Positions 1 through 64,000 of a stretch of DNA of 64,000 nt are shown here, in pieces. The translations under genes were made by a program, and so were the position numbers. Position 1 is the stretch's first letter, and each line of letters opens with the position of its first letter. The DNA is from Pseudovirgaria hyperparasitica (taxonomy: Eukaryota): the NCBI GenBank assembly GCA_010093815.1, contig ML996570.1. One strand, written 5' to 3'. The notes beneath the pieces were generated by a model. That model worked only from the letters and a program-made list of their open reading frames with translations. It was not told the origin of the DNA and searched no databases.

Positions 1-1254
1 TGTCGTCGTCGACGCTTTGTCCGCGCTCGTGACTGAAAGTGCAACAATAGATTCGTCGACCGACACGCTCTAAGAGGACGTACATGAGAGCTTCGAAGAT
101 GTCTCTGTGACTGGACTGGGAAGGGTCCAAGGCAGACAAGCATGCATTCAGGAATTGCGTTATTGCTCTGCCTAGATCTTGGGCCTGTGGGGTGTTCTGT
201 CGAGATTTGGGTTTTGTCTTGCCGAGCTGTGATCCTGTACCAGTAGTGTCAATGCTAGACCGCGCCGCTTTTGACTCTGCAGAATCTACTATGGCCTTAA
301 GAGCTACCTGGAACATGCGGGCGCAGCAGTACACGACATGAGCCGTCGGGTCTTCGAAGGCAGCTTGTCTCGGGATATTCGACAGGCCTAAGAGTAAGGT
401 CGAGAAGGCACAGGCAATAGCGCGAATGACATGCGCAATGTCGGATGCTGCTTTCCGTCTCGCTTTGACAGGCCCAGGTACACGAGCATTGCTTTCGACG
501 TCTGTTTCCTGGTGGTGTCTTTGAATCACGACCTTGAGGACTCCGCCGATAGAAGACGCTATAGACGCCAAATGGAAGCTCAGGTTTGGAGCGTCCGGTT
601 CAGAGCTCTTGCAGAGACATTGGACTTGCATGACGCTACGTAGAAGCGTGATGCCATCTGTGAACTGTTAGCTTTTTGCTACTTCCCTTCAAGCTCATAC
701 CGTCACCGAATGCAGCGATCGAATGCAAGGGCTCAAGGTGGGTCGTAATCGCAGTCTGTGAGGTAGGTCCACTGATGTCGCTGTTCAACTTCGGTTTCTT
801 TGCTGGTCGAGTCGAGACCGATTGCTTCCGTTTGCAACTTTTCACTGAAGTGGTGTGTGCTGCGCCGCTCGGCGATTCTGGTGCATCAGTCGGGTCTTTG
901 AGCAGCTTGATCTTCTGTTCTAGGTCTGTCACTCGGGCCTGCAATTCGCTTCTCGATTCCTCAGCAGCTTCATGTTGGGATTTCCAAAAAGCAACTTGAT
1001 CCACTACCCACTGCGGCGATCGTTGTCGATAGAGTGGCCCTTCCTTTAGATGTCCTCTAAGTCTCATCATATATTCTGATTTCCGTAAGCTGGGTGGACA
1101 TTGGGCTAACAATGCTCGTGATGACTGACTAACCTCTGACTGAGACGTCCGCAGGCTTGGACCGAACAATTGCTAAGGCAAAGGCTACTTGCAATCCGCT
1201 CGGCGTTATCGACTCATTGATGGCTTCTTTCGAAGCCGCGAATAAAGGCATCAT
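1..1254 (-). CDS. Hypothetical fungal protein with a short coiled-coil; multi-exon, runs off the window edge
   Basis: ATG at 1254 gives MMPLFAASKEAINESITPSGLQVAFALAIVRSKPADVSVR. A GTTAGT..CAG intron (~1133-1077) joins it to the 636..1169 ORF frame (EYMMRLRGHL...). A second GTATGA..CTAAC..CAG intron lies at ~701-658. No family recognised. Confidence 0.6.
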
Positions 1255-1482
1255 GGAAGCTGCCTCGGTGCGGGTTGATTACGAGGAAAGTTCAAATAGC
1301 CAAATAGGGAGAAGTCCTGTGGTTGCCAAGACTTTGCATTCTATACAGTCTGCTGTATACGCTGAGCAGGACGGCATATTATACGATCCATCGGGATAAT
1401 TTACAATTTTTTGGGGGGAATATTGTACAAAGGGAGAAATGTGTATACTTAAGTTTGTAATTGTGAGTGTATCTTTGCCACA

Positions 1483-2828
1483 TTATCTGTATCGCTCCGA
1501 GTCCTTCTTTTTGTACGGCAGAGACAATGGTTTTTTCCTCTTCAATTCAACATCCCAACCAGGGATGCCTGCCTTCTGCATTACTGCCTTCATGTTTTCG
1601 TCCCATACGGTTCGGAACATGTTGAAGCCGATTGGTCGCAGATTGTACTTGTCAATAAATGCTCGCAATTTGAAGCCATCCCTTTTCAATTTCGACCACG
1701 CCTTCACCTGCTCCGGGACCAGTGGATTCTCAGGGTCCTGCTCTAGGACAAATATGGGCATCCGATGATAAGGAGTGCCTTTCTGGGCGTGAGGGACCAG
1801 CCATGGGAGGATCGTGTGCTCATCCTTGAGCATAGCTAGCGGAAGGGATCTTTTGGTAGGTGAGATAGAAATGTTCGAGGCGATGTAGTGACACCTGTAG
1901 TCGAACGAGTCCTTCTCTAGATCGGGTACGTCTGCATCAAGGCAAACAACAGTGATGAGACGTTCACCTTTGTCAAACACTTGCACCTCCAGCTTCGGGA
2001 GTTTCTCGGTGATCGATGAGTCGATGATGGAGCCAGTTTGGTATGTTTTGCGACCGTACATGAGTTTGACTTCTGCTGTTGGCTCCAGCTTTGGTAGAAT
2101 ATCTGGCACGATGTTGAACTGCTTGATACGCTGCTCTGTTACGAGATAACGATACTTCCTCCATTCCCTGTCAGCAAGAAACCTGTAGATAGGCTTATTC
2201 ATATCGCCTACAAGCTGCTGTTAGTTTCCGACTCTGCACATCAGTACAATATACACGTACCATCTCCATCTTCAAACCTCTTCTTTACTAAGGGATCATT
2301 GTAATCTGCGTGAATCTTGAGATTCTCAAGCTCCTTGCGCATGCTAAGAACTTTGACCGTCTTGCGATTGTCTCCACCCAAGGCGTTCGCGTCCTGGGCT
2401 TCCAAATGTGCAAGCCTGGCTCTTTGCGTAGCGATTTTCTTCAACTTTTCTTCTCTGTCTTCTGCTAGAACTTTGCGGGCTTCCTGAAAGCACTGATACG
2501 GAAGTTGTTCAAAGGGTATTTGGACCGGTAGCAATGAAAGCGCTGCGCGACGTCGACGAGATCCAATGGGCACTCTCCCAGTTCGCAGTAAAGCTTGCTC
2601 GTGTCTACGTATTCGAACTTTATTCGGATCGAGCTCGTAATAGGGAATTCGGTCCGTTCGACGTCTTCGAACCTTTTGCACTGTTTCTTGCTCATCGAGG
2701 ATGCGAGGGGTGGTCGAGAACGGGCGGCCGGACAGTGTACAAGATTGAACAGACCCAAAGACCAAGTAATTGCAGTACAACTTGTTCGATAGAGGCCGGA
2801 TCGCCCGCGATGACGCTGCCATTGTCAT
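1483..2828 (-). CDS. MRPL35: Mitochondrial large ribosomal subunit protein mL38 (PEBP domain), 2 exons
   Basis: Arg/Ser-rich presequence, the motifs IGSRRRRAA..IPFEQLPYQCFQEARK and DMNKPIYRFLADREW, and a PEBP-like C-terminal half (DADVPD, PHAQKGTPYHR). GTACGT..CTAAC..TAG intron at ~2259-2208. Confidence 0.93.
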
Positions 2829-2983
2829 GCTGAGCAGGCGAACGAGGTGATGTGATGATCTTCTTGCGCGCAGTTAAAGTTCTCCAGGGTCGACGCGCTA
2901 AAGCGCCGACCGGATTTTCCTCTCACCTCCGAACTGCGATCATCAAGTTCGCAGCGTCTCCTACAACCCTTGCTAAGACAGAG

Positions 2984-3907
2984 ATGGCGGCCCCGAAGGG
3001 ATTATGGAGGTCTATCAGTTGCATTCATACCTCGGGTTGGTCTACATCGATGAAGGTAATTGATTATGTCCCGACATTATACTGTGTCTAATATTGTATC
3101 AAGGTCAGTCCTATTGTGAGACGAAACATCACAACCGAACTACCTCTCGAACACTCTTACAAGGCACCTGCGGGAGGAAAATTCCCACTGCAAGTACCTG
3201 AGCATATTCGACAGCCCAACATCACCACAACAATATACTCTTTTCCCGAACTAGAGCCTCTCCGGTTCGAACAATTCCCTGCTGACCACCTTCACCTACC
3301 TCTCCGTAAGGATATCCTCCATCGCGCTGTGATATTTGAAGGCGACAACACGAGACTAGGGACAGCATCAACGAAGTGGCGGCGAGAGGTGCACGGCTCT
3401 ACCAAGAAAGTACATCCTCAGAAAGGCATGGGAAAAGCCCGTGTTGGAGACAAGAAGAGTCCTATCCGGCGGGGTGGAGGTGTGGCCTTTGGTCCCAAAC
3501 CAAGAGATTTCGGTACCGAGCTCCCGCAGAAGGTCTACGATCTTGCGTGGCGGACAGCTCTAAGTTACCGATATCGCAAGGGTGAATTGACAATTGTAGA
3601 TGGCACTATTGAGGTTCCGCCCAATAGTGCTGAAGACACGGTCAGAAAGCTGTTTGGAGACGATTACCCGCTGAATCCTTCCCAGGGAGGGAATCTAGTG
3701 GTATCTTGTGTTGAGCCTGTCAATTTGGCGAAGGCGATGGAATACACGTCGAGATACGGTTTAGCGGTGTCGATGCTCGACGTCGATGTGAAAGATCTCT
3801 TGAAGCAAGGACGGATCGTTATTGAGCTACAGGCACTAAAAATTCTACTGGCGTCGCATGCAAGCGATCTACAACCAGCGAGAGCTAAATTATTGGTGGA
3901 TCGGTAG
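2984..3907 (+). CDS. YML6: Mitochondrial large ribosomal subunit protein uL4m, 2 exons
   Basis: L4 signature TASTKWRREVHGSTKKVHPQKGMGKARVG..SPIRRGGGVAFGPKPRDF. ATG at 2984, GTAATT..CTAAT..AAG intron at ~3056-3103. Confidence 0.93.
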
Positions 3908-4063
3908 TAAGAAACGCTCGACAAAATACGACACGAATCGAGTCGCGTCATGCCTACAGGGTCGAAGGGGGAATGACTATTCGACTTATGAACGGCTCAT
4001 GTACATTTTGTGGCATATTTCCTCATCCATATTCCGATGTACAAGTACTGGGCTACCGTGCAG

Positions 4064-4840
4064 CTAATTCGAGGCATTGCTCGCTTTTATCGCTTTTGTC
4101 GGTCCCTGATAGAACAGCATGAGCTCCCTTCCAAGCGCTCCTTCCTGCGACTTGTATTCCTTCGTCCCCTCAATCTCAGCAGCAGTAGCTCGAACCGTGT
4201 CAAGAACATGTTGACAATACTCATGGTCAGGGACCTTCTTCCCCGCTTTCTTCAAAAGTACCACCTCGACTTTCTTTCCGGAAGACAGGAATTCTTTAAA
4301 ATATTTCATTTTGGTATTGACTAGATCGTGATTGTCGGTGCCCCATCCTATCTCCAGCATTTTCCCTTTGTTGGCTTTTTCTTGCTTCTTGCGCAACTTC
4401 TCCAGCTCTTGCGCACGATGTTGGAGTTTTCTGAGCTCAGTTTTGGTCACGAGTTTACAAACAGGAAGGGAGTCTAGATTGTTCTTATCGGCTGGCTTCA
4501 GTAGGATGACATGCTCTTGTATACGTTCGGTCTTTCGCAAAAGTTTCGGGAGGTCGACTTCGCGCTCGAATGAGCCATCCGGTCGTACCAAATCGATATA
4601 CCGCACTCCAATTTGGTCATCAACGACGTGTGCTGTTGGTGATGCTGCAGCTGTGTTTGAGCGTTTCGGTCCATATCTCTGTTTCTCCCATGGTGAGATA
4701 CTGATACGGCGCGTTTGGGCGTGTGAAGGAGGAAGCGCTGGAGGCCTGCAAAGGTGCGGCGTCTGTTGTAAAGTAGCTGTCGGGCGGACAAAAACTCTAA
4801 ATAGAGCTTGTGCTGTTGCTCTACAATCGCGCAGGGACAT
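4064..4840 (-). CDS. Mitochondrial translation initiation factor IF3-like protein
   Basis: Presequence from MSLRDCR (ATG 4840). IF3-like elements DDQIGVRYIDLV, PVCKL, KMLEIGWGTDNHDL..KMKYFKEFLSSGKKVEVVL. Confidence 0.8.
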   Translation of the reverse strand: MSLRDCRATAQALFRVFVRPTATLQQTPHLCRPPALPPSHAQTRRISISPWEKQRYGPKRSNTAAASPTAHVVDDQIGVRYIDLVRPDGSFEREVDLPKLLRKTERIQEHVILLKPADKNNLDSLPVCKLVTKTELRKLQHRAQELEKLRKKQEKANKGKMLEIGWGTDNHDLVNTKMKYFKEFLSSGKKVEVVLLKKAGKKVPDHEYCQHVLDTVRATAAEIEGTKEYKSQEGALGRELMLFYQGPTKAIKASNASN

Positions 4841-4963
4841 GTCAAGGACTGGAAACGGGTCTAAGAAATCGATGGTGTATGGTATGCAGTGCTGCAAAAC
4901 TACAGAGCCTGGTCTTCGGAGGTCTTTACCTTCGCCGAAACTGCTAGGATAGGTGGTTCTAAG

Positions 4964-5572
4964 GAGGGTTCCTCAAGCGTCCAGCGTATTTTAGTGTTCT
5001 AAACGTTCGAAACAAAGCTTTACTAAGTAATCATGTAGTTAATAGTTTAGCCGAAGTAATCTCCGGTACCCTTCTATTCTTCTCTCTTTCTCTTTCTCTC
5101 TCCCTCTCTTCCTCCTCCCCTCTCTCTATAGTATATATAATTTTAACTAATTTTGACCTTATAGGTTTAAAATAACATATATATACGTGTTTTTGACTGA
5201 TTTTGACCTCACAGGCTTCAAAACAACACTTATACACGTGTTTTTGACTGATTTTGACTGATTTTGACCTTGCAGGCTTCAAAACAACACTGATTACACG
5301 TGTGTTTGACTGATTTTGACTGATTTTGACCTTGCAGGCTTCAAAACAACACTGATTACACGTGCTTTTGACTGATTTTAACTGATTTTAACCTCACAAG
5401 CTTCAAAACAACACCAATTACACGTGTTTTTAACTGATTTAAACCTTATAGGCTACGGATATACACGTGCTTTAAGCTTATTCTATATTACTTAGTAAGA
5501 CGGCTTAGATATTCCGTATAATAGCCGCCTCGTATAGTATACATAATATAGCTGGACGCTTGAGTAACCCTC
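4964..5572. mobile_element. Non-autonomous DNA transposon (MITE-like), 609 bp
   Basis: TIRs GAGGGTTcCTCAAGCGTCCAGC (4964-4985) and GCTGGACGCTTGAGtAACCCTC (5551-5572) match at 21/22. Perfect 8-bp TSD GTTCTAAG at 4956-4963 and 5573-5580. AT-rich non-coding interior. Confidence 0.92.
5141..5470. repeat. Tandem array of ~6 units (43-62 bp) inside the MITE
   Basis: Unit ~CACGTGTTTTTGACTGATTTTGACTGATTTTGACCTTGCAGGCTTCAAAACAACACTGATTA. CACGTG at 5235, 5297, 5359, 5421 and 5464, with TACGTG at 5184. Confidence 0.92.
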
Positions 5573-5960
5573 GTTCTAAGAGCGTTGTTGGGACAGAAAC
5601 CGTCACGTGCGGGTATAGGCGAGAAACTTATACAGTCCTACTAATTATAGACTTCTTAGTAGTCTATTATCTACTTCTATACCTTTATCACAGAGTCTAG
5701 TAGGGATTTAACTCTATAATTTTTCAGAGTAAGCTTCTAAGTCTTCTTATCTTCTAAACTCTATAAAAAAAGAATATCTTAATACTATTTCTCTATATTT
5801 CCATACTCTGCTGCTTATTTTACTACCATTTTAGTCAGACCTAGAAGCGTCTTCTTGCTTAATCAAATGTAGGCTGAGCTTACTATTATTCTAGCTGCCT
5901 ACCGATACCGCGCACCCTCAAGCACCGGTAGTTCGTTACATCAGCTATACACCTCATACT

Positions 5961-6959
5961 ATGTCTCTTGTTGATTCGAACTGCAATTTCAGGAACGAAG
6001 TTCAGCACCTGCGAGCAACGTATGAGCGTAAACGGAACTCAACGAACCTGTATCCACCGGTTGGACGCCCTGTGTATGGGATTGAAGTAAGAGCAGTGGA
6101 CGACATCGACCAACACACGTTCTGGTACGAACTAGAAGATTCGAAAAACCTACAATGTATTAGACTTTACGACATACCTGGAACTCTTTCGGGTGATATC
6201 CTGCGACTAAATAAACAGCTGCCAACCATGTCGAACGAGAAGAATTACGAAATCCAAGGAGATAAAATTGTGCCGCTAGAAACTGTACCGACGCCGCGCA
6301 GATTTGAGTCAGACGCTGAAAACCTTACATCTGAGCTCTGTAAGCTTCCCGAGATTGCTGTTGACCCGGACAAGCATTTTGTCAAGCAAGGCAAATATCG
6401 TAGTGAGATCAGAAATCTTCTCACTTGCCAAGGCGGGTCTTGTCCTGGTGTACCAATCTCGCCTCATATCATCCAACTCTTGGGCAAATCTGCAGATGGA
6501 CACTTAGTGTTTGAAAAACAAAACCCACGCTATATCCTAGCCTTTGTACATGATTTTTGCCGATACAGATCTTGGATTCTCCAAATCATTACTGGCCTGG
6601 CGGCTCTACACTCTGTCGGAATCGTGCACCGTGACTTGCGTATCGACAATCTTGTTTTCAGCACTGATGCCACTCGAGTCTGGATAATTGACCTCGAGGG
6701 TCGTTGGGGAAATTGGCGGGCGCCCGAAGTATCGGACGGAGCCGGCCTTGATGCAGGCTGGACGGAAATGTCTGATATTTACGATCTGGGCTCGCTCATC
6801 AAGGATATGATATATGGTAACGTTCCTCTTACCTTGCAGGTTGACTGGGACGCACCAACGCTGTTGAAGCCTGTTGTCGAAGCATGTACACGGGATTCAC
6901 CCTCAGACCGGCCGTCCCTATCCCGGCTCCATGATATGGTAACAGGTATCGCGGCGTAA
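5961..6959 (+). CDS. Intronless protein kinase-like protein (unclassified fungal Ser/Thr kinase fold)
   Basis: FVK lysine, HIIQLLG, LHSVGIVHRDLRIDNLV catalytic loop, IIDLE (DFG equivalent), RAPE, SDIYDLG, C-terminal PSDRPS. Confidence 0.82.
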   Translation: MSLVDSNCNFRNEVQHLRATYERKRNSTNLYPPVGRPVYGIEVRAVDDIDQHTFWYELEDSKNLQCIRLYDIPGTLSGDILRLNKQLPTMSNEKNYEIQGDKIVPLETVPTPRRFESDAENLTSELCKLPEIAVDPDKHFVKQGKYRSEIRNLLTCQGGSCPGVPISPHIIQLLGKSADGHLVFEKQNPRYILAFVHDFCRYRSWILQIITGLAALHSVGIVHRDLRIDNLVFSTDATRVWIIDLEGRWGNWRAPEVSDGAGLDAGWTEMSDIYDLGSLIKDMIYGNVPLTLQVDWDAPTLLKPVVEACTRDSPSDRPSLSRLHDMVTGIAA

Positions 6960-7654
6960 TTATACATCTGGTCGTCAGAAGCAGTCCCCGAGCTCATAAC
7001 AGTAAAGAAAGTGTATGGAGTGCTTAGATGTCGCGTCTGAAGTCATGTTAGCTCCTTTAGCAATAGCAATCTAATATGTTCTCTTATTCCGAGGTGAAGA
7101 CTCATACATACAAACGCCAAGTACAACGACCAGAGGTCAATGAACATTTACAGTTTTTTTTTTCAATCTCTTATAGTCTCATGACTATTATCTCTTTCCT
7201 ATAGTACGATAAAGATAATTAAGTTTGATAGATATAATTAAAGTATGTCTATAATAAATCACAAGGGTACGTAGGCAACTATTAACTCTTCAATCGCTAA
7301 CGTGTCGCTATTACATAGAAACCAAATCTTCGAAGACGTAGAACCTTACATATACGATCGAGTGTGAGATAAATGGAAGTCATATTTGTCATAGTATTCA
7401 GATTTATACTGCGTTCTTAAGAGGAATAAAATTAGATATTTAATAGCTATCATAAGACGAGACGAGACGGGACGGGATGACATAATCGAAACCCCATAAC
7501 GGACGGCCCATGCACTTATCATCCGGCCGGATCGTCATTTGGTATCACGTTTGAGTACCGCAGAAACCCTAGCATTCCTCATTCTCGACTACAGTACTGG
7601 ATAATGCACAGGTGCATCGTAGTCTCCTGTGGTTAGAAAACGTATAGTCGGGCC

Positions 7655-8314
7655 ATGACGAGCTGGCTTCGCGAATACAGTTCTGCTCTTGAGGCTCGAG
7701 ATGCTCAAGAGCACGGTAACAGTCACATAATTCGTTCTTGTAAGCATAAAAAGCCTAGGTAACTCATGTCTGCTAAATTTTGCCCAGATACGAAGCTCGC
7801 TGATCGGGTGTGTGAGCTCGAGACTGCTGCCGCAACTGCAACTCCTCCGCTACCACCTATAAGCACATCACCCCCAAAAGGACGACAAGCGTCTGTGAAG
7901 GCACAATCACCTTCTCCCGGTCCACTGGACAAGGATGCTGTGTCCAGAATCCGATCAGACCTTCAAAATACCCAACGCGCCCGACAAACTTTACAGTCGC
8001 AGCTGTCTTCAGCTACCTCGACCGTCACATCATTGCGCTCGCAACTCGCAGCTCAGGGGTCACAGGTCGCTCAGCTCGCGCGGACGAAAGAGCTCCTTGA
8101 ACGTAAAGTAAAAGATAGGAATGAAGAGATTAAGGGCAAGGGAAGGCTAGCTACAGAGGCCCAGGACGAAATGGTAGCGCTCCAGTTGCAACTAAACGTA
8201 CTTGAGAAACAGAACGAAGATCTAAAGAAGGAGAACCAGATGCTTGTCCAACGATGGATGACGGAAATGGGGCAAAGAGCTGAAAAGATGAACTTGGACT
8301 CAAAGTGGGAGTAG
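7655..8314 (+). CDS. ATG16: Autophagy protein 16, 2 exons
   Basis: Exon 1 MTSWLREYSSALEARD is a typical Atg5-binding helix. GTAAGC..CTAAA..CAG intron at ~7740-7787. Coiled coil with QDEMVALQLQLN..LKKENQMLVQRWM..AEKMN. Confidence 0.9.
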
Positions 8315-8482
8315 GAGCGTCAATTAAGTTGCGAAAGCACGAATATACGACACAACAGTAAAGCCTCTGCGACATGCAGTTCGATCTATGCTGGCATACA
8401 ATACGCCCCAACAACCCCATATGCTCTCAACACGGATCCAAACACCGACGACGCCGTAACAATGCAAGGCGAAAAGATTCTA

Positions 8483-9974
8483 TCACTGCTGTGCACAGCC
8501 CGGGACTTCGTCTCCCTCACCATCGTCATCTTCCCAGTCGCCACCGGCCTGCTCTTCGACTTCTTCGAGATCCACCCCAACAAAGTCTCTCTCATCAACT
8601 TCATTATCGATTTTGATAGGCTGTGCGGGTTTCGGAAGAATATCTCGAAGGTGTTTGATAGACGCCTCGTCTTTGATCCATCCATCTTTGGGGAAGTCAA
8701 TAGTGACATTTAAGAAAAGGTCGCCTTTGGCATCAGATCGCTTTATCGGCATTCCTTCCCCAGCAATTTTCAGCCATTGTCCCGGACTCAAGATTTTGCC
8801 CTTGGGTTGTGTGATACGCAGTTGTATCCCTCGGCCATCAAGATGTTTCAGAACGACGCGATCGAATCCTGTCAATGCTTCTGCGAGCGTGATATGCAAT
8901 TCGGCTCTCAAATTATTTCCAACTCTCTCGAAGACCTCGTGGGGTTCCTGCTCCAGTGTCCAGACAATATCGCCAGGTTCTTGCCCAGGATACGCATCTG
9001 CTTCACCGGCAGAAATAATCTTTTCCCCATGCTGCGCGCCTGGCGGGATGTAAAGCTCGACCATATTCTTGGAATCGATGACTCCGGCACCCTTACATTT
9101 CTTGCATTTTTCCTTGTCCTTGAAGACCTGCCCCTGGCCCAAACAGTTCGTACACTCGGATATTTGTTCTGTGAGAAACTGGCCCTGTTGTAACAAACGC
9201 TTCACGGCTCCTGCACAACATCGTTAGCGGAACGGCTGGCTTTTTCGGTTGTCAAAGCCCCTACCTCTTCCACCACATACGCTACAGGAATGCGACTTCG
9301 CTTTGTCTTTTCCGCCCTTCCCATTGCACGTCGTGCAAGGAATCTTCTTGTCTAGCTTAAACCTCGACGTCTTGCCTTTGTACAGCTCTTCAAGAGTGAC
9401 GGTGTAATTCTGCTCCGCATTTTTGCCTTTCTTCGGCCTCGGCGGTGGTCGACCCATGCCGCCCATTCCAGGAAATCCACCTTCAAAGCCAGGCATACCC
9501 CCCATTCCACCCATACCCCCTGAGGCAAACATATTGAAAAGGTCGTTCATATCCATTCCTTCGCCCATACCACCAGATCCTTGGCTCTTATCAAAGGCAG
9601 ACATACCGTGCGTGTCGTACAAATGCCTCGAGTTGTCATCTGAGAGGATTTCATAGGCCTCTTGTACGGCTTTGAATTTGATTTCGGCGGCGGGTCGTTC
9701 ATCCTCGGACACTTTGTCGGGATGACTTCGCAGTGCAGCCTATGGAAGGTCAGCAATACACGCAGTCATCTAGCACGCCGCGACTGACTTTGCGGTATGC
9801 CTTCCGTATCTCGTCTTTATCAGCGTTCTTCTGTATTTCTAACACCTCTACTGCAAATGAGCGGGAATATCTTTTAACGGATCGATCGTACCATAGAGAT
9901 CTGCTTCTGCTGTTCCAGCCACTTCATATGAGGTCAGCGCATGTCTTGACAGTATTGTGCGTCATATACGTACT
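8483..9974 (-). CDS. Type I Hsp40/DnaJ (Ydj1/Xdj1/Mas5 class) with C-terminal CaaX
   Basis: J domain after splicing (DLYEVLEI..EIRKAYRKAALRSHPDKV), G/F/M-rich linker, four CxxCxGxG zinc repeats, DnaJ C domain, C-terminus CAQQ. Four introns inferred; the start codon appears split by intron 1. Confidence 0.92.
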
Positions 9975-10447
9975 AGCTTTGAGGGATTGTGTAGAAGAAA
10001 CTAGGGCGTGTCGGCGGGATTTATAGTGTTATAAAGACGGCGGAGGTGTGCGCTCGCGAAAGATCGGAAAATTAGATGTGATATAAAGTCGAGGGTAGAA
10101 CTATCATGGGAGTACAGAGTTCTGTCGTAGATGCAAAGTATAATGCTGTAAATGACGAGAACGGAAAAATGTTGCATTGAGTCTCAAGATCGCGCTTGGC
10201 GTGACCTGCCGACAGGTGCCGGCTTTTGACCCAAACCCAGGTAGGTGGCAGGCATAATCCGACGCTAATTACTCAAGCGTACGTAGCGGCAGGGCGGGTG
10301 GGTCACCCATGGATGAGCAGTAGTCAAGCCAAGGCGGAACCCACCTATTAGTATTTGCGGACTAACTACCTAGGTAGCTAATAGCTAGCTAATCATCATT
10401 GATAAGTTGTCGTCGAGACTATTCAAGACAGGACACTGCATTTTGCT

Positions 10448-12322
10448 ATGCGCATCAACATTCATGGAGCTCCTTGGAGCTTCTCCTCCCGCCCGATATG
10501 TCTGCCATGCCAAATTCGATCGCAAGTTCGCCAATTCTCCTCATCAAACAAGTATGCTTCTGACGAGATCCCGCCGCTGAGCTCGAATGCGCCTACAGAA
10601 ATCACTCGACCTTTACCACCTATCAAACGCAAACGACCTACAAGGACCACGAGAGCGACACTTCCATCAGAGGGATCAAAAGTCAGAACGCGCTTTGCAC
10701 CCTCACCCACGGGAAGCCTGCACCTTGGATCTGCTCGGACAGCTCTATTCAATTACTTGCTTGCCAAGCGATGTGGGGGCCAGTTCATACTGCGGATTGA
10801 AGATACGGATCAGAGACGGAGCTCAGAGGATTTCGAGAAACAGATCTATAAGGAGCTTGCATGGTTGGGATTGAAGTGGGATGAAGGGCCAGGTCCGCAA
10901 GGCACGCTTAGGAATTCCACGGGGCCCTACAAGCAGTCGCAAAGATTGCATTTCTATACAGAACATGTCCAGAGACTCTTAGATATAGGAAAGTCGTACC
11001 GCTGTTTCTGCTCGCCTGAAGCCCTCCAAGCCAAAGCACAACTTCGTGACTCAGCTGGTCTTATCGGGCGATACGATCGAACATGCGCGCATATACAGAA
11101 GGATGAATCGAGCAGGAGAGCCGCAGCCGGCGAGCCACACACTATTCGACTCCTGTCTGCGGAAACTGCACCGCTTGTTAAAGACCTAATATTTGGGGAT
11201 ATAAAACACCAGTCCAGTAGCAGCCAACAGGCTGACGGCTTCGATGACCCGATATTGATGAAGCGAGATGGCTGGCCGACATACCATTTGGCAAACGTGG
11301 TAGACGATCATCTCATGGACGTCACGCATGTGATTCGGGGGGTAGAATGGATACCCTCAACACCGATGCACTTGGAGTTGTACGATGCTTTCGGCTGGGT
11401 ACCACCAAAATTTGCTCATGTGCCCCTGTTGACTGATGCCGATGGGGCCAAATTGAGTAAGAGAGATAGCGCTGCGACACTTGAACAGCTTAGAGACCTC
11501 GGTATATTTCCCGAGACAGTCGTTAACTTTGCGGCATTACTTGGATGGTCGCACCAAGAACGTTCGGACTTCATGACTCTCTCGGATCTGGAAAGGCTCT
11601 TCGACTTGAAGCTTACGAAAGGCAACACTGTTGTGTCTATGGGCAAAATGAGGTTTTTACAGAATGCTCACGCGGTTCAGATGACAAAAGGGACCGATGA
11701 GGCTTTCAGATACTTGGTAGATGACGTCGCAAAGATTGTTCAGGCTCGTTTCGGCGACGTCATAGATCCTATTCTTGGATCTAGGCCGCTGAAAGATTAT
11801 GTATCAAGGCTGCTGAAAGCCGATGTCAAAAACTTCACCACTAGCGCCCGATTCGTCGAGGAGTCGAGATATCTTTTCATCCCAATAGACAAGATAATCA
11901 AAAGAGGATTCCGAGCAACGACCATCTCAGTGGACGAAATATACCCTAGCCTCCAAGACGATGAAGAGTACTTCAAGTCCGCGGAAACCACTACACTAGA
12001 GCCTCAAGTGAAGGAGACACTTGAAAGACTCAAAAATAGATTAGATAAGCTTAATTTAGAAGATTGGTCCGAAACTCCCCTTAAAGAAGTCATTGATGGG
12101 TTACTGACGGAAATGTTGGATGAGTGGAAAGGTCTCAACTCGGCTGACGATAGAGCGGCTTGGAAAGTTCGCAAAGAGCTAGCTGCGCCATTCTGGCATA
12201 TGTTACGGGATGTAATTTCTTTTGGCAGGCCGGGTGTGGGTTTAGCTGTTGCCATGGAGCTGCTGGGACGAGATGAGTGTAGAAAGAGGTTCGAAGTGGC
12301 CATGAGAGGCAGTTTCGTATGA
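10448..12322 (+). CDS. MSE1: Mitochondrial glutamyl-tRNA synthetase
   Basis: Presequence, RTRFAPSPTGSLHLGSARTALFNYL (HIGH-like), RIEDTD, PTYHLANVVDDHLM, KLSKR (KMSKS-like). Confidence 0.95.
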   Translation: MRINIHGAPWSFSSRPICLPCQIRSQVRQFSSSNKYASDEIPPLSSNAPTEITRPLPPIKRKRPTRTTRATLPSEGSKVRTRFAPSPTGSLHLGSARTALFNYLLAKRCGGQFILRIEDTDQRRSSEDFEKQIYKELAWLGLKWDEGPGPQGTLRNSTGPYKQSQRLHFYTEHVQRLLDIGKSYRCFCSPEALQAKAQLRDSAGLIGRYDRTCAHIQKDESSRRAAAGEPHTIRLLSAETAPLVKDLIFGDIKHQSSSSQQADGFDDPILMKRDGWPTYHLANVVDDHLMDVTHVIRGVEWIPSTPMHLELYDAFGWVPPKFAHVPLLTDADGAKLSKRDSAATLEQLRDLGIFPETVVNFAALLGWSHQERSDFMTLSDLERLFDLKLTKGNTVVSMGKMRFLQNAHAVQMTKGTDEAFRYLVDDVAKIVQARFGDVIDPILGSRPLKDYVSRLLKADVKNFTTSARFVEESRYLFIPIDKIIKRGFRATTISVDEIYPSLQDDEEYFKSAETTTLEPQVKETLERLKNRLDKLNLEDWSETPLKEVIDGLLTEMLDEWKGLNSADDRAAWKVRKELAAPFWHMLRDVISFGRPGVGLAVAMELLGRDECRKRFEVAMRGSFV

Positions 12323-12829
12323 AATACAGCCTCTTCCCGGTCGGAATATAAAGCTGCTTTGTACATAGTCTTTCAACGCTGTACCTTGTAGGACAATTGG
12401 AGTGCGAGTGCTCCCAAGCACTGTTATTTCCTATCTCCCTCGCTACCTGTATCTCATGAGAATTCACCATTGACTTTCGTCTTAAGCTCGGGAATCCGCT
12501 CCATCGCGGCACCAGTTCTCGACACTCCATCCGTCAAATCAGCTACAGATACACCGCCAGTCGAAGCAGTCACTGACCTAATATGAACGTGCTTGTTAGG
12601 GAAACTATAAACTAGGTCTCTGCCATAAGCCTAGCCACAGTATAGCCCTTTTCCAGAGTAGTTTACAGTCTCACTTTGAGTTTGCTGGGCAGCATGAACG
12701 AATATACGTAATCCACTCGAAGCTAACTATCCTAAACAGCTCTAGCGCCAGCTTCAAAGCTAAGGTCCCCTCCACTCCCATCAGGCACGGCCAAAAGCAG
12801 CTTTCGTCCACTTCTACCATATCACAACC

Positions 12830-13912
12830 ATGGCAAATTCGTTGAAGAACTGGGGTAAGCTGTGGTAATATGACACTTCCCAATGCGTACTAACAGAACT
12901 CTCCTCAGAGCTCCAGAACGCTGTCAAACTTATCGATCCTCATCGCGATGCTCTCTACGACTACGACGACAAAGCCGCGAAGGCCGTAAACGAATCAAAG
13001 CCATGGAAGTCAGACGCCAACTACTTCAAGAATATCCGCATCTCAGCAGTTGCATTATTGAAGATGGTCATGCATGCTCGATCAGGAGGCAGTATTGAGG
13101 TCATGGGCTTGATGCTAGGCTATATCGCAGGTGACACATTCATCGTAACGGACTCATTTCGACTACCAGTTGAGGGCACTGAAACGCGGGTGAATGCGCA
13201 GGAGGACGCCAACGAATATATCGTTAACTACCCCGAAGCTGCGCGCCAAGCAGGCCAGCTGGAGAATGCTGTTGGGTGGTACCATTCTCATCCTGGTTAC
13301 GGCTGCTGGCTGTCTGGCATCGACGTTGGAACACAACACACCTGGCAGATGTTCCAAGATCCATTCTGCGCTGTAGTCATTGATCCAGATCGTACTATAT
13401 CCGCCGGCAAAGTTGAGATCGGTGCTTTTCGAACCTACCCTGAGAACTATAAGCCGGCGAAGATGGGCGGTGGCGACGGATTTCAGACGATACCATTGGA
13501 CAAGATGCAGGACTTTGGCGCTCACAGTGAGCGATACTACCCGTTAGAGGTGACCCACTTCAAGTCGCAGCTGGACGCAAAGATCCTAGAGGCGTTATGG
13601 AACAAGTACTGGGTTGGTACCTTGTCGCAGTCTCCACTCTTTACAAATCGTGACTACGGTACTTCACAGATGCAGGACCTGGCGCGGAAAATTATGCAGG
13701 TTGAACAAGGAGTGAAAAACCACTCCTACGGACCTCAGGTGCGGCCAAGTACGACAACATCAAAAGACAAGGAACTCGAAAAGCTAGTTAGAGCAGGGCA
13801 CAAGCTGGCTACAGAAGAGAAAATCGGCCTTCTGGCGGCCGAGCTGAAAGATCGCGTTTTCAATGTCCAGCCAGAACTTACGCAGGTCCCGGACCTTGAT
13901 ATGAACGGATAG
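12830..13912 (+). CDS. CSN5: COP9 signalosome subunit 5 (JAMM deneddylase), 2 exons
   Basis: ATG 12830, GTAAGC..CTAAC..CAG intron 12855-12910. Motifs ISAVALLKMVMHARSGGSIEVMGLM and VGWYHSHPGYGCWLSGID (JAMM), plus WNKYWV. Confidence 0.96.
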
Positions 13913-15464
13913 GACATTATACATACATCAAAAGTGATGAACAGAGTAGCGGGCGTGAAACTTTCGATCATTGCGAGGATGGTGTTCTATGCGTCATTGT
14001 CAGTACGATGAGAAGGTAGATTCATTTCGTTGAAGGACACAATGTCTCAGCGAGCATGAGCATCACGGAATACACGGAATATACGGGTCACACGGCATGT
14101 CTGAATCCACCGTATGGCTCGGATATAAAGCCCGGCGCGTATAGTCGCCTGATTTCACAGGTGACGTGTGCGTGACTTCGTTTATGTGACCATGGAAGAG
14201 CAATAGAGCCTTGCGGAGAAAAAGACGCGAGGGAAGGCTGCGGGGAGATGCTAGAGGCGCGACAGTCGGCCGTAAGAGATATATACCAACGGAGAAATAA
14301 CAGTCGGCCGAATAGGTTATCGATCAAAGGGAAAGGCACATTCGGCCGGTTCCAAGAGTTGGGACTTCTATCAACGGAGGAAGAGAGCCGCGATACCCTG
14401 AGTATCTTGGTTACTCCATGTGCAGCGTTATTCTGATCGTAATTCAGGAAGTGTCTGTTGGTCTGCACCAGCTAGTCATTAATTTCCAGGCGTTACCGTC
14501 GTCGACCAGGCCATCCAGACAGCGTCTCATCTTGCCGCAAAACTCTGTAGGCCGAAATCAGTGTGGAGATAGTGTGCCCTTCCAGTGTCTCGTTCTCATT
14601 CTCATTCATATGTCATTCCCACATTCTGCGGAAGGAGCGGTTGAGCCTCCAGCTGCTCTGCGGCTCAGATGCTTACATTACTCACAGGACGACCAGGTAG
14701 AGGTACCTAAACTACCACACCCTCTACATCGCTGACCTCACACTGCGTTACTAACCAGGTATCTAAGTGGAGACTCGGCCAATCATATGACTTGAGTCAA
14801 AGATGTTTACTATTTCTTCAAAATCCTACACACATGCTGGAAGTGACCTATTACATGCGCTAAGCATTAGGTTATAATACCGAGAGTCGAGAGGCACTCG
14901 ATAGGCGAGGGGTGCCACACCTGTAAAGGGGCAGTATGGACTATGGCTATATTTAGGGCTATAGCTATCAAGGCGAAGATTACAAATCTTAACTAAGGAG
15001 GAGAATAGCCTATGCCAAGGGTGAAATTTTATAGTGCTAGATGTAGTTCACAGAGGTGAGGAAGCCTGAAGACACCAAGAACGCCAAACCTTGATTAAGT
15101 TCAAAAACTCCCCCATTCTGTAGAAAGACGCGGTCATCGAATTCAGGTTATGTAGATCCTTAGTCTGATATGTGCTAATCCTCCGATACTAGTTCCGTAG
15201 GTTTATGGACGAATCATCTTCTCTGCGACATACAAAGAATGTATTCAAAAGTTGGATCCGCATGCTAAATGCTGCGGAGTCCGGTTATGATCGTGTCTTT
15301 TGGATCGCATCTGTTTGTCAGTCTACGCAGAAACTGATTTTGCGTTTTCAGTATAGATCCTCCAAGATCGTGTAAATGTGTTGTCAAAAAGCCTTATAAA
15401 TAGACTCACGCAACCCACCAGAACAGAATGAAGATAACGCATTATATCTATATACCTTAGCAAC

Positions 15465-17227
15465 ATGGAAACTTCTCATCGAAACTTGTTGCCTCATATG
15501 AACGCCCTATCATTGTCACACTTGGATCTGCAGACAGCTCTGCGAGGCATATATCTTTCGCTAGCTCTCGTATGCTCTGAGTCTTTCGCTTGATTGTCAA
15601 TTGTAATACTAATCACTCTTATAACATAGTTTGCTACCTACAGGATACTCTTAGCTGCATACAATGTCTACTTCAGTCCACTGAGGTTATGTTAGTACAT
15701 TATCTTTTCGTAATACGGGGATACACACTAATTCAACATTGGACAGTTCCAGGACCAAAAATAGCTGCAGCCAGCTACCTTCCCTTCTACTACCGCAAGT
15801 TTTTCGGGACACTGAACCCCTGGTACTTGGAGCTTCACAGCCAATATGGAGAAGTCGTTCGATTCACGCCAAATGATTTAAGCTTTACGAATGAGCATGC
15901 TTACAAGGACATATATGGTGGAAAAACTGCAAATCACACTGCTAACCCGAAGTCTGGCTCTTTCTACACCAAGACTTACGGCAATACATGGACGATGCTG
16001 ACAGAGCCGGACGACACGAGGCACGGACAGATCCGCAAAGTCTTCGCCAATGCATTCTCAGATCGTGCGTTAAAGCTGCAGGAGCCATTAATTCTGAAGT
16101 ATGTAGACCAGCTAGTAAGCAATATCAGACGGAGTGTCGCAAGTAATCCCGTTAAGGAGGTGGATATGGTCAGGTAAGTCTTCAAAAACCTCTACGTGCC
16201 TCCAATTGACCCCAACAGACTTTACAACTTCGCCACGTTCGACATCATGGCCGATCTCACATTCAGTGAGCCCCTGGGTCTACTCCAAAGTAATCAATAC
16301 ACACCCTGGGTCAAAGCCATGTTCGCCAGCATCCGCAACAACCAGAAAACCAAAGTTTTCAAAGCTATCCCCGTGCTCCGAGCTCTCGCTTTTCTCTTTC
16401 TCCCCAGAAACTTCAAGAAAATAATGAAGGAGAACTACCGAAATTCTGTCGAGCGCGTCAACTACCGCATCGCTAATCCCCCTGCCGACTACGATATGTG
16501 GAAACTTGTTCTTGAGAAAGGCACAGATGTCCTCCAGCCTGCTGAGATGCATACTAATGCGGCAATATTCATGAAAGCAGGTACCGAGACAACGGCAACG
16601 GCATTGTCGGGCTTGACATATCATCTGCTGCGCAATCCGGACAAGCTGGCGAAGGTCGTCGCCGAAGTACGTGCTCAGCCCGACGAAGCATCCTTGAACC
16701 TGTTAACTTTACCCCGCTTGCGGTATCTGAATGCGTGCTTCGAAGAGGGGCTTCGTATATATCCACCCGTTGCTGAGGGCCTACCGCGTGAGGTGCCTGC
16801 AGGCGGAAATGTGATCTGTGGGCAATACATCCCTCCTAAGACGCGCATGTGGGTGCCACAGTACGTGAACAATCGCAACCCACGCAACTTCATGGATGCA
16901 GACAAGTTTATACCCGAGCGCTGGTTGGACGGGGAGGGTTACGACAGTGATAAGAAGCATGCGTTGCAGCCGTTCAGTACCGGGCCAAGGAACTGTATAG
17001 GAAAAAAGTAAGTCCTAAATGTCCTGGCGACTCTTCGTCATCATCTGAGCACGGGTGCTAATCTTTTGGGTAGTCTGGCTTACCATGAGATGCGGGTCAT
17101 TCTTGCGAAGCTGCTTTGGCATTTTGATTTGAGATTGGCGGAGAGGAGCAGCAACTGGGCAGAACAGAAGACCTATATCCTGTGGGAAAAGCCAGAACTG
17201 TACGTCATTGCTGAACCGGTGCGCTGA
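15465..17227 (+). CDS. Cytochrome P450 (CYP65/Tri11-like), ~5 exons
   Basis: PGP hinge, YGEVVRFTPNDLSF, FSDRALKLQE, AGTETTA (I helix), EGLR (ExxR), PERW, heme motif FSTGPRNCIG. TATA-like element at ~15395. Introns at ~15570, ~15690, ~16174 and ~17008. Confidence 0.93.
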
Positions 17228-17944
17228 AGGCTTTCTACATGAATTCTGAGATGTTGTTGTGCTGGGGTTTAATTCGGTCGATGTGTTGACATGACAACAA
17301 CGTTCTCCACCTGAGGTAGGGCTATACATAGCACCTCATTCATCCAAATGCAGAATTATCCAAAGTCACATAAAGCAAGCCTTTACAAAGAAACTATCGA
17401 GCTGTTCGTAGAAAGTGCGATACCCTACGATTGATGTCAAAGCTTGCTGAACGCACCAATTAAACTCACTGATCGTATCGCCGTCGTCTGTGAACTGGGC
17501 TCGTTTCACTTACTGTTCGAAGAACAGGAAACTCTGTATAAGACTATGCACATCATCTTCGTTTGGTTCACACGAATTTAGTGTCTCGATGCGCTGTTTT
17601 GTGCAATGTTAAGTGTTCATGAATATAAAGCAGCAACGTCAAAGTGAACTGTCGGTGAACAAGTGAAAACAGCTTGAAGTAGGATTATTATTGACGAAGC
17701 CGCCGAAATTCTTCCCCTGCAAATCCTTGTTCTCTTTAAGATCTCGCTTGTAGCTCTGTTCACACCCTCGATGCTTAGACAACGATGAAGCTACTAAGCT
17801 CTTCACTTTGAGTATGCGATCTCACTCCGTAATCTTTCGAATTCGAACTGGCTTCCGAGACATCAAAAGGCGTTATACTGATCTGTACCGCGGTGCGCGC
17901 ACTGGCTACACTTGCTGTCCTGGCTTTGTCATAAGACTTTTGCA

Positions 17945-19083
17945 ATGCCTGCAGTACGACAGAATCTCATAGTAGAGACTATGGAAGCTCCAAGACATGA
18001 CTCAAATTCTGATTCACAACGAACTTTGATGTCCTACCTGATCGAAAACAGTGATAACTTTGCAAAGCTTGAGAAACTCAAAAAAAAGGTAAGATCATTG
18101 TCGCTAAGGGCACTTCAACTCTGATTCTGGGGCAGGACTGGAAGAATCCCGCAGCATACACCCACTGGCAGAAACGCAACATGCAAGCAAATCCTGCAAC
18201 GCAAGATGCAGTACAACAAGCGTTTCTATACAAGATGACCCAGCAAATTGTATCAGAGATGCACATGAAGACGGAGGCTCTGACCCCAGGAAAGCTCGGA
18301 GCTTCAAAGCTGCAGGTTTTAGATATCTGTATGGCCCCAGGGGGGTTTACCTGGGGTGCTTTGAAATACAACCCTAATGCAATATCGTATGGCATAACCC
18401 TTCCCGAGCAGAGAGGAGGTTACAAGAACAGATTCAGACTGCGATCTCAGAACGTTCGATTCATGGACGTTACCATGCTCGCTAGTGAGTGTGGCATCGA
18501 TGTAATACCAGACTCACATCCGGACTTTGCTCGCTTCCTGCAGGAACGCCCCTTTCTAGATCTGTCCTTTCAGTTGATCTTCTGTGGGGGCGCCGTTCTA
18601 AGGTCCACTAGAGACTTCAACACCGACTACCCAAACCCATATGAGCGAACTCGCCTGACAACCTCACAACTAGTTCTGGCGATGCAGCGGATTATGCCTG
18701 GAGGAACAATGGTCGTCCTACTTGGGAAGCCGGAGCATCCCGACACAACAGCGATCCTCAGACACTTCGATCGGTTCGCAAGAATAGAGTTGTTCAAGTC
18801 GCGCAGGAAGCACACCCTTCGATCCACGTTCTATCTCGTGGCTAGAGACGTACAGTCCGAGTCACATGCAGCAAAAGCTGCGTTAGAAGACTGGAAAGCT
18901 CGCTGGTATCGCGCAACATTTGGCGGTGAGATTGGGACTGGAGAACTTGAGCCTGATATGGATACCGCATCCATGGCAAGCATGATTGACGAATTCGGTA
19001 CGAGACTCATTGAGCTGGCGAGTCCGGTATGGGAAATTCAGGCAGCGGCGCTATTGAGACAGGACTTCAACGTCACTCACTGA
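17945..19083 (+). CDS. FtsJ/RrmJ-like SAM-dependent methyltransferase-domain protein, 2 exons
   Basis: VLDICMAPGGF motif I, MDVTMLA, LTTSQLVLAMQRIMPGGTMVVLL, HTLRSTFYLVA. GTAAGA..CTGAT..CAG intron at ~18089-18135. Confidence 0.8.
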
Positions 19084-20400
19084 TCGACAATCTGGAGACG
19101 AGATAGTATCAAGTGACATGGCAAGGAGCTACCCCATTCTAAGCTATCACAAAGACCATGCTTGCTCAATGGCAGGAGAAATGGATGAAGACGTGTATCC
19201 GATGTATGGGCCTTGGCTATTTCTAGGTCTGAACTACGTCTATCTGTTGACCGCAAACATTCTTGGATATCTTGATGATTCAGCCGTAAATAAGACCTTG
19301 CAATGCAAGCACCAAAGAAAACATACTCCTATATTCATTGAACCATCCCCTCAGTCTCATTTAAAGACTCCCGAACCTTCTAGTTGAAGAGCGCACTATA
19401 CTAGTACTGTCACACTAGACGTTTGAAACAAATATCTCGGGTCGAGTCGCGTTTCAGCTCTATATTCCTGCACAGTGTTATGAGTTGTATATCTCGTTAT
19501 AGACGCTCACTGGCTCTAATAAACACTCATCATGAGTATAAGTAAACACAGGCATAGCTTGTTAAGGCACGATGTACATAGGCTCTGTATTTGTTGATTA
19601 CGATACACAGACCACTCAGTAGACAGCCTTTTCCCTGTGGACAGCTACATTCGTCAAAAACGTACCTAACTTGGAATGCCCACAGGGTTATAGGACAAGC
19701 CTTCATATATCTCACCGCCAGGTGATATCATAAAACATGCAAGCCGAAGTGATAACTTCCGGTATAACAGGTGTGAGTCAGATTGCCTTGTTTTGCATTT
19801 CCTTGCTAGCAACACCATACGGAAACAAGTTGATCTGAAGATGATCCTTGTTTTGAAGATTCTCACGAGTAAGAAGACGAGAAGTTCGAAATCCAATAAT
19901 TCGTCTGTGACTTTTATTGGCATAGAAGATGTATAATATTTATATCAATGCTACTTCTAATGATAACGATAGACCTTTGAAGCGAGAGAAGAAGTTCAGA
20001 GTTGGGTAACATAGAGAATTCTTTTTAGAGTCATCCTTTAGAACAAGAGATATATAGCGATTCGAGAAAGAAGTACATGCTTCCAAAAAATAGATATATG
20101 GTTGTTATATCATATAACGTTAAACCCACTTTTCTAGCTAATGACAGAGGTGACAAGGGTGACTCTTAATTGGCTTTGTAACTTCAAAGCACCATGCTAA
20201 CGTCGCAATGTTGGTATGAGAATACGTCGCTTGTTCGAAATAGAATTCAGGGAGTATAGAGCAGTAAAAGGGCAATGAATGACTAAGCATATGCTAAGAT
20301 TGATGGTCATTGTTGGTTCACTCCAGAGAGTATAGATGTTGAGTAGCTGGGTGGAACAGAGTTTGAGAAGTTTGAGCTCTACCGAAGACTAGGCTCCCAT

Positions 20401-21726
20401 CTATTCCCACTCAAAAAGCACAAGGGGCGTGCTATACAGATTGTTTCCATCCTTATCCAAGTCGTTCTTCGTGTATGTAATATAGATAGCATTTGTAAGG
20501 TCGCTTGTCAGCCCAGGATGTGCCTGGATGGAGTACGAGGCCAAGAAGTAATTTCCATTGATACCTGTGTATAAGTGTATGGGTTCGATCCACGGTCCTG
20601 TTGGATCCGGAGCAGTCGTGACGTAGACTTCAGCGCTGACGCCTCTATCCCCGCCAATCCAGACGAATGAATTCCATGGCTTGGAGTAATAGTATGTCCC
20701 CTGCCCACCAGCGTTACAATTGGAGATATTGATACCATCAGAGTCGATTGTAGGCCTTTGGGACGTCCATGATCCATTGACCCAGTACTCGTAAGCGGAT
20801 TTGGTTTCAATTTGCGAGGCAGGGACTCTGGCCAGGGAGGTCGAGCCATTCGCTTGTGCGTATAGATATGCGGTACCATCGTGAACAAAATTGCCATAGT
20901 CACCATATGGGATCTCGTCGATGTCCCAGAAGTCTGAGTCAACGGTAGTCACTTTTGGCAGGGACGTGGTATCTGACGAATCTGATTCGAAGTCGAGGCG
21001 ATACAAGAGCGTAGCAGGATTCGGATACAGGACGCTTAGGTCAGGCTGGATGTGAAACTTTCTGATCCATGTATAAGCTGTAACCCTGTTGTCTTGGATC
21101 GATGTTACGAGTGGTGGCAGATCCGGCCCTAGTTCGCATTGTTAGATTCTGTAGGAGGTTGATCCCTACTAATAGCACTCACATAACGCATATCTACTCT
21201 CGTCTGGACACGAGCCAGCGGGTGCCGTACAGGACTCATTTGTAGTAGAATAAGGGAAATAGGGCTCGTTTTGATCCAGTGAGTTTCTGCCATATAACTC
21301 CAACACCGTGCTATGAAGCTCGTCACCCCCTGGAGGAAGAGGTGTCAGCAACGGTCCACCCTCCGGAATAAGATTTGACCAGCTAGCTGTGCTGGCGTAT
21401 ACAGGAAACTTTTGCAGATGTCCATCGGGATTGAAAAGCTGGGTATCCCTCGCCGTCCATAATGTCCGCCCTGCTACCGTCGTGGACCCCAGAGAGTCCC
21501 GATTCAACGACGGGTCGCTAACAAGTCCGAGGACTTTGGGTGTTGATTTGAGCTTGGGGACCACAGGTGACCGAACACTGAAAGGGTCTGAAGTCGATGT
21601 TTTGAATGCGTATACTTGGTCTCCGATAAAGGGCAGAAATATTGGTGACGAGAACAAGCTAAAAGCCCCAAAAATCGGAGCAGAGTCAAGAATACCGAAC
21701 AGTATGACTAAGAAAAGAGACACCAT
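20401..21726 (-). CDS. Predicted secreted protein, possibly a DUF4185-like beta-propeller, 2 exons
   Basis: Hydrophobic N-terminus, motifs NRDSLGS..RTLWTARDT, YLYAQ..SLARVP..YEYW, TAPDPTGPW, YSIQAHP. GTGAGT..CTAAC..TAG intron at ~21183-21129. Family call is tentative. Confidence 0.7.
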
Positions 21727-22359
21727 GACGAACGAATGTGAATGAGCAGACTTGATACTGAAATAAGAACGGACGTGGATGGTTTCATTATGCTTTCTTT
21801 GGCTCTATAGTATCGTCGATCTGTTATCATGAGGCGTCTTCTACAGGTCATTGAGGCACATGTGATTTTCCAAATAGTTATGCTAACAGCACACTCCTGC
21901 CAGAAGGGTGATCTAATCAATACTGGGGCGGCCATAGAGTAGGTAGTGAGTACCAGCCGAACCGTAGTTGTGGAAGCTATGTAGATCCCAATAACAAGGG
22001 TTAGGAGAAGGAGTGATGAAAAGCACAAGTTATTACCCACTTGATCTAGTTGCGGCACCTTCCACCAAGTCCGCCCTACGTTAGTAAGCATAGGGTGTAA
22101 ACACAGTCGTACCCTGGCCCCTGCTCTCAAGGCGGGCTGTGATGGGTAAAACGCTAGGCTATATTGGTACCACTTGATCACTAGGCTGTTTGAGGACTAG
22201 TCTAAACGCAACCCCACGATCCGGCTTGCGTCGGCCTTAACCTCAGCCAGGGTCCATGACTTCAACCCCAGGTTTCTCTTTAAGAGCTGGCGATGCGCGA
22301 CATGCACTCAGTGGAAGACGTTCAAGAGGCCTATACTCTACGTTCGTCTATATGTAAAG

Positions 22360-24643
22360 ATGCGAGCTGCACATCGTTCTAAAGGTTTCATACGCTCTGC
22401 TAATCTCAATGGTTCACGGTGGAATTCAACAGCGTCTACTGCACGGGTTGTCAGGCCGCTGACGTCAATTCTGATAGCAAACCGAGGCGAGATTGCTCTG
22501 TGAGTATATGAATATGCCGTAGGAAGCGTCTTCTGATACCTCGCTCAGTCGTGTAGGCCGAACCGCAGCAGAATATGGCATTCGCACAACCACAATCTAC
22601 ACCAATCCAGATGCTCACTCACAACACGCTCTGAGCTCCCCATTCGCCGTCAATCTAGGCGACGCATCTGCATACCTCGATGGTGATCGCATTATAGAAG
22701 CTGCGAAGCAGCATGGCTGTCAGGGTATACATCCAGGCTATGGCTTTCTCAGCGAGAATTCTGTTTTCGCAAAGAAATGCGCAGATGCAGGCATTACCTT
22801 CATAGGGCCGCCATATAAAGCGATCGAAGCGATGGGAAGCAAAAGCGAGTCTAAGAATATCATGAATGCGGCTGGAGTGCCATGTATTCCAGGCTATCAT
22901 GGCAACAACCAAGATCCAGAGTATCTCAAGGCAGAGGCTGCGAAAATTGGGTATCCAGTACTATTAAAGGCTGTTAAAGGAGGGGGTGGAAAGGGGATGC
23001 GAATCGTGAAGACGCCTGAGGTGTTTCTGGAGCAGCTCGCGTCTGCAAAGTCTGAAGCAAAGAACTCCTTCGGCGACGAGGTCATGCTTGTGGAGAAATA
23101 CATCACCACGCCTCGTCATATTGAAGTCCAAGTATTTGCCGATAAGCACGGAAACTGCGTAGCACTTGGCGAAAGAGATTGCAGTATTCAGCGACGACAC
23201 CAGAAAATCCTCGAGGAGTCTCCAGCACCACATCTGAAAGAAGAGATTCGTCAGGACTTATGGGAGAAGGCTCGTGCGGCTGCTCTTGCCGTGGGCTATG
23301 AGGGTGCAGGAACGGTGGAGTTCATCTTCGACAACGAGACCGGACAGTTCTTCTTTATGGAAATGAATACACGACTACAGGTCGAGCACCCAGTGACAGA
23401 GATGGTTACTGGAGAAGATCTTGTTCGATGGCAGCTTATTGTTGCTGAAGGGGGCATGCTTCCTACTAGCCAAGCCGAGGTTGAAAGAAATATAGCTAAG
23501 CATGGCCACGCCATCGAAGCTAGAATTTACGCTGAGAATCCTGACAAGTGAGTATCTTAAGTTATCGCAAGGCATGATTTAGCTGAGAAACACAAGGAAT
23601 TTCGTCCCGGATTCCGGCAAACTAATTCACGTGCGGACACCAAAAGCCACTGCCGACGTCCGCATCGATGGAGGCTTCGTAATGGGCGACGAAGTATCGT
23701 CACATTACGATCCAATGATCTCGAAATTGATCGTACGGGGTCCAACTCGAGAAGCTGCCCTGCAGAAGCTTCGGGCTGCTCTTGAAGAATATGAAGTGGC
23801 AGGGCCAATCACAAACATCGAGTTTTTGAAGCGATGTTGTGTAAGTCCGGCTTTCGTCGCTGGCGATGTAGAGACTGGATATATTGATAAGCATCGAGAT
23901 GAGCTGTTCGCAAGGGCGGAAACTCAGCCTGAAGTATTATCTCAAGCGGCGTTAGGCCTGCTCCTACAGCAGGCGAAGGCCTTAAAAGTCGACTCTATCT
24001 TCGCCTCTGCTGGTGCTGCTGTTGGATTCAGCAGCGCATATCAAGAACGTGCGTATCATCTCACAGAAACTTCCGCGGACGGCAAAGGTGATCCCATCGT
24101 GTCTACTGTCAAGGTTCGACAGACTGCGCCAGAAGACTTTACTGTCACAATCAAGGATCAGATCTTCACTGGTGTGAAGAGTTCTATAGATCCGTTGACA
24201 AACATCATCACTACGTATTACCCACACACTCGTCTCGAAACTACATTCATACAGGATGAAGAGCGACTCTCTTTATTCCAACAGGGCAAGCTGTATCGCC
24301 TCCAACTGACGGTACCGAAATGGGCAGAGAAGGCACTCGGCATTAAGGATGTCGCGAACAGCGTTTTGACGCCAATGCCTTGCAAAATACTCAGAGTGGA
24401 AGTTCAAGAAGGTGACCAGGTTAAGAGAGACCAACCTCTCATTGTAATCGAGAGCATGAAAATGGAGACTGTTATCCGGAGTCCTCAGGATGGAATCATC
24501 GAGAAAGTTGTCCACAAAGCTGGCGTAAGTCAATTGTGCTTTTCGTGTCATGACTGACTGCACTACTAACAATGCATGCGTAGGACATTTGCAAAGCGAA
24601 TACACCGCTGGTTGAGTTCGCTGAGCAAGAGCAAACACAATGA
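22360..24643 (+). CDS. mccA: 3-methylcrotonyl-CoA carboxylase alpha (biotin-containing) subunit, mitochondrial, 4 exons
   Basis: Presequence, ILIANRGEIA, IHPGYGFLSEN, GGGGKGMRIV, ERDCSIQRRHQK, EMNTRLQVEHPVTE, and biotinyl ESMKME. No carboxyltransferase domain. Introns at ~22500, ~23548 and ~24525. Confidence 0.9.
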
Positions 24644-25384
24644 TTATGGCACAGTACATGAATGCACAATGATATTTAAAAAGAGCATTTGTCGACAGTG
24701 TAGGCAATGTCCAGATCAGGTTATTTCGATTGGTAGCCATGTGGTATCTGTGGTAAAAAGTGACCCAGTGAAACACAGAGAACGCCGTGGAACAAGAGTC
24801 TGACGCGTCGCACGATGGATTAGTAAAATCTACACTCTATATTGCTTACAAGTATGCGGTACGTCTCACATAACGCGCATACATCTAGGGTGCTGCCGCA
24901 TAACACGGTAACCTTAGCAGTTAAGCACGAGTCCTCACGTTCGCAGGCCGAGTAATAGCGTAGAGTATTACACAATGGTCTTAGACTTCTGAACGAAATC
25001 ACATAATATTGTCGAAAGGAATGATGCTGTGTTCGTTGTTTATAGTTTGATTATCATACTGTCCAACGATGGTAGATCCATAAGGTAGGTAGGGGCCCCG
25101 CCGCATGGATTTCTAATCGAGAAGACGCTCTACTAGTAGCTCGGGGGCCCCGTAGAAGAGCTCTGCTGCACCAATAAGATCCCTCACACCATGTCGAACA
25201 GCTGTAGATGGTATCATTTTGACAGCATCATCAATAGTTACGTGGTAGTCACGTAATCTGCTTGCTAGGTTCCCTCGTCTTCCATGCATGGGTGCTGTGG
25301 CTTGCTATTGCTAATGCTAATATATCGCATCTGCCCCTCTATTGTGCCATCGGCTTGGAAATCATCCAGCACTATATAAACCAC

Positions 25385-26405
25385 ATGCTCCGTTCTCCTC
25401 TGCGCCGCTTGGAGCATACAACTCGTCTCTTTACTACCTCTTCTATCATTCCCACATACAGACGTTTCAACTCCGACATGGCTTCAGAACGACCCACTGG
25501 GACCATCGCTGACAAGGGCCTCGAGCTTCTCAGTCTTGCGACGCCTAATGGTGTCAAGGTTTCGATCCTGCTCGAGGAGCTGAAGGCAACTTATGGCCTG
25601 GATTACAAGTATCAGAACATTAATATCATGAGCAATGTACAAAAAGAGAAGTGGTTCACCGACCATGGACCAAATGGACGTATTCCAGTCTTGATGTAAG
25701 TTAGCCGAGACGTCATTGTAGACGGTGGGGTGAGCTCATCCAAGCCTCGCAGCGATCATGACCGCCAATACTCCCTCATGGAAGGCATTCCGATCCTCAG
25801 ATACCTCGAAGACCACTACGACCCCAAGCACACCTTCGACTTCACCGACGAGACAGAACAAGCGGATGCGCTGCAATGGGCGTCATGGGGACATGGTGGT
25901 GTAGGGCCCATGCAAGGCCAGGCAAACCACTTCCTGTGCGACTCTACAACATCCCACCATCGCATCATCAAACTAATCTCTTGACAGCCGCTACGCAAAA
26001 GAGAAGATTCCCTACGGCATCCAACGATACGTCGGCGAGACCGAACGTCTCTATGGTGTTCTCAACACTCGCCTCACAGGCCGCGATTACGTCGCCGGTG
26101 CTGGTAAAGGCAAATATTCATGGGCTGACATTGCGCTCTTTGGCTGGGTTAACATCTCTTATTGGTCTGGTGTCGATATCAAGGAGCCACAGTTCTCAGA
26201 GGTGTACAGGTGGTGGAAGAGTATCGTCGAGCGACCGACCGTACAGAAGGGCATCAGCATCCCAAAGGGTCCAATGGACTCAACTAATCAAAGATACTTG
26301 GAGAGGCTAGAGACGGAGCCAGAGTTCAAGAAGGGTGAGGCTGAAGCGAAAGAATTAGTGAAGAAGGCAAAGGAGCAGTATGGTTATAAGTTCAACCCTG
26401 TATAA
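25385..26405 (+). CDS. Glutathione S-transferase (Ure2/YfcG-like), 3 exons
   Basis: TPNGVKVSILLEEL, PNGRIPVL, GPMQGQANHF, RYVGETERLYGVLN, SWADIA. Two in-frame ATGs (25385, 25478). Confidence 0.92.
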
Positions 26406-27019
26406 AGTATAAACAGACTGTAATTATTAAAACATCAATCTTGAAGCGGGTCACAAATGTGGTGTTGACATCATCACGCTAGGTTCTAGCTCATCACAGC
26501 CAGCGCCCCTATCATTAGTGGAGAGAACTTCTCAATGTTGAAGCTGATAATAATTATTACCATAAGCATTCAATTTCCGATTTTGATTCTATGATAACTC
26601 TCAACGTCCAGACCACCTCGAGACGTGACATTAATGAAAGAAAAAACTTGTTCCAGCTATGTGATTGGCATATGACGCCGCGACCCACCCCTTATCTCAG
26701 CCTTCTTCGGTCCAGGACCCAAGTTGAGGATATGCCAAGTAGGCTTATCATCTCCCTGCACATCTCACCACTCGCAACAGTTCTTGGCAGGAACTGCCTC
26801 ACGTATCTTCTTGAACATGCGCATCTCGAGCCAACCAGGAACCTTGAGTTTCTGACGTACAGGCCTTCAATGGCTACGGTAGACAAGATATACGCCGTCT
26901 GACGCGCGGTAAACAATCATTCATTCAGATAGAGGCATGCCTCATTACATACAAAAGACGCATATTTCTTTGGTTCTACACACCCTTTGGAACAGTTATA
27001 TCTAATCAACACTTCCGAT

Positions 27020-28767
27020 ATGAGTGCCTCACTTGACCATAAGGGCCCTCATGCCGACGAGGCCGCCATCGATTCTACCCCAAATGTTGCCGTAGGCACA
27101 CTCGTAGATGACAAGCTCACCACAAACGAACTCCAACAATTCGGGCAAACAAAGCGCGGTCTCTCCCCTCGCCATGTCCAACTCATGGCCATCGGCGGCT
27201 CCATTGGCACTGGTCTTTTCGTCGGCATCGGCTCCTCGCTCAGCAACGCCGGACCGCTCTCCCTTCTTCTCGGATATCTGTTCTGGGGCATCCTATTCGT
27301 GTGGCCCTGTAACCTCTGCGTGGCGGAGATGTGTGCCTGGCTCCCTGTGCGTGGCACTATCTTTGAACTCGCCTCAAGGTACGTGGATCCTGCGATGGGG
27401 TTCGCTTTAGGATGGACGTACTTCTTTGCAGGGACGATGCTCATGTGTACGGAGTACAGCGCAGTGGCGACTGTCATAGGATATTGGGCGCCAGAAGTGA
27501 ATCCAGCGGTGTGGGTGGCCATGGCGATGGTGGTGTGTATTACACTGAACGTGGTTGCTGTGAAGTGAGTTTCTATATCTATGGCCCCCAGGAAGCAGAT
27601 TAGACTGACCAGTACAGATGGTACGGCGAATCTGAGTTTATTATGGCATCGACAAAGATTCTCCTCCTTGTCGGTCTCATTCTGCTCACTTTCATCACCA
27701 TGCTTGGCGGTAATCCCAAAGGCGACCGGTATGGATTCCGCTCCTGGACAAACGGCAACGCAATGCACGCCTACTATACCTCTGGTGCAACAGGTCGCTT
27801 CCTTGGATTCTGGTCTGTCGTCCGATATGCAGCCTTCACGGTCGCCGGGCCAGACCTGATATCTCTTGCGGCTGGAGAAATTCGCAACCCACGGCGCACC
27901 ATTCCCCGTGTCGCCCGCCTCGTCTTTTACCGCCTCGTCGGCTTCTACGTGATCGGCGTGCTTGCTGTCGGTATCATCTGCTCATCGCGTGACACGCGTC
28001 TGCTCAACGCCTTGGATGCTGGCACGTCAGGCTCTGCTGCATCGCCATGGGTCATCGGCATCGAAAACCTATCTATCAGCGGACTACCAGGCCTGATCAA
28101 CGCGCTCATTCTACTGTCAGGCTGGTCATGTGGAAATGCATACTTATACAGTGCCAGCCGCACGCTGTACAGTCTAGCCAGAGACGCACAGGCGCCACGA
28201 CTTTTCAAGAAGTGTACAGCAGCGGGTGTGCCCGTGTTTGCTGTGACTGCTGTATCTCTGCTCGCGTGCATGACGTTCTTGGTCGCAAGCGACAGCGCGA
28301 TTACCGTGTTGTTCTGGTTCATCAACCTGACGACTATCGCGCTCATTCTCACCTACACGGGAATGCTGGTTACGTTTGTGTGCTGGCACCGTGCGCTGCG
28401 GGCTCAGAATATCTCGCGGTCTATTCTGCCATATCGAGCACCATTGGCGCCTTACTCAGCGTATCTCGCAATTGGTGTCGGGTGTACTGTAATGTTGTTC
28501 ATTGGTTTCGATGTTTTTGAGCCATGGAGCACGCAGGGCTTCATCACGAGTTACTTTGGCCTAGCTTTTGGGGTTGTGATGTTTGTGGGATGGAAGGTGG
28601 TGAAATGTACGCACTTTGTGACAGCTCAGAAGGCGGATGTATGGAGTGGCAAGAAAGAGATCGATGAGGAGTGTCATGAATGGGAGGCGGGTGGGATTGA
28701 AGAGAATGAACGTCGTAGACTAGCTGGCATGACGTTCTTAATGAGAACATGGGAGAGCATGTGGTGA
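27020..28767 (+). CDS. Amino acid permease (APC superfamily, fungal YAT family), 2 exons
   Basis: RGLSPRHVQLMAIGGSIGTGLFVG, YGESEF, AAGEIRNPRRTIP, SPWVI, SRTLYSLA, multiple TM segments. Intron at ~27566-27618. Confidence 0.94.
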
Positions 28768-29080
28768 AGATCATAAAGATGAGATCAGTAGGTGATTAGC
28801 CGGATCTTTTTGTACAGCTTTTGTCGGTAGACACGGTGACAAGTTGCGCCCTTATACATAGGTTAGAATAGCTAGGGTGAAGCAGAACACCTCTAGTCGC
28901 AGTCTAGCACGATCTCTGTGCTCATCCCAGGAAAAAGAATAGCATACAAGGGTTCTATGAACCTTGGACCACAGTCGAAGACACCACTTGAAACAATTTG
29001 TTGCATCATGACTACCTACACATGTCTTACCATTGCCAAAGAGTGTCCCATCCTCAAGCATATCGTACACATACAGCTAG

Positions 29081-29619
29081 TCAGCTCCATAACCTAGGAA
29101 GCTTCCTCAAGCCCGAGCACAGTCTCTTCGTTGAAACACTCACTTCCCCCTTCCTCATGTTGCACAACACATGTAGTCTCAATCTCCCCCTCGCCATATC
29201 TCGTAGTCCTATGTTACCTTAGCCCACGTCCACGTCGTCTCGTACTTCGGAACTTACGTCTCACTCAAGCTATGCGCCAACTGTAAAAGATATTCATTGT
29301 TATCGCTACCAAATAGTCGGAACGAAAACCTCGCCACGTTGCCCCCTGGAATCGTGTCATCAGGGCCGGTGCACTTCACAAATGGACCCGTGCTGAGGAC
29401 CGGGTTTGTAGCTGAGCAGTTCAGTTTGTACGGCTCAGGAGAGGAGGGTGTCGAGCTGATGGCAAAGTCGACACTCTTGATATCATGAGCAGAGCTGGCG
29501 CCACGAACAAGGTGGAAGTCGGTGATTTTGACTTCTTCAGCAGGGGCGGTGGGACTGGATTGAGGAAGGGCAGAGCAGAGTGCGACGAGCAGGATGGCGG
29601 TTGAAGTGAGGGAGTACAT
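29081..29619 (-). CDS. Small secreted protein, probably with an Alt a 1 (AA1-like) domain, 2 exons
   Basis: Signal peptide, VKITDFHL..IKSVDFAI..LNCSA..FVKC..FSFRL..YLLQLAH. After a GTAAGT..TAG intron (~29257-29207) it continues TRYGEGEIETTC..LC. Four mature-chain Cys. Confidence 0.7.
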
Positions 29620-30610
29620 ATTAGGGTGACAAAGTCTTTGGTACTGGATTGGAAGGTAATTCTGTTGGTGTAGAACGGATTGCTGTTGCTGACTGAATGG
29701 TGTCTATGCATATGGGCGTTGAGAGATTTTATATTCTTGACTTCTTGAGATTCCGGATATCCGCTTATCGGATTGACGGTTCGTACTCATCCCATGTTAC
29801 TCGACGTCATACGCCTTTGTGTCTTTACGTTCGTTGACTACGGATACAGCCGCTGCAACGTCTACGGACGGACCGGGATACGACATTGCCATTTCAACTT
29901 TACCCAAAGAAGAATTGGGAAGATATAAAACATATTCAAGATGGGGGCTAATATCACCTAAAGTCGCCGATATATATGGCGCTGTCTGGATTATGCTGTC
30001 ATATATTGGTCCGTGTTGACCAAAATTTACACTGCGAATAAAGCACAGCCCGGCAGCCAATGCAGGTTATCATGAAGAGATATAGACTCATTCATCTGGA
30101 TTAAGAGGGCTATAGCAACCTGATCCGGCTTAGGGATCTTCGATGTTGATCATTTGCTGAATTGAGTAATATACTCGAATGGGGCCAAAAGCCAATTAAA
30201 GTTAGCATTTTGTAGGTCTTGCCATGTGCCGAACCAGCTATGAAGTCGCTGATTAAAGTATCTGGAAGTATATTCAGAGCATCGAACAAATATCTGGACA
30301 CTAGATACATAATCTAGAAAGAGACCCTCGCGACGGCTAGTTTCGTGAAATATAGTTCTGACTATCGGTGAATTACGTATAGACCTGATGACGCAATGAT
30401 TGGTCATAAGTTGAGTAGTCTTGAAAAAATGACCGTTGCTTCAAGTAAATACTACAATGGAACTCGCGAAGACTGGGGTAATCGCATAGCCAAAAAAGTA
30501 TTTTGAGGGGCGCGTTGTTTAAAATAGCAACGTTGTTGGGGCCTTAGCAGACCGATGCTTCCAGCAATCTATGATCGACAATGGGATATCTTACACGGTA
30601 TTTGCAAATT

Positions 30611-31945
30611 TTATATATGTGCCCAGCCATTGTCGGCGAGAACTTGCATCTCGTTAATGAGGCAAAATGCGCCTTTCTCCTCGTTGCCCTTTGAAAGTGA
30701 CTTCCATGTGGCTACTCGGCGTGATATTCTCCAGTTCTGCATCCATGTAAATGTAGCACGACGCTTGATTCGGTTTATCCAAAGGCCAACCACAATGTCG
30801 AACGATGAGAGCCAATCGTCGCCACCGTTTCGGTGGACGGCTTTATATGCTGGTCCATTATAACCAACTCGTACTGCTGGATTCAGCCAGACACCTTTCG
30901 TTACCGAAAGCGGATTGTCCGCGTGGATTAAGCAGCATTCAGAGCCTTCGACATGAAAATTGGCCAAGGTGTCTGTAATTCCACGAAATCGGAGAGGATT
31001 GTTCGTCCTATAGAAAGGAGATGCATCCATTACCACTACGTACGCTTTAGTACCGACGCTGTAAGAAGACTCAAATTACCATACCGATGCCATTCCAACA
31101 GCTAGATACGGGCACTGGCACATTATGCTTTAGTGCATTACGAGACGCGGAAGATCGAAAGTAGGGCCACGTTTGCATTAAGGTCTCGTAGCCATCGGAA
31201 TCCCGAAGAGCGAAAGTGTCATAAAAATTGGGTGGCTTTGAGAAGTCCAAGGCGCATGCAGCAGCGTACTCACCTCCATTAGTCTGCATGAGTCGGAAAA
31301 TATCGTCGGTCTGTGGTCCTGCGTCAGCATAGCCCTCACGAGAGGTAAAAGTGCTTGACTCACGCTAAACACTACGTCGTTCATGTGTATTACAAGATCA
31401 AATTGCTCTCCAGTCTCCTCTGCTAGGTCGTACAGCGGCTGCAAAGCGCGATTGCGTTGTTCAGATAGGTACGGTATCCGTCTCAACCGTTGCTTTCCGG
31501 ACGAGTCTTTGATCCAGCCTGACGAACCAGGCTTTTGCCTGTTTTCATCCTTATGTGTGGTGGCATTCATGACAATGGTGTGCCTGGCGCCTAAGTCATC
31601 CAAACGAGTTTCTAAATCTCTGAGAGCGCCTTTGGAGTCGTCCCAGCTGCCGCTCTCGTAGATAGAAATATACACGTTATCCACGCCAATCGCCTCAGTG
31701 AGATTCACTACAGCATTGTTCCAGTACTCTCTTAAAACCTTCTCATTATTCCAATGTATACTGGTGAGGAAGACCTTGCTGTTGGGGGTGGCTAAAGTGT
31801 GTGGTACCTCCTCGTGGTGTCGCACGAGGTTGCGATGGACGCGTATGAGGTCGAAAAAAGTCCAGAGGAAGAAAATCAAGAGGATCCCTCTTATCAGGCG
31901 AGCGCGTGATCGACGGTTGCCATAGTATGCTCGGCTCGAGAGCAT
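30611..31945 (-). CDS. Glycosyltransferase family 69 (Cap59/Cmt1-like alpha-1,3-mannosyltransferase), 3 exons
   Basis: Type II anchor, NVYISIYESGSWDDSK, RRIPYLSEQRNRALQPL, NDVVF, AACALDF..FYDTFALRD, VSSCWNG, EGSECCLIHAD. Confidence 0.93.
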
Positions 31946-33045
31946 GTTGTGGAGACCTGTTCACTGCGTCAGTTTCAGGAACTACAAAGGTCTGATAGGT
32001 AACTGCGTAGGGTTGTGCATACTTTATCTCGCTTCCATTCCTCCAACATCCGTGATAGCCGGATTATGGATGTTAAGATTGTTACGAATTAGGACTGAGA
32101 CTAGAACGTTCCTGAAGATGTTCATGAGCCTCGGTGCTCCTCCGAGCCCTAGGTTTGATGGATCCATGGATGAAGCTTGGACCATCTGTTTTCCACTCAT
32201 TAGAACGACCAACCGCGTAAGATCCAAAGACTTCCTCTGATGAACATGATATCATGATTCTCATATCCTATATCTGCTGTGTCATCATTGGGAGTTATGA
32301 GAGTAAGATCTCTTGTCATTTATCTACGCAAGACGATTAGTGCACCTCGACTGCGCTAACCTACTCATTCCAATGTCTGTCGAACAACAGTCATTACAGA
32401 GACATATAATGCTGCCCGTCGCGAACATACTAGGAACACGCTTATAGATTACCGTCTAGTTCCTGATGACTGGGACTGAGCCTTGTTCATCGCAAGACAT
32501 AGGTCTTAAGAGTAGTCCCCGCAGCAGCTCAATCACGCAGGAAGTCAATGGAGAAGGTGGTACGAAGCTATACACCAGGGCTTCACAAACGAGACGTCTA
32601 CAAACTAGCGCTTCGGTGGCCTCGCTAACAGTTTTAGACAATCTCTCCAGCTAGAAGCCATCAATTGTTCTGTATGACAGGGAATACTTATGCTGATATC
32701 CATCGTTTTACGAGAATCATACAACGAATATCTCCATTATCGGTAGCGATTGGACGTACACAGGGACTATCATCGCTCTCCGAGCTAGGATACTGGTAAT
32801 CCCCTCCGCCTGTAATTGGTGTTACAAATGATCAGTCAGAATGCCGTGTAACTCCACAGGCTACCCTTGTACCGCGCTATTGTCGTCGCAATGACGTTCC
32901 ATAGACACCATCCTGGTGTTACAAGCTTGTCGTACTATCATAATGATAAGATCACAAAATGTTATATATTCAAAAGGTTCTATCTTTTGGACCCATGCAC
33001 TTCATTCTCTGCTCGTCCTTGGCCTAGATTTATATCCACGAAAAT

Positions 33046-34752
33046 ATGCAGGAACCGAAGCGAGGGGCTTCTGCTACTTTGCACGCTTCGATATTCCATA
33101 ACAGTCCTGAGGATATCCTTCTTGACTTAAAGGACCATGGATGGGAAGCTGGTGATGCTCCTAGGAGGTTCAATGAAAGTGCAGCAGAACTGGCAACTCT
33201 GTTTGCCGAAGAACGAGAAGGATGGAAGGGCTACATAGAGTGGGAGCGCTACCCCGAGAAAAAGCGTAAAGCTGCCGAAATCCTCTCTAGATACAACTTC
33301 AAAGGGAACGATGAATTTCAACTTGTTCCTCTACCGAGTACCAACCCGATCCTCGAAGGCAAACGGTGGAAGCAATATCACAAAGCACTTGCTGGCACAA
33401 TACAAGATATTCCTGCTATCAGCTGGAAGTACGTCACTAAGGAGAAGTCAGATGACATGATTCACGTCTTACAATTCCCCTACAATGGCGAGCCACCCCG
33501 TGACCGTCTCGTTCAGACCGAGTTCACGCCCAACGAGGATCACTTCGTCCGCAATCACGGTGGGATACCTGAAATCGAACCGGAAAAGTACTTTGTGGAA
33601 GTGGACGGGCTCGTCAAAGAGCCTCAAAGCTTATCCTTTGCTGACATCCAGGATGAAACGAAATTTCCTCACAAATCACTCGTGGTTACTCTACAGTGCT
33701 CTGGCACACGGCGCATCGAGCAAATCCACGAATACCCTGGTGACGGTGACGAGCTGATCAATGCCCCTTGGGGTGAGGGGGCAATTGGAAACGCGCGCTA
33801 CACGGGTGTCAGCCTCAAGAAGATCATAAAGCACTGCGGCGGCCTCGTTGACGGTGCCGACAACATTGAATTCTATGGCTGTGACACATACTTCAAGAAA
33901 GGCCAGGTATACAACTACGTCGTCAGCGTCCCATGGCGCAAGGTAAAGGCCAATGAAGTTCTCCTTGCATGGGACATGAACGGTAAACCACTCCCTAAAA
34001 TTCATGGCTATCCACTGCGCGTTGTAGTATGTGGTTATATCGGCGCCCGCAGCTGCAAATGGCTTTACCGCATCAAAGGCATCAGAGGACCAAGCATGGC
34101 ACCCGTACAGATGAAGGAGTATCTCTACTACACGCCACAAGTTGGCAAGCAGAACGCCATGTACAGCAACGGCTTCTCGATTCAAGATATGCCGGTATCC
34201 AGTGCAATCGTAAGTTTTTCTCCATACTAAAGGCCTGCACTGATATGCAATCAGATGTCCCCAATCGACAAAAAAGTCATCGTGCATTCCGGTTCTATCT
34301 CCTTACGTGGCTGGGCCTATTCTGGCGGCGGCCATTGGCCAATCCGTGTCGAAGTGTCCGGCGATGGCGGGAGCATCTGGTACGAAGTGCCACCGGCTAA
34401 TCTTTCAACAAAGTACTATCACGGTTGGCGACTCTGGTCTATTGACTTACCCGTTGACGCAGAAGGTTGGCTAGAACTCTGCGTGCGGTGCTGGGATAAT
34501 GCGCTTAACACGCAACCGACCTTTGTGCGAAGCGCCTGGAACTGGGACTTGCATGTCACGAGTAGCTGTCATCGCATCAAGGTATATAGCGTGAACAAGA
34601 GCAGAAAGAGGACCAGTGAGAGGCTGGCAAAACTGGAGGAGCAAGGACTGGGGATCGAGCCGTTAACGATGCCATTAGAAGTGGATCTAGAAAGCGAGGA
34701 GGATTATATACAGCAGGTGATCAGCACGGGAGGCAGGGATCCGGTAGAGTGA
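33046..34752 (+). CDS. Sulfite oxidase-family molybdopterin oxidoreductase (no cytochrome b5 domain seen), 2 exons
   Basis: PYNGEPP, HFVRNHGGIP, TLQCSGTRR (Mo-ligand Cys), HGYPLRVVV, GARSCKWL, and a dimerisation domain GWAYSGGG..RVEVS. Intron 34210-34255. Confidence 0.92.
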
Positions 34753-35818
34753 TGAACTGTTCAATGTCATGAACCTTTCGATGTCTGTGGCTATAAATAT
34801 GCACAGTACAGAAACTCATCGTGAATGTCACATATGCATGGTACGTCTGATCAATTCCACAAAGTCTGCATCTATAGCAACCTAATATACGATGGTCAAT
34901 CGTGCATGTGAGGCTCCGTAGCGCCTGATCTAACGTTGGGAAGCTTTGTCACAATATACATATATATATACGCATGAAATTGCGCTCTCGATTTTGTGTT
35001 CTTCTAGCCGTTAAGACTAAAAGAAGCTCGTCTCAACTCCAGGAAGAGCTGTCTCTAGAATACTAACAAGGCAAATTCTTACGTCGGAACTTGATAAGCT
35101 TTGTTATCCATAAGAAATTCGATTAGCCGGGTAGAAGAGATTGAGGCAATAGCACTTAGGTAACGTATCAGGATACATGACATATGCAACCACTATTGGT
35201 AGAGCTTCACAGGGGTAGGCGAGATCCAAGGCTAAGTGCTGTCCCGGACTAAACTGTATGGATGTGAATCTTCACAGCGCTTATACATACATGTATTACT
35301 AGACATTTAGGGCCTAAATGTATATGAGATCTAGCTAGCCGAGCTTCTCATTCAGCATGTCTATCTGGTGCTATATCTTATACATTCTCAACAAAAAGTA
35401 CGTCTAATCATAAATACATTTGAGTATATGCTTAGATATTCTGATTGAATCTCTTTTTGTTGAAAAAATCTATGACAAGATCTAATGAATTGGCTAACTT
35501 CTGTACCTAATAGGTATGTGATTGGTTATAGGTGAGCGACAAGCGAAAACATCATACTAACGGCGATCTAAGCATTCTTCTAGGCATATTTAGCGAGAAG
35601 GCTTCGATCTAACACTTGACCTGCCTAACCCGATAAGGCAACTAGATATGGTAGAACAAGCTATTCAATTTCTCACGCAATGACTGACGTTAAATATCGA
35701 CGAATAGCGAGATATAAGAAGAGCATGGAACGCTTGAAAGCCAATATCCGCTTCCTCAAGACACGACATCGAACCACCCTCAAATCGTCTCCTCGACTCA
35801 TTCATTCCAACTTCTAAT

Positions 35819-36181
35819 ATGCATCTGACTGCTCCAGTCCTCACTATCTTCCTCCTCACCCTGGGTTCTTTCACAAACGCCCAAGCCAGCTGTACCATCG
35901 CCCGGTTCGCTGCTGGCGACTGCAAATCGAACCGCATAGCCCTTGGTACTCAGACAGGACCTGGCTCGAAATGCCTGACCTTCAAAAGAAACCGTGTAAC
36001 ATGCACCCAGCGACAGAACCCAACAACAGTTACAGGAGAGGGCCAGTGCACTTATACGATTTGGTCTGATGCAAATTGCAGTCAAGGTGGCGGGTATATC
36101 TACCGGACAGACTGCACAAATCCGGGGCAGTATATCGAGGCTGCACCGGGTGGTGGAAGTTTGAGTATTGACTGTGTGTAA
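35819..36181 (+). CDS. Small secreted cysteine-rich protein (effector candidate)
   Basis: 120 aa, signal peptide (..TNAQA/S), 8 Cys in the mature chain, intronless, TATA-like element at ~35713. Confidence 0.8.
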   Translation: MHLTAPVLTIFLLTLGSFTNAQASCTIARFAAGDCKSNRIALGTQTGPGSKCLTFKRNRVTCTQRQNPTTVTGEGQCTYTIWSDANCSQGGGYIYRTDCTNPGQYIEAAPGGGSLSIDCV

Positions 36182-36787
36182 AGAATAATCCGAGGAGGGG
36201 AATGGTCATTCTGCGATTTGGTATGTTCGGTTCCGGGCTAAAGATACTAGAGAACTATGAATGTAGTGCCAGGAGCCAGGATGGAGCGAAGTCATGATGT
36301 TCTCTGGTACTCGCTACATGGAGATCTGTTTTGCAGATAGACATTAGTTACTATCGCGTGGCGTACCAATAGGGACGGAGATCGAGCTTTACTGATAAAG
36401 GAAAGTCATATTAGTATCCATAAGTAATCTGATGTAGTACGAGGCAGATTCAATGCATGAATTCGAATACGCTAGTAGTGACAAGAAGACCCCAATTGTT
36501 GGAACGTATTCGAAGGATTTAACGAAGTCGATAGCGTCAGCTGAATATGTGCGAATGCGAGTCATTAGTCAGCGATCCATATTTTCGTTCCATTTGTTAT
36601 GGATGTCCGCAATTGACTAGGCCATAGGTAATCTGATATGAATTGTCAAGTCACGCCAAGACACCGATCCGCTCGTTGCACGCTGCTGGCACATGAATAA
36701 AATCGACTCCATGCCCATTTTAAATTCACGTTGTTCTCTTATACTTGATCCTTCGAGCTTGACTTACCTGCCGATATATAGCCAATA

Positions 36788-37333
36788 ATGCCAGCGTCAC
36801 TCTATATCCACGCATTTTCCATCACGGGATCGATCTTCGCTTCGGGTACTACCAATTCCGACAGGTCTGTTCAGAGCTTACTGTTGACAGGCGCCTCCCA
36901 AGCCCTTAATTACTTTGCTCTCCCAGCTGTACTCCTCGCACCAACCCCCTCACTCAAAGCAAGACAATTCGTCGCAGCTCACTGGCTGGGTCACATCACA
37001 ATTCCTCTGACATTCATCCCCTGCGGGCTTATGCACTTTTATCTCGCGTATAATGATGCTACAGCCAATAGTCGCCTCGAAACTATCGCTGGCGCAATCA
37101 CAATCAGTATATTCCCGCTGAGTGTCGTGTTCATCGAGAAGTTGTACTTGTACATCTATACTTTGAGAGGGAAGAAGGACGAGGAGATTGAGGCGGACTT
37201 GAAGAACAAAGGTGAAGGGGACCTTGATACGTTGATCGTTCGGTGGCAGCGGTGGAATACGTTACGAGCAGCGCTGCCGTTTATAGGTGCGATGGTGAGC
37301 TGGTGGAATCTTTTGGAGGATGTGAGGCAGTGA
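36788..37333 (+). CDS. DUF1772 / anthrone oxygenase-like membrane protein
   Basis: Four hydrophobic helices and C-terminal LIVRWQRWNTLRAALPFIG. Likely 45-nt intron at 36846-36890. Confidence 0.75.
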   Translation: MPASLYIHAFSITGSIFASGTTNSDRSVQSLLLTGASQALNYFALPAVLLAPTPSLKARQFVAAHWLGHITIPLTFIPCGLMHFYLAYNDATANSRLETIAGAITISIFPLSVVFIEKLYLYIYTLRGKKDEEIEADLKNKGEGDLDTLIVRWQRWNTLRAALPFIGAMVSWWNLLEDVRQ

Positions 37334-38027
37334 GTGTTTGGTCGTTGCGAGGTCCAGTGCTGGAATGCGGCAGAAGCTAGATGACTAATTAAAACGACAA
37401 CACCATCCATCGGAATTGGATAGATCTAAGCCTAATTCATTTTAGTCTGTTATCCACTTTCATTGGAACTTCGCCTCGCCTCACGTATTCATTTTCTGGA
37501 GATTTGACTCTACTAAAGATAGAGAAACATGTATAATCATGACATTGTATCATTTCTCATGCTCAAATACCATCGAAATTGACCATGGCCTGCATCTCCA
37601 AACGAAAGCGAGTACTCACCAGTTACTAAAGCAGCATGCATTCACATTGAAGGCACAAATGGAGAACAGTATCAAACCTCAATAGAAGCATGTACATGGG
37701 CTATTCCTTCAAATTTTCAATGATAGTCATGGTACGCCTATGGAGAAAGGAACCGTAAAGTGCTGCAGCCATGTCTCGCGCCAGCCACCAATGATGAAGA
37801 GTTCACTTCCGGCGACATCCTATGGAAGATCGCTCACCTCGCACGTAACAATTCATACATAACACTTCATACCCAACAGTACATCTTCTTTCTAGTCTGA
37901 TCCGCAGTTCCATCTGATCACCTACAAATAGACATTTGATCCCCCACAAAGCAATAGTCATATTACCCCTGATATATGCTAGATCAGCACGATTACGACC
38001 GGATCACTGCGGCTACGACGAACCTTT

Positions 38028-39797
38028 ATGCCGATTCTGATCGAGTGGCCCGATAGTTGGGTAACAGCTGACTCTTCCGGACACATGTCCTCCTTTAGAG
38101 AGCCCTCGATGGAAAGAGATAAGAGCGCGGGGAAGCTTTGTGAGCGAGAACTCTGTGATAGAATTTTGGCCAGAGATGAGTTCAAGCCCAAGCAGAGCTG
38201 GCTCAAGCGCGCAAAGACGGCGTTGAAGGAGCTCCCAATGCGAAGAACTAGCGAGGTTCCCAGCAGGACATTCCATTCAGACCGTGTAGCCACTTTTGTG
38301 GACAAAGACCGTCGGTATCCGTCTCAATTCGAACTCACTGAGACGTCTCCGCGTGCGTTCAAAGCGTTCCAGCATAATCAGAAGCGAAGCTTTCTTCACC
38401 GCTTTCCACCCGAGCTAATCGTCCGTGTTGCCGAATTCCTGCCAGCCGGCGGTGATCATGTACTCGCAAACACTTGCTCGACTCTGAAGCAGATACTGTC
38501 CGAGAAACGTTTTCCTCACACATCGCACACGCGGAGCTTGTCTCACCCGGCAATTTATGCCTCTGAGCCTACACCGTATGACCCCTCTTCCGTCTGGCTT
38601 CTGGAATGGGATAACTTTTGCTGGGATTGTCGAGTCAGTCGAGCGTCGAAGCGGTTTAAATCATTGAAGGGTTTCCATTGCCACGCTTGCGCAAAGAAAC
38701 ACCCAGCAATGCTGTTTTCGAAAGCGATGAAGGAAGGCATCTATCGCAGTTGCCTGGGTCGCCAAGGCCGCATAAAGCTCTGCGCACATAAAGAACTTAC
38801 TTACGAACAGCTTCGGGCCTGCTACAAGCTCAAGAAGAACTGGCATGTGGAGGAGCGCTTTCTCACGTTTACGACTTGCAATCATGATGATCATAATCGT
38901 GAAAATTGGACAGGCGAAGTTTCAACCAACTTGTCGAACAGACCCAAGGTCACCAAATGGGCCGGCCCTGATCGCGTTTCTGCAGCAGTAAGAGCAAAGA
39001 TGCAAGACCCGCTCGCCATAACGTCGCAAGAACTTGTGCTCACGATCCCGCGAAACGCAGAAGTCACAAAGGCTGCTCTTAAAGCCGCCCTGTCGAAAGT
39101 GAAGCACTACGTCTGTCCCCATGAATCCGATCTCACGATCCTCGTCACGCATTCCTTGCCCCATCTCAACTGCATCGCCGGACCCCTTGGCACAAAATGC
39201 ACACGACACGACCACTCGCACGCAGACGAGTCCTCCAACAAACTCAGCATCCCATACCACGACTGCCAGCGCTGCCAAACAGCCATGCGGCTGTTCCGCT
39301 GGGAGCGCTCAACATCTCCATACGGTGGTGCAAAATCACCCGACGAGATCATCCTACTCGTTACCCGCGTGATCCATCATCTTGCAGACCCTGCCACACC
39401 GTTCTGGCTACACCACCTGGAGCCCTCAACCTACGACCTGAACCGCGATTTGACGGAATGCTACACATGGTGCCGGAAGGCAGGCTGCGCGACCTCCCAG
39501 CGGAGGTTCGCATATCTAGATGTGGCACTTTGGGAAGAGAGATACAAGTATGAGAAAAGTAAGTTGGGGTTATACCCTAACCTGACACTGTGGCATCAAA
39601 GGGCGCAGATTGCGCATCGGATGCGTACTAGACGTAGAGCCTGTATGCAGGGAAAGCCGTTGCCGACACCGCCGCATGAATATTTGAGGCGGTGGCCAGG
39701 GCATTATCGGCGGTGTTGGGGGATGTTAGGGTTTGAATACAGAACAAAGAAGCGGTTTGAGGGTTGGGTTGATAGTATCAGGTCAGTAGTTTCGTAG
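38028..39797 (+). CDS. F-box-like protein with Cys/His-rich C-terminal region
   Basis: 589-aa ORF. FLHRFPPELIVRVAEFLP..LANTCSTLKQIL resembles an F-box. Several CxxC/CxH motifs. True start may be a downstream Met. Confidence 0.65.
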   Translation: MPILIEWPDSWVTADSSGHMSSFREPSMERDKSAGKLCERELCDRILARDEFKPKQSWLKRAKTALKELPMRRTSEVPSRTFHSDRVATFVDKDRRYPSQFELTETSPRAFKAFQHNQKRSFLHRFPPELIVRVAEFLPAGGDHVLANTCSTLKQILSEKRFPHTSHTRSLSHPAIYASEPTPYDPSSVWLLEWDNFCWDCRVSRASKRFKSLKGFHCHACAKKHPAMLFSKAMKEGIYRSCLGRQGRIKLCAHKELTYEQLRACYKLKKNWHVEERFLTFTTCNHDDHNRENWTGEVSTNLSNRPKVTKWAGPDRVSAAVRAKMQDPLAITSQELVLTIPRNAEVTKAALKAALSKVKHYVCPHESDLTILVTHSLPHLNCIAGPLGTKCTRHDHSHADESSNKLSIPYHDCQRCQTAMRLFRWERSTSPYGGAKSPDEIILLVTRVIHHLADPATPFWLHHLEPSTYDLNRDLTECYTWCRKAGCATSQRRFAYLDVALWEERYKYEKSKLGLYPNLTLWHQRAQIAHRMRTRRRACMQGKPLPTPPHEYLRRWPGHYRRCWGMLGFEYRTKKRFEGWVDSIRSVVS

Positions 39798-40749
39798 ACA
39801 GCTCGCTGCGCGTCACCCATTCGATCGTTTACGAACTGATTTTAGCACAAAACTGGATTTTCCTGTAGCTGCTCGGTTTTGATTCATGGTTCACGACGAT
39901 GACAAAATATAGCCTTTTGTTTGTGTCGACCGCAAGGTAAAAAGTCGCTCCATTAATGTTCTTTCACTGCTTTCCCAGCACATTGTGTAAATTACTCATA
40001 ATTTAAACTGACTTCGACTACAAAGAATGTCTTACAGACTTACTAGACCATACTACAGCTCGATAGCTAAAAATTCACATAGCAAACACTCTACTAGGCT
40101 CAGTAGACCGGGACCGTCAGGTTCGTAACGAACAGCGTGACCAACTGTGCTCGCGTTGTACAACTGCATAATGGTTTAACAGTTCCCAGAATAATCTGTT
40201 TCACACTTACACACCCAAGTAAGAATGCTCGCAATCAACTGCTATCTGCATACAGGGCCAAGCAGTAGTGACCTTCTTTGAACCAACCAACATCTCAGAA
40301 GCAAATGTGAAATACTGCTCTGCCACGCATCCACATAGAGCATACGGTAAATCTTTCCAGTAATGAATATCTAAAGATAGCCTGTAACACTCCTATGAGT
40401 GTGTCTTGATAAGAGTCAATATTATTCGCCTCTTGCCAACCGTGTCACAAAGAGCGTCGTGGTGCTTATAAAGCCCTGTTTCATCATGCAAGGGATGGTT
40501 AACTCGGCGGCACAGCCATATTTTGCACTCTTAACATACGCCGGTATAGATACGATACCCTAGTAACCTAGTGCCATGGAATGTGACGCATCAGTGAATG
40601 GAACGTATGAGGTTGGTGTCACAGCAGACTGTACATCGATGAATATAAAGATGCCTCCCTTCACTCCGACGCAGTCCACTCAACCTCATTCGTGCCTATA
40701 TCTCACAAACGACCAAGCCCTGGTAATACTTTGCCTCGACAACTTCACC

Positions 40750-41280
40750 ATGCGCATTCTCAAACTGGTCATAGTGGCCATGGTCGCCATCCTCACACCT
40801 CCGATCTCAGCAACTCCACTCCCCACTACGCAAGATCAATACCTACCGCACCGCGCTCGTGACACATGCCCTTCGACAGGTGGCAATGCCATCGCTGTCA
40901 AAATCTGTACCGAACGCGCCTTCGCTGGATCTTGCCATTACCACAATCCAGGTCCCGAGGGGGACTCGCGGTGCTACAGCGTGACACAGGCTAGCAAGTT
41001 CCCTATCGAACTCACTGGCAAAGGCAACGTACAGTCGATCGAGCCAGACCCACAGACATTGTGTATCGTATATCGTGGGGAAGGATGTGGAGAGGACGAC
41101 GCAGTCAAGGCGCAATATGAGGCGAAAGGAATCGTGGTTGATGGGAACATGATGTGTCCGGGACGGGCTGATATCAGAGAAGAGGATTTGAATGCTATCA
41201 GTTTTAGATGTACAGGAACGGCGGGCAGGGCAGAAGGAGAGACCAAGGATTGGTTGAGAAAGTGGAACCCCACTCAGTAG
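40750..41280 (+). CDS. Small secreted Cys-rich protein, beta/gamma-crystallin-like pattern
   Basis: Signal peptide from MRILKL (40750). Pattern VKICTERAFAGSC..C..VQSIEPD..CIVY..GC..PG..DI..ISFRC. TATAA at ~40644 lies downstream of the ORF-track ATG. Confidence 0.75.
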   Translation: MRILKLVIVAMVAILTPPISATPLPTTQDQYLPHRARDTCPSTGGNAIAVKICTERAFAGSCHYHNPGPEGDSRCYSVTQASKFPIELTGKGNVQSIEPDPQTLCIVYRGEGCGEDDAVKAQYEAKGIVVDGNMMCPGRADIREEDLNAISFRCTGTAGRAEGETKDWLRKWNPTQ

Positions 41281-41603
41281 AAGTGACTGATGAGCTTGAG
41301 GAGGGCAAAGATGGGTAATGACTATGGCAAGTGAAATGATATATGTGAAGCTTATTCATTGGAAAATGGACATAGAGATCTGCATAGGCAAAGAAACCCT
41401 AATTTTGAAAAGCCAAACCTTATATTATTTCTGCGCAGTCTTCGATGCACCTGAATAGCAAGATTTCATAGCTATAAAAGCTGCATAGCGATAGAAGTTC
41501 CATAACAACCAAACATGATGCATTGAAAACTGTAGTACCACGCAATTACAGCCCTCATGACCGTATGTACCGATTTCCCGTAGACACATAACGGACCCAT
41601 CCG

Positions 41604-41837
41604 CTACATAAACGCCCTGGACCTGATGATGCCCCTCAAGCGCCTGAAAGTATTCCTCCGCTGCAACTCCTCGTCGCTGTCATCACTATGGAAAACAAGC
41701 TGTTCATGATTACCGGCTTGTCCGCTCGCACCCCTCTCTAGCACTCTGCCTCTCTCTTCAGGCGCTGCTGAGCCCTGTGCATCGTCTACGTCAACTTCAT
41801 CTTCTACGCGAGCGGCAAGCCTATTTACAAAAAACCC
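41604..41837 (-). other. Candidate -1 ribosomal frameshift cassette: slippery site, stem and 75-codon -1 frame ORF
   Basis: G_GGT_TTT at 41837-41831. Stem arms GGCTTGCCGCTCGC (41821-41808) and GCGAGCGGACAAGCC (41729-41715). The -1 frame is open to TAG at 41606-41604. Confidence 0.6.
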
Positions 41838-44800
41838 TTTGAACCACTAATCTTACGGAGCTCACGACGGATCGATCCAGCCATGATACTGCCTGGACCA
41901 CCAGCGCTGCTCGATGGCCTATCACTACTTCCTGAGAGCCCTGGTAGAGCGCTCGCGTTGCTGACACGTCGGCTCCCTCCATCGCTGCCAGGTACACCCA
42001 GAGCACTTCTACGTTCGACGCGGAGACCTTTCCAGCCTTCGAGTTCGCGTTCGATGCGAGCCGACTTTTCGCGCTCCTCTTTAAGTTCACGTTCGGCGCG
42101 CTTAGCCATGAGTTGGGAAGTTGAATCGGCAGATTGCAACTCGTCAATGGTTTTCAAGAGGTTGCTGATCTTGTCGCGAGCCTTAGCAACATCATCCGCC
42201 AGGGTAGCATTTGCTTTTTCGCGACGTTCGAGTTGCGTTTGAAGATCTTTCACTGTTCGGTCCACATTGCGGACTGATTTCGATTCAGTGGCCCTGACGG
42301 ACTCGACTGACTCGAGTTGTTTTTCGAGCTGTAAATGTGTTAGTGTCCTACGCAACAGATCATAGCCGATGTACTCACCTCCTGAATACGTCCGTGGAGG
42401 AACCGAACGTCTTGACTTGCACGACCTCCCTGTCCTCGAGTCTCAAGGTCGACGAGTTTGAGTTGCAAGTCCTTCATGCTCTTTTCAAGAGCAGCTTTCT
42501 CCTTGTGGAGTTGAACATTGAGGTCTCTTTCTGTTCCGATATCCTTTTGAAGTTCCTGAGCCAAGGCCTCGGACCTTCTCATCTTGCCGACAGCTGCAGC
42601 GACAATGTCTTCCTGCTGAGCAAGGTCCGACTTCAAACCTAACAATTCCTTATCAAAGGCTGCCGCATTGCGCAGAGAAGGCGATTCGCTTTTCGAAAGT
42701 TCGTCGAGACGTTGCGATGCGTCCGCGAGGCGTCTTTCCAGGGTTTTCTTCTCGGTGATAACGTTGTCTCTTTCTGCTAGAGCGTTGTCCATAGAGTTCC
42801 GAAGATGGTTCACCTGTGTCAACAGAGATACAATCTTTGTTTGGGCCTCATTATGCGCACTTGTGGCTTCGTCGCGGGAGTTGGACACATCCTGAAGGGT
42901 CATTTCGAGTCTGGCTTTTTCCTTAGCCCAGGTGGAGCTATTGAGGACCTCGTCGTCCCATTTGCCGCGCAACTCTTCGATCTCATCCCGAAGTCGTCCA
43001 TTCTCCTCGCGAACATAGATGACATTTTCGCGCTCAAGTTCAAGCTCGTGAGTCAAGCTTGACAACTCATGCTGATAGGTCTTACGGGTATGTTCCATAG
43101 AAGTTTCATTATCTTCGATGTCTATCGCGCGTTGGCTGCGGTAGTCTTCGAGCTCGTTTTGCAATCGCTTCTTGGATTGGAGAGCTCCTTCTAGATCCGC
43201 AGACACATCCTCAAGTCGCTCCTCGGACTTTTGCGCCTGGCGCTGCAGGTCTTCGATTATGTCGTCCATCTGCTTGCGTTCAGCCATTATATTGGCACAT
43301 GTCTCTTCTGCTTCTCGAGCTTGACCCTTGGCGAATTGCTCAGCACGTGTAGCTTTAAGGACCGAGATCTCGGCCTGTTCAAGCTTGTTAAAGTATTCGT
43401 CTGCACGCGACTTGTAAAGATTTAGACTTGACTCGACGTCGATAAGTTTAGAGGTCTCCGAATCCAGCCGAATTTGCAGGTCAGAAAACTCCTCAAGAAG
43501 TTGACTATGGCTCGCCGATTCTTGCTCTCTTTCGGAGCGTAGGCTTTCGAGATTTGAGAGCGTGTCGCGAAGTTCCAAATCGGCGGTCTGCTTTGCCTTT
43601 TTGAGCTCGTCGAACGTAGCCTTAGCATCCGCAAGCTCGGATCTCGCATTCGCGCAAGAGTGGGACAGCATTTGCCTGTTTTCTTCCTGAGATTGGATCA
43701 GGTCGTAGAGCTCCTCATGTGACTTCGTCTGAATTTCTTGGAAGCTGAGTTGGCCTGATCTGATACTGCGCTCAAGGGCTGAGATCTGAGCCGAAGAGTC
43801 GTCCAGAAGATTGTGTAATCGAGAGTTCTCTACCTCAAGTTTCTTCTGTCGTCGAAGAGAAGGGCTTTCCTCTCCCCATGTTTGTTTGACAGGCGATCGC
43901 TTCAATTCGTTCTCTAGATGTCGGTTCCGCATCTCACTCATCTGAAGTCTATTTTCAACCTCCTCGAGTTGCGTAGCCATATCCATGCGCTGATTGAAGA
44001 TTGTTGAGTCAACAGTACGGTCTGATCGGCCCGAGTGGTTTGTCGCACTACTCTGGTGACGCTGGTGGAGCGGAGTAGTTGTTGCACTGAAAGGACGTCG
44101 GTTATCAGAGTCCTTCCGTTGATGCTCTGGGGACCGACGAGAGCTTGCTTGATTGACTTGGCTCGCGTTCATCTCCTCGAGCAAAGCTCTCCGAGAATTT
44201 GTATGTCGGCCCTCGATCTCTGAAATCTCACCCTCAAAGCGATCTCGTGCACCGTCGAGTTGAGTCTCGGCCCTTGTGGCCCGTTCGGTGGCTACTCGTA
44301 GGGACTGCTGAGCTGCCTCGAGCTGACGAGCCAGCTCCACGACGTTGGAGATGTCAGGTTTTGCAGCTTCGTAGGTAATAGAGAGATCCGCCTCGGGATC
44401 AAAGACTTTACGAAGAGTCATAAGCTGACCATGAGAATCTGAGAGTTCGCGATTCGCGTTGTCCAATGCCATCTGTACCGCTCGAGTGCTAGACTGCGCT
44501 TGATTGCGTAGCTGTCGTTCTGTCTCTAGCTTTCTATTTGCATCGGCAAGCTGTAGATTGACAGAAGATGAAACTTTCTCAGCGTTTCGGCTTGTTTTGT
44601 GCTCTCTCGTAATCTCGTGATTCAAATCCTCAAGGGCCAAGGAAAGTTTCTCCTTCTGTTTATCGAGTGAAGTGATGTTTATTTGCGCCTCTTGGAGCTG
44701 GCTCTGAAGATATAAGTTCTCCTTCTCTAGTTTGTCCTTCTGTGCTTGTAGTTGGGCCTTTGCAGCCTGAGTTCGCTGGCTGTCGCCCATTCGAGAATTG

Positions 44801-47800
44801 GAACGCGCGATATCCAGGTTCTTTTGCTGAATCTTGTTCAACAAAGTCTTGTTATCGTTTTCGGAGGCTGCAAGTCGACCTTTGACGGTCACAAGTTCGC
44901 GCTCAAGGCGTTGTCTGTTTTGGTCGTGCTGCGATCTAATAGCGTCTGCGGCAGCAACCTTTAGACGTTCCACATCATCGCTCAAACGCATGCACTCTTC
45001 CTCCAATTGCCTGATCTGGCGGTCTTTCGCGTCAAGCTGCTCTTTCAACCCAGCCGACCGTTCCATGGCCAAGCGCGAGGCGGTACGTTGTGCTTCCTGA
45101 TCAGCATCGATTTTGGCTTCTTTCAATTCCAAGTACTCCTGGCGGAGATCATGCAGTTGGGTCTGAATCTCCCTGCGATCTTTGTCGGCCGAATTTTTGG
45201 CTTCTGTTGCTCGTCGTAGGATATCCTGTTGAACGTACATCTCCTTTTCAATGGTGATTTTGGACTCGTTGAGCGAGTCAAAATCTCGCTTTAGCTCCTT
45301 GTACTTTTCCTCTCCGATCATCTCCACATCGTCTCGAGATTGGCGTTCCCGCGCTAAAGAAGACTGGACTTGAAACAGCTCGGCGCGAAGATCATCAATC
45401 TGGCTCTCAAGCATCTTACGCCCCTGGCCAGCCTCTTCATCTTCTGACATCTTGTTTGCTAGAAGCGTCTTTGCATCGGCGGCTTCACGTTCGAGATGAG
45501 ATGCTTGTGATCTCATGGCCTCCATTTCACCTTGCACTTCTCTTAATCGACTTTGAAGATCATCATGTTTCGATGCTAAGGTGCGTTTCTCGCTATCGAA
45601 CAGTTTACGATCTGAGTCATAGTTTTTGAGATCAGTCCTCAGTATAGCGAGCTCGCTCTCTTTGCGTCGAATGAGATCTTCGTAGCTAGTTGACGTAGAT
45701 GAAAGATCGTTCATCTGTTGTCGGATGGAGCGATTCTCTTCCAGGAGCTCTTTGACCTGCCTCTTTGTGTTGGAGAGATCTTTGGTTGAGGCGGCGAGTT
45801 TAATGTCGAGATCTTGATCTGTTTTTAGCAACTTCTCTTCTAGATCCTGGAGCTTACGGTCTTTGAGAGACAACTGAGACTGTAGCATTCGTAGCTCTCG
45901 TGTGAGACTTTCTTCAGCCTCACTGCGCTGCGATTGAGCGTGCTCCAGGTCAGTGAGCTGCTTATTGACTTCGGATATGCGATCGGTGAGAACTGACTTC
46001 TCTGCTTCCAGCCGGCTGATGATCTCGCCTGCGCTTTGAAGTTCCTTCCGCCACGCGTCTGCTTGGCTCTCAATCTGCTTTTTCGCATCAAGTATTTCGT
46101 CAATTTGATCCTCAAGTTTCTCCTGGTCATCTAGAGCCTCGGAGAGCTTCTCAGCCAGTTCGGTCTCGCGCAGTTGGAGGCGCTTGAATATCTCATCCTT
46201 GTCTAAAGCTAGAGCACGTTCACTCTCTAGCGTTTGCTGAATTCGCTGGATCTCTGTCTCGGCTCGTCGACGGTCTTCATCCAGTCGTTGGCGATCTCCG
46301 GCTTCATTCTGCATCCGTTGTTCAAGCGCTTTGATCATCTCGTCACGCTTTTGCACTTCCGCGGCTTGTCGAGTCGCGCCAAGCATTGGCCGCATCATCA
46401 CATACAGCTTCCACCACGGGTTGGCTTGGAGTTTGAGATATACCTGGAAATTCTTTTGGATGATTCTGGTGGCTTCAGCTCGATAGAGGCGTTTATGTGC
46501 AATGCGTCTTTGGATAAATCCTCTAGCGACAGACTGAAAGCGAGACATGATTTCGCGAATGAGCTCATCTCGCTGTTCCTCCAGCTCTGCTAAGACACCA
46601 GCTCGGAAGAACACCTTTGTCAACCCAACACGGTAGAGCGAGCGGTCCAATTTTAGTTTGCCGAGCATGAGCTTGGCGATCTCACGCCCTTCGAGGGGAT
46701 TAGTTGGCATGTCCTTGCAAAGAACTTCATACCGGGTGCGGAACTCTACGAAGGGTAGTCTGTTAGGGAAGCCTGTACGTGCAATTCGAATACCCTCGAG
46801 AACACCGTTGCATCGAAGTTGGTCCAGTACTAAGGGTGCACTGAATTGCTTCGGACGCTTCTTGTGATTTGGAATGATACATCTTACGAAGTGAGGATGA
46901 GTTGAATGTAGTTGTGTCATAAGAGTAGACAGCTGCTCCTTATGCCTTTGAGCGACGGTCCTAAACAAACCTTTCTTAACGCGACTTCGTGCTGCACCCT
47001 GTTCATCATCTGCCTCGACACAGTCAGAGAACAGGTGCGCGATGTGCTTGTCCGATGAGTCAGCGAGAAGTCTTGTGGCGTTGTCATTCATCGGGTCTTT
47101 ATTCTTCTCTAACCAGCCTTCTGTCGAATACTCCACTTCTGCCGCATAGTGAGTAAGAATGAAGCCCTGATTCAAGATCGAACGTCGATACTTTGGTGTC
47201 TTTCGGTCCCAAAGTGAGTTCAGCTTCTCCGTGAAGGTTTTGTCGGTGGCCTTTGGCATAACGCAGTCCTCATCGAGGCACGAGAATATCCCGATCGGAT
47301 TTGAAAGCTCGATCAGGTCGATCGTCGGTTGGAGATCTCTGCCGAAATCGATGAAATTCCACTCGATTTGCTCCCTCGCGTATTCCTCTTGCTCGAGAAC
47401 GAACATGTGATGGTTGAAAAATTGCTGCAATTTCTCATTGGTGAAGTTGATGCAAAGCTGCTCGAAGCTATTTTCGTCGAAGATCTCAAAACCGGCGATA
47501 TCAAGAACACCGATAAAGTGAGAATCATCTGCCCCACCACCACAATCCAATTGTCTGTTGATGCGATTCACGAGGTCTCCAAAACCTCGCTCATAGATTC
47601 CCTTTGCCAGTGCGTCAAGTGTGAGGTTGACCTGCTCCGGTGTTTGCACCTTTTCGACCCATTCTCGACCTGCCTTGACACGTGGGTGTAGCAAAGCCTT
47701 GATAAAAGGGTCCAAGGGAATTCCCAAAAGCTGACACACCTTAGCTGCGTGGGAGCGTGCATCCGTACCAAGAGCTGCCTGATCTGCGCGAATGCTTTCT

Positions 47801-49312
47801 TTTGTCGCTCTTATATTTCCCAAATGCAGGATTGCAGCCATCTTACGGAGTATAGATGTTTGATCTCTTTCCGAGAAACCCATGATATGAAAGGCTTCCA
47901 CAAGTGAGTTCCACTCCTCTTGGTCCGAAACACCTGTGATCGTATCATTACCATGTTTCGTATATTCAAAATCTCCAATGTCAAGGCCGTCAAGAAGAAA
48001 ATCGCGCTTCATTTTTGTACCAGCGCCTTGAAGCAGCTGGTAGAAAATGTGGTAGCTTCGTTCATTCGTGTTGATTCGGACCACGCGCGATTTTTCAAGA
48101 AGATACCAGTCTATGAAAGCTCCAGCTATTTGTCCAGCTCGCGTGAATTCAATCCTTATGAACTTCCCAAAGCGGGAGGAATTATTGTTTCGAACAGTCT
48201 GTGCATTGCCAAAAGCTTCAAGGATCGGATTGGCTCGTAGAATCTGCTCAGATAGATTTGATATATGTCGACCTCCTGATTTCGCCCGTGGTGTATCGGA
48301 AGTAGCAACAGCAGCAAGGTATTGAATGACCTTCTTGGTATTTTCTGTCTTGCCAGCTCCTGACTCGCCTCTGTCTTTCGATTAGCAAAGTTGAAAGAAG
48401 GCCATCACTTGAGCATACGCACGTCACTAATATGCTTTGATTTGCCCCCTCATCCACAAGATTGCGAAAGGCTTCGTCGGCCATGGCAAAAATATGAGGC
48501 TTTGTGTCCTCTCTCCCTCGTCCTTTGTACATGTTGATGTAATCTCTGGAGTATATGGGTAGAGGACAATACGGGTTTACGGTCACCAGGAACAAGCCCG
48601 AATAAGTCTATCCAGATGTCAGCGTCATATTTCAGAGCTAGATCTAAGATTACTTACGTATATGAGATCAGATTGGTACCTCATCTGTAGATTGTGGACG
48701 ACTGATGGTTCATTCAAATGTGTAAGTTCAGCCATGTCATTTGCCTTGTCAAACTTTGCTGGATTAACCTTGTCCACTGCATCTGCGAGAACTTGCCGTT
48801 GCTGAGTATTTTATTAATATGCCACCTGTAGCGCTGTAAAGGGCTCGAGACGCTCGACTTACACTGCCATCTTCACACTGTACCAGCAGCATATCACCTT
48901 CAGACTCTTCTACTACCCATCCGCGAACAAAAGCAGTGCTGGGATCCTTCAGCCAGACGTATCTTTTCCCAGAAAAGTCGTTTTCCCCTTCAATACCACG
49001 GACACTTCCCGTCCCGGTTTCTGCGTCCTCTGTCTTTATAAATTGCGGTGCGAACGTGCCGCCCACGGGGGTTCCATTGCGCAAAGAATGTGACCGCTTG
49101 CGAGCACCATTGACTTCCGTGTTGCTGTCTGCATTTCCGGTTGGAGAGAATGATTGATTTCGCGCATGCGCTGGGACTTGAGTATTGGAGAGCGGAGAGG
49201 ATAGCATGGTGGATTTAGGCCTGTTGCTGAGAGGCATAGGTCCAGGGGAGGGTGATACCCTGCCAAAGGGACTGGTCCTCCACCGTGGACCGTTCTGTGC
49301 TGGAGCGCTCAT
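41825..49312 (-). CDS. myoB: Myosin type II heavy chain, multi-exon
   Basis: SH3-like N domain, [13 protein letters not shown]-loop (spliced), [35 protein letters not shown] motifs, long coiled-coil tail. Introns at ~48862, ~48658, ~48422 and 42378-42329. Ends KGFL*. Confidence 0.97.
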
Positions 49313-49887
49313 ATCGAGGTGAGGCCGTCTGGCATTCGAAGAGTCTTTACAAGCTGAGGTTCATGATGCACACGCGTCGATGTGCAGCGGCAAACTGAAT
49401 GGAATGGAAGAACGCGTTCCAGTGAGATTTGAAGTGACGGTAATAATCGCACGACCAGTTCAAGAAGATAGAGTAGCGTACATCAGCAATGACGGCGGGG
49501 TTGCGCTCGGGTGCGTTGAATGATTAGTCCTGCTATCTTGGAGGTAGTCCGTTTGGCAGCTATGCTTGTAAACAAAACCCGCTCCTTACCCAAGCAACCA
49601 CAGCCGTTAGCGCGCTGCACCGTGTTGTAACCTGCTCTTCCCGCTTTAGACGGCTAAACCTCGCTAAAACCTCCCAGTACATGTCCGTGAGTCTCTTGGT
49701 CTCTTGACCGCGTACCTAGGTAGTTCTTCTCAACTAAGACTTCTCGTGTTCATTTTCAGTCTGTTCGCCGTCGCATCTAAAACCACTCTTTCCCCAGCCC
49801 TCTCATCCAGGAGCGCTAGTGCTATGATCTGACAAATGCGGTCTCGTCACCAGTCTCTTGTTTATCCTTTTGCCATATGTGACCATC

Positions 49888-52800
49888 ATGGCAAACTTTC
49901 ATAATCAGCCGCCGCAATCGGGCGTTCCCTTTGGCACCACCGTACCCTTTCCAGGACGTCACTTCATGACACAGACACAGACGCAGTCGTCTTCCGAGAA
50001 TCCATGGAAACCTGGTGATGGACAGGTACTTCCACCATTTCAGTATCCAGGAAGCTTTGGGCCACCTATCCCTGACGCTGCCACAGCAGGCGTACCACAA
50101 TTCCAGGCGTTTTGGAATCGTTTTCAGAGTGGTGCTTTCCCCCCTCCGCCCTTACTGGGTCCAAATGGACATCCTCTACCGCCTCCAATGCTGCCACCTG
50201 GACTGAATGCATCCACATCCACTTCATCCAAAGGCAAATCGCAGAGCGAGCTACCGCCACAGCAGCCTATACATATCCATCGGGAACCTATAGATAGAGT
50301 CGTTGAAATGCAAGAAGCCGACAAAGAGGAGGGAGAATTGAGCGAAAGCGATAGTCTCCCGTACGTGCCGCAGCTCTCAGAGGCGCAACCTCGCTCTACT
50401 CCGCAAACCTTACAACATAGAAATATGAAACTGGAATCGAGCTTGAATTCATCTAAGCCTCTGGCCGATACGAAAGCCATACCACTAAAGGGCAAGAAAG
50501 CCTCGCAGGCCCAGGGAAATCATCCCGCAGTGGCCACCCCTGCAATGGGTCCTTGGGCACCAAAAGGTATCGCTGACTCTGGTATAGAGCGCATGGATAA
50601 AGAGAGAGCGAAGCGTTTTCTTGTTGATCTCTCTCGGCATCATTATGGACTAAGTGATCTTACTCGAGAAGGTTTGAATCAAGCGATCCTGGTAGAACAT
50701 TGGCAAGAAGCTGGTTTACCTCTACCTTCTACAACGGCAACTGGTCCTCCAAAGAACAGTGACGACCCCAAAGGTATCAGATCCACGTCTAATTTCACGA
50801 CCGCGAGCCGCGTATTAGCAGATCATGTACCGACTGTATTCCCATCGCCTCAGGTGCAGCTTCCCAGTCCTACTCGGATAGACTCGCAGAATAAAACTGG
50901 TAGTCATGCGGTTGACCGAACTGCCGTCAGCAAAGACTCGGATCCAGTCCGCGGTGCAGATCGTACTGCCTACATTGCTCGTCTCATGGCCGCACGGTCG
51001 GGAAAGGTCAACGGTGCTGCTAAAGTCGAGAAGTCATCTGCGAAGCCCACGATTGTGGAAACTAAACCTGTAGAGAACAAGGCTGTTGACCCAGCAGTGG
51101 ACGCAAAGTCCATAGGACAGACCAATGAATTACATTCAAAGTTGTCCCAAACGATTGGCACTCCTATGGCGAGGACAGTCACACCCGATCCCTTGCTAAG
51201 TATTTCCGAGGCTGAAAAGAAGAAGCGACAACAAAATGAATTGATCAGAAAAAAGATGGCTATGCTACAGGCCTCAAAAGCTGCAAAGTCAACTCCTTCA
51301 TCATCTGCAACCACTGATTTAGATCAAAAAGTGACGACTGGAGCTGGCGAAGCGTTGCCTCAAAGATCAGAATCGCCGTTGTACGGCGATGAAATCGAAA
51401 CTGCCGAACACCTAGTCGACAAAGCGTTATCATCGCCGCACCAACATGGCGAAAACAGCCACAAGACTCATGAGGAAATTGAATTTTCAGCCCAACAGAG
51501 ACACGCAGTGGAATCTCAAGCTGCTACCACCTCTAGTCTCCCTCCAGCACGTGACAAGATTACTATCGGAGGTAGTCGCAAGAAGCGTCCTGTAGCCTCA
51601 GACTTTGACAGCGTTGCCCCGCCATCAGCATCAACTTCCAAACGCCCTTTTGGCCAGCCACGATGCTCACAGGGCGAAGAAGCAATGATCATCGAGGTCA
51701 GCGATGATGAAAGTACTGCCAGCGATATGGATATTGAAGACGATGATGACGGAAGGACATCACATAGCATGAGTCAGAGACAGCACACGAAGTCGTTTCG
51801 CAATATGCCAGCGCTGACAAGCTTCCCACACAAGACAAACCACACTGCATCGACTCCAAGCCTCACACCGTCGGGACTGAACACGCCACCCGCTATTGTA
51901 GCATCTGGAGTCAATCAAGGGAAAAGATATGTTGATCTCACGGAACATGAGAAGGAGATTGAAACCCTCCGAAGAAAAATAGCAGAGGCCGAGTACAGGA
52001 AGCGAGCCAAGAAACCACCACCCTCTCAAGTGTCAGAAAGCGTTGGACAAGCTACGAACCATACTTCAGAAAGCATACGCTCTAGAACACGAGACAATGT
52101 GACCGAAGAACTTCAACTGTCCAATTTTGCGTCGCCGAATCTGAGTGATTCGGAATGGAAGCGACGGAGACGCATTGAAATACAGTCAGGCCTCGAGCTT
52201 CAACAAAGCAGCGTGGCTCGGAACATGGCGCGACTAGATGAGCTCAAACGTGAGATGGAACGCCTGGAAGCAGAGAACCATATGCAGCTCCTAGAGAAGG
52301 AGAAGTTGGTGAACGAACTCGAAAGCCTTGGAATCGATACTGACGGCATGCCACTCGAGGTCTTACAGGCCACCAAGGATGAGATTGACCAACAACGAGA
52401 AGGTATACTTTCCGTAGAAGACGCTGAATCCGAGGTCTCTACGGGAGATTCTGGCACCCGGCGCAATTCAGACCAAAATCACGGCGCACTCGGTCACGAA
52501 AGCAGTCGCGGTGATGACGATAATGAAGACAATGATGATCTTTATGACGAAGACGAAGTCCCGACAGGTTTGGTTGAGGAACCGAAAGAGGTTGACGCTA
52601 TGTCTATATCTAGCGATGAAATTGATGAAGCAGCGTCTGCAGACGAGCTCGACACTACTCAATCCGACCAAGATGACCTCTATGAAAGCCCTACCCATTT
52701 GGTCGCGCTGGAGGAAGTAGAACCAGATAGTGATGAAAGCCGAGAAGACGGGCAAGAAGAGAAAAGTGGCGCAGACATGACTGGGGATCTAGGCGATGAC

Positions 52801-54234
52801 ACTAGGATGGCCATGGTATCGGACGACGAAGGTGAGCCGGAGCAAGAACATGAAAATGGTTCTGATTACGACGATTCTGCGACAAAATCTGCACGACTTC
52901 AGATCGATAATCTAGCTATCGACTTGACCAACTCTGAGGTATCTGTCAAGGATGACGATGACGACGATTTTTATTCTCCAGATCCCCCTCCCGAGGCCAT
53001 GCCGGAAGGTAAGCAGGACGAGACCACGGCCGAGGAACCATCGGACGACTACTTGAGAGAGCTATCTCCGTATTCACAAGAGGAGAAGTCGGACGAGAAC
53101 GATTCCATGGCTTTGTCCAACGACCCGGACGCGCTGCCAGGAGCTGAGCACAACCCCAGTTCAGCAAGTGAAAACCGCGATAGTGCTCGTGAAGAAGATG
53201 ATGACGAGTATGAACCAGGCCACATCGACATTGCCGACCCAATTGAGGGAGACTACGAGCCTGGCAACATTGTTATTCCCGACCCAGAGGGGGACGATTA
53301 TGAACCTGGTGACCACGAGATGTCCGAGGCGGTCGCAGAAAGACCCGACTCGTCAGACGAATATTTAACACAGTCGCCGCCCTTACCTGATGATCTCGCT
53401 GAGAACCCTGCATACTCGTCTTCGTCGTCTTCGTCTTCTAGTGACGTATCTCTGGCTGAGTTGAAAGATTCAAATCAGGGAAATACTGATATTTTAGCTC
53501 CTAAAGAAAAGTCAAATCATGAGGATCTTGCTGGAACGTGTGAGCCAGACAGTAACAATGTAAGGGCGCCATTTGTACTGTCATGAGTTGGGCTCATGGT
53601 ATTCTAGGCCCCTGTACAAGTCACAGCTCCCACAGTTGCTAAGCATTACCAACCCTATGAGAGTCCACTCCGTTTGTTCAAAGCGTATCGATATCACCCC
53701 CATTTTTCTCGTAAGGTGAGGGGTGGCGTTCGCTCTTTGACCTACAGTCATGATATAGATCCCCAGAATCCTATCTGCCCCTTCGAGGCATCAGGGGGGG
53801 CATGCAACGACGGCGGTTGCAGCTTCCAGCATTTCAAGAAGATGGGACTGACTGGTGCGTAGCCGGACCACGGATCTTGGTTCCCTTCAACTTTCCTCGA
53901 TTGTCATCACAAGCTACCACATCCTTCCTTATTTCGTTTAGTCTTTCCATTTGAGGCTTCTACGTCATCACTCCCCTTTTTTTGTCCGAGCGTTTCCCCG
54001 TCCATTTGCTAATTCCGTCCCTCTAACGTGACAGACAATCTCATTCTTCTGCAACTTGGCACCACAAATCCAGGTCGCACTGACGAAGAGCAGAGCGAGT
54101 GGAAAGAAGGTCTGAAAGGAGTCCTGAAAACCCTGAAACAGAGCAAGACCCACGAACTGAATCTGATCGTCAACGCCATTGCCAATTATCGACGCGATTT
54201 CCTAAAAGATCCGACCAGGATTCTCAACCTATGA
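49888..54234 (+). CDS. red1: Red1/ZFC3H1-like zf-C3H1 protein (MTREC/NURS-type nuclear exosome adaptor), 3 exons
   Basis: Long disordered protein with EEGELSE, KRPVASDFD and coiled coils. C-terminal YESPLRLFKAYRYHP..SLTYSHDIDP..ICPFEASGGACNDGGCSFQH. Introns 53560-53607 and 53855-54034. Confidence 0.8.
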
Positions 54235-54922
54235 GTTTTCCAGGGTACTCCTATATCCTTGATAAAACAAGGCCCAATACCCTGATCTTCTCCTGTCTTG
54301 ATTGACGTGATATAACACTCTTCTAGATCTTCTGGCTTTTGTCATCTTCTGCAATGATCTTCAAATCTTTACATCGGCACTTCCATGCCGTCATTCAGCA
54401 TCACAGAGGCGAGACAATACGCGCTCGCATTCGTGTCAAATGCGTAAACATTATTGAGAGGCGTATCTGACGGCGTTATCAAATGATTAAGGGCGATACC
54501 CTTGCATTGTCTCGGCGTTTGTTCGCGAAATGGAGCAAATGCCTAATACGATGCGGTAAGGAGGATCGACATTGGACAATGTGGAAGAGCACCGGTATCC
54601 TTGCGCATCGCAACGAAAATGTGCCAGCAGTATATTTAGTTAGTTAATAATATATATCAGTATTCAGAACTCGATGCATATAGGTATGTGCTACGTAAAG
54701 TGAAAGGCCGCTTGAGAACCCAGATCGATTGGTATGCGAAAATGCGTACGTTCCTGAGCTTCAAGCCGGGTGTAGATTGCATGCCTGAGGCATAATACCA
54801 GACCTGGTCATTTTTTGCGATCTACTTATCTGACCACAAAACAAGTCGCCAATTTCTTTCTTTCTTTATCTCTCACACGCACTGGTACACCGTTCATTAG
54901 CCACGTCCTAGGACCACCGCAC

Positions 54923-57114
54923 ATGCTGGTTCCCCGAGGCCGGTTGTTCAAGGGTGTTTTCGCTTCGTTACAATCAACTTTCACCAACAGTCATCTGCGC
55001 TTGACTCATTCCCCGCCATTGACGGGCCGTACAAGTTCCGCACGTTCATATCAAACCACCAAAACACTTTACACTGGATACCATATTTTGAACTTTACGA
55101 CAATGATGGAGGCCTCTCAAAATACCCCTGCGCAAAGCATTGACGAGCTCGCATCGATTCTCCAAGGAGTCGGCGTCTCGGAGGTGCCCAAGATGCCAAA
55201 CACATATCCAGAGCTAAATCCGTTCGACGTTTATAGGGCGCACATTACTGAGCTGTTAGCGAGTATATGTGACGTGGAGAAGAGCATAATATTGGCGGCG
55301 ATGCAGTGGACAACAACTCTCGAGAAAGGAGACCTGCAATTACCAGTCCCGGCCCTGAGGAAGAAGGGTGTGAAACCAGACGCGCTTGCCAAAGAGCTGG
55401 CAGAGAAGGTAATTCTTTTCACATTAGTCGACAAGGTTGTGACTGACACGTCCTGGCCTAGTTTCCTGAATCAGTCCTCGTAGAAAGGCCGACCGTAGTC
55501 GGTGTCTCACTCGCTTTCTTCTTCAAAACTTCACCCCTTACAAAACTCATCGTTCCTTTCGTTCTCAAGAATGGCGCCAAGTGTGGCTTCAATCCGAATT
55601 TCGGTCTTCGTGACCCCACCGATCCAAGCAAAGGCAAGAAGAAGATGATTGTGGAGTTCTCATCACCAAACATAGCAAAGCCTTTCCACGCGGGACATTT
55701 GAGGAGTACAATTATTGGTGGTTTCTTGGCAAATCTATATGAGGGTGCAGGATGGGACGTCACCAGGATGAATTACCTAGGAGACTGGGGAAAGCAATAC
55801 GGTGTGCTCGCGGTCGGGTTTGACAAGTTCGGCAGCGAAGCAGAATTGGTAAAGAACCCTATCGGTCACTTGTACGAAGTATATGTCAAAATCTCAGCGA
55901 TATCACGAGAAGAGAAGGAAGTCATGGATGCAAAGGAAGAAGAAATCAAGAAACTCCAGGAGGCAAAGGAGCCTACTGGAGAAAAAGAAGCGGAACTGCA
56001 GGCCTTAATTGACAAGGGTGTCGACGAGCAAGCCCGCAAATACTTCAAGCGCATGGTTGACGGCGACTCAGAAGCGCTCGGTGTCTGGAAACGATTCCGC
56101 GACCTGTCCATCGTCAAATACAAAGACACCTATGCGCGCCTCAACATCCGCTATGACGAATACTCTGGCGAGTCCCAAGTACAAGACGCCAGCATGGATG
56201 AAGCGGCCAAGATTCTCGAAGAAAAAGGCATTTCTCACGTCGACCGCGGCGCCGTTCTCGTGGATCTAAGCAAGCATCAAAAGAAGCTCGGCAAGTGCCT
56301 CGTCAAGAAAAAGGACGGTACTTCGCTCTACCTCACCCGCGACATCGGCGCTGCCACTGAGCGCTTCGAGAAATATCACTTCGACAAAATGATCTACGTT
56401 GTGGCAAACCAACAAGACCTACACCTAGCGCAGCTCTTCAAGATCATGGAACTCATGGGCCGCACCGACATCTCATCTCGCTGCGAACACATCAACTTCG
56501 GCATGGTGCTGGGCATGAGCACACGCAAGGGCACGGCGCGCTTTCTCGATGACATCCTGCGCGACGTCGGCGACAAGATGCACGAGGTGATGCGCGGCAA
56601 TGCAGACAAATACGCCGAGGTGGAAGACCCGCACAAGACGGCCGATACCCTGGGCATCAGCGCTGTCATGGTGCAGGACATGAAGGGCAAGCGCGTCAAC
56701 AACTACGAATTCAACATGGACCGGATGTGTTCGTTCGAAGGCGACACGGGCCCGTACCTGCAATACGCACATGCACGCATCACGAGCATCACGCGCAAGG
56801 CACCGCTGTCGCTCGAGGAACTTCTCAGCGCCGATCTGAGCCTACTTACGGAGCCTAAGGCAATGGATCTCGTTCGCACGCTGGCGTGTTGGCCTGATGT
56901 GTTTGTCAACACGGTCAAGACGCAGGAGCCGACGACGGTACTGACGTACCTGTTCAAGATGGTGCATACGCTGAGTAGCAGTTACGAGGTGCTCAAGGTC
57001 GTGGGCAGCGAGGAGGAGCTGAAGAAGGCGAGGGCGGCGCTGTTGGTTGCGGCGAAGCAGGTACTGGGCAATGGGATGAGGTTGCTGGGCTTGAGTCCCG
57101 TGGAGAGGATGTAA
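54923..57114 (+). CDS. Arginyl-tRNA synthetase, 2 exons
   Basis: IVEFSSPNIAKPFHAGHLRSTIIG, NYLGDWGKQ, MSTRKG, GDTGPYLQYAHAR, C-terminal PVERM. Intron ~55409-55461. In-frame ATGs at 54923 and 55103. Confidence 0.96.
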
Positions 57115-60100
57115 GCGGGGCGTGCAGGAAGGAATGCGTCATTATGGGATGGGATTAAGGGAAAAGTATTGCATTTGTGATGTATATTTCTAGATACCGC
57201 TTTGATTATCATGTGGGCGTGGTTTCACGGGACATGAATAAAGCTCGCGTTTCGATGGCATCGCGTAGTATAGTATATCCAAGATGACCTTCTTTGGCTA
57301 CCTGACTGCCTACCGATACGCACAGACCGCGCGACTCAGAGACAAAAGCATTTCAATGGGCGCCCAAAAGCTGTTCGTCCGTGTTTTCACGATCTACCAT
57401 ACTGGCTAATAAGTCTGAACGTAAGACCTATGTGCATCGAAGCCTGATTGTGGGAAGTGTCTGGATCGGTCTGGTAGGTGGCCACCGGCCGCGGGGAGGC
57501 TTCTTATTACCGGCTGTGAGGTCGAGTTATAGTATGACTGCTTATATTATTATGAGGATGGGATGGATGGATGTTATTATTAGAAGATGGGTAAGTACAG
57601 TCAGGTAATAGCGCACGTAGCCGGGTCCCCCGTCGTCCCCGTGGCTCTGCGGGACGGGCCGACGTTGCTTGGTCGACTGGCTGGCTGGCCGGCTCCCCTG
57701 GGCATCATTCATTCGATGGCACATCAGTGTGGAGGACGAACGAGCTGTGCTGTAACTGATCATTAGTGATGCTAACAGTCATGTTTCCGCTCGTGATCGC
57801 TATTGCCACATGTATAGCTGTCTATACTGGGTCGAGTCGACGTGTACTTGTTATTATAAGTAGAAAGTAGACGTGATTGAGGTCATTGAATGTATTCTGT
57901 AATTGTGTATAGAGAACTAAGTTCTGGGAGACAGAGTCGAAGCTATTTAACCGTTTAGACACTAGTCCTGTTTAGGAAACAGTGTCCCTCACTCAAAGTG
58001 CCTTCCGACAACACTTGTGCAGCTCGTGTTTCATGTGTCGTTAGCAAGTCGACGTGGTTGTCTCCAGTGGACGGACGGATGGAGTAAGAGACAGACGCAC
58101 GGAGAAAAGAAAATAAGCTGCGAGATGGTGAGTGCACGCCGTTGGACGGCTTGATTGATGGGATGGAGACGGAGAGACGTATGTACAGTACCTGCATTGT
58201 TGCATGTTAGGGTTGGGATTGCGGCTGACTGCTATGTGCGTTGTGTTGAGGTGCTGTGTGGTATGTAGGATGTGCTATGATGCTATTATCGGCGACGTGG
58301 CTGCGGCTCTGAGGGCGGTGGGATAGATGACTTGGACATTCAGATGACGGATGGCTAAATGGGTGGTACTAGATGAATGGATCCATTGATGACTTGGATA
58401 TTGCACTTGGTCTGGCTTCCCGGGCCGCGTGGTACTAGCGAGACAAAGACTCTGTGACACTGACATTGACACTTGACAACCATTGACATTGACACTGACA
58501 ACGTCAAAAGACGGTGGATTATCAAGCTTGTGCATGCCTTGCTGTTCATCGCTAATATTCTCGCCAGCTTCGACAGCTTTGTGCGACACCTGTCTGTGAC
58601 TCTGAACGTCCACTCCACACACCCCTCAGCACGTTTGACCTCGGAACTTGGTTTAAGAGTCTATCAAAGGCTCCTCCGCATGCTGCGGATCCGACAGACC
58701 GGTGTCGAAGATGGATTGGGCGAGGTTGGAGCTGCACGCAGCCAGAATCATCAACCTGGAGGATAGATATATTAAAATGATGATGATGCACGAGAACGTT
58801 CCCGCACTGCCGCATCGGGATACGAGTAGGCAGGTTTATAAAAAACAGCCTCCATGGAGTAAACGACATGTACCGATACTTCCATTATTCTTCCATACAT
58901 GACTGGTCGACACTAGGGACGATCAATGTTCGAGATCCAGAAAGAGCGGTGAGATTACTACTGTTCGTTATGTACGTATGCACACAACACACAACCATCA
59001 TGGACGCGAATGGATGAGGAGGAGGGAGGGGGAGGGAGGGGAACGGCGAGGCGCAATGCTGGCCGGGCGTTCGGTGACGGAGGTCCCTTGCTCACTCACG
59101 GCGCAAACCACCAACGATAGACCAACATTTGACTTTCGGTGGCGAAGAGCGACGACAAATGCGAGACGTAGGGTAGGATATGCCGTTTGTTGGACTGCTG
59201 CTGGTGGAGGGAAAAGTGAGCAGATGGGCGCACGACGTCCAGTCATCCACACCACCACGATGCAAGCTGCGGCCAGTGACAGGCATGGCAGAAGTTTGAG
59301 AGTTTTTCGAGCGGGGTTGGAGTGTTTTGCATACAGTATCATACAAACAGATATGGTGCAGAACGCCTCTCAGCTCTGGCTAGCGGCTAGGCCCTTATCA
59401 GAGTCCAGTCATACTTTGTCTGGCCTTGGGAGTCAACCTTCAACCTTGGACGGTACTCTGAAGGCTCGATCTGGGATTGCATGGGGTTGGAGACGTCGTG
59501 GCTTGCATGCTGGGGCTTCCTGGTCTACTGTGGATTGTGTTGGATGGTATATTATGTACTATGTACTGCTGTGTCGCCGACTGTCAAGTCAAGCGTCGAC
59601 TGTCAAGTGTCATCTGTCATCGGCCTCGCTTGACGACCAGAGACGGATGTCGATAGCGATACACCGAAACTGCCTCGACTCACATTAATTGCTTTTTCTC
59701 CTCCGTCTGCTGGCGGGCATGACGATGCTGTGTAAGCACTGCGTCGAATCGGGTGCGCGGGCGCTCCCTCACCAGCCGTACACGCAAATAATGGCACGAC
59801 AACAAGCCGGGACGAAGCATTTTCAGTCTGGGGATGATAGGGCATGCCCACCACGCCTTCTTCGTGGTCCTATTGGTATGTATCAAGTGATGCAGCGCGT
59901 CTGTGGGAGACGCGCATGCAGCATGGATGGTTGAAAGGCTGTCTGCCTTGCTGCAGCCAACTTGAACACTCTGCATCAAAAGGAGCCCACATTGGGCAGA
60001 ATCGCCTTGCGCGCATTCCCATCACTCGTCTCTCAGTCTCACTACCTCGCTACTAATATTAATTATTATTACTCGCCATCTTCGCGCATCGATACACACT

Positions 60101-61094
60101 GGACTGACACACTGGACTGGGTCACCGTTGCCTTGCTGTGTGCCAAGCTTCCTTTCCTATCTCTCTGTCCAGGTATAAGTACCGCAGCAAGCTTACAATA
60201 CAATACACATCGGAAGCCGACGCCACGAGCCGGTCTATTCTACGACTGACGCCACGGCGACCGAACGTGTCTGGTGTAATACAGTTTGTATGAGGTATGA
60301 GGTATGATGGACGATGGATGATGTATCCCACTTGCACAGACTTGTCAGCTGCTTTTGCGCGCGTTGGCATGTCGTCCAATGTCGCGCAATAGAACTGGGG
60401 CGCTCCAGGATAGCCCTACATGTCTGGCTGCGCGGGCTTGAGTGCGCTGCGCTGGCTGGCTGGCCAAATGACTGTCTGCGTACTCTGGGCGAGAGAGAAT
60501 GCGATGGTTGGGCTCACGTAGAAAAGCTCGATAGAGCCCTATTGGGTTGGAATGATGTTGTCGTCAGGCCGCGACAGAGGTGAATAGGTGAATGGGCTGC
60601 AGCTTGGTAATTAAAATCGTGTCTAGCTCTCTCTCTCTGCCACGCCGGCGCGCTGCAGGAAGAAGCAGAAAGAAAGGAAGAGAAAGGAAGAAAGGAAGAG
60701 GAAGGTAATAGAGAAAAAAAAGGAGAGCGAGAGACAGAGAGAGAGAGAATAAATTATGACTCTCAAATTCTGGCGATAAAGTGAATAGCGCGTCGAGGTG
60801 TGCAAGGATGCCGATGGGTGGGTGGATGGATAGCCCTCCTTGGCCTGCACCATCATCCCCCCCCCTCCCCCTCCCCGGCACCCTCGCTCTCCCACCTTTC
60901 TTCCCCTCCCTTCCATTTTGCCTCCTCGTCCAGCATCTCTCACCTCTCTTATCCCCCTCTGTTCCCCTCTCTGTTCCACCTCGCCGTCCCCCCTCTTCCA
61001 CCACTCAAAAGAGTCAAACATCTCTTACCCACCTCTTCTGCAGCCAGCGTCCTTCGCATATCTCGTCTTCCATTTCTCTTACCGCGCCAATTGC

Positions 61095-61151
61095 TTCTGC
61101 CTGCTGCTACTGCTGCTGTTGCTGCTATTGCTGCTATTGCTGCGTCGTCGT
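61095..61151. repeat. Imperfect (TGC)n/(GTC)n microsatellite in the presumed 5' leader
   Basis: ctgcctgctgctactgctgctgttgctgctattgctgctattgctgcgtcgtcgt. Confidence 0.75.
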
Positions 61152-61512
61152 CTGTCCTCTTCTGTCGTCACAGTCATCCATCTTGTTTCTCGACGCTCTC
61201 ACTCCTCTCCTCATTCCTCCTCATCCTTCAACGCCAAAATCCTTCTCCCACCAACAAACCATGCTTACGACTCGACGACTATGCGCTCCATTCAACCTTA
61301 GTCCATTGCTTGTCTTCAATTCTGCCCTGTTCGACCACCTCGTCGATCGCTAGCATACTCTCCACATCTCTGTTTCTCCCGTCACCGCTCCCGCCTCGTC
61401 CCGTCAGTTAGCTGCACGCTTTGTGCTATTGCTGCAGGCATATTACTCCACATTGCCATTGCTCACCGCCTCGACAACTTCAATTCTCCTCAGACTACCT
61501 CCTATCTCCGCC

Positions 61513-63528
61513 ATGCCTGCTGCTGCAGAATACAAGCAGCCCCATGTGGAGGACTACCACTCTGACGATGGTGGTACTCCACAGGCCAACGTCACCGCGA
61601 AACGATCCAAATCTTCAAACCTTCAAGAAACTGCTAAGGACGCTCCGGCGGATATCATATCTGACGCCGCGACCGACTCAGGGTATTCGAGCCGTACCGC
61701 TGCCACCGTGAGCTCCGCTGATTCTGGTGGAAGGTCCCAGCCGCCAAGCAGGTCGTCGAGAGCAGTCCCTCCGGCCGCTGCCGAGTCCACCGCAGCTGAG
61801 CCACCCCGCAAGAAATCATCCACGAAAGACAGATCAGATAAAAAGACAGAGAAAACTAAGCTCACGGAAAAGAAGTCGGAAAGGACAAAAGAGAAGTCGA
61901 GACCGGTCGTCGTCAATCAAACGCGACCTCGCACCGATTCTCGAGCTCGTAAAGTCGATCTACAACGAGCAGACGACTATCGTGAAGAAGGGAACCGACC
62001 GGTTCGACGGCAGCAGCCTGCGCCAATCCACACTAGCCATCAATCTTACTCACGACAGCCGTCCCCAGAGTCAGTTCGCTCTCCATATCACGTATACCAT
62101 CCTCAATCTCCATCGTATTCTCGAACAAACTCTACCTACTCCGATCCCATGGTCCAGCCGGCCCACACCACTCACCGCAGGTCATCCTCCGTAAGTCGTC
62201 CTAGGCCTGCCAGCTACCACAGCGCGGACGGCCCGCTATACGGACAGTACGGTCGCCTACCTACCGTCGATCATCAACCTGCAGTACATGGTCCACCACC
62301 GTCAAGCTCGGCATACGCAAACGTTGCCCGTCCTCAATACATGCCAACATCTACATCTTACAGTCGGACACCGCATCACACAGGCTATTTTCCTCAGATG
62401 CAGCAGCCATCACATTTGTCCTATGCTTCGCAGCCTCCGGACAGCACTTACTCAACACGTGGGAATTCTAGACCAACTTCGATGTATACCCCCGCACTCA
62501 TTTCACAGTCTATGACGCCCGGCCCTCCTACGCCTTACAGCCGTTCTCCCGCTCCGAGTGCTCGATATGGTCCCCTCGGTCCATCACCTCAAATTCAACC
62601 CAACCCGCCAGCTTACTCTTCCCGTGCACACCCTTCTACGTCTGATTACGAGGATGATGACGACGACGAAGACGACGACGACGTGGGCATGCAAGAATTG
62701 CAGACGCAGATGAGCCGGGTGCAAATGGATCGCATGCAAATGGACCGTGTTCAGATGCCCCCTCCAAGACGTCCCAGCATTCGCCAAAAACCAGAGCTGC
62801 CGGCTATAGATTACTACAGTAAATCGCCCGCCCCGCCTATTATGGAGGTGAGTGCGTCGTCGAGGCGGCGCCAATCTCAGTCTGCTTCAAGCCGCACGTA
62901 TACAGACTCTACACGGTCGTCGAAAAGATACTATGACGAAGATCGGTACGCACCGCCACCGTCCCAGAAATATGATGGCAGACGTCGGAGCATTCCTGTC
63001 GAATTCTCTGACGAGGAGACGTTCCCATTTGAGGATGAACGGCGCCCTTCCGTACGTCGTCGCACGCGTACAGAGAATGACATGAGTCGCCTAGAAAGAG
63101 CGGCACGAGAGCACCAGAAAGATCCGGAGCGAGGCGAACAGGTGCACACGTCTGACGCTCTGCTTCGAGACAAGATCGCCAATAACAGCTCTCGTCGCAT
63201 CGAACGCGCCCCCTCTGACGCCAAGTCACAAGTGTCGCGAAGATCCACCATGACCAAGGCCACCAATGGTATCAACCTCCACGTTGCTGGTAATGATGAC
63301 TTCAATATCTCCATCACCGGCGACATGAACGGCCAGACCCTCCAAGTTGCGCCCAGTGCCGATGGTGGTGCTATGATCACTATTGGAGGAAAGCAATATC
63401 ACGACACTGGACGATCGGAAAGGTCGAGTCGCAGTCGAGGTCTGTCGAGCGCCGGCAAGAGTAGCAGATCAAGCCAGAAGGAGTCAAGGGTTGGTCATAC
63501 CAGTCGACGCGACCCAACTTGGTTCTAG
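61513..63528 (+). CDS. Hypothetical Ser/Pro/Arg-rich disordered protein
   Basis: Long ORF with an ATG in good context at 61513 (MPAAAEYKQPHVEDYHSD) and motifs DSGYSS, RPRPASYH, HGPPPSSSAY. The 3' end may be spliced differently. Confidence 0.75.
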   Translation: MPAAAEYKQPHVEDYHSDDGGTPQANVTAKRSKSSNLQETAKDAPADIISDAATDSGYSSRTAATVSSADSGGRSQPPSRSSRAVPPAAAESTAAEPPRKKSSTKDRSDKKTEKTKLTEKKSERTKEKSRPVVVNQTRPRTDSRARKVDLQRADDYREEGNRPVRRQQPAPIHTSHQSYSRQPSPESVRSPYHVYHPQSPSYSRTNSTYSDPMVQPAHTTHRRSSSVSRPRPASYHSADGPLYGQYGRLPTVDHQPAVHGPPPSSSAYANVARPQYMPTSTSYSRTPHHTGYFPQMQQPSHLSYASQPPDSTYSTRGNSRPTSMYTPALISQSMTPGPPTPYSRSPAPSARYGPLGPSPQIQPNPPAYSSRAHPSTSDYEDDDDDEDDDDVGMQELQTQMSRVQMDRMQMDRVQMPPPRRPSIRQKPELPAIDYYSKSPAPPIMEVSASSRRRQSQSASSRTYTDSTRSSKRYYDEDRYAPPPSQKYDGRRRSIPVEFSDEETFPFEDERRPSVRRRTRTENDMSRLERAAREHQKDPERGEQVHTSDALLRDKIANNSSRRIERAPSDAKSQVSRRSTMTKATNGINLHVAGNDDFNISITGDMNGQTLQVAPSADGGAMITIGGKQYHDTGRSERSSRSRGLSSAGKSSRSSQKESRVGHTSRRDPTWF

Positions 63529-64000
63529 GATATCCAGCTCTACTGGTCAGCGTGATCAGTGTGGGCGTAGCCGTTCCAGTGACAGCAATATATTACGACG
63601 CACCAGAAAAAAATTAACAGATGCACATTCCGGATACGAAGACGAGGCACGCGAAACGAGCTGATGACCTGGATGTTTAGCAGCGATTGGCAGCAATTTT
63701 GTTGGAGTTCCCTTATTTCCCCTTGATGTTCAAAACACCGCGCCTAGTCCCTTTCTGCATGAGATATCCCCTGTTTTCTTCCATCCCATGTATTCTCTCA
63801 ACGTACGGGTCGGCATCTTGTTGGTCTGCTTTACCCTATTTGTCTCTACAAAAAGCTGGGTCAAAAGTTTGGATCATGTTTCTGGGTGCCTACTTTGTAC
63901 AGGAAAGAAAAAGTTTTGCGAATACCACACCCCCTTTGTTTTTTTTTATCTGAGCGTCCGTCCCGCCAGCACACGATTCCTATACCACTATGTTATCTCT

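What the first reader, a model, noticed from the sequence alone, without database searches (positions are those of the whole stretch)
41604..41837. Candidate programmed -1 ribosomal frameshift giving a C-terminally extended myosin II
Seen in sequence (minus strand): the myosin ORF ends AAG GGT TTT TTG TAA. This places an X_XXY_YYZ heptamer, G_GGU_UUU (41837-41831), in the correct phase one codon before the stop, with an overlapping U_UUU_UUG. Nine nt downstream, GGCUUGCCGCUCGC (41821-41808) pairs with GCGAGCGGACAAGCC (41729-41715), giving 14 Watson-Crick pairs with one bulged A, extendable by two G-U pairs. The 78-nt loop contains further short hairpins (GCCU..AGGC, CAGG..CCUG). The -1 frame opens just before the heptamer (preceded by TAG, no internal start) and runs 75 codons: [75 protein letters not shown]. 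Established: heptamer, 5-9-nt spacer and stable RNA structure is the canonical -1 PRF architecture of viruses and retroelements, and it is rare in cellular eukaryotic genes. Inference: a fraction of ribosomes make a myosin II with a 74-aa longer tail, which could alter filament assembly or septal localisation. I know of no description of this in fungal myosin II. In-frame readthrough would add only IGLPLA.
Basis: partly seen in the sequence, partly recalled or inferred. Interest (0 to 1): 0.92.

Follow-up and report, generated by a model that had tools for sequence, protein, structure and literature searches.

The report
Conserved -1 frameshift site in fungal myosin II
The last codons of this fungus's myosin II gene form a slippery U-run, and the conserved reading frame after it implies that some ribosomes shift back one base and make a longer-tailed myosin, which would be a rare frameshift in an ordinary cellular gene.

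Summary
The myosin II ORF ends AAG GGT TTT TTG TAA, with G_GGU_UUU and U_UUU_UUG in phase. A 77-codon -1 ORF opens at that site, and a long-range stem starts 6-9 nt downstream.

I fetched 80 related fungal loci from metagenomes. They gave 67 unique readable 3' ends.
- In 39 of the 67, the -1 ORF that opens at the slip site (12-193 codons) ends in S-x-A-F-[L/I/M]-stop. None of the 67 +1 or read-through ORFs ends that way.
- 37 of those 39 keep a perfect in-phase heptamer. None of the other 28 does.
- In a Pleosporales-like clade the four slip-site codons show almost no synonymous change (0/91, 0/91, 0/105, 14/105 pairs, against about 51% upstream).
- That clade also has a conserved 9-bp hairpin 8 nt downstream, with some compensatory changes.
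- The -1 ORF evolves like coding sequence (pN/pS 0.19-0.75).

RNA contigs remove the upstream 50-nt intron but run unspliced through the stop and the whole -1 ORF. Frame-correcting introns are no commoner than wrong-frame controls.

Best reading: conserved programmed -1 ribosomal frameshifting. The product itself is unproven, transcriptional slippage is not excluded, and the window's own stem could not be tested.

The parts
42379..48381 (-). Large exon of the class II myosin heavy-chain gene (motor domain from profile position 92, plus coiled-coil tail). The first exon or exons lie upstream and were not mapped.
   Evidence: Open frame. Pfam Myosin_head E 8.7e-221. 74% identity to fungal class II myosins.
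42329..42378 (-). 50-nt phase-0 intron (GTGAGT...ACTAAC...CAG)
   Evidence: Skipped in RNA contigs of runs X1 and X2 (table 5). Sequence printed.
41825..42328 (-). Last coding exon of the 0 frame (167 codons, ending ...[10 protein letters not shown]) plus the TAA stop at 41827-41825
   Evidence: The ...KGFL end is shared by most annotated orthologues.
41828..41837 (-). Slip site: overlapping in-phase heptamers G_GGU_UUU (41837-41831) and U_UUU_UUG (41834-41828), which are the last sense codons of the ORF
   Evidence: A perfect in-phase heptamer is kept in 37 of 39 relatives that have the conserved -1 ORF and in 0 of 28 without it. Synonymous change is suppressed here.
41822..41827 (-). 6-nt spacer (UAAAUA), which includes the 0-frame stop codon
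41808..41821 (-). 5' arm of the predicted long-range stem (GGCUUGCCGCUCGC)
   Evidence: 12 pairs in MFE and centroid. Not testable by covariation.
41715..41729 (-). 3' arm of the predicted long-range stem (GCGAGCGGACAAGCC, with one bulged A)
41604..41837 (-). -1 frame extension ORF counted from the slip site (GFFVNR...IIRSRAFM, 77 codons, then TAG at 41606-41604)
   Evidence: BLASTP against relatives' -1 peptides gives E 1e-4 and 2e-4.
41607..41660 (-). Conserved basic/hydrophobic C-terminal motif of the extension (RRNTFRRLRGIIRSRAFM). It is the counterpart of ...KRKRTIRVVIRSRAFL and ...GYIRVxxLKSEAFL in relatives.
41450..41603 (-). 3' UTR remaining after the -1 ORF. The transcript contigs reach 41450 (X1) and 41538 (X2).
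   Evidence: table 8

Best explanation
This is a conserved programmed -1 ribosomal frameshift at the end of the myosin II heavy-chain ORF.

Proposed mechanism (inferred): most ribosomes read ...K-G-F-L and stop at TAA. A fraction slip back one base while decoding GGU UUU UUG, with tRNAs re-pairing on U_UUU_UUG and/or G_GGU_UUU. They then read ...K-G-F-F-V-N-R... for 74 more codons. The 0-frame stop directly 3' of the slip site, together with a downstream RNA structure starting 6 nt after it, would pause the ribosome there.

What is shown: the site, the ORF, their conservation and their co-occurrence.

Predicted product: a myosin II whose non-helical tailpiece gains an acidic stretch and a basic/hydrophobic end, ...RGIIRSRAFM.

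Speculation: the two isoforms differ in tail-tail or tail-partner interactions at the septation ring, much as alternative tailpieces do in animal myosin II.
For: 1. In-phase heptamers, spacer, predicted stem and an open -1 ORF are all present in the window.
2. The conserved -1 ORF end is frame-specific. Of 67 unique readable 3' ends (from 81 loci including the window), 39 have a -1 ORF that opens at the slip site and ends S-x-A-F-[LIM]*. None of the 67 +1 ORFs or 67 read-through ORFs ends that way. ORF lengths are 12-193 codons. The same stretches hold 154 stops in the 0 frame and 262 in the +1 frame over 3127 codons.
3. A perfect heptamer is present in 37 of the 39 and in 0 of the other 28. 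Codon usage in the same genes predicts NNT-TTT-TTR about 1.6% of the time.
4. In 15 Pleosporales-like loci, synonymous differences at the last four codons are 0/91, 0/91, 0/105 and 14/105 pairs. At codons -12 to -5 they are 28-85%, and in an upstream block 2048/4016.
5. The same clade has a 9-bp hairpin 8 nt after U_UUU_UUG. 93.3% of cells are paired, against 30-66% when the partner columns are slid. Three pairs show compensatory changes.
6. pN/pS in the -1 ORF is 0.19-0.75 in 21 pairs, lower than both shifted-frame controls in 20 of the 21.
7. The RNA contigs lack the 50-nt upstream intron but are colinear from 42328 to 41450 (X1) or 41538 (X2), with no indel at the T-run.
8. Frame-correcting donor/acceptor pairs occur in 11 of 39 loci, against 12 and 17 of 39 for the two wrong frames. 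With a branch site required, the count is 0 of 39.
9. Extensions of 12-28 codons leave little or no room for an intron.
10. Only 4 of 120 public gene models include the extension, each through a different junction.
Against: - There is no direct evidence that the -1 frame is translated: no Ribo-seq, no peptides, and contigs only for RNA.
- The window's stem is a long-range pairing around a 78-nt loop. The first 60 nt after the stop have no local hairpin (z +1.09), and the 208-nt fold is ordinary overall (z -0.61).
- The Pleosporales-type hairpin is absent from the window.
- Other clades show no convincing conserved structure.
- Loci with and without the conserved -1 ORF differ in MFE (p 6e-6) but not in z-score against shuffles (p 0.51), so the stability difference is largely base composition.
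- Covariation in the hairpin is modest: 5 cells, reached by 6 of 500 shuffles, and 3 pairs, reached by 105 of 500.
- The link between heptamer and -1 ORF rests on few independent lineages: 3 contrasts on supported branches, sign test p 0.5.
- The pN/pS alignments were built on the -1 protein, which biases them towards that frame.
- L039 (GGC TTT TTG) and L078 (TCG TTT TTA) keep the -1 ORF without a perfect heptamer.
- A G at heptamer position 7 is, from memory, a poor A-site context in eukaryotes.
Confidence: 0.64

Rival explanations
1. Transcriptional slippage. RNA polymerase II occasionally adds one U in the T6 run, so a minority of mRNAs carry U7 and encode ...KGFFV... in a continuous frame. 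The protein product would be the same as in -1 ribosomal frameshifting.
For: The most widely conserved feature is the uninterrupted T6 run, present in 36 of 39 loci with the conserved -1 ORF. Clades with short extensions show no convincing downstream structure. Contigs cannot show rare U7 transcripts.
Against: - L043 keeps the -1 ORF with only T4 but an intact G_GGU_UUU.
- A conserved hairpin 8 nt downstream, the classic ribosomal stimulator spacing, is kept in 15 loci.
- T5 runs are common in loci without the -1 ORF.
- From memory, Pol II slippage needs longer runs than six.
- The assembled transcripts carry T6.
Confidence: 0.13
2. Alternative splicing. A short intron, or an alternative terminal exon, removes the KGFL stop and joins the tail to the downstream ORF. 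In the window, GTAAGA at 41856 to TAG at 41804 (53 nt) would do so. The unspliced form would be the major isoform.
For: The window has a frame-correcting GT..AG pair of plausible length (read by me; others listed). Four public gene models reach the extension through introns. Contigs drop rare isoforms.
Against: - Both RNA contigs are unspliced here although they remove the upstream intron.
- The candidate lacks a CTRAY branch site, which the real intron has.
- Frame-correcting pairs occur in 11 of 39 loci, against 12 and 17 of 39 for the wrong frames, and 28 of 39 loci have none.
- The four gene models use four different junctions at orthologous positions.
- Splicing does not explain the frozen synonymous sites at GGT TTT TTG, the constant -1 frame open from the slip site, or the loss of the ORF wherever the heptamer is lost.
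- 12-28-codon extensions leave little room for an intron.
Confidence: 0.1
3. The -1 ORF is not translated. The conservation reflects a 3'-UTR RNA element or shared ancestry, and the heptamer is a by-product of coding K-G-F-L.
For: There is no protein-level evidence. Loci are phylogenetically related, and independent contrasts are few. Greater stability of the region downstream of the stop is largely base composition.
Against: - An amino-acid motif at the exact end of an ORF is conserved across deep clades with very different DNA and ORF lengths.
- There is an excess of synonymous over non-synonymous change in that frame only.
- All indels preserve the frame over up to 193 codons.
- None of 67 ORFs in each of the other two frames carries the motif.
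Confidence: 0.05

Closest known systems
Canonical -1 PRF cassettes of viruses and retroelements, for example the gag-pol site G_GGU_UUA of yeast L-A virus (recalled, not checked here)
   Same: An in-phase X_XXY_YYZ heptamer, a 6-8 nt spacer and a downstream stem-loop. The result is a fixed minority of C-terminally extended fusion protein.
   Different: The host is an ordinary chromosomal cytoskeletal gene. The slip site is the last two sense codons, so the 0-frame stop sits in the spacer. The extension is a short tailpiece, not an enzyme. The downstream structure differs between clades.
Mammalian PEG10 and PNMA/Ma3 -1 PRF (recalled)
   Same: A phylogenetically conserved -1 frameshift in a cellular gene that gives a longer isoform.
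   Different: Those genes are domesticated retroelements that inherited their frameshift site. Myosin II has no such ancestry, so the site must have arisen de novo.
Antizyme +1 frameshifting in fungi, protists and animals (PMC1874602; only the abstract in the listing was seen)
   Same: A conserved recoding event in a fungal cellular gene that takes place at the codon next to the 0-frame stop codon.
   Different: The direction is +1 and it needs no slippery heptamer. It is a polyamine sensor, and the shifted frame encodes most of the protein.
-1 PRF signals proposed in yeast cellular mRNAs (EST2, CDC13 and others) that lead to premature stops and mRNA decay (recalled)
   Same: Heptamer plus structure in fungal cellular mRNAs.
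   Different: Those shift into short dead-end frames and have little phylogenetic support. Here the shifted frame is a conserved coding extension beyond the normal stop.
Alternative non-helical tailpieces of animal myosin II heavy chains made by alternative splicing, for example smooth-muscle SM1/SM2 (recalled)
   Same: The outcome is two heavy-chain isoforms that differ only in the extreme C-terminal tailpiece.
   Different: The mechanism there is splicing. Here the splicing signals were tested and not found to be conserved.

Membership tests
Programmed -1 ribosomal frameshift cassette | X_XXY_YYZ heptamer in the 0-frame phase | tested here: met
   G_GGU_UUU and U_UUU_UUG are in phase. A perfect heptamer is kept in 37 of 39 relatives with the conserved -1 ORF.
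Programmed -1 ribosomal frameshift cassette | Stimulatory RNA structure 5-9 nt downstream | tested here: inconclusive
   In the window, a predicted long-range stem starts 6 nt after U_UUU_UUG, with no relatives close enough to test it and no local hairpin. The Pleosporales-like clade has a conserved 9-bp hairpin at 8 nt. Other clades show nothing convincing.
Programmed -1 ribosomal frameshift cassette | Overlapping -1 ORF that is open from the slip site and under protein-coding selection | tested here: met
Programmed -1 ribosomal frameshift cassette | Suppressed synonymous change at the slip site | tested here: met
   0/91, 0/91, 0/105 and 14/105 pairs at the last four codons, against 51% upstream.
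Programmed -1 ribosomal frameshift cassette | Trans-frame protein made from an unedited, unspliced mRNA | not testable with these tools
   Only RNA contigs were available. They show that the unspliced T6 mRNA contains the whole -1 ORF.
Spliceosomal intron / alternative terminal exon | Conserved GT donor, branch site and YAG acceptor that correct the frame, with junction reads | tested here: not met
Transcriptional slippage site | Homopolymer run giving transcripts that vary in run length | not testable with these tools
   The T6 run is present. The contigs show T6 only and cannot show rare variants.
Class II myosin heavy chain | Myosin motor domain followed by a long coiled-coil tail, and orthology to fungal class II myosins | tested here: met
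   Pfam Myosin_head E 8.7e-221. 74% identity over tail residues 1560-2000 to annotated class II myosins.

The most novel reading that the evidence does not exclude
An ancient -1 frameshift, arisen de novo in a housekeeping cytoskeletal gene, has been kept across most Dothideomycetes and lost several times together with its slip site. Because the shift happens on the two codons next to the stop, the ratio of short to long myosin II could be set by the competition between termination and slippage. The ratio would then respond to translation-termination capacity or stress. The extension re-creates the terminal basic-small-Phe-Leu motif after an acidic spacer, which would give a second, regulated form of the contractile-ring motor.
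Probability: 0.25. Interest if true: 0.95.

Novelty: new member of a known kind. Interest (0 to 1): 0.86.

Why it matters
Well-supported -1 frameshift sites in eukaryotic cellular genes are, to my recollection, almost all confined to domesticated retroelements, and several other claims are disputed. A site in myosin II with class-wide comparative support would be a clean, testable example in a genuine cellular gene, and in fungi, where only +1 cases are well established.

It would also mean that most public Dothideomycete myosin II models miss an isoform. The few models that include the extension do so through invented introns.

It offers a natural series for study: clades with a hairpin, clades without one, and lineages that lost the site. 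That series could show how a frameshift signal and a new C-terminus evolve together.

Tried and rejected
- RNA evidence: the look-up of sequencing runs listed no holder on record as RNA. The two runs listed (X1 and X2, one sample, one study) proved to be transcript contigs when laid. They cannot show rare isoforms, transcript ends or expression levels.
- Searches with the window's own -1 peptide found nothing useful. The word-index search among longer proteins gave no hits and covered only proteins of 141-2000 residues, so full-length myosins were out of range. The all-representatives HMMER search gave one spurious repeat protein, P0124.
- No whole genome is held for this window, so relatives came from metagenome contigs only.
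- My own first idea, a 53-nt intron from GTAAGA at 41856 to TAG at 41804, was rejected.
- RNAalifold on the AAA GGT TTT TTA clade found only a 4-bp hairpin with no covariation. On a mixed set of short-extension loci it found nothing.
- The comparison of z-scores between loci with and without the conserved -1 ORF showed no difference.
- The independent-contrast test of heptamer against -1 ORF had too few contrasts (3; p 0.5).
- Pfam finds no family for the extension.
- Rfam finds nothing in 41400-42000.
- Earlier findings of this scan: three look-ups returned nothing.
- Literature: six full-text searches found no paper on frameshifting in a fungal myosin. I saw only the listings, plus one abstract passage of PMC2753851 that does not mention myosin.
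- I looked by eye for a pseudoknot or G-quadruplex involving the G-rich hairpin loop and did not pursue it.

Full report
**The observation**

On the minus strand the myosin ORF ends AAG GGT TTT TTG TAA. G_GGT_TTT lies at 41837-41831, the overlapping T_TTT_TTG at 41834-41828 and the stop at 41827-41825. The -1 frame is closed by TAG three codons upstream. It then stays open for WFKGFFVNR...IIRSRAFM* down to 41604. Read-through would add six residues.

Twelve of the 14 proposed pairs appear in both the MFE and the centroid structure. This holds for a 131-nt fold (z -2.87, 1 of 200 shuffles as stable) and for a 208-nt fold. The longer stretch is not unusual overall (z -0.61), and the first 60 nt after the stop have no local hairpin (z +1.09).

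The gene is a class II myosin. Pfam gives Myosin_head at E 8.7e-221, and the tail is 74% identical to annotated Dothideomycete class II myosins.

**The transcript**

Two coded runs from one sample and one study hold contigs of 7927 and 7755 nt. Both skip 42329-42378, a GTGAGT...ACTAAC...CAG intron, so they derive from spliced RNA. Both then run colinear from 42328 down to 41450 (X1) and 41538 (X2), with no indel and no other joint.

The prevailing mRNA therefore keeps the TAA, the T6 run and the whole -1 ORF. No poly(A) site upstream of 41715 is used in these assemblies. Contigs cannot exclude rare isoforms.

**Annotated orthologues**

Among the models longer than 2300 residues, most end ...KGFL or ...[ST]FL. 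Four of 120 models (P0010, P0020, P0060, P0070) instead carry an acidic extension ending ...RKRTIR(V/I)(V/I)IRSRAF(L/I), the same ending as the window's -1 ORF. A search with that extension found no further full-length models.

The four models enter the extension at four different points of an orthologous sequence. P0060 even reads ...KGFF before its junction. This looks like gene predictors forcing an intron to reach an obviously coding frame.

**DNA of relatives**

The search for related loci returned 80 fungal loci from metagenome contigs. A myosin 3' end was located in 75 of them and in the window, giving 69 unique ends. In 67 of these the -1 ORF ends inside the locus.
- In 39 of the 67, the ORF that is open at the slip site in the -1 frame ends S-x-A-F-[L/I/M]-stop.
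- None of the 67 +1 ORFs or 67 read-through ORFs does so, and the motif occurs nowhere else in those frames within 700 nt.
- The 39 ORFs are 12 to 193 codons long. Over their 3127 codons the 0 frame holds 154 stops (39 of them the gene's own) and the +1 frame holds 262.
- The last roughly 14 residues are alignable across deep clades...KRKRTIRVVIRSRAFL...GYIRVRALKSEAFL...RGTFVVRSEAFL, and in the window ...RNTFRRLRGIIRSRAFM.
- BLASTP of the window's peptide against two relatives' -1 peptides gives E 1e-4 and 2e-4.

**Slip site and ORF go together**

Of the 39 ends with the motif, 24 have both heptamers, 12 have U_UUU_UUR only and 1 has G_GGU_UUY only (L043). Two have neither (L039, GGC TTT TTG; L078, TCG TTT TTA). 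None of the 28 ends without the motif has a perfect heptamer. They read GGG TTC TTG, GGG TTT CTG, GGC TTC TTG, AGT TTC TTG, GGG TTT TTG and similar.

In the tails of the same genes GGT is 26% of Gly codons, TTT 31% of Phe codons and TTR 20% of Leu codons, a product of 1.6%.

In 15 unique Pleosporales-like loci, pairs with the same amino acid differ in codon in 28-85% of comparisons at codons -12 to -5, and in 2048/4016 comparisons in an upstream block. At the last four codons the counts are 0/91, 0/91, 0/105 and 14/105.

U_UUU_UUR is kept more widely than G_GGU_UUU, so it is the more likely shift site.

**Is the -1 ORF coding?**

From codon 18 onward, beyond the slip site and hairpin, pN/pS is 0.19-0.75 in 21 pairs. 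It is lower than in both shifted-frame controls in 20 of the 21. The caveat is that the pairs were aligned on the -1 protein. All length differences preserve the frame.

**RNA structure in relatives**

The 15 Pleosporales-like loci share a hairpin, GGGAYCUC...GAGRUCCC, that begins 8 nt after U_UUU_UUG.
- RNAalifold finds it unprompted.
- 93.3% of cells are paired, against 30-66% for slid partner columns.
- Three pairs show changes on both sides. The count of cells with double changes (5) is reached by 6 of 500 shuffles, and the count of such pairs (3) by 105 of 500. Support from covariation is therefore real but modest.
- Its loop, GAGGGGAGGGG, is almost invariant and unexplained.
- Other clades gave nothing convincing.
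- Across all loci, the region after the stop is more stable where the -1 ORF is kept (-16.7 against -11.4 kcal/mol, p 6e-6). Z-scores against shuffles do not differ (p 0.51), so much of this is G-rich composition.

**Splicing as a rival**

I first thought a 53-nt intron, GTAAGA at 41856 to TAG at 41804, would explain the frame. Several results speak against it.
- It is not removed in the RNA contigs.
- It lacks a branch consensus, which the real intron has.
- Donor/acceptor pairs that correct the frame occur in 11 of 39 loci, against 12 and 17 of 39 for the two wrong frames. With a branch site required, the count is 0 of 39. These scans covered donors in the last 150 nt and introns of 42-250 nt only.
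- Extensions as short as 12 codons (L066, DFFIGLRSTAFL*) leave no room for an intron.
- Splicing would not freeze the synonymous sites of GGT TTT TTG.

**Transcriptional slippage as a rival**

Addition of one U in the T6 run would give the same protein, and I cannot exclude it. Three points favour the ribosome:
- the hairpin sits at the classic spacing;
- L043 has only T4 but an intact G_GGU_UUU;
- T5 runs are frequent where the ORF is lost.

**Distribution**

A tree of the last exon (90 rows, weakly resolved) places the window next to Lasiodiplodia and Diplodia (SH-aLRT 93).

Loci with the motif group with Alternaria-, Nothophoma-, Mytilinidion-, Venturia- and Zymoseptoria/Zasmidium-like rows. 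Loci without it include Aureobasidium-like rows and all rows that group with lichen-forming or other non-Dothideomycete references.

The motif trait changes at least 5 times on the tree and the heptamer trait at least 7 times. Only 3 independent contrasts lie on supported branches (sign test p 0.5), so the association is not shown in a phylogenetically corrected way.

**What it resembles, and novelty**

The anatomy is that of a canonical -1 PRF cassette. It has three peculiarities:
- the shift site is the last two sense codons, so the stop lies in the spacer;
- the gene is an ordinary cytoskeletal gene;
- the downstream structure is not the same in all clades.

Pfam and Rfam hold nothing for the extension or the RNA. 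Six full-text searches found no report of frameshifting in a fungal myosin (listings only). Statements about L-A virus, PEG10, yeast -1 PRF claims, 'shifty stops' and animal tailpiece isoforms are recalled, not checked here.

**Verdict**

I put about 0.64 on ribosomal -1 frameshifting, 0.13 on transcriptional slippage, 0.10 on splicing and 0.05 on an untranslated element. The protein product, the frameshift efficiency and the role of the window's own stem remain to be shown.

Noticed in passing
window 41825-41836 and 41604-41615; L038, L076 and L034 around their 0-frame stop and -1 ORF stop: The 0-frame end (..S-x-K-G-F-L*) and the -1 ORF end (..S-x-A-F-L*) resemble each other. In several loci they are also alike in DNA (GGT TTT TTG TGA against GCG TTT TTG TGA). 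The end of the extension may have arisen by duplication of the gene's own 3' end.
   Followed up: no
L001-L035 subset (alignment A2, columns 28-38): The loop of the conserved hairpin is a nearly invariant G-rich run, GAGGGGAGGGG, which encodes SEGRG in the -1 frame. I do not know whether it forms a pseudoknot or a G-quadruplex, or whether it is conserved for the peptide.
   Followed up: partly
28 loci without the conserved -1 ORF (for example L022, L030, L037, L053, L071): 24 of the 28 still use TTG or TTA for the last Leu, although TTR is only 17-20% of Leu codons in the same genes. This could be a remnant of a lost slip site or a separate constraint next to the stop.
   Followed up: no
L039 (GGC TTT TTG), L078 (TCG TTT TTA), L043 (GGT TTT ATC): These are exceptions. 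Two loci keep the conserved -1 ORF without a perfect heptamer, and one has G_GGU_UUU but only four T. They would be useful natural variants for efficiency tests.
   Followed up: partly
public protein models P0010, P0020, P0060, P0070: Four annotated myosin II models reach the extension through four different predicted junctions. These are probably annotation artefacts. Most other models stop at KGFL and miss the extension.
   Followed up: yes
window 42329-42378 (-): A 50-nt phase-0 intron with textbook fungal signals (GTGAGT, ACTAAC, CAG) is confirmed by RNA contigs.
   Followed up: yes
window 41822-41829 (-): UGUAAAUA overlaps the stop codon. From memory it matches the PUF/Pumilio core UGUAnAUA. 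It is not conserved in the Pleosporales-like loci, which read UGUAGUAG.
   Followed up: no
window 41000-41330: RNA contigs over the flanking region downstream of the myosin gene have much lower depth (about 3-6, against 88 and 229). There is a gap at roughly 41331-41449, consistent with the end of the transcript.
   Followed up: no
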